A DNA stretch of 36,445 bases, counting the filler, from an uncultured virus (IMG/VR IMGVR_UViG_2049941000_000903) (taxonomy: Duplodnaviria; Heunggongvirae; Uroviricota; Caudoviricetes). It is 2 parts of one record of this genome, joined end to end, with 100 filler letters (N's around TTAATTAATTAA, not from the genome) between each part and the next. Parts side by side here need not be neighbours in the genome. Positions count along the whole stretch, not along the records: positions 1 to 20,206 come from IMGVR_UViG_2049941000_000903; 1 more part is not named here. The stretch is one strand, 5' to 3'. The notes beneath the pieces are model-generated. The model saw nothing but the letters and a program-made list of their open reading frames with translations, searched no databases and had not been told where the DNA came from. Position 1 is the first letter of the stretch, and every line of letters starts with the position of its first letter. Position numbers and translations under genes: made by a program. Below, one piece after another: positions 1 through 36,445 of the stretch.

Positions 1-357
1 ATACGGCTCACCAGTTGCCTCGTTAGTGAACACAAACACTTTACTTTTGTCTGATTTTTCATATTGGGCAAGTATAGTATCCCTGAGTTCATCTATATTC
101 TCATACGTCGTTCTGGTAGTATTATGCCCAAGAGTATTGAGCAGATAAGACTTGCCGTCCTTCACAGTATAGACAAGTATCTGAGGCTTCCCGTCTTGGT
201 CAAGTATGTCAAACTTTGGATCTATCCTGAACTCTACCTGGTCACCCACGTTAGCCACAAACGCTGTATTCTCAAAAGCGTTTTGCGCTTCTTCTCCCTC
301 CGCAGCGTCAGACCTCAGGAAGTTACTCAGCATTTGCCATGTTGGACGATAGGCTTC
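1..357 (-). CDS. Internal fragment of giant cargo protein (runs off window edge)
   Basis: Manual translation is open over all 357 nt (EAYRPTWQMLSNFLRSDAAEGEEAQNAF...TNEATGEPY). Same strand as, and downstream of, the 861..4018 gene. Absent from the ORF track. Confidence 0.6.
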
Positions 358-718
358 NNNNNNNNNNNNNNNNNNNNNNNNNNNNNNNNNNNNNNNNNNN
401 NNNNNNNNNNNNNNNNNNNNNNNNNNNNNNNNNNNNNNNNNNNNNNNNNNNNNNNNNNNNNNNNNNNNNNNNNNNNNNNNNNNNNNNNNNNNNNNNNNNN
501 NNNNNNNNNNNNNNNNNNNNNNNNNNNNNNNNNNNNNNNNNNNNNNNNNNNNNNNNNNNNNNNNNNNNNNNNNNNNNNNNNNNNNNNNNNNNNNNNNNNN
601 NNNNNNNNNNNNNNNNNNNNNNNNNNNNNNNNNNNNNNNNNNNNNNNNNNNNNNNNNNNNNNNNNNNNNNNNNNNNNNNNNNNNNNNNNNNNNNNNNNNN
701 NNNNNNNNNNNNNNNNNN

Positions 719-850
719 GGTAGTTATATTGTTGGACAGAGCCGTTGCGTATAACTCACCAGCATATTTCTTCTTTACCTTTGCGTCATCTCCTGGACTG
801 ACCAAAGAAGGAACACCTACTGTTCCAAGCATGCTTCTAAGCCTCACTGC
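719..850 (-). repeat. Second-haplotype copy of part of cargo C2
   Basis: Near-identical to about 4547..4677 with a few substitutions. Flanked by N runs. Confidence 0.85.
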
Positions 851-860
851 NNNNNNNNNN

Positions 861-3800
861 CCTCAGCGTAGGAGAGTCACCGGTATTACTTTTCTTCCTG
901 CTCGCCGTTGGCTTCTTTCTTCCTGATACGTAGTTGCTGATTTTCTTGTACTCATCAAGACCTTTCTTTATAGCAGCAACGGCTTGGTCATAGGCGCGTC
1001 CTATAATATCCACACCTCCCATGCCTGCTATGGTAGGACCAGTAATGGCATTAAGCTGCGTCTTTACTCTTCCGCCAGGAATAACAGTACCGTCATCCTC
1101 AAATGAGTCAAAGTTGAAATCAAAGTCAAGATACTGCCCCTTGTTCTGAGCTTCGTCAAACATCCGCTCGAGTATGATACGTTCTGCTGACTTTGCAACA
1201 GTCATATCCTCAGATACGCCAAGACCATTATCCTGATAGAAAGATAAGAAATCGGAGTTGACATCGTGCAGTTCCAGAAAATCCTGAACTGGTTTACTTG
1301 TAGGAGCAAGTTCTTCAAGCTGTTGGAAGAACTCTGTGGCAAGACCCTTCTGTTGAACAAGATCACGGTAGGATACCTTTACATCATCAATGGTTTTATA
1401 TCCCTGAGCCTCCGTCTTAACCTGCTTCTTTGCATTCTTTTCTTTCTTTTTTTCTTGAGTCTCAGCCTGCTGTTCGTATTCTTTTGCTGCTTCCCCGGAA
1501 AGAAGTCTCTGATATTTGTTATACAGTTCATACCTGTCATTGGATATCTTCTCCATATCATCAAGAATTTTAGACAGGTTTTTGTCAGAGTCTCCTATTT
1601 TCTTCCTGAGAGCGGTTATTACCTGCTTGCTCTGCTTTCTTATCTCAGCATTACTTCCTCCAGGAAGAAGGCCCGAAAAGGCCCTCTCAAGGTCAGACTT
1701 CATCTTGGTTACTGCTGCTTGCTTCTCATCCTCTGTTTCCAAACCTTTGCCGGCAACGGCTGTTATCGAGGCCTCAGCATCAGCCAAGTCCTTATTGAGC
1801 ATTGACAGATATCTCCTCTCAACAGATTTGATATTCATCGCTGTGAACACAAGCTCCTCCATGAGCTTGTCAGAGTAGTTTGCGGGAGCAAGTGTAAGCA
1901 AAGCATCATACACATCAGAATACTCCTTAACCCTATCGCTGAGTTCTGTAGCCTTCTCAATTACATTATCTACGATATCTTTATCAGACTTATTCTTTGT
2001 TACAACCTGCTTACTTGGGTCATTGCCCTCCATTGCATCACGGATGTCATCTGCATCTGCTTCAGATTTGCGCATGAACTCGTTAGCCATCTGGCGCACA
2101 TCATCAAGCCTGCCAGCTTTCGCAAAAGCCATTATATCAGATATAATCTGCTTTTCACTTGCATCAGTCCACACCTTCTTATCGTCTGCGGCAAGTGCAT
2201 CCTCCATCTCGTTGTCGTACTTAAGATGACGCACGTACGCTCTCCACCTGTCTTGAAATTCAGGAGTATTGACGATAGTGTTCAACTTATCCGCCGCATC
2301 TCTGGACTCGGTTACCTGCTGCCTGGCCTCTGCTATTGCCCCCGGTACTCCCCCACGATTACCTGAGAGATATCCTCTTCCCGGAATACCAAACAAACCT
2401 GTAAGTGCGCCGATGAAACCCTCCTGCCAATTCTTCGGATCTAACAGATAGTTCTTACCTTCAGGCCACATGTTAGCAACCCACTCAAATAATGATGCAG
2501 TTGCTCTGTCGTCGTAGCCATCATCGTTATACTGCGTCAGAAAATTAGTAGCTGCACCTTGTATTCCGCTTGATATGAAGCCCTGCGCCATTTCCTCAAA
2601 AGCCTCAGTGCCTCCATTCTTCAGAGAGTTAATAGCAGTCATTGTGAGAACAGCAGCTTTCTCACTCATGTTTCCAAGAAGGCCACGGTAGTTTCCCATC
2701 GTGCCGCTTACATTACGTAGAGTTCTTGCTGTCTTCCAGCCGCCAGAGAATATCTTGGCAAACTCAACAGTATTTGAAAACGTAAGCAGNNNNNNNNNNA
2801 GAATTGAGTATATCCTGTTCCGCCTCATCTATCAAGGATATGTATTCCTGCTTTATCTGGGGAAGATGCTCATCAAGAAATTCTTTCTTGGCCATAAGAC
2901 CTTCCATGCTGCCTTCTCCCATAGCACCAAGAGCGGCACCATAAAACTGAAGTTTGGAACCCGCCTTGTTTATCTGTTGGGCAGCACGTTTAAGATTTCC
3001 AGCAAATCTTGANNNNNNNNNNAGCCATAAGACCTTCCATACTGCCTTCTCCCATAGCGCCAAGAGCAGCGCCATAAAACTGAAGTTTGGAACCAGCCTT
3101 GTTTATCTGTTGGGCAGCACGTTTAAGATTTCCAGCAAATCTTGATGCATCTACTGTAACCTGGGCACCTGTCGGTATGGCCTGTGCTGCTTGAACAAGC
3201 TCTTGTATGGCAGCAGCATCTCCCTCCGCAGCAACTGTTGCACCGCGCATTACATCTCCAACAAGTTTTGCAGACAATGCCTTGCTTATAAGACTTGACC
3301 ATATAGAGCCGCCCCCGATAGCACCAACAGTAAAACCGAAATTCTTTATAAGGGAATCTCCTATAAAGTTTGCAGTGCCCATGTGCTTGTACCATTCTCT
3401 CTGATACTGCTCACTTCTCTCCTCCGCAGTTCTATAATTAGGAAAAGCCTTCTCACTCCAGTTCTGTATATCCATCAGCTTTTCGGAGAGAAAATTGTTC
3501 ACTCCGGCATCTACTGCCTCTCCAAGATCGTGACCTGTATTCTTGAAGATATCATTAAGCATCTGCCTTTGGTAGTTGAACATTGCCGCTCCGGCACCTG
3601 CAACTGTCCCGGCGACAGTGTTAGCTGCAGTAACAGCCGCTGTTATACCTCCCTTAATGATACCGTTGCCTATCTTCCATACCCCAGGCTGTGCATTTGC
3701 CCTTGCCTCCTCAACGTCCATTCCAGGAGTGTAGCCGGTACGCTCATCATATCGTGAACCTCCCCAACCGGCATCTACGGCTGAGTTGAAATATGATTCG

Positions 3801-4018
3801 GAGCCAGCGAGGCCATGAACCTTGTCGGCTTTCTTCATCAACGATATTGCACTTGGGTGGTCAAATTTGGTAACAGGATGCAAGTCCTGTAATCCCCCAT
3901 CATCAACAGTCTCGAGCTCTGGCATTACCACATCTTCCGGACTAACTGCAGAATTGGAAGCATTGCCGGTTGTTTGGTAATTATCTATCGCCTGTGTCAA
4001 GTCTCTGAAAGTAGACAT
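861..4018 (-). CDS. Giant cargo/ejection protein, N-terminal part (first of the large genes associated with the virion RNA polymerase); fragmented
   Basis: ATG at 4018. Fragments 3023..4018, 2800..3012, a bridge at 10035..10235/12622..12822 (+; VREDKVLTKRGQ...LLTFSNTVEFAKIFSG) and 861..2789 join into more than 1,000 aa. Contains Gly/Ala-rich hydrophobic helices and follows C1/C2 as in crAss-like phages. Confidence 0.75.
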
Positions 4019-4023
4019 ATATA

Positions 4024-7008
4024 TTATTCTTTTATTCTGTTAAATGCAGACTGGATATAGTTATTAATCAAGTCGTAGTACCACATGGAATTCTGCTCGT
4101 CATTCATGAAGGAAGCCATATTATCACCAAAATCAAGATTCGGTATCTTATTGGTTAGCTCATATAATGACGCTTCGAGCCTGTCACGACTGTTGCTATA
4201 TGACTCTGTAAATATCTTGTCCGGATTCAGGAACGGCTCCATAAGGTCAGGAAGTCCCTGCAAACGCTGGAATGTTACATTGTCCGCCACTATGGAATTG
4301 AACATCCTTGGATTGACAAGGAAAGTACCCTTGTTTGTAGTTACACGCAACCTTCCGTGAATGTCATCGGACTTTCCGGAATAAATATCCGTAGGCATGG
4401 CTTCAATCTTCTGAAGACCTCCAGTATCGCTATCGTCAAGACCTCCGTTCTCCTTCACATCCAAAACATCCCTTATATCAGTAATAGGCTTCTTGTAATC
4501 TATGGTGCCGTCCTTATTTACCCTATAGATAGCAAACGGGCTATTAGTAGTTATATTGTTGGACAGAGCCGTTGCATATAGCTCACCAGCATATTTCTTC
4601 TTTACCTTTGCGTCATCTCCTGGACTAACCAAAGAAGGAACACCTACTGTTCCAAGCATGCTTCTAAGCCTCACTGCTGATTCCACATACTTAGGGGGGA
4701 CATTCAGGTCAATCCCATTTTTGGTCATATATTTTACCAACTTGTCAGGAGAAATGTTCTTCAGCGCACGCTTGTCATTAAGTTTGATAATTTCGTCAAT
4801 ACTTTCTTTGTGGAATCTGAGAAGGGCGTTGTAGTTCTCAGTCATCTCCTTGTCAAGAATTTCCCTGCCATTAACGACTCTTCGTATAGCGACAGCATCC
4901 TTACCAAGTTTGACATCTTTCCCTTTATTAAGTTCTCTTCTCTCATCATCAGTTAACTTATCCGTGGATATTTCCATCCTTACCTGATTTCCGTTGGAGT
5001 CGGTTGCCTCAACAATACGGCGCTGTCGAAGACTTTCATTAGACGGGAATATATTGGGATTGAAACCATACTTCTGCTGAATAGCACTTGCGTATCGTCC
5101 ATTAAATATCGTGGAGTAAGCAGTTGCCCAATCCGTAATTTCCTTTGTGCCGTCCTCTGTTTTAATAATAAGAGGATTGTCTTTGCTTATATCACCGAAT
5201 AGCTTCCTCAATGCCTCAATAGTCTTGCTTTCCGACTCTCCGGTACCATTATAATACTGATGCGAGGATACACCAAACTCATCAAAGTTATCGCCCTCCG
5301 CAGGTGTAATTATCCTGTTGCCATTCTCATCGAACCACTCAGGATGTTGTATTACCTGCTGCCTATACCAGTTGTTAAAGGACCTGTTGTCCTCCTGCTC
5401 TGCCAACCAGTTACGCATCCCGTAATCCCACTGCTTATTCTCAAGATGATCGACAGAAGGTTTACCAACACCCTGAGATGCACCATAGGCAGCGAAGTCA
5501 AGGGCCTTTTCAAACTCTTTTGCAGTCACCCTGGAGGAAGCACCGGTTTTATCCAAATGATACCTTATAGCATCTGCGGCAACCTTAGTTACCGGATCGA
5601 GGGAATCAAACGCCGGCTCGCCAGCACCGTTCCAGTAATCACGTACCGCAGCCATTGCGGTATTGACCTGTTCATTTGTAAAGCCGTTGTTTGTCTGCAG
5701 GAAGTAGTATCCAGGTAGNNNNNNNNNNCTCCTGACCACGAGCCTTAAGGTCAGATGCTATATCCTGAGCAAGTTGATTACCGCTTGTGGTAAAGTAATC
5801 ACTGCCATACCTGTCGTTCTTTAGGTACTCATCAAGACTTGCAAGTCCGGGATCTTCGCTCGTTATAGCATCAGGATGCTCCCTCTTATATGCTCCCCAC
5901 TCTTCACTGCGCTTCTGCCGCATTTGGATTGCAGCACCAAGCCTTGTTATATCACCAGCATAACCTGCTCTTGCTGCGGCAAGATCCCGTCTTGTCTGGG
6001 TGTTATAACCATTTGCCCACAAGTTGTTCTGGAGAGTTTGAAGCTTGGANNNNNNNNNNTCAGACAAGACGAGACTTGGCTGCAGCAAGAGCAGGTTACG
6101 CTGGTGATATAACAAGGCTTGGTGCTGCCATTCAAATGCGGCAGAAGCGCAGTGAAGAGTGGGGAGCATATAAGAGGGAGCATCCTGATGCTATAACAAG
6201 CGAGGATCCCGGACTTGCAAGTCTTGATGAGTACCTAAAGAACGACAGGTATGGTAGTGATTACTTTACCACAAGCGGTAACCAGCTTGCTCAGGATATA
6301 GCATCTGACCTCAAGGCTCGTGGTCAGGAACTTCTAAGTAATCCAGAACTCATGAACATGAATCTACCTGGATACTACTTCCTGCAGACAAACAACGGCT
6401 TTACAAATGAACAAGTCAATACTGCAATGGCTGCTGTACGTGATTATTGGAACGGTGCTGGCGAATCGGCATTTGATTCCCTCGATCCGATAACTAAGGT
6501 TGCCGCAGATGCTATAAGGTATCATTTGGATAAAACAGGCGCTTCCTCCAGGGTGACTGCAAAAGAGTTTGAAAAGGCTCTTGACTTCGCTGCCTATGGT
6601 GCATCTCAGGGTGTTGGCAAACCTTCTGTCGAACATCTTGAGAATAAGCAGTGGGACTACGGAATGCGTAACTGGTTGGCAGAACAGGAAGACAACAGGT
6701 CCTTTAACAACTGGTATAGGCAGCAGGTAATACAACATCCAGAGTGGTTCGATGAGAATGGCAACAGGATAATTACACCTGCGGAGGGCGANNNNNNNNN
6801 NCATATAGCCTTCGTACATTCTCCTTGCCTCAGAATCATCAGGCTCAGCATCAAGGTAATGACGAAGAGCCTCAGCTTCCATGCTATACTGGTCATAGGC
6901 ATCCTGCGTGGCACGATGTATCTCTGCCGCTTCCCTGACTGGTGCAGCAATCTGGTCGTATGTGAATGGCTCGAAGTAAGAGCCGCTTGTGACTAAATAC
7001 TTTGCCAT
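4024..7008 (-). CDS. Cargo protein C2-like (phiCrAss001 gp46 position), about 750 aa when reassembled
   Basis: Start MAKYLVTSGSYFEPFTYDQIAAP at 7008. Pieces are 6802..7008, 5729..6049 and 4024..5718. The inverted copy 6060..6791 bridges the 5719..5728 gap (ARGQELLSNPELMNMNLPGYY). Confidence 0.75.
6060..6791 (+). repeat. Inverted second-haplotype copy of part of cargo C2
   Basis: Reverse complement of about 5290..6000 with mostly synonymous differences. Bounded by 10-N gaps. Confidence 0.85.
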
Positions 7009-7011
7009 ATA

Positions 7012-9729
7012 TTATTTCTTTTTACCTCCACACTTGAACTTCATGGCACGTGCATACCTATACGGGTCATACATAATCACGCCACTATTGAATGCGCCGT
7101 ATCCCTCATTTGCCGGATTACTGTTCACCTGATTCATCACAAAGTTCTCCTGACCTATGCCTGATAATGCCTGAAGAGCGTTGCTTATCTGATTGCTTAT
7201 TGCAGCATACTTATCACCCTCCGCAGCATAGTTGAGTTGCTGTAACTGGAGGTCATTGTATGCATTCCTCATCTGTGCATCAGCAAGTGCCCTCTGCCTT
7301 GCAGCGTCTATCGTATAGTCAAATTGCGCACGCTGCGCCTCGTTGGCATTGTTAGCGGCAATGACCTGATTGCGCCTCTGGTTATTAGCGTCCCAAGTCT
7401 GAAGGAAAGTATTACCGAGGTTACCAGTAATGCTATTGTCTTGTGCAATCATTGCTGCTGCGGTAGAAGGACCAAGACCAGAATTACGCAGAGCACGCTG
7501 TGTACTGTTGCCTTGCGCCAGAACCTGATTCATCAGCATGTTCTGGTCAACTGGATTGTAAACCTGGTCCTGCAGACTTATCCTACCAGTTGGAGCAAAC
7601 GGTTTGTATCTCGTAGCCGTATATCTGTCCGGTTTCTGGAAAGCATTGTACAGTCCAAGCAATCCAGAACCAATCGCTCCTGCATACCTCGGGAAAGTAG
7701 ACAGATAAGGATTAGCTTTCATGCTCTCTGCAGCATCTCCCGAAGAAGCAGTAACAGCCCCACTTGCTGCATCAACAGCAGATGCACCAGCAGTACTTTT
7801 CCCTATCTCGGAAAGATCCACATTAGATACTATTTGTTCTATTGTAGGAGCCATCCTGCTATATATAGAGCCCATTCCTGTAGATGCCTTGACTGGTCTG
7901 TCAGCAGTAACTACTGCAGGTGCAATCTCTTCTCCCCACACTGGATGCTCCTCCTTATACTGCCACTCATGCGTGGGGCCATAATAAGATTCCATATCAG
8001 GAGCAGTGTAATTTCCAAACGTTCTTCTTGCAAGTTCTTCAAACGATATGGGAGAATACCTTCTAAGTAAACCAGGAGGGTTCAACTGCACCGCCCCGGC
8101 AGAAAACGAAGGCATTGCCTTCATGGTATCTGTTACAGTAACAGGAGATATGCTATCATAAATTCTAGGAGCTTCTGCAGTAACAATAGAGGGATTAAGC
8201 ACAGGAGGGGTCCTCATTATTCTGGAATTCTTGTAATCCCATACCTGACCACCATTAGGAAATCTATTAATTTTTCCGCCCCGTGCCTCTTCATTGACAA
8301 CCTTCAATGTGCTGAGGTCTATATCTGCACCTTCATCATTAAGACTTTCTTCGGAGCTTATTTTGCCAGTTGACTTGTTTTTTCTCGCATTAATTCCATC
8401 TATTATAGAAGCGCCTACAAGAGCCGCGGTACCTAGCCCACCAACAAGTTTGGGTACAAATCCTGGAGCCTTAGCAACCGCCGCCACTTTCCTAACCTTT
8501 GATGCGTTTTTTGCAATACCTTTTCCTATAGCATCTAGTGTTGCGGAAGTTGCTTCCCTTCGTGCCTGCCCAATACCCTTAGCCTTTTCAATGTATGCCT
8601 CTGAAAAATTCTTTATTGTTTGCTCATTAGCTCCAGAAGCTGCTGCGTTCTCAAGAGCAGTCTTCGAAGTTGTAAACGCCTCTTTCGAAGTTTCTATACG
8701 TTTACGCGCATCTTTAGCTACCTGAATGGCGTCGTCAAAAGCCTCGTTTTTTGCCTTCTGCAGTTCATTATATCTTTCCAGAGCTTCGTTGCTCTTCGCA
8801 ACTTTCTTTGCTTCCCTGGTAGATTGCTTGACTATATATTCGGGATCACTGCTAAATAATCCACTAAGTGCTCCTGCCTCAAGCAAATGTTCTGCAGAAT
8901 CACGATACTCATCACGCATTTTCTTTGCCGCCTCAGCCGCAGCCATAGCAGCACCAAATCCGGGGTCAACAAGATATCCGGCTGCAGGCAATGCATACTC
9001 CTCTGCGAACCTGTTTATGCCACCACGAACAGCCTCTTCCATTGCAAGGCGCTTGGGGTCGTCTGCTGTAATAACTGCCGGTTCGGTAATTACAGACTGT
9101 GCAGATAGAACCTTGTCACCGCCATCCTTGAACAATTTGCCACCATTACGCATCATTGGCATTTGTCCCGGTGCTACTTCTTGTGGTATCATCTCTGGCT
9201 CTTGCGGCACCGTCTCCGGCTGCGCTGGCATAGGAGGTACAGCAGCAGCTTCCCCTTCAAGACCAGGCTGCTCCTGTGCTGCAAGCATCTCTTCAAGAGC
9301 GGCAAGTTCGTCTGGAGAAAGGTTCTTCAGTTCCCTCTCCAGTTGCCTCTGTTCGTTGTATGCCTTCTGCCCTTCCTGCGCATCAGCAAGACGACCAAGC
9401 ATAGCCTCAAGACCATTGCGCGATATAGGGTCATACGGTCTGTTCTCTGCCTCCGTAAAGAAAGAATCCGCTATCTTGGAGTAGAGTTCTCCAGCGTATT
9501 TCTCCGGAATATTGTTCTCCTTGAGAAACCGCTCGCTTGCCTTTATGTTATCGGAATACACATAGTCCTTGTACACCGGCTCCCCTTCCTCAAGGAGATT
9601 TGGAGTCCCTTCCTGGTCTACGCCAATCTGAACTCCGCCGTTGGGATTCTCTTCGTGTGAACCACCGACTTCGACTTTCATGTAATCCTTCGGCGCAAAG
9701 TATCCGCCGTGGGTATCAAATGTACTCAT
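7012..9729 (-). CDS. Cargo protein C1-like, C-terminal module (C1b), 905 aa
   Basis: Gap-free ORF. Motifs GGSHEENPNGGVQIGVDQEGTPNLLEEGEPVYKDYVYSD and RYAGAIGSGL..QKPD match the recalled C-terminal half of phiCrAss001 gp45. Confidence 0.8.
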   Translation of the reverse strand: MSTFDTHGGYFAPKDYMKVEVGGSHEENPNGGVQIGVDQEGTPNLLEEGEPVYKDYVYSDNIKASERFLKENNIPEKYAGELYSKIADSFFTEAENRPYDPISRNGLEAMLGRLADAQEGQKAYNEQRQLERELKNLSPDELAALEEMLAAQEQPGLEGEAAAVPPMPAQPETVPQEPEMIPQEVAPGQMPMMRNGGKLFKDGGDKVLSAQSVITEPAVITADDPKRLAMEEAVRGGINRFAEEYALPAAGYLVDPGFGAAMAAAEAAKKMRDEYRDSAEHLLEAGALSGLFSSDPEYIVKQSTREAKKVAKSNEALERYNELQKAKNEAFDDAIQVAKDARKRIETSKEAFTTSKTALENAAASGANEQTIKNFSEAYIEKAKGIGQARREATSATLDAIGKGIAKNASKVRKVAAVAKAPGFVPKLVGGLGTAALVGASIIDGINARKNKSTGKISSEESLNDEGADIDLSTLKVVNEEARGGKINRFPNGGQVWDYKNSRIMRTPPVLNPSIVTAEAPRIYDSISPVTVTDTMKAMPSFSAGAVQLNPPGLLRRYSPISFEELARRTFGNYTAPDMESYYGPTHEWQYKEEHPVWGEEIAPAVVTADRPVKASTGMGSIYSRMAPTIEQIVSNVDLSEIGKSTAGASAVDAASGAVTASSGDAAESMKANPYLSTFPRYAGAIGSGLLGLYNAFQKPDRYTATRYKPFAPTGRISLQDQVYNPVDQNMLMNQVLAQGNSTQRALRNSGLGPSTAAAMIAQDNSITGNLGNTFLQTWDANNQRRNQVIAANNANEAQRAQFDYTIDAARQRALADAQMRNAYNDLQLQQLNYAAEGDKYAAISNQISNALQALSGIGQENFVMNQVNSNPANEGYGAFNSGVIMYDPYRYARAMKFKCGGKKK

Positions 9730-9731
9730 AT

Positions 9732-11020
9732 CTATTTTCTTATTCTAACTCTAACTCCACCATCAACAGTCGTCCTTGTTATACTGGGAAAATGCTGTTC
9801 GTTATATTTTGGTTTGCCAAGCTTCCTGTTGGCGAATTCCGTTATTGATTGCTTCCTGTCCATCTGACCGCCCTTTTCCGCAGCATTGACTACGCCTTTC
9901 CTGTTCTGGTAATCTCCAATACGCTCGTGCGCCGCTTGGAAATTCATATTTGAAGTAGCCTGTGCAATAGTCGCCTGTGCCTCGAGCGCATCCTGCTTTC
10001 TCTGGGCTTTTCTATTCCCAGCGANNNNNNNNNNTGTGCGTGAGGATAAAGTACTCACGAAAAGGGGGCAGGCAGAATTACTCAGGAGAAAGCAGTTGCT
10101 GCAGGAAATGTACGAAAACAAGGTTTCCAATGCAGAGCAACTGGGAGAAAGGCTCGCATCCATAGTATATGGTCTGAACTTTCCGCTGCTTACGTTTTCA
10201 AATACTGTTGAGTTTGCCAAGATATTCTCTGGCGGNNNNNNNNNNAAGAATGCTGTTCGCTATATTTTGGTTTGCCAAGTTTCCTGTTGGCGAATTCCGT
10301 TATTGACTGCTTCCTGTCCATCTGACCGCCATTTTCCGCAGCGTTGACTACACCTTTCCTGTTCTGGTAATCTCCGATACGCTCGTGCGCCGCCTGGAAA
10401 TTCATATTTGAAGTAGCCTGTGCAATAGTCGTCTGTGCCTCGAGCGCATCCTGCTTTCTCTGGGCTTTTCTATTCCCAGCGATAACTCCGATTCCACTTC
10501 CCAGCAATCCTGCAACTCCACCAACTGCTGCTCCGATAGGACCGCCAATCTGCAATCCTGCCGTCGCTCCCTGCAGAGTACTGGAAACGATGTTACCTGC
10601 CTTCTCTCCATTTGACATACCACGGATATCCTTATACGTCGGCATCGGTGCGAGATAATTCTGCGACATGTCATTGGCGAGTTGTTCATAGTTCACATAG
10701 TTATAGTTACCGAAATCAGCGTAATCATCGAGAGCGTTCTCATAAGCGGATGTATCCCCTATCTGCGCCGCTTGCATTGCATTACCGGCGATACCGGTAG
10801 CAGCAGATAACCCCGCTATACCCATACCGGCAAGTGCGGTTGATGCCTGCCCTTTAAGACCTGCGGATACAAGATTGTAGTTGTTGTCCTTCACTATGCC
10901 ATCATACAACTTATCAAGACCGCCAAGCCTCTGCCTAGCGTTCCTGTAGTCGTTGAGCAGGATATTGCGCCCGTATGTGCCGTATCCGGCTAATCCTTCT
11001 GAAATATCACCCAACTTCAT
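9732..11020 (-). CDS. Cargo protein C1-like, N-terminal membrane module (C1a), about 276 aa
   Basis: 10246..11020 overlaps 9732..10024 (GNRKAQRKQ...). Has a glycine-zipper hydrophobic segment GATAGLQIGGPIGAAVGGVAGLLGSGIGVIAG and motifs AQIGDTS and KDIRG as recalled for the gp45 N-terminus. Directly follows the muzzle stop. Confidence 0.8.
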
Positions 11021-11074
11021 ACTACTCGAAATATTTAATAACTATGTCGTGAAGCTGCATCATANNNNNNNNNN

Positions 11075-11485
11075 GTTTGACATACCACGGATATCCTCAT
11101 ACGTCGGCATCGGTGCAAGATAATTCTGCGACATGTCATTGGCAAGTTGGTCATAGTTCACATAGTTATAATTACCGAAATCAGCGTAATCAGCAAGAGC
11201 GTTCTCATAAGCGGACGTATCTCCTATCTGCGCCGCTTGCATTGCATTACCGGCGATACCGGTAGCGGCAGACAATCCCGCTGTTCCCATACCGGCAAGT
11301 GCGGTTGATGCCTGTCCTTTAAGACCTGCGGATACAAGATTGTAGTTGTTGTCCTTTACTACGCCATCATACAACTTATCAAGACCGCCAAGCCTCTGCC
11401 TGGCGTTCCTGTAGTCGTTGAGCAGGATATTACGCCCGTATGTGCCGTATCCGGCTAATCCTTTTGATATATCCTCAAGCTTCAT
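11075..11485 (-). CDS. Second allele of C1a, N-terminal part
   Basis: MKLEDISKG versus MKLGDISEG. Preceded by the same muzzle 3' end. Confidence 0.8.
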
Positions 11486-11486
11486 A

Positions 11487-13990
11487 CTACTCGAAATATT
11501 TAATAACTATGTCGTGAAGCTGCATCATAAACTTGTCGTCATCCATGTGCTTGCGGAATTCTATATTCGTCCAGGGATTACGCATCCTGTCAAGACCGTT
11601 CCTGTTCGTATCATTCTTCACGGCACGGGGAATTGTAAGTCTCCATATCCTGAACTTCTTCCTCACGGGGTCAGTGAATGCATCGTCTCTACGAAGCGGG
11701 ACATCACCAGTTGTCTGGTACTCGTTCCATAACTTGTATGTGGTAAATGTCTCATCCTCCTTGTAGGCATCGTTAATGAAGCCATACCTGTCAGCGGTAA
11801 TAAGTTCATCCTCCTTGTTGAGCAATGAACCATCTGCTCCGAGAGTCCTGTAGAAGTCGGCACGGTACTCTACATTCGTCCATATCTTATCTCCGTATGG
11901 ATCTGGCGTAACCCTATAAGTCGTCCAGAAGTCGAAACTGTCACCGAAGAAATTGCAGTACGTTCCCTCATTCTGAAGCCAGAGATTATTGTCACGGAAA
12001 GACACGAGCCTATCCTCAACATTGGTAATCATCGGGACCTTCTTGTAATCGAAGAAACTGGTGAAGGTTCCAAGGTTCTCATTGAACACAAGGCACGGCT
12101 CGTCGTCAGCAGAGTTCTTTACCAGATACACGTCAGAGTTAATCCTGTCGTAGAAAGAAACTATACTGTTCGACTCAGTGTTCTTGAATTCCTGCGGCGT
12201 CCATACTTTCAACGTGTTCGCCCTGTTGAACCACACGTCGAAACCAAGGCGGGATGACAGACTTTCCACATTACCATTAAAGGCACAGAATGCCTTGTTG
12301 ATATTGTCAACGAAGTAAAGCGCAGACTTACCCTCAACGATAGACCATTTGTTTACGCATCCGAACTTGTTGCTGATGTATCTCTTGCCGTCAACCTTGC
12401 CGGAATTCGCAATCTCAACAGGGACACCATCTGTAGTCGTAAGTTGCGTGCGCGAGTTGAACAGGACTTCAGCTATGCCCCTGTCCTGGAAAGCGATGAT
12501 GCTGTTCTGGAATCTACGCAGGGCACGGCAACTACCCTTGTCGCCGTCAAGTTTCAAAGTATTGGCAAGGGTGATGTGACTCCACTCATCTATCTCTGCA
12601 GAGTCGTGTTTNNNNNNNNNNCGTGCGTGAGGATAAAGTACTCACGAAAAGGGGGCAGGCAGAATTGCTCAGGAGAAAGCAGTTGCTGCAGGAAATGTAC
12701 GAAAATAAGGTTTCCAATGCTGAGCAACTGGGAGAAAGGCTCGCATCCATAGTATATGGTCTGAACTTCCCACTGCTTACGTTTTCAAATACTGTTGAGT
12801 TTGCCAAGATATTCTCTGGCGGNNNNNNNNNNTCGCTGGGCAAAGTAGTTGTTCTGCTGCGAGTATACCGGATTTAGGCTACCATACTTTGACGTATCAA
12901 GAGATGCGAGATATCCCGTCTCCCTCTGNNNNNNNNNNAACACCATCGGTAGTCGTAAGTTGCGTGCGCGAGTTGAACAGGACTTCCGCTATTCCCCTGT
13001 CCTGGAAGGCGATGATGCTGTTCTGGAATCTACGCAGGGCACGGCAACTACCCTTGTCACCGTCAAGTTTCAAAGTGTTGGCAAGGGTGATGTGACTCCA
13101 CTCATCTATCTCTGCAGAGTCGTGTTTCTCCAAAGTCCACGTTATGTTTGCGCCATACACATCCTGATTGAAATCTTCGTCAAGATCNNNNNNNNNNNNN
13201 NNNNNATTATCTGTTCTCCCGTCAATATTGATATGGGTCTCAAGCATAACAGAGGTAATGTCAATCACTCCATTAGTCGCATCAGTCTTGTCCGCTGGCT
13301 TCGTCTTCAGACAATCCCATCTCTGGAAGTATGTATCACCCTGATTGGCATACATTACGTTCAGAGTGCTAAGTTGCGAAAGTGTATATAACGGACCGGC
13401 GGCTACGAACCTATTGTTCTCCACATTCCCGTATCTTGTATCGTTCTTGGAGAAGTCGTAGTATATTTCACCGATAAGAAGATACTTGTCTGTAGAATAT
13501 ACTCTATCAGAAAGCAAGCTTGGCATCAGCGTAAATCTCGTTTGATTTATACTGTAGGTAGAAGTTGCTTCTCCCTTTATCCAAGGGATTATCGGATTCT
13601 CTCTCAGCGTAACTGCATCTGAACCACCAGCGTTCAGGTAAGGAAGTATTGTCTGGCTATACTCATCTCCAGGCAACGTGAATACCGCATGCGGAGAAGA
13701 CAGATACTCAATCTGCACAGGGGCATCCAGATACAGGTAAGCCAAGTCACTAATATGTTCAGAACCTGTGTCTTGCAGTGACTTGCTGTAGAGTACCTTA
13801 TACTTATGGTTACCCGGAGGCATCAACGACTGCTTTATGTTAGCATCATAATAGCAAGTTTTGTCACCAACCTTCAGACCGACGTATTGACTTGATGTGT
13901 AGTTGTAACATCTTAATGAACCTGTGGGGATATCGTAAATCAGGTCTTCGCCCATATCGTAATTATATACCGTACAATACGAATACCTGA
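11487..13990 (-). CDS. Muzzle (tail stabilization) protein, C-terminal fragments
   Basis: Order 13207..13990, then 12833..12928 (QRETGYLASLDTSKYGSLNPVYSQQNNYFAQR), then 12939..13187, then 11487..12611. Ends KKFRIWRLTIPR...DRMRNPW...IKYFE, typical of crAss muzzle proteins. 13207..13990 overlaps the end of 27691..30426. Confidence 0.85.
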
Positions 13991-14001
13991 NNNNNNNNNN
14001 A

Positions 14002-14044
14002 GATTACAAGGCGTTTGCTTGGCTCTAAAGAAGATTTGTTATTT
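14002..14044 (-). repeat. 43-bp non-coding element, allele of 20901..20943
   Basis: Reverse complement matches 20901..20943 at 40/43 positions. Confidence 0.85.
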
Positions 14045-14067
14045 GTTTTAAGAGAGTTGCTTTACGC

Positions 14068-14655
14068 TTAGAAAGAAATGTTGAAACTCATCCCTGCCTT
14101 GACTACCGGGCCACGTTGCAGGAAATCATAGCCTACTCCTGCGGATACATCAAAGAGCCCCTTCCTGTATCCTACGTTGAACGTAACTGGCGCCATAGGA
14201 ACAGCGTCATACATAATCACCCCTTCAAGGGCAAAGTAATTGGTCTTTTGTGTAATCTTCTGCGGGACATATACTGTGTTGGTCACCGTCTTGTTATATG
14301 TCTCTATGTAGTCAAGGTTAGGCTCTACGCCGGATATCTTGGCAAAGTAATCCTCTGTCCTGTACTCCTTGGTGACACGCCCCATAAGGACGTAGTGTAC
14401 GCTGTCACGGTATATTATCTGCGGCTCAGGAATCTCAGGGTCTGTGTACACGGGAACGTATATCAATTTGTCAACGTACTCCGTGTCCACAACCGGGACC
14501 TCAACCTTGTTTGTGTCTATCTGTACCGTTGTGGTAGTGTCCATGTGGTCACGATACCACTTGTCCGTAATCTTCATGCCTCGGTTCTGCCCAAGAAAGA
14601 AAGAGCCGAGTATCGCGGCAATGACCGCCGCTATAAGTATCAGTTTCCACTTCAT
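14068..14655 (-). CDS. Spanin-like lysis protein (N-terminal TM helix, C-terminal beta-strands ending in Phe), allele 1
   Basis: ATGA overlap with the endolysin stop. N-terminal hydrophobic helix and alternating-pattern C-terminus. Confidence 0.65.
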   Translation of the reverse strand: MKWKLILIAAVIAAILGSFFLGQNRGMKITDKWYRDHMDTTTTVQIDTNKVEVPVVDTEYVDKLIYVPVYTDPEIPEPQIIYRDSVHYVLMGRVTKEYRTEDYFAKISGVEPNLDYIETYNKTVTNTVYVPQKITQKTNYFALEGVIMYDAVPMAPVTFNVGYRKGLFDVSAGVGYDFLQRGPVVKAGMSFNISF

Positions 14656-15110
14656 GCCGTGAACTCGTAGACTTTGTCGTTTATGCCGTAGGATTGTAGG
14701 AAATCAATGTGAACCCACGATGTTCCTTTCTCAAGCCGTATCTGTGTCGGGAACAGGCTTGCTTTCTCCTTTATCTTCTTCCTCGCCTGTTCCGCAGTCA
14801 TACCCTCAACGGTGAAGTCCCAGGCATTACCGAAACCGTGTTGTGTGAGGTATACGGTAGCCTTGCCTTTCACAAGGGCGCAGAGATTGCAACGGAGCCC
14901 TCTCTGCGTTATTCCCTTCTTGTAGTTGTTGAGGTACATAGGACGGCACAGGATTGCCTCACGGAGAAGCAGGAGTCCATACAGGGCATCTGTAGTGAAG
15001 AACTGCCAGGCACGCTCGTTGAACCTCTTGTATACGTCAGGGCATACAAGTTCCGTTATCTGGAAGTACTTCTTCAGAGACTTAATTATTGCGTCCTTTT
15101 CCGGCGTCAT
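14652..15110 (-). CDS. Endolysin, peptidase M15 family
   Basis: Zn-binding motifs TQHGFGNAWD (HxxGxAxD) and WVHID, plus RGLRC. Lies between holin and spanin-like gene. Confidence 0.85.
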   Translation of the reverse strand: MTPEKDAIIKSLKKYFQITELVCPDVYKRFNERAWQFFTTDALYGLLLLREAILCRPMYLNNYKKGITQRGLRCNLCALVKGKATVYLTQHGFGNAWDFTVEGMTAEQARKKIKEKASLFPTQIRLEKGTSWVHIDFLQSYGINDKVYEFTA

Positions 15111-15622
15111 GATTTCTTTACGAAGCGGCCTTTGGCATCACGGGGACGAGGGATAGGCTCTGTGAACTCGTTGGCATCTACCCCATCGACATCCAGATCG
15201 TGCTTCTTTCCGAAAGCGTGTATGATGGAGTTGAGGATATTCCCCCAGCGGAGTTTGACTCCCTTGGACTCAAAGTAATTACCAACAACGCTTGCAACCT
15301 CGTTTATTACGACTGCACCAAGTACTACTACCTCTATCCATCTGTATCCAAAAGCGAGAGTAGCCGTAGCAGCAAACGTGATCCAAGCTAAGTACTCAAG
15401 TGATTTGCCGAAAGTTCTCCTGAACGCCTTGCTGAATCTTATCCTGTCACCTCGGTATTTAGCCGCCTTTATTCCGAATATGAGGTCCAGAACGATAAGA
15501 GGGATGGCGACAATCATGAAAGGAACCATACTTATAACTGCTTCCCTAAAGAACACGACAGCCGTTGTAGCAATGCCACTTGACATTATCGCGGTTACAG
15601 TTGAGTTATCTGTCGTAGTCAT
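15107..15622 (-). CDS. Holin (phage holin 4-like)
   Basis: Several TM segments. LDLIFGIKAA..G..I..S...RRTFGK pattern and ExxSxxxN motif. ATGA-coupled to the endolysin. Confidence 0.8.
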   Translation of the reverse strand: MTTTDNSTVTAIMSSGIATTAVVFFREAVISMVPFMIVAIPLIVLDLIFGIKAAKYRGDRIRFSKAFRRTFGKSLEYLAWITFAATATLAFGYRWIEVVVLGAVVINEVASVVGNYFESKGVKLRWGNILNSIIHAFGKKHDLDVDGVDANEFTEPIPRPRDAKGRFVKKS

Positions 15623-15623
15623 C

Positions 15624-15812
15624 TTACAATAATATTACTATAATTGCTCCAACAGCCAGACCAACAACATCACAAATGACGTCATGCCACGAAGGCACTC
15701 CGCCGTGATACTTGTCCCACAGTTCTTTCCCTATACCAAAGATAAAAGAAATAACAAGCGATAGCCATAGGGGTAAGAGAACCGATATGGCTATAACAAG
15801 TAAAGCACTTAC
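15624..15812 (-). CDS. VanZ/YfiM-like small membrane protein, C-terminal part
   Basis: Manual translation VSALLVIAISVLLPLWLSLVISFIFGIGKELWDKYHGGVPSWHDVICDVVGLAVGAIIVILL*. Overlaps the N-terminal fragments at 19203..19297 and 20109..20206 (DGLLH...KE..D...D..D..G pattern). Confidence 0.7.
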   Translation of the reverse strand, partial: VSALLVIAISVLLPLWLSLVISFIFGIGKELWDKYHGGVPSWHDVICDVVGLAVGAIIVILL

Positions 15813-15843
15813 NNNNNNNNNNCTTTCTTCATATCATTGTCAA

Positions 15844-16431
15844 TTAAAAGTTAAACATAATCCTGATGTCCGACTTTACTACCGGATCGCGCTGAATGAA
15901 ATCATATCCTATACCGGCGGAAACATCCAGCAAACCTTTTCTGTATCCTACATTAAATGTAACTGGAGCCATAGGGATAATATCATACATCAATGTTCCT
16001 TCAAGGGCAAAGTAATTGGTCTTTGAAGTAATCTTCTGCGGAACATATACCGTGTTGGTCACCGTCTTGTTATATGTCTCTATGTAGTCAAGGTTAGGCT
16101 CCACGCCTGATATCTTGGCAAAGTAATCCTCTGTCCTGTACTCCTTGATGACACGCTCCATAAGGACGTAATGCACGCTGTCACGGTATATTATCTGCGG
16201 CTCAGGAATCTCGGGGTCTGTATACACGGGAATGTACACTGGCCTGTCAACGTACTCCGTGTCCGCAACCGGGACCTCAACCTTGTTGGTATCTATCTGT
16301 ACCGTTGTGGTAGTGTCCATGTGGTCACGATACCACTTATCCGTAATCTTCACACCACGGTTCTGTCCAAGGAAGAAAGAGCCGAGTATTGCAGCAATGA
16401 CTGCCGCTATAAGTATCAGTTTCCACTTCAT
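15844..16431 (-). CDS. Spanin-like lysis protein, allele 2
   Basis: Highly similar to 14068..14655, same length, different last residues (KSDIRIMFNF). Preceded by the endolysin 3' end. Confidence 0.65.
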   Translation of the reverse strand: MKWKLILIAAVIAAILGSFFLGQNRGVKITDKWYRDHMDTTTTVQIDTNKVEVPVADTEYVDRPVYIPVYTDPEIPEPQIIYRDSVHYVLMERVIKEYRTEDYFAKISGVEPNLDYIETYNKTVTNTVYVPQKITSKTNYFALEGTLMYDIIPMAPVTFNVGYRKGLLDVSAGIGYDFIQRDPVVKSDIRIMFNF

Positions 16432-17440
16432 GCCGTGAACTCGTAGACTTTANNNNNNNNNNNNNNNNNNNNNNNNNNNNNNNNNNNNNNNNNNNNNNNN
16501 NNNNNNNNNNNNNNNNNNNNNNNNNNNNNNNNNNNNNNNNNNNNNNNNNNNNNNNNNNNNNNNNNNNNNNNNNNNNNNNNNNNNNNNNNNNNNNNNNNNN
16601 NNNNNNNNNNNNNNNNNNNNNNNNNNNNNNNNNNNNNNNNNNNNNNNNNNNNNNNNNNNNNNNNNNNNNNNNNNNNNNNNNNNNNNNNNNNNNNNNNNNN
16701 NNNNNNNNNNNNNNNNNNNNNNNNNNNNNNNNNNNNNNNNNNNNNNNNNNNNNNNNNNNNNNNNNNNNNNNNNNNNNNNNNNNNNNNNNNNNNNNNNNNN
16801 NNNNNNNNNNNNNNNNNNNNNNNNNNNNNNNNNNNNNNNNNNNNNNNNNNNNNNNNNNNNNNNNNNNNNNNNNNNNNNNNNNNNNNNNNNNNNNNNNNNN
16901 NNNNNNNNNNNNNNNNNNNNNNNNNNNNNNNNNNNNNNNNNNNNNNNNNNNNNNNNNNNNNNNNNNNNNNNNNNNNNNNNNNNNNNNNNNNNNNNNNNNN
17001 NNNNNNNNNNNNNNNNNNNNNNNNNNNNNNNNNNNNNNNNNNNNNNNNNNNNNNNNNNNNNNNNNNNNNNNNNNNNNNNNNNNNNNNNNNNNNNNNNNNN
17101 NNNNNNNNNNNNNNNNNNNNNNNNNNNNNNNNNNNNNNNNNNNNNNNNNNNNNNNNNNNNNNNNNNNNNNNNNNNNNNNNNNNNNNNNNNNNNNNNNNNN
17201 NNNNNNNNNNNNNNNNNNNNNNNNNNNNNNNNNNNNNNNNNNNNNNNNNNNNNNNNNNNNNNNNNNNNNNNNNNNNNNNNNNNNNNNNNNNNNNNNNNNN
17301 NNNNNNNNNNNNNNNNNNNNNNNNNNNNNNNNNNNNNNNNNNNNNNNNNNNNNNNNNNNNNNNNNNNNNNNNNNNNNNNNNNNNNNNNNNNNNNNNNNNN
17401 NNNNNNNNNNNNNNNNNNNNNNNNNNNNNNNNNNNNNNNN

Positions 17441-17756
17441 AACCAACACCCTGTCTACTGCTATTACCAGTGGCAACCAGAGGATAGTCGATGCAATCGC
17501 TGACCTTAAGACCACTACTATTGCAGAGTTCTGCGCAGCACGCGAGCGTGATATGCAGGACAAGATCAACACTCAGGGCGACATCATTACACAGCTTCGT
17601 GGTCAGCTTGACAATGACAGGCAGACTGCTCAGTTCCAGGCAATGCTTGCTCCGCTTATGGCTCAGGTCAACAATCTTGCAGCGAAGGCACCGAATACTG
17701 TACCAGTCGTATGGCCTCAGCTTACTGTCACACAGACTACGCCAACTAACGGATAG
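17441..17756 (+). CDS. Coiled-coil hypothetical protein, C-terminal part (5' end in gap)
   Basis: Open frame from the gap: TNTLSTAITSGNQRIVDAIADLKTTTIAEFCAARERDMQDKIN...TPTNG*. Strongly biased codons. Confidence 0.75.
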
Positions 17757-17767
17757 GAGGATGCGCT

Positions 17768-17953
17768 ATGAGACTTGTTAAGATTATGGAACGTGGAGGC
17801 GATGAACTCTACGAGTACAAGAAAGCCCTCAAGAAAGCCAAGGAGGCGATAGAGATGCTGTGCGATCTGTCTGACGATATGGAGGACAAGTACAGCCGTC
17901 GCAGTTATCGCCGTGACGAGCATGACTGGGATGATGATGACCGTCGTCGTTAG
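17768..17953 (+). CDS. Small charged hypothetical protein, 61 aa
   Basis: Tightly packed after the upstream gene, AGGAGG upstream, R/D-rich tail. Confidence 0.7.
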   Translation: MRLVKIMERGGDELYEYKKALKKAKEAIEMLCDLSDDMEDKYSRRSYRRDEHDWDDDDRRR

Positions 17954-17961
17954 TTTAACCT

Positions 17962-17990
17962 GGGGGAGCCAATAACTCCCCCTTAATTTG
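17962..17990 (+). terminator. Intergenic hairpin (weak terminator or processing/stability element)
   Basis: GGGGGAG-ccaataa-CTCCCCC followed by TTAATTTG. Confidence 0.55.
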
Positions 17991-17996
17991 ATTTGT

Positions 17997-18497
17997 ATGG
18001 AACGTTTGGATTACTACGATATAATACCAGAAGGAATGGAGAGATACCTGTCTTACTACGGGCATCATTTCTCCAAGAAGATGTGCGAGTGGGCTGTGCG
18101 GAACATGGTGGATAGAAACGGCAAGCAACTGGTGATGGCTGACAAGGAAGCCGTTGATGATATGTTGAAGAAGCACGGTATCAAACTGGAGAACGACAAA
18201 GGATACGATGCCGTGTTCGTATATCACATGGGCAAGTCAGACTATCTCGGCAGTTCCATTGCCGGTGATGCTGCACTCTGCCAGTATGTAAAAGACGTNN
18301 NNNNNNNNTCTGTATTCGTATATCACATGGGCAAATCAGACTATCTAGGCAGTTCCATTGCCGGTGATGCTGCACTCTGCCAGTATGTAAAAGACGTGCT
18401 TGACGATAGGGATGGTTATGACGGGATTGCTTTCTCGAGGTTCATCGCTGACTGCAACGGTAAAGGTGTTCCCGTTATATGGGACAATATGCTATGA
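17997..18497 (+). CDS. Conserved Bacteroidales-phage hypothetical protein, about 133 aa after removing the duplicated overlap
   Basis: MERLDYYD...YLSYYGHHFSKKMCEWAV. A second allele of the start lies at 18875..19043. The internal repeat spans an N gap. Confidence 0.8.
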   Translation: MERLDYYDIIPEGMERYLSYYGHHFSKKMCEWAVRNMVDRNGKQLVMADKEAVDDMLKKHGIKLENDKGYDAVFVYHMGKSDYLGSSIAGDAALCQYVKDXXXXSVFVYHMGKSDYLGSSIAGDAALCQYVKDVLDDRDGYDGIAFSRFIADCNGKGVPVIWDNML

Positions 18498-18864
18498 TAG
18501 AGCGGGAGTTATACATAGGCAGGTGGCACGTTGATTTCCTGTTTGCAGACGATGGATACGATGATGAGTTGGTCCTTACCCGTCTGTATGACATTGACGC
18601 GCCGGTATATATAATGCGTGAGGTCAACGAGAATATGGAAAGCGGTGATATGAACACCGGCTTCACGTTTACCAATTCGGATTTGAAGGAAGCGCTTGTG
18701 GTTGTTGGCCCGTCATCGTCTGGTTCGGAGTTCCAGAGCACGTTTGCGCACGAAGCGTATCATCTCGCCGCAGCGATAGCCAGTTCTCTTGGCATTGAGT
18801 TGGACAGTGAGACCCCTGCGTACATAACAGGCGACCTTACACTGGAACTCATAGATGTTATATG
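18494..18864 (+). CDS. Zincin-like metallopeptidase (3' end in gap)
   Basis: HEAYH motif followed by ETPAY. ATGA overlap with the upstream gene. Confidence 0.7.
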
Positions 18865-19053
18865 NNNNNNNNNNAATTTGATTTGTATGGAACGTTTGGA
18901 TTACTATGATATAATACCTGAAGGAATGGAGAGATATCTGTCCTATTACGGGCATCATTTCTCCAAGAAGATGTGCGAATGGGCTGTACGGAATATGATA
19001 GACAGGAACGGCAAGCAACTGGTGATGGCTGACAAGGAAGCTGNNNNNNNNNN

Positions 19054-19199
19054 AGGGAGAAGTGGTGTTTGGTGGTGATATATCTTATTGTGACCTTAAT
19101 GATAAAATTTATACGCCTACCTATTATATAAGAAAGAATTATGCAGAGGAAGATGAAGATCCTACTTATACCTTTGCTATTATAGAGGACGCACAATAG
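19054..19199 (+). CDS. C-terminal fragment of an acidic protein, probably the end of the 19699 gene
   Basis: GEVVFGGDISYCDLNDKIY...IEDAQ*. AT-rich and directly upstream of the VanZ-like start at 19203. Confidence 0.5.
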
Positions 19200-19202
19200 C
19201 AA

Positions 19203-19297
19203 ATGTTATTACGGTGGATTAGGCAAGACGGCTTGCTTCACATACTCGTAAGTGCTTTACTTGTTATAGCCATATCGGTTCTCTTACCCCTATGGCT
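19203..19297 (+). CDS. VanZ/YfiM-like membrane protein, N-terminus, allele A
   Basis: MLLRWIRQDGLLHILVSALLV. Overlaps 15624..15812. Confidence 0.7.
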
Positions 19298-19320
19298 NNN
19301 NNNNNNNCGAACTTGGCTGT

Positions 19321-19412
19321 ACTTATTGCAATAAGTTTTAAGTGATTTCCTTTAGACCATGATAGCGAATTTGTTTCTCTTGTATTGTGTAGCAGTAATT
19401 TGTCTACTTTTA
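19321..19412 (+). promoter_or_regulatory. Candidate promoter with upstream 16-bp palindrome
   Basis: ACTTATTGCAATAAGT at 19321..19336 is a perfect palindrome. TACTTTTA at 19405..19412 is one mismatch from the Bacteroidota -7 consensus TAnnTTTG. Confidence 0.4.
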
Positions 19413-19456
19413 CGCACGGTAGGAAGACTACTCAAAACATTAAAACAGATTTTATC

Positions 19457-19696
19457 ATGGAGAAGAAAAAATTCATCATCAAGTTCGCTGTATGGACAGC
19501 GGTGATCGTAGCCGTAGTGCTTCTTGTGCTTGGCCTTGGCTGGGGAAGAGTTATTGAAGAGACCAAGTTTGGCGAAGTTACCAAATGGATTGTGACCGGC
19601 ATCGGTGTCATTACTATCGTTGAGGGACTTATCCTCAGTACCATTGCCCCACTAACTTGGCACTTCAAGAACAAGAAAGGTAATAAACAAGAATAG
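19457..19696 (+). CDS. Small two-TM membrane protein, 79 aa
   Basis: ATG at 19457 after an A/T-rich leader, two hydrophobic helices, Lys-rich tail. A diverged allele is at 19981..20131. Confidence 0.75.
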   Translation: MEKKKFIIKFAVWTAVIVAVVLLVLGLGWGRVIEETKFGEVTKWIVTGIGVITIVEGLILSTIAPLTWHFKNKKGNKQE

Positions 19697-19698
19697 CT

Positions 19699-19970
19699 AT
19701 GATTAAAGAAAGAATTGCTGTGCAGCCAGGTGCTCCTTTGGAGACCGACATGTGGCTTGATACGAGTGGGAAAAATCCCATACTCAAGGTTTTTCTTAAT
19801 GGGAAATGGGTCGCTGTTGCTGGCAGCAGTGAAAGTGACGATGTGTCACCGGATAGTGGCGACGATACTCCGAGTGGCGACGATACTCCGAGCGGAGGAA
19901 TATCTGTAGAAGATTTGACTTTAGTATGCGCTAACCCCGAGTTCACAGATGTGTATATTCCAAATGCTAG
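19699..19970 (+). CDS. Putative head-fibre/decoration protein, N-terminal part
   Basis: AP..DMWLDTS..P.LKVF.NGKW motif resembling fibre anchoring domains, followed by an acidic linker. Confidence 0.5.
19855..19890 (+). repeat. 18-bp tandem repeat x2 (SGDDTP linker)
   Basis: AGTGGCGACGATACTCCG occurs twice, exact. Confidence 0.9.
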
Positions 19971-20108
19971 NNNNNNNNNNGGAGACGTTGTTTGGTGAAG
20001 TCACCAAGTGGATTGTAACCGGTATCGGTGTTATCGCCATCATTGAGGGCTTCGTTTTCAGTACCATCGCTCCTCTGGTTTGGCATCAAAAGCAGAAGAA
20101 GAACAAAA

Positions 20109-20206
20109 ATGAAACTGGCAAAGTGGATTAGGCAAGACGGCTTGCTTCACATACTTGTAAGTGCTTTACTTGTTATAGCCATATCGGTTCTCTTACCCCT
20201 ATGGCT
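20109..20206 (+). CDS. VanZ/YfiM-like membrane protein, N-terminus, allele B
   Basis: MKLAKWIRQDGLLH. Overlaps the end of the two-TM gene allele. Confidence 0.7.
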
Positions 20207-20306
20207 NNNNNNNNNNNNNNNNNNNNNNNNNNNNNNNNNNNNNNNNNNNNTTAATTAATTAANNNNNNNNNNNNNNNNNNNNNNNNNNNNNNNNNNNNNN
20301 NNNNNN

Positions 20307-20815
20307 ATACCTCGCAGAACCCTGCGGTGATGAAGTATTGGGATGGAGACGAATGGAAGCCGATTGCCGGAGGCGAAGGCGGCGAAAGCGTACCAGAAAG
20401 CGTGCTTACGTATTTAGAGCAGAGCCTTACGAATGAGCAGAAAGCACAGGCGAGGTCAAATATTGGTGCAGCAGAAGCGGGAGCGGGTTGTGACTGCACT
20501 TGGATTTCCCTTCTCCCTCATCTGACTGCCGATATACCAGAGGACTTGTCAACTATTGACCCAGAGAATGGCGGCGAACCGATTGTATTGTACGAGTTTA
20601 CGTCAGAGGAAGATTATGAAACAAACGACCCATACGCATATATTAACGAATATGTCTATCCCGTAATATTTGTGAACGATTATCTTCTCGGGTATAATAG
20701 TGATGATGACTGGTATGAGTGTAAGGTCTCAAATGGGAGCCTGCTTGTGTATGGGGACGGTCCTAAGATACTCCTTGAATCGCAAGGAACCGGTGGTGGT
20801 GGTCAATTTATTTAA
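20307..20815 (+). CDS. Putative head-fibre/decoration protein (5' end in gap)
   Basis: TSQNPAVMKYWDGDEWKPIAG parallels the 19699 N-terminal motif. Contains the fibre motif QSLTNEQKAQARSNIGA and an acidic C-terminal domain. Confidence 0.55.
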
Positions 20816-20900
20816 TTCAATGATATATGGCATGTGACGTTCACCCAGGAACTGAATGGCCATAGGAGGAATTCGTGTTTATTAGTAATTCCCTTTAGAA

Positions 20901-20994
20901 AAATAACAAATCTTCTTTGGGGCCAAGCAAATGCCTTGTAATCGGGTTTTCGCTTGGTTCCTTTTTTACTTTTGTGCAAAACCATAAAGGAGAA
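20901..20994 (+). promoter_or_regulatory. Candidate promoter/leader of the capsid operon
   Basis: TACTTTTG at 20967..20974 (Bacteroidota -7 consensus), then ATAAAGGAGAA before the gap. The scaffold start AAACATGG follows at 21110. Confidence 0.55.
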
Positions 20995-21113
20995 NNNNNN
21001 NNNNTTAATCTTCAACGACCTTATCAACAGGGGATACTCTCAGGACAAGGCGGCACGCGAGGTAGAGAAATCATTTAAGTCTGCAACGGACATTGATGAN
21101 NNNNNNNNNAAAC

Positions 21114-22417
21114 ATGGAAGATTTTAGTTTGGACATCAATGCTATCCTCTCACCGGAGGAAGCAGAGGCTTTCCTGAATGATTCTGTTCAGGAGGAGCAG
21201 GAGCAGGTCGAGGAACCTGCAGAAGAAGAAAAGAAAGTTACCCGGACCGAGGAGGAGGAAAAGCCTTCGGAGGAAGTAGGTCAGGAAGATGAAATAGATG
21301 AAACGGTGGATGATGCCGTCGCACAGAAGGGTGGCGGTTCTTCTCCTAGCAAGTTTTATTCTTCCATAGCCAGAGCTCTGAAGGATGACGGCATCTTTCC
21401 CGATTTCACAGATGAAGAACTTGATGCGGTGAATTCCCCCGAAGAATTCGGCGAACTGTTCGAGAAAGCAGTGAACGCCAAGTTCGACGAGAGGATGAAA
21501 CGCATTGACACGGCTCTTGGAAACGGTGCGAATCCGGACCAGGTAAAGATGTATGAGCATACGCTTTCGTATCTATCCTCCATTACGGATGAGGCGTTAA
21601 CTGACGAAAGCGACGAGGGAGAAAACCTCCGCAAGCAGNNNNNNNNNNGAAGGCGCTTGTCAAGGCTGTCCCTAAGTTCGCTGGTGAGAAGCCCTTTAAG
21701 GTATTCATCGGTGCCACCGAGATTACCAAGGACCTCGCTGACGGTTCCTATCCCGGCTCCGGTGCCCTCATCATAGTCGAGGCTATNNNNNNNNNNCTTA
21801 TTTTCAATGACCTCATCAATAGGGGGTACTCACAGGACAAAGCGGCACGCGAGGTAGAGAAATCATTTAAGTCTGCAACGGACATTGATGATGCAAAAGA
21901 TGCTCTCGAAGCACTCAACAACTTTTACAAGAACGGATACACCAAACTCCAGAACGATGCAAAGGCCAAGGCTGATGCGGAGCGGGAAGCCCAGAAGCAG
22001 AACGCAGAGAAATTCCGCAAGATGGTACTTGAAGATGAAGTGTCGATTGGCGAGACAAAGCTTGACAAGAAAACGCGCCAGCGTGTGTTTGATGCAGTGT
22101 CGAAGCCTGTTTACAAAGATCCGGAGACGGGTCAGCTTCTGACTCAGGTGCAGAAATTCCAGAAGGAGAATCCGCTGGAGTTCCTTAAGCAGCTTGGAAT
22201 GTGGTTCGTGCTTACCGACGGTGGCAAGAATGCAACTGGTCTAGTGAAGGAGCAACTAAGAGCCGAGAAGAATAAAGGAATACGTGATTTGGAGAGGAAG
22301 ATAAATTCCTCCTCGATAAATTCCGACGGCTCTCTTCGGTATATGTCCGGGACGCAGAACGGTGATGACACGTTGCTATCTGACGACTGGCGTATAGACA
22401 TGGGGAAGCCTGAATAG
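21114..22417 (+). CDS. Putative capsid scaffolding protein, about 380 aa reassembled
   Basis: 21114..21638 (very acidic, ends ENLRKQ) joins 21797..22417 (LIFNDLINRGYSQDKA...). 21649..21786 is a misplaced auxiliary-capsid fragment. Immediately upstream of the MCP. Confidence 0.75.
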
Positions 22418-22451
22418 ACAACCTTTTGTTTAACTAAAATTTAATAGCATT

Positions 22452-23984
22452 ATGCCAGGACGTATTGCAAACACTCAGTTCACTGGTGTTACCGCTTGGC
22501 GTGGAACTGTTACCAAGGACAATCACCTTTATAACATCTTCCGTGCAAAGCCCCAGATGGCCAGTGACATCATGACTGTCCTCATGAGCTCGATGTATCT
22601 TCCCACGATGGATACGTACCTCTCCCGCGAGGTTCCTACCCGTTCCTATGAAGATGATTCCGAACTGCATTGGGACATCGTTGCGTCTTCCCGTCGCAAC
22701 ATTCCTCTTATTCAGGCTCGTCGCTGTGACGGTACGCCTGTAGGTGCCGATGACGAAACCAATGTCGGCGTTGGCTTTGAGCCGTTCTTCCTCGTTACCA
22801 ATGTAGACTGGTTCGCACTTGGTGAGATTATCTGGGGTAACCTCAACGAAGCTTATCCTATGATTGTCATGGAGCCTGGTCGCGCAGAGGGGACCAACAC
22901 CGTGTATCAGGTCCAGCTTTTTGGTGCTGATGCCGCCGACGGTATTCCTCCTACCAGACTGCAGCCCGGTGAGCGTCTGAGCTACGGTTATGCTCCTATC
23001 GAGCGTGACTTCTCGCGTAAGGTTGGCGACGTGCGGTTCTCCAGCCCTGTCTCCATGAGCCAGGATTGGTCGCGTATTCGTCTCCAGCACAAGATTGCCG
23101 GTAACGAGCTCGGTAAGCGCCTTGCCTGCCACATCCCTATCACCAAGGAGGTGAACGGCAAACTGCAGCACACCACTGTTGACCGCTGGATTTACAATGT
23201 GACTTGGGAGATTGAGAAGACCTGGTCCGAGTACAAGAACAACGCTCTCGAGCGCGGTGTTTCCACCAAGATGGAGAACGGTGAGGTTTCGAACTTTGGT
23301 CTTTCCGGTCTTGCTAACCGTCAGGGTGCAGGCCTGCGCAAGCTCCTTGCCCTCGGCAACCAGCAGTACTACACCAAGTTCACCATGCCTCTGCTTGACA
23401 ATATCCTTATGGGCCTCTGCGCCGGTAAGCTCGATTTCAAGCAGCGCAAGTTCGTCATCCGTACCGGTGAGCGTGGAGCAGTTCTCTTCAGCCGTGAAGC
23501 CAAGAAGGAGATGTCCGGATGGATGCCTCTGTACAGCGTGCAGAATCCTTCCTATCTCTCTAAGGGTCCCGAGACCAACTTCACCAACGGAAACGCCGTC
23601 ACTGTCTCCGACATTCAGGTTACCCGCTGGCTCTCTGCCAATGGCCTTGAGGTTCAGCTTCTCGTTGACTCCTCCAAGGACGATGCTGTCACCAACAAGA
23701 TTATGCATCCCAACGGAGGTCCTGCTGAGTCCTATCGTTTCGACATCTTCTATGCCGGTAACGAGGAGCAGCCCAACATCCAGAAGTGTACCCTTTCCAG
23801 CGAGCCCGAACTTCGTGGTTACCAGTGGGGTCCGTTCTCGAATCCTTTCACTGGCGAGTTCAACAACAGCTATGCTTCGTATGACGAGGATTCCGCAGTT
23901 GTCCATTACAAGACCACTCTCGGTATCATCATGTACGATCCTACCCGCTGCGTCTCCCTCATCCCCGCATTGCTGCAGGAGTAA
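22452..23984 (+). CDS. Major capsid protein, crAss-like (phiCrAss001 gp32 type), 510 aa
   Basis: Motifs SSRRNIPL, RKVGDVRFSSPVSM, EYKNNA, TGERGA, RGYQWG, DEDSAV and DPTR..SLIPA match recalled gp32. Extreme codon bias and expected gene context. Confidence 0.93.
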   Translation: MPGRIANTQFTGVTAWRGTVTKDNHLYNIFRAKPQMASDIMTVLMSSMYLPTMDTYLSREVPTRSYEDDSELHWDIVASSRRNIPLIQARRCDGTPVGADDETNVGVGFEPFFLVTNVDWFALGEIIWGNLNEAYPMIVMEPGRAEGTNTVYQVQLFGADAADGIPPTRLQPGERLSYGYAPIERDFSRKVGDVRFSSPVSMSQDWSRIRLQHKIAGNELGKRLACHIPITKEVNGKLQHTTVDRWIYNVTWEIEKTWSEYKNNALERGVSTKMENGEVSNFGLSGLANRQGAGLRKLLALGNQQYYTKFTMPLLDNILMGLCAGKLDFKQRKFVIRTGERGAVLFSREAKKEMSGWMPLYSVQNPSYLSKGPETNFTNGNAVTVSDIQVTRWLSANGLEVQLLVDSSKDDAVTNKIMHPNGGPAESYRFDIFYAGNEEQPNIQKCTLSSEPELRGYQWGPFSNPFTGEFNNSYASYDEDSAVVHYKTTLGIIMYDPTRCVSLIPALLQE

Positions 23985-24019
23985 TTAGATTAACATAAAC
24001 TATAGGAGAAGAAACAATT

Positions 24020-25574
24020 ATGGAAGAACAGACTGCTAAAACAAGAAAGAAAGTCAAGGAAGAAATGGCTGATGTCAGGACCAATCCGTTACGCAAGGAG
24101 CGAATCTATGTAAGGTTCGTCCCCCAGGTGAGTCCTTTCGCCGGGAACAATCCTCATCATCTGGCAGCAGGTGGACTGATGGACGGCAGCAAGATTACGC
24201 TCTGTGTACCTATGCTCCGTTCCGGTCAGTACAAGAACGTGCTTACAGATAACGAGAAGGATTTCCTGGAGGAAGCGCTTGGTCTTGACAGCAATGCACT
24301 CTCGGTATATAAGAGGGAGAATAACTTCTGGGACGACTACACTGTCACGCTTGACGGCAAGGAAGGGCTTCATCTTGATCTTTCCAATCCTGAGGACTAT
24401 ATCAGGTACAAGGTACTTCTGGCGAACTCTGATGTTGTTGCGCCAAGTGTTCAGGAAAGGATGGACAGACCGAAGAACACCTACCGCTACGAGATAGTTA
24501 GGGAAACAGAAGAGACGGACATTGCGAATGCAAAACTTGATGCTACCGAGCAGGGCTTCATGGAACTTGGACGTATCAAGGATGATATTGATACCCTTCG
24601 CGTTGTCGCGGAGCTTCTTGACAATCATCCGTATGCTGCCAATACTGGACAGGCGTTCCTTCGCGCANNNNNNNNNNCAAGGCGGCTAAATACCGAGGCG
24701 ACAGGGTAAGATTCAGCAAGGCGTTCAGGAGAACTTTCGGCAAGGCCGTGGAATACGTAGCATGGATTTGCTTCGCCGCCACAGCCACGCTGGCATTCGG
24801 GTACAAGTGGATAGAGGCTGTGGTTCTCGGTGCAGTCGTAATAAACGAGGTTGCAAGCATTATCGGTAATTACTTTGAGTCAAAGGGCGTCAAACTCCGC
24901 TGGGGGAATATCCTCAATTCCATCATACACGCTTTCGGAAAGAAGCACGATCTGGACGTCGAGGGAGTAGATGCCAACGAGTTCACAGAGCCTATCCCTC
25001 GTCCCCGTGATGCCAAAGGTCGTTTCGTAAAGAAATCATGACACCTGAAAAGGACGCAATAATCAAGTCTCTGAAGAAGTACTTCCAGATAACTGAACTT
25101 GTATGCCCCGATGTGTACAAGAGGTTCAATGAGCGTGCCTGGCAGTTCTGTAAATAGCGGAACGAATGCATNNNNNNNNNNAGAGTTGGAAGCAACATAC
25201 AGTCCAATCCCAAGAATGCCCTCAAGGTGCTGACGGATCCGCTCCTTCATACCAAGATGCTTATCCGTCGTGGAACCGAACTTGGCGTNNNNNNNNNNCG
25301 TGTTGGAAGCAACATACAGTCCAATCCAAAGAATGCTCTCAAGGTGCTGACGGACCCGCTCCTTCATACCAAGATGCTTATCCGTCGTGGAACCGAACTT
25401 GGCGTATTCACCAAGCGTGGTGATTACTACTATCTCAAGTCAGACAATTCGCCTCTCTGCAATGGCGGTGAGGACCCCACACTTTCTGTCGCGGCAAAAT
25501 ATCTCAACCAGCCTTCGCACCAGGATGTCAAGTTCTTGGCTGAAAGTGCGATTGGCAGCAACAAGGGCAAGTAA
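24020..25574 (+). CDS. Conserved crAss virion-associated protein downstream of MCP (gp33 position), about 308 aa reassembled
   Basis: 24020..24667 plus 25299..25574 (duplicate piece at 25182..25288). LDLSNPEDYIRYKVLLAN motif. 24678..25171 is misplaced lysis DNA. Confidence 0.75.
24678..25171 (+). CDS. Second haplotype: holin 3' part (to 25041) and endolysin 5' part (from 25038), interrupted after 25149
   Basis: Matches about 14999..15466 on the other strand, then diverges abruptly. Confidence 0.8.
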
Positions 25575-26269
25575 TGAAGAATGTAGCTGAATGGTCCACT
25601 GAGTTTGACCTTTACTATCAGAATATAACCAGCAATCAGGCTCCTGGTCTTACGGAATACGAGAAGAGTGTCTATCTCACCCGTGAGGCGGAGGCTGTGC
25701 AGATTAATCTGTATAAAGGCAATCTCGGAGACGCTTTCGAGGAAACGGAAGAGTTGGCGCATTATCTGTCGGCGTCAACTGGTCAAGCAGAGTTATCCGA
25801 GTCCCAGTGTTCCGGTCAGCATCTTCTTTACGGTTCCGTGATGTTCGAGTTGCCTGAGGACTTGCTTTTTAGGACGCTTGAGCTTTGCAGGATTGAGATT
25901 CCCGGCTGCGGTGAGCAGGAAGTGATAGTAGTACCAGTCACGCAGGATGAGTTCTGGAGAACCAACCGTAATCCCTTCAAGGGACCAAACGAGAGCAAGG
26001 TTCTCAGGCTTTCTTTCGGAGAGTCAGATGCATTCGGCGGTAAGGCATATACCCAGCAGTACTCAGAAATCATCAGCAAGTATCCGGTGAAGTCCTATAT
26101 CGTAAGATACATAAAGAGACCAGACCCGATTATCCTTGTTGACCTTTCGGCGGAAGGCAAGTCCATTAATGGACAGACAGCGGTATCTACCTGTACCATG
26201 CCAGAAGCATTGCATCAGGCAATCCTCATGGGTGCTGTACGTGCAGCAAAAGCAGCCTGGACGCTATAG
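25574..26269 (+). CDS. Tail ring protein (gp34/gp35 type), 231 aa
   Basis: EFDLYYQNITSNQAPGLTEYEKSVYLT and RYIKRPDPIIL...LHQAIL motifs. TAATG coupling with the upstream gene. Duplicate 3' part at 36134..36445 (-). Confidence 0.85.
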   Translation: MKNVAEWSTEFDLYYQNITSNQAPGLTEYEKSVYLTREAEAVQINLYKGNLGDAFEETEELAHYLSASTGQAELSESQCSGQHLLYGSVMFELPEDLLFRTLELCRIEIPGCGEQEVIVVPVTQDEFWRTNRNPFKGPNESKVLRLSFGESDAFGGKAYTQQYSEIISKYPVKSYIVRYIKRPDPIILVDLSAEGKSINGQTAVSTCTMPEALHQAILMGAVRAAKAAWTL

Positions 26270-26305
26270 TTTAATCAAACAATAAAACATATAAANNNNN
26301 NNNNN

Positions 26306-26545
26306 AACAGCAGCAGCTTCCCCTTCAAGTCCAGGCTGTTCCTGCGCTGCAAGCATCTCTTCAAGAGCAGCAAGTTCATCAGGAGAGAGGTTCTTCAGTT
26401 CCCTCTCCAGTTGCCTCTGTTCGTTGTATGCCTTCTGTCCTTCCTGCGCATCAGCAAGACGACCAAGCATAGCCTCAAGACCATTACGCGATATGGGGTC
26501 ATACGGTCTGTTCTCTGCCTCCGTAAAGAAAGAATCCGCTATCTT
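26306..26545 (-). repeat. Second-haplotype fragment of C1b
   Basis: Near-identical to about 9239..9477. Confidence 0.85.
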
Positions 26546-26556
26546 NNNNNNNNNNA

Positions 26557-27132
26557 AAGGCGCTTGTCAAGGCTGTCCCCAAGTTCGCTGGTGAGAAGCC
26601 CTTCAAGGTGTTCATTGGTGCTACCGAGATCACCAAGGACCTTGCTGACGGTTCCTATCCCGGCTCCGGTGCCCTCATCATAGTCGAGGCTATGCAGAAG
26701 TGGTATCGTAACAAGATGGAGGCGGGTGTGCTTCCTCTGGTTATCAGCTCCAATGTTGATGGTGAGGCGTGGGCCGTTGACACTCCTGCTAAGAGCACCA
26801 TTACCAACAACTCCGTCATCCCTTCCGTTTATTTCCTCGCAGACCTTGAGGCTTTCGCTCTCGGTGAGCGTGCCGACTACATCCGCTATGGAAATGAGCC
26901 GGACTATGAGCCCCCGACCTACATGATTGATGTAGCCAAGTCCTATGACGTGGTTTCCATCGAGTACTACTGGCAGGGCGGTGCTGAGAATGTCCAGAAG
27001 TCTCCTCGCATGATCCAGATTGCCTGTGAGGTTTCCGGTTCTGGTTCCCAGGCTACTAGCGCCGCTGGCAGCATCTACGATGCAGTGCTTGCACTTACCG
27101 GCGAATCCGCCGCCTCCGGTTCCGGAGCATAG
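26557..27132 (+). CDS. Auxiliary capsid protein (gp36 type), C-terminal part
   Basis: LADLEAFALGERADYIR and ENVQKSP motifs. MCP-like codon bias. N-terminus is at 35742..36104. Confidence 0.85.
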   Translation, partial: KALVKAVPKFAGEKPFKVFIGATEITKDLADGSYPGSGALIIVEAMQKWYRNKMEAGVLPLVISSNVDGEAWAVDTPAKSTITNNSVIPSVYFLADLEAFALGERADYIRYGNEPDYEPPTYMIDVAKSYDVVSIEYYWQGGAENVQKSPRMIQIACEVSGSGSQATSAAGSIYDAVLALTGESAASGSGA

Positions 27133-27156
27133 TGTTCAGCATATAAATTCTTCAGG

Positions 27157-27194
27157 ATGGAGGTAGGCGTGTAAACCTGCCTCCATTTTGTTTT
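27157..27194 (+). terminator. Rho-independent terminator
   Basis: ATGGAGGTAGG-cgtgtaaa-CCTGCCTCCAT followed by TTTGTTTT. Confidence 0.85.
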
Positions 27195-27207
27195 ATTCTT
27201 GTTTGTT

Positions 27208-27680
27208 ATGAAAGTTTATATAATGATTCCATTCTTTGCCTGTGGAGCACAGGGCAGAGAAATAGAATATTGTGTAGCTGGCTGGAGGAAACACTTTAAG
27301 GAGAATTACCAGATTGTGCTTGTCGGTGATTACCACAAAGTAGTAGATACAGGAGAAGACATAACATTTGTAGAGTGTCCGAGGGTTGATGACATTCACG
27401 GGCAGTACAGACCGCACATAGATTTCGCAAGTAAGTTCAGGGCGTTCCATAAGGCTTTCCCGAAAGTAAAGGAATTCGTGTTCTGTGCAGACGACGTATA
27501 CGCGGTCAATGACTTCGACCTGTACGACATTGCTTTCCTTAAGTACAGGTCAGCGTCTACCAAAGCAAGTCCAGTAAGCCCCAACGGGTTCCATAGGGAC
27601 AAGTTCAAGACGGTGGAGTTGCTTAAGAAGGAGAAGCTTCCGCAGAGGAACTATACGACGCATCTTCCGCAGTTGATAGA
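27208..27680 (+). CDS. Stealth-like/GT-A nucleotide-sugar transferase, N-terminal part
   Basis: EIEY..AGW, IVLVGD, FVFCADD and YTTHLP motifs. Overlaps the C-terminal fragment 33550..33870. Confidence 0.6.
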
Positions 27681-27690
27681 NNNNNNNNNN

Positions 27691-30426
27691 AACGTATTGG
27701 CTTGACGTGTAGTTGTAACACCTTAATGAGCCTGTTGGGATATCGTAAACCAGGTCTTCGCCCATATCGTAATTATATACCGTACAATACGAATACCTGA
27801 GGTTTGCAAATATCTTTGAGTTCAATCTGGAGTAGTCAGAATTATTCTCGCCCGTGTAACCGTTTATCTTACCGGAGTGATTCCACATGTGCAGCCAATA
27901 CAGCACCGGTTCTTCAAGCCACTCGTAATGCTCCGACGTGCGTTTCTTGTAATTGTCAGGCACATCCTCATCATCTTCGGACTCCTTTTTCTTTATCTTA
28001 AGCCCATACTCTTTCCAGATTGGCCAAGATATAATTCCGTCTGTGTTTCCAGAGAACTTTTCGTAAACAAGATTTTCCCCCGGAAGTTTACCTGGAGTAG
28101 CATCAACCGTATAATCACCAGCCGTATATGTTATCTTTGCTGCACCTACAATCCTGAGCTTGTATCCTTCAGAATTATCAAATGTCACAGCCTCATACTG
28201 CAGTTCTGGAGAGTTAAGAGTAACAAGGTTCTCATCAACGAACATCAGGTGCTTTCTGTAGTAAGACGGCACGTAGTTCATATCAGAGCGCGGTGTAATT
28301 TCCGATGCGCTTTCCCAAGCGTACACCAGATTCATATACGTAAGTACATCCTGCATAATAGAAGCAGGTGTGCGCCTATCATATACCCAGGTCTCGCCTT
28401 TAGGGACACTGTGGCAAGTGCTCACAAATTCCTGTTCTCCTATTACATCCGCAGCTATATCAAGCCCAAGCTCATCTACGCACGCCGCTTGCATTATAGG
28501 ATACAGCGACTCTGCGCTGTTCTTCTTTGTCGGGCTCTTGTGCAATTGCGTCATCTCCAAAGTGACAGTATAGTCCTCCTTCTCAATCTTCCCTTCATTA
28601 AGGAGAGTGAAAAGGTCGTCATTGTCAAACGATGGAGTAAACGAGCTAACATTAAGTACTGCGTTTATATTGAAAACACGAACATAATAATATGAGCCTT
28701 TGTTTGTTATCTCATACAGGACCATCCTGTAGTCACCAAACGTAATCCCGTCAAAGGTATCGTCGTAAGTGTCTCCGCTTCTGGTATAATATGGCGTGGG
28801 ATTTACATCTTCCTCCCAGTAGTTGCAATCAATCTCACCAGTCGAACTGATAGAGTTATGTACCGGCTCAAAGTGTCTGTTGGCAAACCCTGAATTTCTC
28901 GGACGGGATATCCAAGAAGCCTCTCCATACAGCCTGTCGTTATACCTATCCCAGACATTGAACATCGTAGGATTGAGAATACCCTGAGCCTTTACGGACC
29001 TGTCTGCGTACGTGGCCTCTGCAATCATCAACTGCGCTGCTTCGAAGCCGCATTTACCCATCGCAGTAATGACCGCTTCCGGAAGCGTACACTTAGCAAC
29101 AACCCTTTTTATCGTTCCGGCAGAAGAATCTATGATAGGATAATGTGTGTTTTCCGCATCACCAATCCAGAAGGCCTCTGTCATTGTTCCGTCCTTACGC
29201 CTGAAGGAAAGAGCAAAACGATATTTCTCTCCGCCTTTGAAAGACAATATCTGCGAGGAAGTATATTTAAGTTGACTGTCGTACTCGTATGTGCCGGTGT
29301 CCTTATGATATGGGATATCTCCTATCTCTCCGGACTCGTATGAGTGCATGAACTTTATAACACCGTCATTACAGATACCATCCTCGTCATACATTGTCTT
29401 CACAGCATCTTCCATATCTTTATAGGATTTTTTCCCTATAGACTGGAAATCACCGAGGAACAGAGTCTGGTCCTTATGCGTGAGAGTTCCTGCTATTACT
29501 TCCTGGCTACCGAGGTAAAGAAGCTTCGACACATCTTCTGCAATGAGATGCGAACCGTCATCAATAACAATGGCTGTTTCACTTATTTTTCCCTCATCAA
29601 CGATATATGCAACCGGAGTCCCGTCAAGTGAACTTCTAAAGATTGAGTATACCCTATAGTTTGAAAACGACGAATCAAGGTTAGACAATTCTATCGTAAC
29701 CTTGTTACTGTTGGTTCCATCCGCTGCGCCGCCTCTGTCTGTCGGAGAAAGGTATATAAGGTCGGATATCCACACTATACCACTTTCCTGACCATGCTTG
29801 TTATAGTACGTAAGCAAATACTGGACTACACCATTTGCCCTTGTGTTGCCGGAGTTATCCTTTGTTATGTCTGCTTTAACTCCAAAGCTGACAGCCCTGT
29901 TGGAATCAAAGTATGTATTATCCCAGTTAGCACGCTCTTCTTCATCAGCCATGAAGTTCATGAAGCGAAGGACGTGCTTGCCGTCAACCCAGTATATCTT
30001 CTGTATATCTTCAGTTTCGTAGTATACAACAGACTCGATAGGATTCTCTACGCTGAAACCAAGGTCGCCGTTGAAGATCCATCCGCCAACCTTGTTCCCC
30101 TTAAGGCTGAAGTTTCCAATTTCCTTGTCGTACTCTACCAGATACACATAGTCCTTTTGTGTCTCAGCGCTGAACTCGTCGTGAGTAAAGAGTATGATAT
30201 GGTTGTTGAGGACATTCCAGCCTATGAGGTCTCCGAAGATATTCATGTCCTTTCCGAGCGCTATCTTTTTGTTTCCACGCTCGTTGGTAACGGAAAGGAG
30301 TGTGTCGTTATCCCTCGCCTCTATCCTGATGTTGTGGTTCTCATACGCAGAAGACTCGCCTGCCTTGGAAATAGACAGGTCGCGGTTCATGCCCTTGTTG
30401 AGTAATGTAAATGCCTTCTGCTGCAT
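27691..30426 (-). CDS. Muzzle (tail stabilization) protein, N-terminal ~912 aa
   Basis: KGMNRDLSISK..NIRI...LLSVTNERGN, YETEDIQKIYWVDG and FKGGEKYRF motifs. A duplicate allele piece is at 31479..31920. Confidence 0.9.
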
Positions 30427-30429
30427 ATC

Positions 30430-31161
30430 CTAATGTTTCCAGATTTCCTTTGCCCCGTTGGTGAAGAACGCCTGCCAGTGCTGGTTGTTCCTCGGAAGCA
30501 ACGTCTTGAACGAATTAAACAGTGTCTCGGCTCCGTCAAGGGAAAGCCTTGAGAATTCACTCTGCGCGTCACCCGCAGCCCAAGCGTACTCCTGCTGTGT
30601 GTTGAGGAGAACCTGATGCGATATCTTTCCCATGTCGAACAATACGGTGAACCACTGGAGTTTAATGTAGTTCTCCAGACCACGCAGGAAACTCGTATTG
30701 TCAGGAAGGAGAGGATAGCCCTCATCGTCTACCATAAAGGCACGGTACGCTATCTCTACGTCCACGTCCTTCGTCGAGGTGAAGATGACCATACCCTGTA
30801 ACTTGTAAGTGAGTTCTCCGGTCCACGACTCACTGGGGTGCTTCTTCGACATGTGGAATGAGTGACCAGACTCCCTGTATACCGGGCTTGTCCAGATGTT
30901 GCAGCAGTTGAGCCACTTCCTGTTATGCTGGCAACCAAGAGCAGCACGCACCTGTATCATCTTCTCGAAGTCACAAGGAAGCGGGCCACGCCAATCCTCA
31001 ACGTGTACCACGGCGGTTTTCTCCTCGTAGATTGCCGGAGTACCCATCAGGGAAATGAAATCAACGGCATACTCCACAGCCGTCTCAAACGGAATGTCAC
31101 GAAGCATAGGATGCCTCATAACCCTATCCAGTATGCGTCTTATGTTAGTAGTCTGTGTCAT
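30430..31161 (-). CDS. Tail ring protein R1 / tail tubular protein (gp43 type)
   Basis: ILDRVMRHP, LPCD, DDEGYPLLPDN and LFDMGKIS..VL.NTQQEYA motifs. Directly upstream of the muzzle. Confidence 0.88.
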   Translation of the reverse strand: MTQTTNIRRILDRVMRHPMLRDIPFETAVEYAVDFISLMGTPAIYEEKTAVVHVEDWRGPLPCDFEKMIQVRAALGCQHNRKWLNCCNIWTSPVYRESGHSFHMSKKHPSESWTGELTYKLQGMVIFTSTKDVDVEIAYRAFMVDDEGYPLLPDNTSFLRGLENYIKLQWFTVLFDMGKISHQVLLNTQQEYAWAAGDAQSEFSRLSLDGAETLFNSFKTLLPRNNQHWQAFFTNGAKEIWKH

Positions 31162-31162
31162 A

Positions 31163-31468
31163 CTAAATCATATCATCATTAAACTCAATCGGAGTCCATG
31201 GTCTGTACCCTTGGTCATATAGCGCCTTCATCCTCTTGAAGAGTTTCCTGTTAGCCACGAATCCATAACTGCGAAGGCTTGCTTTCCTGCTCCTGTTGGG
31301 GAGATACACTATTCCAAATGACTTCGGGCTTCCGTCATAGTGACCTTTGTCCCAATCTTTCTTGCCGTAACCTATGAACTTGTCACCACGGTACTGCGGT
31401 CTTCTCATTATCTCCGCTGCACACAATTGTCCGAGTCCTGCTGGCAAGTCAACTATTCCATCCTTACA
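31163..31468 (-). CDS. IHF/HU-like protein, C-terminal part
   Basis: Overlaps 33881..34183. Basic, with VDLPAGLGQL resembling the HU/IHF motif. Conserved crAss position. Confidence 0.55.
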   Translation of the reverse strand, partial: CKDGIVDLPAGLGQLCAAEIMRRPQYRGDKFIGYGKKDWDKGHYDGSPKSFGIVYLPNRSRKASLRSYGFVANRKLFKRMKALYDQGYRPWTPIEFNDDMI

Positions 31469-32134
31469 NNNNNNNNNNGTATTGGACTACACCATTTGCC
31501 CTTGTATTGCCGGAGTTATCCTTTGTTATGTCTGCTTTAACCCCAAAGCTGACAGCCCTGTTGGAATCAAAATACGTATTGTCCCAGTTAGCACGCTCTT
31601 CTTCATCAGCCATGAAGTTCATGAAGCGGAGGACGTGCTTGCCATCAACCCAGTATATCTTCTGTATATCTTCGGTTTCGTAGTATACAACAGACTCGAT
31701 AGGGTTTTCTACACTGAAACCAAGGTCGCCGTTGAAGATCCATCCACCAACCTTATTCCCCTTAAGGCCGAAGTTCCCAATCTCCTTGTCGTACTCCACC
31801 AGATACACATAGTCCTTCTGCGTCGCTGCGCTGAACTCGTCGTGTGTAAAGAGTATGATATGGTTGTTAAGGACATTCCAGCCTATAAGGTCGCCGAAGA
31901 TATTCATGTCCTTTCCGAGCNNNNNNNNNNNNNNNNNNNNNNNNNNNNNNNNNNNNNNNNNNNNNNNNNNNCGTTTCCCAGTCACAGGTCTCTATGGCTA
32001 ACTTGAGTGCATTCCACAGAAGGATGAAATGCTCGAATGCATCAGTAGGCTGACAAGGATTACCGCACCTGTCGAACATCGAAGCGATGTAACTCATGCC
32101 CCTGGAGTAGAACAGATGCCAGTCNNNNNNNNNN

Positions 32135-32317
32135 CTCGTTCTCATCTGACATAGGAGAGTACGTCTGGTTACGGGAGTTCCTGTACTTCCTGTCTATGAG
32201 AAGCGCACGCATCTTCGAAGCAAGGAAGATGATATGCTCCTCGGTATAGTAGGAATCATCCGTCCTTTCCTTCAAAATATCTAATACGCTATAGACTATT
32301 TGCCCAAATGTAGCCAT
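32135..32317 (-). CDS. Tail ring protein R2 (gp40 type), N-terminal part
   Basis: IVYSVLDILK..DDSYYTEEHIIFL. Continues at 34671..34916 and 34183..34497. Confidence 0.8.
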
Positions 32318-32318
32318 A

Positions 32319-32699
32319 CTATACTGTCCTTAAGTGTTCGTCCTGTGTTGACCTGTCTTTCTTCTCAATGCCAGGTCTTTCTGTATTGATGTCCTCTGTC
32401 CTGCGTATCTTAAGTTTGCCCATATAACCGTTGTCACCGAGAGTGACACGTTTGGCGCAGGCAACAGGATAAGGAAGAAGGCAACCTCCGTTGGTAAACG
32501 TCTGCTTCATAAGCCTGTCAAGCATTATGTATTCACCCTCGTCAAGAAACGGCATGGCGTAGTGCGCAAAGTCTATGGCAAAGAGATACACGAGGTATTT
32601 CCTTACCGTAGCAGACTTCACATAGCCAGTCTTGGTCAGGAGATAGAAATATCTCTTGAGCGCATCCAGGGCCTTGTTGCTGTCAATAAGTTCCAACAT
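32319..32699 (-). CDS. Tail hub protein B (gp39 type)
   Basis: RYF..L.KTGY, CLLPYP and R.TED....RST.D...R motifs, plus synteny. Confidence 0.75.
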   Translation of the reverse strand: MLELIDSNKALDALKRYFYLLTKTGYVKSATVRKYLVYLFAIDFAHYAMPFLDEGEYIMLDRLMKQTFTNGGCLLPYPVACAKRVTLGDNGYMGKLKIRRTEDINTERPGIEKKDRSTQDEHLRTV

Positions 32700-32832
32700 A
32701 TCCTACCTCCCGCATCCGCAGCCACCAGTACCNNNNNNNNNNTGACTTCACATAGCCTGTCTTGGTCAGGAGATAGAAATACCTCTTGAGCGCATCCAGA
32801 GCCTTGTTGCTATCAATAAGTTCCAACATATC

Positions 32833-33462
32833 CTACCTCCCGCATCCGCAGCCACCAGTACCGGTTATGGATACCGCACTGCTCTTTGTACCACGATCCA
32901 ACTTGAACATCTGCCACAAGTCCTTGACAGTTTCCCAGTCACAGGTCTCTATGGCTAACTTTAGTGCATTCCACAGAAGGATGAAATGCTCGAATGCATC
33001 AGTAGGCTGGCAAGGATTACCGCACCTGTCAAACATCGAAGCGATGTAACTCATGCCCCTGGAGTAGAACAGATGCCAGTCAAGGACGGCACCGATAGCA
33101 GCAGTGTCGTCTGCACCACAAGGAATCTTGCCGTCTATTGCATCAAGATTAAGATTACCGTCGCACTGTACGATGACATAGAACAATTCTCCTGCAAATG
33201 AATTGATATCCAGCTTGGCGAGAGAGAGGTCAGAACTCTCCAGCACTATCCTCTTGCTCTTGACGCGTGTATCGCTGTACTTATTCTCATACACAAGTGC
33301 TGCTTTCTCGCCGGGCATGCCCGCTATCGAAGCATTCTTGTAATGCTCCAGATATATGTTGTTTATATAAATGCCATCGTAGAGAGCGCTGTCCTCGATT
33401 TCGCAATCTATAATCAGCTTCTTCCCACCATCACAGATACGCAGTTCATTGAATGTGACCAT
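32833..33462 (-). CDS. Tail hub protein A (gp38 type)
   Basis: FNELRI...LIID, PCG.D and terminal CGC motifs. Allele pieces at 31972..32124 and 34927..35118. Confidence 0.8.
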   Translation of the reverse strand: MVTFNELRICDGGKKLIIDCEIEDSALYDGIYINNIYLEHYKNASIAGMPGEKAALVYENKYSDTRVKSKRIVLESSDLSLAKLDINSFAGELFYVIVQCDGNLNLDAIDGKIPCGADDTAAIGAVLDWHLFYSRGMSYIASMFDRCGNPCQPTDAFEHFILLWNALKLAIETCDWETVKDLWQMFKLDRGTKSSAVSITGTGGCGCGR

Positions 33463-33478
33463 AATATATTAGTTTGTT

Positions 33479-33486
33479 CAAATGTA
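33479..33486 (-). promoter_or_regulatory. Bacteroidota -7 element for tail genes
   Basis: TACATTTG on the minus strand, 16 nt upstream of the hub A ATG. No clear -33 box. Confidence 0.45.
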
Positions 33487-33491
33487 AATAT

Positions 33492-33525
33492 AAAAGGGGT
33501 CCAGATTATAGTCTAAACCCCTTTT
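33492..33525 (-). terminator. Rho-independent terminator after the transferase gene
   Basis: Minus-strand RNA AAAA-GGGGUUUAGA-cuauaa-UCUGGACCCC-UUUU. The G.U pairs fix the orientation. Confidence 0.85.
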
Positions 33526-33549
33526 GTTGCCGAACGCAAGTATATTACT

Positions 33550-33870
33550 TTAGATACCGTAGTAGTCTGAGAGCATCTTGTCAAGCTGCGGTATCCATCC
33601 TTCCACAGAGTTCTGTATCCAAATCTTCCCCTTGAACGCAGCTTCTATATAGCTTATCCTCGGGTTTGGACGGTACACGCCGCACTTGAGATTATCGTAG
33701 TCTATGTGCAGTTTGAACGGCACGCGCTTAGGATAGTATGTGTTGAAATACAGGTCCTCGAACACATACGAGTTATGGTCCATGTCGTACTTGTCAAGCA
33801 ATGCTTCGAGTTTCTTCCACTCTATCAACTGCGGAAGATGCGTCGTATAGTTCCTCTGCGGAAGCTTCTC
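33550..33870 (-). CDS. Stealth-like transferase, C-terminal part
   Basis: EKLPQRNYTTHLPQLI is shared with 27208..27680. Ends DYYGI*. Confidence 0.65.
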   Translation of the reverse strand, partial: EKLPQRNYTTHLPQLIEWKKLEALLDKYDMDHNSYVFEDLYFNTYYPKRVPFKLHIDYDNLKCGVYRPNPRISYIEAAFKGKIWIQNSVEGWIPQLDKMLSDYYGI

Positions 33871-33880
33871 NNNNNNNNNN

Positions 33881-34183
33881 CGACTTCGGGCTTCCGTCAT
33901 AGTGACCTTTGTCCCAATCTTTCTTGCCATAGCCTATGAACTTGTCACCACGGTACTGCGGCCTTCTCATTATCTCCGCCGCACACAATTGTCCGAGTCC
34001 TGCTGGCAAGTCAACTATTCCATCCTTACACAAACGTTCAGCAAGCGAGGCGCAGTACAATCTAACAACATTCTTATATTCACTGAACTCCAATGGCTTA
34101 CTTATCCGGCAACGCTTAACATAAAACCCATAACCACTTAAATACTCCGGATACCGCGCCTCGCCGCTAAACGCTAGTTTCAT
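33881..34183 (-). CDS. IHF/HU-like protein, N-terminal part (about 152 aa total)
   Basis: TGATG coupling to the R2 stop. Overlaps 31163..31468. Confidence 0.55.
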
Positions 34184-34916
34184 CAGCTATTCTTTGCTAC
34201 CGCCTCGGCGGGCATCTGCTGCTTGGCGTTAGTTACCGCTGCATCACCAAGCCCGTCCTTGGCATCATTGTTCTTGTCTTCCGGTGCGTATCTGGAACCA
34301 GTGAGTTCCTGTACCACCATCTCTATACACGAAGGGACAAGCGCCGCTTCGAGAGGGAATTTCATCTCGAGTATGTTGCACTTGTTCGCATTACCGTCAT
34401 CATCGCACGCAAGTTTCACAGCCTCCTGTGGGTCAGAGAATACACCACTGAGCTTTGCTTTCTTAAGGTACATGAACTGCGGATTGTTGCTGTTCAGNNN
34501 NNNNNNNTGTAACCATAGAGTGAATGACATCGCTTACTACGGACAGTTTGGGCTGCGTGTCACCAACTATGCTTGGTATTGTCTGAACACTCTCCAGCCA
34601 CTGACCATTGCACATCAGAGCGTCATTGTCAGACGGAACAAGGTCAAGACATATCTGCTGNNNNNNNNNNGTAAACCTTTCCGTTGTCGCTCTTTGCCGC
34701 GTATATGATGTTCCTGAGCCACTTGTTGTATCCGACATAAGGCATCCGCTCAACTGGTATGTACGTAACCATAGAGTGAATGACATCGCTTACTACTGAC
34801 AGTTTCGGCTGCGTATCACCAACTATGCTCGGTATTGTCTGAACACTCTCCAGCCACTGACCGTTACACATCAGAGCGTCATTGTCAGACGGAACAAGGT
34901 CAAGACATATCTGCTG
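34183..34916 (-). CDS. Tail ring protein R2, middle and C-terminal fragments
   Basis: ICLDL, RMPYVGYNKWLRNIIY, NPQF.YL and FPLEAALVP motifs. 34508..34660 is a duplicate allele. Confidence 0.8.
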
Positions 34917-35741
34917 NNNNNNNNNNCTCTCCCGCAAATGAGTTTATGTCCAACTTGGCAAGACGAATGTCAGAACTCTCAAGCACTATCCTTCTGCTCT
35001 TGACGCGTGTATCACCATACTTGTTCTCATCTATTAGTACGGCTTTCTCGCCAGGCATACCAGCCACAGAAGCATTCTTGTAATGCTCCAGATATATGTT
35101 GTTTATATAAATGCCATCNNNNNNNNNNCTCAAGCTTCTTCCATTCTATCAACTGCGGAAGATGCGTCGTATAGTTCCTCTGCGGAAGCTTCTCNNNNNN
35201 NNNNNNNNNNNNNNNNNNNNNNNNNNNNNNNNNNNNNNNNNNNNNNNNNNNNNNNNNNNNNNNNNNNNNNNNNNNNNNNNNNNNNNNNNNNNNNNNNNNN
35301 NNNNNNNNNNNNNNNNNNNNNNNNNNNNNNNNNNNNNNNNNNNNNNNNNNNNNNNNNNNNNNNNNNNNNNNNNNNNNNNNNNNNNNNNNNNNNNNNNNNN
35401 NNNNNNNNNNNNNNNNNNNNNNNNNNNNNNNNNNNNNNNNNNNNNNNNNNNNNNNNNNNNNNNNNNNNNNNNNNNNNNNNNNNNNNNNNNNNNNNNNNNN
35501 NNNNNNNNNNNNNNNNNNNNNNNNNNNNNNNNNNNNNNNNNNNNNNNNNNNNNNNNNNNNNNNNNNNNNNNNNNNNNNNNNNNNNNNNNNNNNNNNNNNN
35601 NNNNNNNNNNNNNNNNNNNNNNNNNNNNNNNNNNNNNNNNNNNNNNNNNNNNNNNNNNNNNNNNNNNNNNNNNNNNNNNNNNNNNNNNNNNNNNNNNNNN
35701 NNNNNNNNNNNNNNNNNNNNNNNNNNNNNNNNNNNNNNNNN

Positions 35742-36104
35742 AACGATAGAAGCAGTCACCATGAATCCGGCGGCGGGATCATACGACATGAACTCGCTGC
35801 AGAAGACATTCAGGTTGATGCTCTTACCTACGAGATTGGCGAGAGTGACAGAGGAGTCCACTGTAATGGTATGGGCAACAAGGGGCCTGTCCATATCAGC
35901 GGCCTCCGTCTTGCGAAGACTAACAATGTTCTTGGGGTCGAACACGTCAGTAGCCACAAGCAGTCCGTCAGCATTGACGTAGTTGAAGAAAGCCTTACCA
36001 TTGGCAGTAGTCTTGAGGTAGATGTCACCAACCGTATCAAGGGAACTGTCAACAGCCTTCGCTACATAAAGCTGACGAGTCTGATAAGTATTGAAATTTG
36101 CCAT
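35742..36104 (-). CDS. Auxiliary capsid protein, N-terminal part
   Basis: QTRQLYVAKA motif. Directly follows the ring-protein stop via the same spacer seen at 26270..26295. Confidence 0.85.
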
Positions 36105-36133
36105 ATCTTTATATGTTTTATTGTTTGATTAAA

Positions 36134-36445
36134 CTATAGCGTCCAGGCTGCTTTTGCCGCGCGTACAGCGCCCATGAGGATTGCCTGATGCAATGCTTCC
36201 GGCATGGTACAGGTAGATACCGCTGTCTGTCCGTTAATGGACTTGCCTTCCGCCGAAAGGTCAACAAGGATAATCGGGTCAGGTCTCTTTATGTATCTTA
36301 CGATATAGGACTTTACCGGATACTTGCTGATGATTTCGGAGTACTGCTGGGTATATGCCTTACCGCCGAATGCATCGGACTCTCCGAAAGAAAGTCTGAG
36401 AACCTTGCTCTCGTTTGGTCCCTTGAAGGGATTACGGTTGGTTCT
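36134..36445 (-). CDS. Second allele of the 25574..26269 ring protein, 3' part
   Basis: Reverse complement of about 25958..26269 with synonymous changes. Confidence 0.85.
   Translation of the reverse strand, partial: RTNRNPFKGPNESKVLRLSFGESDAFGGKAYTQQYSEIISKYPVKSYIVRYIKRPDPIILVDLSAEGKSINGQTAVSTCTMPEALHQAILMGAVRAAKAAWTL

Follow-up and report, generated by a model that had tools for sequence, protein, structure and literature searches.

How does a phage open the outer membrane of its host when the gene in the spanin position of its lysis cassette encodes a protein without a single cysteine, and hence without a lipobox? This question is raised by a locus of an uncultured gut phage of the Caudoviricetes (IMG/VR IMGVR_UViG_2049941000_000903), which we studied within a stretch of 36,445 nucleotides, filler included, referred to as the window throughout. 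The lysis of Bacteroides by its own phages has been little studied. The passages of a 2018 survey drawn on here state that about 13% of the phages of Gram-negative hosts lack an identifiable spanin, among them Bacteroides phage B124-14, and they treat an outer membrane protein (OMP) acting as o-spanin as speculation only (PMC6139136). By title or abstract, none of the matches listed by our literature searches describes a spanin with an outer-membrane beta-barrel in phage lysis, none of those listed is relevant to a link between spanins and BamA, and nothing was found on u-spanins in Bacteroidota. Our answer, which we advance tentatively, is that, within the lysis cassette, this gene supplies the component that disrupts the outer membrane, as a single-chain counterpart of a spanin lacking both lipid and cysteine. 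The argument draws on the following features.

14068..14655, minus strand: long-form DUF6808 gene, allele 1; ORF with ATG start, 195 aa, matching PF20647; candidate envelope-spanning lysis protein.
14590..14652, minus strand: N-terminal hydrophobic segment (residues 2-22), read from the sequence; helix predicted for residues 2-36 with pLDDT 86-94; putative inner-membrane signal-anchor.
14251..14547, minus strand: polar all-beta stalk (residues 37-135) with strands predicted by AlphaFold2; holds the conserved core KEY..SG.P.LDYIETY.
14071..14241, minus strand: four amphipathic strands leading to the terminal Phe (residues 139-195), predicted by AlphaFold2; putative outer-membrane barrel segment.
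14652..15110, minus strand: endolysin-family gene, 152 aa; phrog_894 'endolysin' at E 2e-13; 4-nt overlap with the DUF6808 gene.
15107..15622, minus strand: holin gene, 171 aa; PF05105 Phage_holin_4_1 at 24.7 bits (cut-off 22.2).
15844..16431, minus strand: second DUF6808 allele on a separate 630-bp scaffold piece; diverged C-terminal module, 87% identity.

The genes for holin, endolysin-family protein and DUF6808 protein are consecutive and lie within one gap-free scaffold piece (14001..15812). The ATG of the DUF6808 ORF overlaps the stop of the endolysin-family ORF by 4 nt, and the latter ORF and the holin ORF overlap by 4 nt as well. The matches to Phage_holin_4_1 and phrog_894, together with these overlaps, bear out the initial annotation, which had placed the gene in the spanin slot after holin and endolysin. 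For the 152-aa endolysin-family ORF, neither a Pfam family nor a meaningful PDB sequence match was found; it may carry an M15-like metallopeptidase motif. The same gene order holin-endolysin-DUF6808 is present on a gap-free contig of a relative with 85% identity (L090). In the window, a scaffold gap of 10 N, the true size of which is undefined, is located at 13991..14000, 68 nt past the DUF6808 stop codon, and could hide a gene.

In Pfam, DUF6808 (PF20647) is an uncharacterised family, and a full-text literature search retrieved no paper naming it. It is a viral family of 837 clusters at 50% identity, and lengths range from 49 to 225 aa among the best 150 of the 837 profile matches. The protein of allele 1 scores 37.2 bits and that of the second allele 35.2 bits (cut-off 24.4). 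In allele 1, residues 85-139 align with positions 2-56 of the 86-position profile, so that the match ends ahead of the C-terminal two-strand hairpin. The profile models a short form through this hairpin, and short-form members match positions 1-86 or 3-86 of 86 (the latter at 86-99 bits); the protein from the window represents a variant with four strands. PF20647 is matched by every one of the sequences scanned, 78 of the long and 40 of the short form. Repeating the homologue search with a profile of the 78 sequences gained only 27 further proteins, and two scans of genome contigs revealed no relatives. With tblastn against 50,697 phage records, the window protein had no match and a short-form query matched eight records. 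Members occur in the cultured Bacteroides phages BF1-TP2, BS-TP4, BS-TP1, BKO1-TP3 and csAssE-Sib; none was detected in B124-14 and crAss001 at E up to 0.01.

The AlphaFold2 model of the protein encoded at 14068..14655 (mean pLDDT 86.4, pTM 0.41) shows an N-terminal helix followed by a polar all-beta stalk and a C-terminal meander of four strands. The stalk strands comprise residues 39-52, 58-70, 86-99, 104-109 and 116-129, and the residues of the KEY..SG.P.LDYIETY core are invariant. The stalk had been described as rich in Thr, Val and Pro; the composition of residues 37-135 (V 15%, T 14%, Y 10%, P 7%) makes this roughly right, but Tyr exceeds Pro. The four C-terminal segments listed earlier coincide with the predicted strands 139-154, 156-165, 168-177 and 182-191, and Phe is the last residue.

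At the N-terminus, family members carry an uncharged segment with a median length of 18 residues; it is at least 18 residues long in 127 of 179 members. Its N-flank is more positive than its C-flank in 141 of 205 members, which favours an N-in orientation. Because of this length, and since the predicted helix continues to residue 36, we tentatively favour an uncleaved inner-membrane anchor over a cleaved signal peptide.

A lipid anchor of any kind appears to be lacking, in line with the initial annotation. The uncharged segment holds no lipobox Cys, neither of the two 195-aa allele sequences contains cysteine at all, and lipobox-like motifs occur in just 7 of 179 family members. A separate o-spanin lipoprotein is likewise missing from the vicinity. 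On the strand of the DUF6808 gene, no lipobox ORF was detected in any frame within 1.5 kb under a strict rule or within 2.5 kb under a relaxed rule. The neighbourhood survey called for earlier covered 17 sites and found no conserved lipoprotein ORF within 2.5 kb: the window, with the reservation of the 10-N gap at 13991..14000, and 15 of the 16 other sites have no candidate, embedded, overlapping or adjacent, and candidates are present at L123 alone. The absence of an adjacent o-spanin, as first proposed, is thus supported for the window and across the family. In gap-free relatives, no downstream lipoprotein ORF is present in the 193 nt available in L090 or in the 2.5 kb of L001 (63% identity). 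As a control, the lipoprotein scan recovered the annotated lipoprotein B40-8013 in phage B40-8. In three complete member-carrying phage genomes, BF1-TP2, BS-TP4 and provirus G001, at least one plausible lipoprotein ORF each (193-478 aa) is located 11-20 kb from the cassette, so that a distant o-spanin still has to be reckoned with.

These observations also bear on an explanation in which the N-terminus is a Sec signal peptide that is cleaved off. The mature protein would then be an oligomeric barrel of the outer membrane only, carrying a periplasmic beta domain, and it would either weaken or perforate the outer membrane alone or serve as an OMP-type o-spanin together with an inner-membrane partner. 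Such a protein would have the same OMP-like tail as in our reading, and ordinary OMPs do have cleaved signals. Small residues at -1/-3, preceding a conserved G-x-x-x-G, are compatible with cleavage in some members. The length of the uncharged segment speaks against it, being long for a signal peptide, as do the basic residues directly following the segment and the continuation of the predicted helix. As for the partner, several related loci encode a protein with a transmembrane (TM) segment and a coiled coil upstream of the endolysin (L003 3224-3571, L082 2038-2397, L002 2834-3373), which could in principle be an i-spanin. These proteins, however, fill the holin slot in place of multi-TM holins and match only PHROGs of no known function. 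In the window and in L090, where the holin is of the PF05105 type and a TM plus coiled-coil protein is missing, no partner is visible. Although Kongari et al. 2018, in the passages considered, raise an OMP as a possible o-spanin (PMC6139136), we regard this explanation as unlikely.

The C-terminal strands carry the OMP-like character that had been claimed for them, and it is a property of the family rather than of one sequence. An exact C-terminal F, W or Y is found in 137 of 179 full-length members (77%) versus 85 of 1163 other ORFs of at least 100 aa from the same loci (7.3%), and in an alignment of 78 sequences the last column is 95% aromatic. Across the 78 relatives, one face of the four strands is 85-92% hydrophobic, while the other is 6-33% hydrophobic and contains 12-32% Gly. 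The dyad alternation is strict, with conserved Gly and acidic or basic residues on the non-hydrophobic face, and the strand ends often carry aromatic residues (columns 149, 161, 168, 176 and 195). In the stalk strands, hydrophobic residues make up 27-67% of either face, and no such one-sided pattern is seen. Burial within a soluble oligomer would suit an amphipathic sheet just as well.

The two alleles of the window agree with this pattern. Their proteins differ in 25 of 195 residues, eight of them consecutive (187-194), and their nucleotide identity is 88-95% in the first 420 nt and 68-74% in the last 168 nt. All of residues 187-194 are changed in the second allele, and the last strand, thus rewritten, keeps both the alternation and the terminal Phe, just as first described. 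This variant strand recurs in the relatives P0020 and L090. Both alleles hence end in a terminal-aromatic strand, which resembles the beta-signals recognized by the BAM machinery and may match their published consensus.

Comparisons with known families and folds are less distinctive. For the window protein, no OMP Pfam family was matched at E up to 5. Among the 40 short-form sequences, matches to OMP_b-brl (9/40), OmpW (4/40), OMP_b-brl_2 (2/40) and Autotransporter (1/40) have best E-values of 0.0026-0.09, all below the Pfam cut-off. Neither the long-form nor the short-form model had a Foldseek match in the PDB at E 1e-3 or below. VIA-align wide aligned only residues 136-195 of the long form, with outer-membrane barrels mixed with soluble domains (best Z 5.5); segments of OprF, OmpA, PagL, OmpW and the Hia/AtaA anchors reached Z 4.3-5.2. 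All scores up to Z 5.5 are within the noise range of the tool. The best Z for the short form was 3.0.

Each chain contributes four strands in the long form and only a two-strand hairpin in the short form. Any barrel must therefore be oligomeric, since neither two nor four strands are enough to close one; with an oligomer number common to both forms, the two strands per chain of the short form would argue for at least four subunits. For covariation, 111 long-form sequences (Neff 92) were analysed by MI-APC. Three intramolecular hairpin registers were recovered (i+j = 302, 333 and 359; diagonal means 0.050-0.076), and the best diagonal between strand 1 and strand 4 has a mean of 0.033 versus 0.040 and 0.025 for non-adjacent controls.

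Such data leave room for a sheet that is not inserted into a membrane at all. The protein would then be a periplasmic factor anchored in the inner membrane, its sheet hidden within a soluble homo-oligomer or covered by a partner, and would act in the regulation of endolysin or holin, in wall binding or in another accessory step of lysis. The dyad alternation also fits a buried face, no OMP family exceeds the threshold, colicin-M-like soluble domains match residues 136-195 as well as outer-membrane barrels do (Z 5.3-5.5), and the diagonal of strands 1 and 4 is no better than the controls. This explanation accounts neither for the exact aromatic end in more than three quarters of the members nor for the aromatic residues at both strand ends, nor for the Gly-rich non-hydrophobic face, which would probably be unusual for a solvent-exposed sheet. 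Moreover, a hydrophobic face packed onto the rest of the chain was not reported for the AlphaFold2 monomer, at a pTM of 0.41 and with structural matches covering 136-195 only. We consider a soluble sheet improbable.

Quite improbable, in our view, is a tail that merely mimics a beta-signal. It would dock by beta-augmentation on host BamA or another OMP, and thereby tether the inner to the outer membrane via a host protein or jam BAM, without forming a barrel of its own. The resemblance of the terminal-aromatic strand to BAM beta-signals would suit this idea, and the single hairpin of the short form is too little for a barrel unless many copies assemble; yet the conserved multi-strand amphipathic pattern with its full hydrophobic belt exceeds the needs of a docking strand.

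That the gene belongs to lysis in the first place is well supported by its neighbourhood. At 163 loci, grouped into 11 full-length sequence groups at 60% identity, the DUF6808 gene follows a peptidoglycan hydrolase gene, directly or one gene removed, in 10 of the 11 groups. The exception is the group of L163, where the upstream neighbour is an HNH endonuclease instead of a hydrolase. Seven unrelated kinds of hydrolase are represented upstream, namely GH108, M23, Amidase_3, GH19 and M15_3 (Pfam) as well as phrog_894 and phrog_873, and a 4-nt overlap between hydrolase and DUF6808 gene is common across loci. In BF1-TP2, grown on B. fragilis BL19, and BS-TP4, grown on B. salyersiae BG8, the members (gp45 and gp22, respectively) adjoin annotated endolysins, and phages on contigs of approximately 100 kb are among the hydrolase-linked carriers. 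Membership in the lysis cassette, proposed initially for the window, thus extends across a large family. A gene outside lysis, coding for a moron or surface protein (e.g., for superinfection exclusion) and merely placed where the late operon ends, would agree with the frequent position as the last gene before a module boundary and with temperate Bacteroides phages among the carriers, but is very improbable given the linkage to so many unrelated kinds of hydrolase, the start/stop overlaps and the spread over nearly all groups, including the phages on ~100 kb contigs.

For the single-chain spanin analogue that we propose, the membrane locations, the oligomer, the dependence on BAM and the mode of action are what we infer, as follows. 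As a type II signal-anchor, the N-terminal helix would remain in the inner membrane, and approximately 100 residues of polar beta-hairpins would pass through the meshes of the peptidoglycan to span the periplasm. The C-terminal strands with their aromatic beta-signal would be inserted by the host BAM into the outer membrane, within a homo-oligomeric beta-barrel to which each chain would contribute four strands in the long form and two in the short form. Once the endolysin has removed the wall, the tethers would be free to cluster or refold, and the outer membrane would be breached or fused.

Should this be true, the spanin concept would be extended to a lipid-free anchor; we know of no precedent for one chain combining an inner-membrane helix with a BAM-assembled barrel. 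It would pose to cell biology the question how BAM could build a barrel while its chains remain attached to the inner membrane. The family is large, conserved and fixed to endolysin genes. An outer-membrane-type tail replacing the lipid anchor would account for how lysis is completed in many gut phages, and many Bacteroides phages may break the outer membrane by the DUF6808 route, without the usual lipid-anchored spanin. Somewhat less probable, though possible, is the wider proposal that DUF6808 represents a third structural class of spanins, widespread in phages of Bacteroidota including those with genomes of crAss size. Each chain would be all-beta and free of lipid and disulfide, held in the inner membrane by its N-terminal helix and in the outer membrane by a homo-oligomeric barrel, assembled by BAM from two or four strands per subunit. 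This would be the first protein known to be integral to both membranes of a diderm cell by means of a helix at one terminus and a barrel at the opposite one. Since cultured Bacteroides phages carry members, the idea is directly testable.

Among known systems, the trimeric autotransporters Hia and AtaA share four C-terminal amphipathic strands per chain and an aromatic end (Z 4.3-5.0, within noise). In the window protein, a loop and further beta strands come before these strands in place of a barrel-filling helix, the short form of the family has two strands per chain, and no match to YadA_anchor or another OMP Pfam family was obtained for the window protein. The likeness is thus only an analogy. 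In Bacteroides phage BV01, the cassette of which is termed a 'holin-lysin-spanin operon', a 177-aa gene directly after the lysin was called 'O-spanin' on the basis of genetic architecture, according to the passages of Campbell et al. 2020 considered (PMC8354205). Compared by this description only, the BV01 protein differs in being a SignalP-predicted lipoprotein, and its gene is followed by an 81-aa 'spanin' (PMC8354205).

The i-spanin of lambda Rz/Rz1 has an N-terminal type II membrane segment and the same cassette position. The hydrophobic segment and charge bias of the DUF6808 protein fit such a segment, cleavage being still conceivable, and a weak match to phrog_1026 'Rz-like spanin' (E 0.076) is confined to the TM region. 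In contrast to Rz/Rz1, the protein is all-beta after residue 37, has neither a coiled-coil periplasmic domain nor a periplasmic Cys, and is encoded without an embedded, overlapping or adjacent lipoprotein gene.

The u-spanin gp11 of phage T1 has a beta-rich periplasmic part, as is predicted for the DUF6808 stalk, and no sequence similarity between the two was found. In the relevant passages of Kongari et al. 2018 (PMC6139136), gp11 is proposed to reach both membranes with a single chain and is encoded at the end of a cassette with holin and endolysin; it attaches to the outer membrane via an N-terminal lipid on its lipobox Cys and to the inner membrane via a C-terminal TM helix. The polarity of the DUF6808 protein is reversed: neither allele has a Cys, the sole hydrophobic helix is N-terminal, and the C-terminus consists of beta strands. 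The location of the gene in a holin-endolysin cassette is common to both, and the DUF6808 protein presumably acts, like the gp11 type, in the third step of lysis.

The candidate spanin gene closes a compact lysis cassette. The scaffold consists of many short pieces connected by 10-N joins (44 N runs, GC 47%) and carries phage structural genes, with matches to phrog_11589 (major head protein) and phrog_28748 (virion structural proteins). Three minus-strand genes with start/stop overlaps of 4 nt lie on the unbroken piece 14001..15812, and a further copy of the third lies nearby:

15107..15622, minus strand, holin gene, 171 aa (Pfam Phage_holin_4_1, 24.7 bits versus a cut-off of 22.2)
14652..15110, minus strand, endolysin-family gene, 152 aa (phrog_894 'endolysin', E 2e-13)
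14068..14655, minus strand, DUF6808 gene, 195 aa, the gene studied here (ORF with PF20647 match)
15844..16431, minus strand, second DUF6808 allele on its own 630-bp piece (25 of 195 residues differ from 14068..14655)

The placement after holin and endolysin described in the initial annotation is thus borne out by the PF05105 and phrog_894 genes upstream. The 152-aa endolysin-family protein has no match in Pfam or PDB sequences. Directly upstream of the holin gene, a small hydrophobic ORF (15630-15812, minus strand) is truncated where the gap begins at 15813; in L090, an 85%-identical relative from our family survey (L numbers denote its loci), the holin is preceded by two membrane-protein ORFs (148 aa and 107 aa). 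Near-duplicate pieces stand in tandem across 10-N joins (10190-11020 and 11060-11485; 11487-12557 and 12897-13955; 17988-18497 and 18479-19078). They have the look of strain variants placed next to each other during scaffolding, and gene order across joins is therefore unreliable.

Eight of the residues differing between the two alleles are consecutive and located in the last strand. Nucleotide identity amounts to 88-95% over the first 420 nt but reaches only 68-74% in the final 168 nt (14068-14235 versus 15844-16011), which marks the tail as a mosaic module. Judging from the sequences, strains seem to swap this module while its pattern is retained: as first noted, the last strand of the second allele is altered, and its alternation and terminal Phe are kept. 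The variant strand also occurs in L090 and in a further relative, P0020.

A Pfam search, suggested by the initial annotation, places the protein above the threshold for DUF6808 (PF20647). Searching 1.84 billion representatives with a profile built from 21 close relatives retrieved 837 proteins at E ≤ 1e-3, 87 of them at E ≤ 1e-10. The close relatives are all approximately 195 aa long, their contigs reach about 101 kb in length, and the nearest ESM Atlas clusters carry a viral label. Two forms share a best-conserved core, KEY..Y.A.VSG..P.LD.IE.Y. The short form (about 150-170 aa), which the Pfam profile models (scores of 86-99 bits across positions 1-86 or 3-86), ends in a single Gly- and aromatic-rich hairpin with the consensus RWGxGxQxGYG ... 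PYIGxGxxYN. The long form (about 180-200 aa), to which our protein belongs, matches profile positions 2-56 only and then continues into a four-strand end.

At the N-terminus, an uncharged segment (median 18 residues; at least 18 in 127 of 179 members) directly precedes a conserved G-x-x-x-G that is accompanied by basic residues, the predicted helix runs to residue 36, and 141 of 205 members carry more positive charge on the N-flank than on the C-flank. For these reasons, a type II signal-anchor would fit better than a cleaved signal peptide; a cleaved signal, leaving the protein in the outer membrane only, is unlikely. Lipobox-like motifs are rare (7/179), and the protein has no Cys at all, in agreement with the earlier remark that a lipobox Cys is missing.

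The long-form model (from 78 sequences; pLDDT 86.4, pTM 0.41) comprises a helix (2-36), stalk strands 39-52, 58-70, 86-99, 104-109 and 116-129, and a C-terminal four-strand meander (139-154, 156-165, 168-177, 182-191). Such a meander is compatible with any barrel. The short-form model (from 40 sequences; pLDDT 84.7) shows a helix (5-31), a very long hairpin (57-74/77-95) and a C-terminal hairpin (130-141/144-155). Foldseek returned no significant match for either model. With VIA-align, residues 136-195 of the long form alone were aligned at Z 4-5.5, within the tool's noise range, to the outer-membrane barrels OprF, OmpA, PagL, OmpW and CarO, Hia/AtaA anchors and designed transmembrane barrels; soluble colicin-M-type domains are also among these noise-range matches. 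A soluble or buried tail sheet, through which the protein would regulate lysis or assist it in another way, appears doubtful. Across the 78 long-form sequences, one face of each tail strand is 85-92% hydrophobic, and the opposite face is 6-33% hydrophobic and 12-32% Gly, with conserved acidic (column 177, 97% D/E) and basic (column 190) residues. Strand-end columns 149, 161, 168, 176 and 195 are rich in aromatics. The stalk strands of the same proteins show no one-sided hydrophobic face (27-67% hydrophobic on either side). The four amphipathic strands ending in Phe that had been read from the sequence are recovered in the model.

An exact terminal F, W or Y occurs in 137 of 179 full-length members (F 79, W 56, Y 2), and another 12 carry their last aromatic one residue before the end; the background among 1163 other ORFs of the same loci is 7.3%. 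Amphipathic strands and a terminal aromatic, as in the beta-signal consensus, are typical of BAM substrates. Outer-membrane barrel families are the commonest sub-threshold Pfam matches of the 40 short-form sequences (OMP_b-brl 9, OmpW 4, OMP_b-brl_2 2, Pom 2, Autotransporter 1), none reaching its cut-off. A tail that mimics a beta-signal and docks on BamA or another OMP would share the terminal aromatic; we consider it quite improbable.

The survey drew on 170 loci, namely the window plus viral and metagenome contigs and phage records; a family ORF is present in 163 of them. At 60% identity they form 13 clusters, two of fragments and 11 full-length. In representatives of 10 of the 11, a peptidoglycan hydrolase is encoded directly upstream or one gene removed:

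L123, L168: GH108 + PG_binding_3
L094: Peptidase_M23
L082 (phage BS-TP4): Amidase_3
L002: GH19
L165, L005: Peptidase_M15_3
window, L090: phrog_894
L003: phrog_873 type; also L052, L081, L145 and L161, assigned by their common start PRGLRN[NA]NPGNIR

The exception, L163, has an HNH endonuclease upstream, at a contig end. In the window, L090, L123 and L052, a PF05105 holin comes before the hydrolase. The family gene is mostly last in its block, frequently with a 4-nt overlap with the upstream gene, and in cultured Bacteroides phages it is annotated as hypothetical beside annotated endolysins. The link to seven unrelated wall hydrolases is a classic signature of a lysis accessory gene; a non-lysis moron is highly unlikely.

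Many related cassettes encode, in the pre-endolysin slot, a protein whose single hydrophobic segment is N-terminal and which further has a long, charged, coiled-coil-like region and C-terminal Cys residues (L003 3224-3571, L145 3241-3624, L082 2038-2397, L002 2834-3373, L094 2500-3009, L161 3954-4577). These proteins match phrog_32423, phrog_38864 or no family and alternate with multi-TM PF05105-type holins; they could be holins of another class or i-spanin-like partners. Additional genes lie between endolysin and DUF6808 gene in L145 (4170-4874; crAss001_48 and Tad2-like, i.e., Thoeris anti-defence 2, domains), in L081, phage BF1-TP2 (2606-3004; crAss001_48 only, annotated DUF2829), and in L005 (3561-4004; following the M15 endolysin and encoding a membrane protein of 147 aa that matches the protease-type phrog_15610). 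DUF6527 directly adjoins the DUF6808 gene in two unrelated groups (L094 4525-4869, L168 5408-5737), on the upstream side in one group and on the downstream side in the second.

A strict lipobox scan over 1.5 kb was negative at all 12 sites covered, which belong to 11 loci. A relaxed scan over 2.5 kb of the gene's strand, with all frames and start codons, gave no candidate at 17 sites except in L123, where the candidates are a 412-aa lipoprotein about 460 nt downstream and a weak 58-aa ORF. As a control, the same scan recovers the annotated lipoprotein B40-8013 of phage B40-8, roughly 1 kb past the putative peptidase block, which agrees with the separated spanin pair mentioned for B40-8 in a passage of Kongari et al. 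(PMC6139136). In three complete member-carrying genomes, the plausible lipoprotein ORFs (193-478 aa) are separated from the cassette by 11-20 kb; an o-spanin encoded at a distance is unlikely. In the window, the 10-N gap 68 nt after the DUF6808 stop codon is a formal loophole for a hidden gene, and relatives on uninterrupted contigs lend a lipoprotein there no support. L123 excepted, the proposed absence of an adjacent o-spanin ORF therefore holds for the window up to this gap and for the other surveyed sites.

The initial observations are thus confirmed overall; their interpretation, an inner-membrane helix joined to an oligomeric outer-membrane barrel, is partly supported, namely for the place in the lysis cassette, the missing lipid anchor, the OMP-like tail strands and the absence of an adjacent o-spanin, and we infer that the barrel closes, its number of subunits, its dependence on BAM and where in the membranes the protein sits. 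In a covariation analysis (111 sequences, Neff 92), which has some power, since its top couplings are the three strand registers within the chain, a strand 1-strand 4 signal was not above non-adjacent controls. Given the core common to both forms, we suspect the same oligomer number in each; as a short-form chain contributes two strands, this would imply at least four subunits. The most likely mechanism, which we favor tentatively, is a single-chain tether between inner and outer membrane acting as proposed for spanins. The helix would sit in the inner membrane, the polar beta hairpins would pass through the wall, and the tails would form an oligomeric barrel in the outer membrane; the protein would build up during late expression until the endolysin frees it and the outer membrane is breached.

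Full-text literature searches found no account of a barrel-anchored spanin or of DUF6808. Passages of Kongari et al. 2018 (PMC6139136) list Bacteroides phage B124-14 as spanin-less and raise the possibility of an OMP serving as o-spanin. No family member was found in B124-14 or crAss001, so the family is not the sole solution in Bacteroides phages. In BV01, a 177-aa gene after the lysin is named 'O-spanin' by architecture and SignalP in Table S1 of Campbell et al. 2020 (PMC8354205), and a 'spanin' family in crAss-like lysis cassettes is mentioned in a passage of Borges et al. 2021 (preprint). u-spanins possess a lipobox and a C-terminal TM, whereas our protein has neither; Rz-type i-spanins possess a coiled coil, a partner lipoprotein and Cys, all three of which it lacks. 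Since these defining features are missing, the DUF6808 protein belongs to neither family; in its mode of action, it may work like u-spanins or Rz-type i-spanins.
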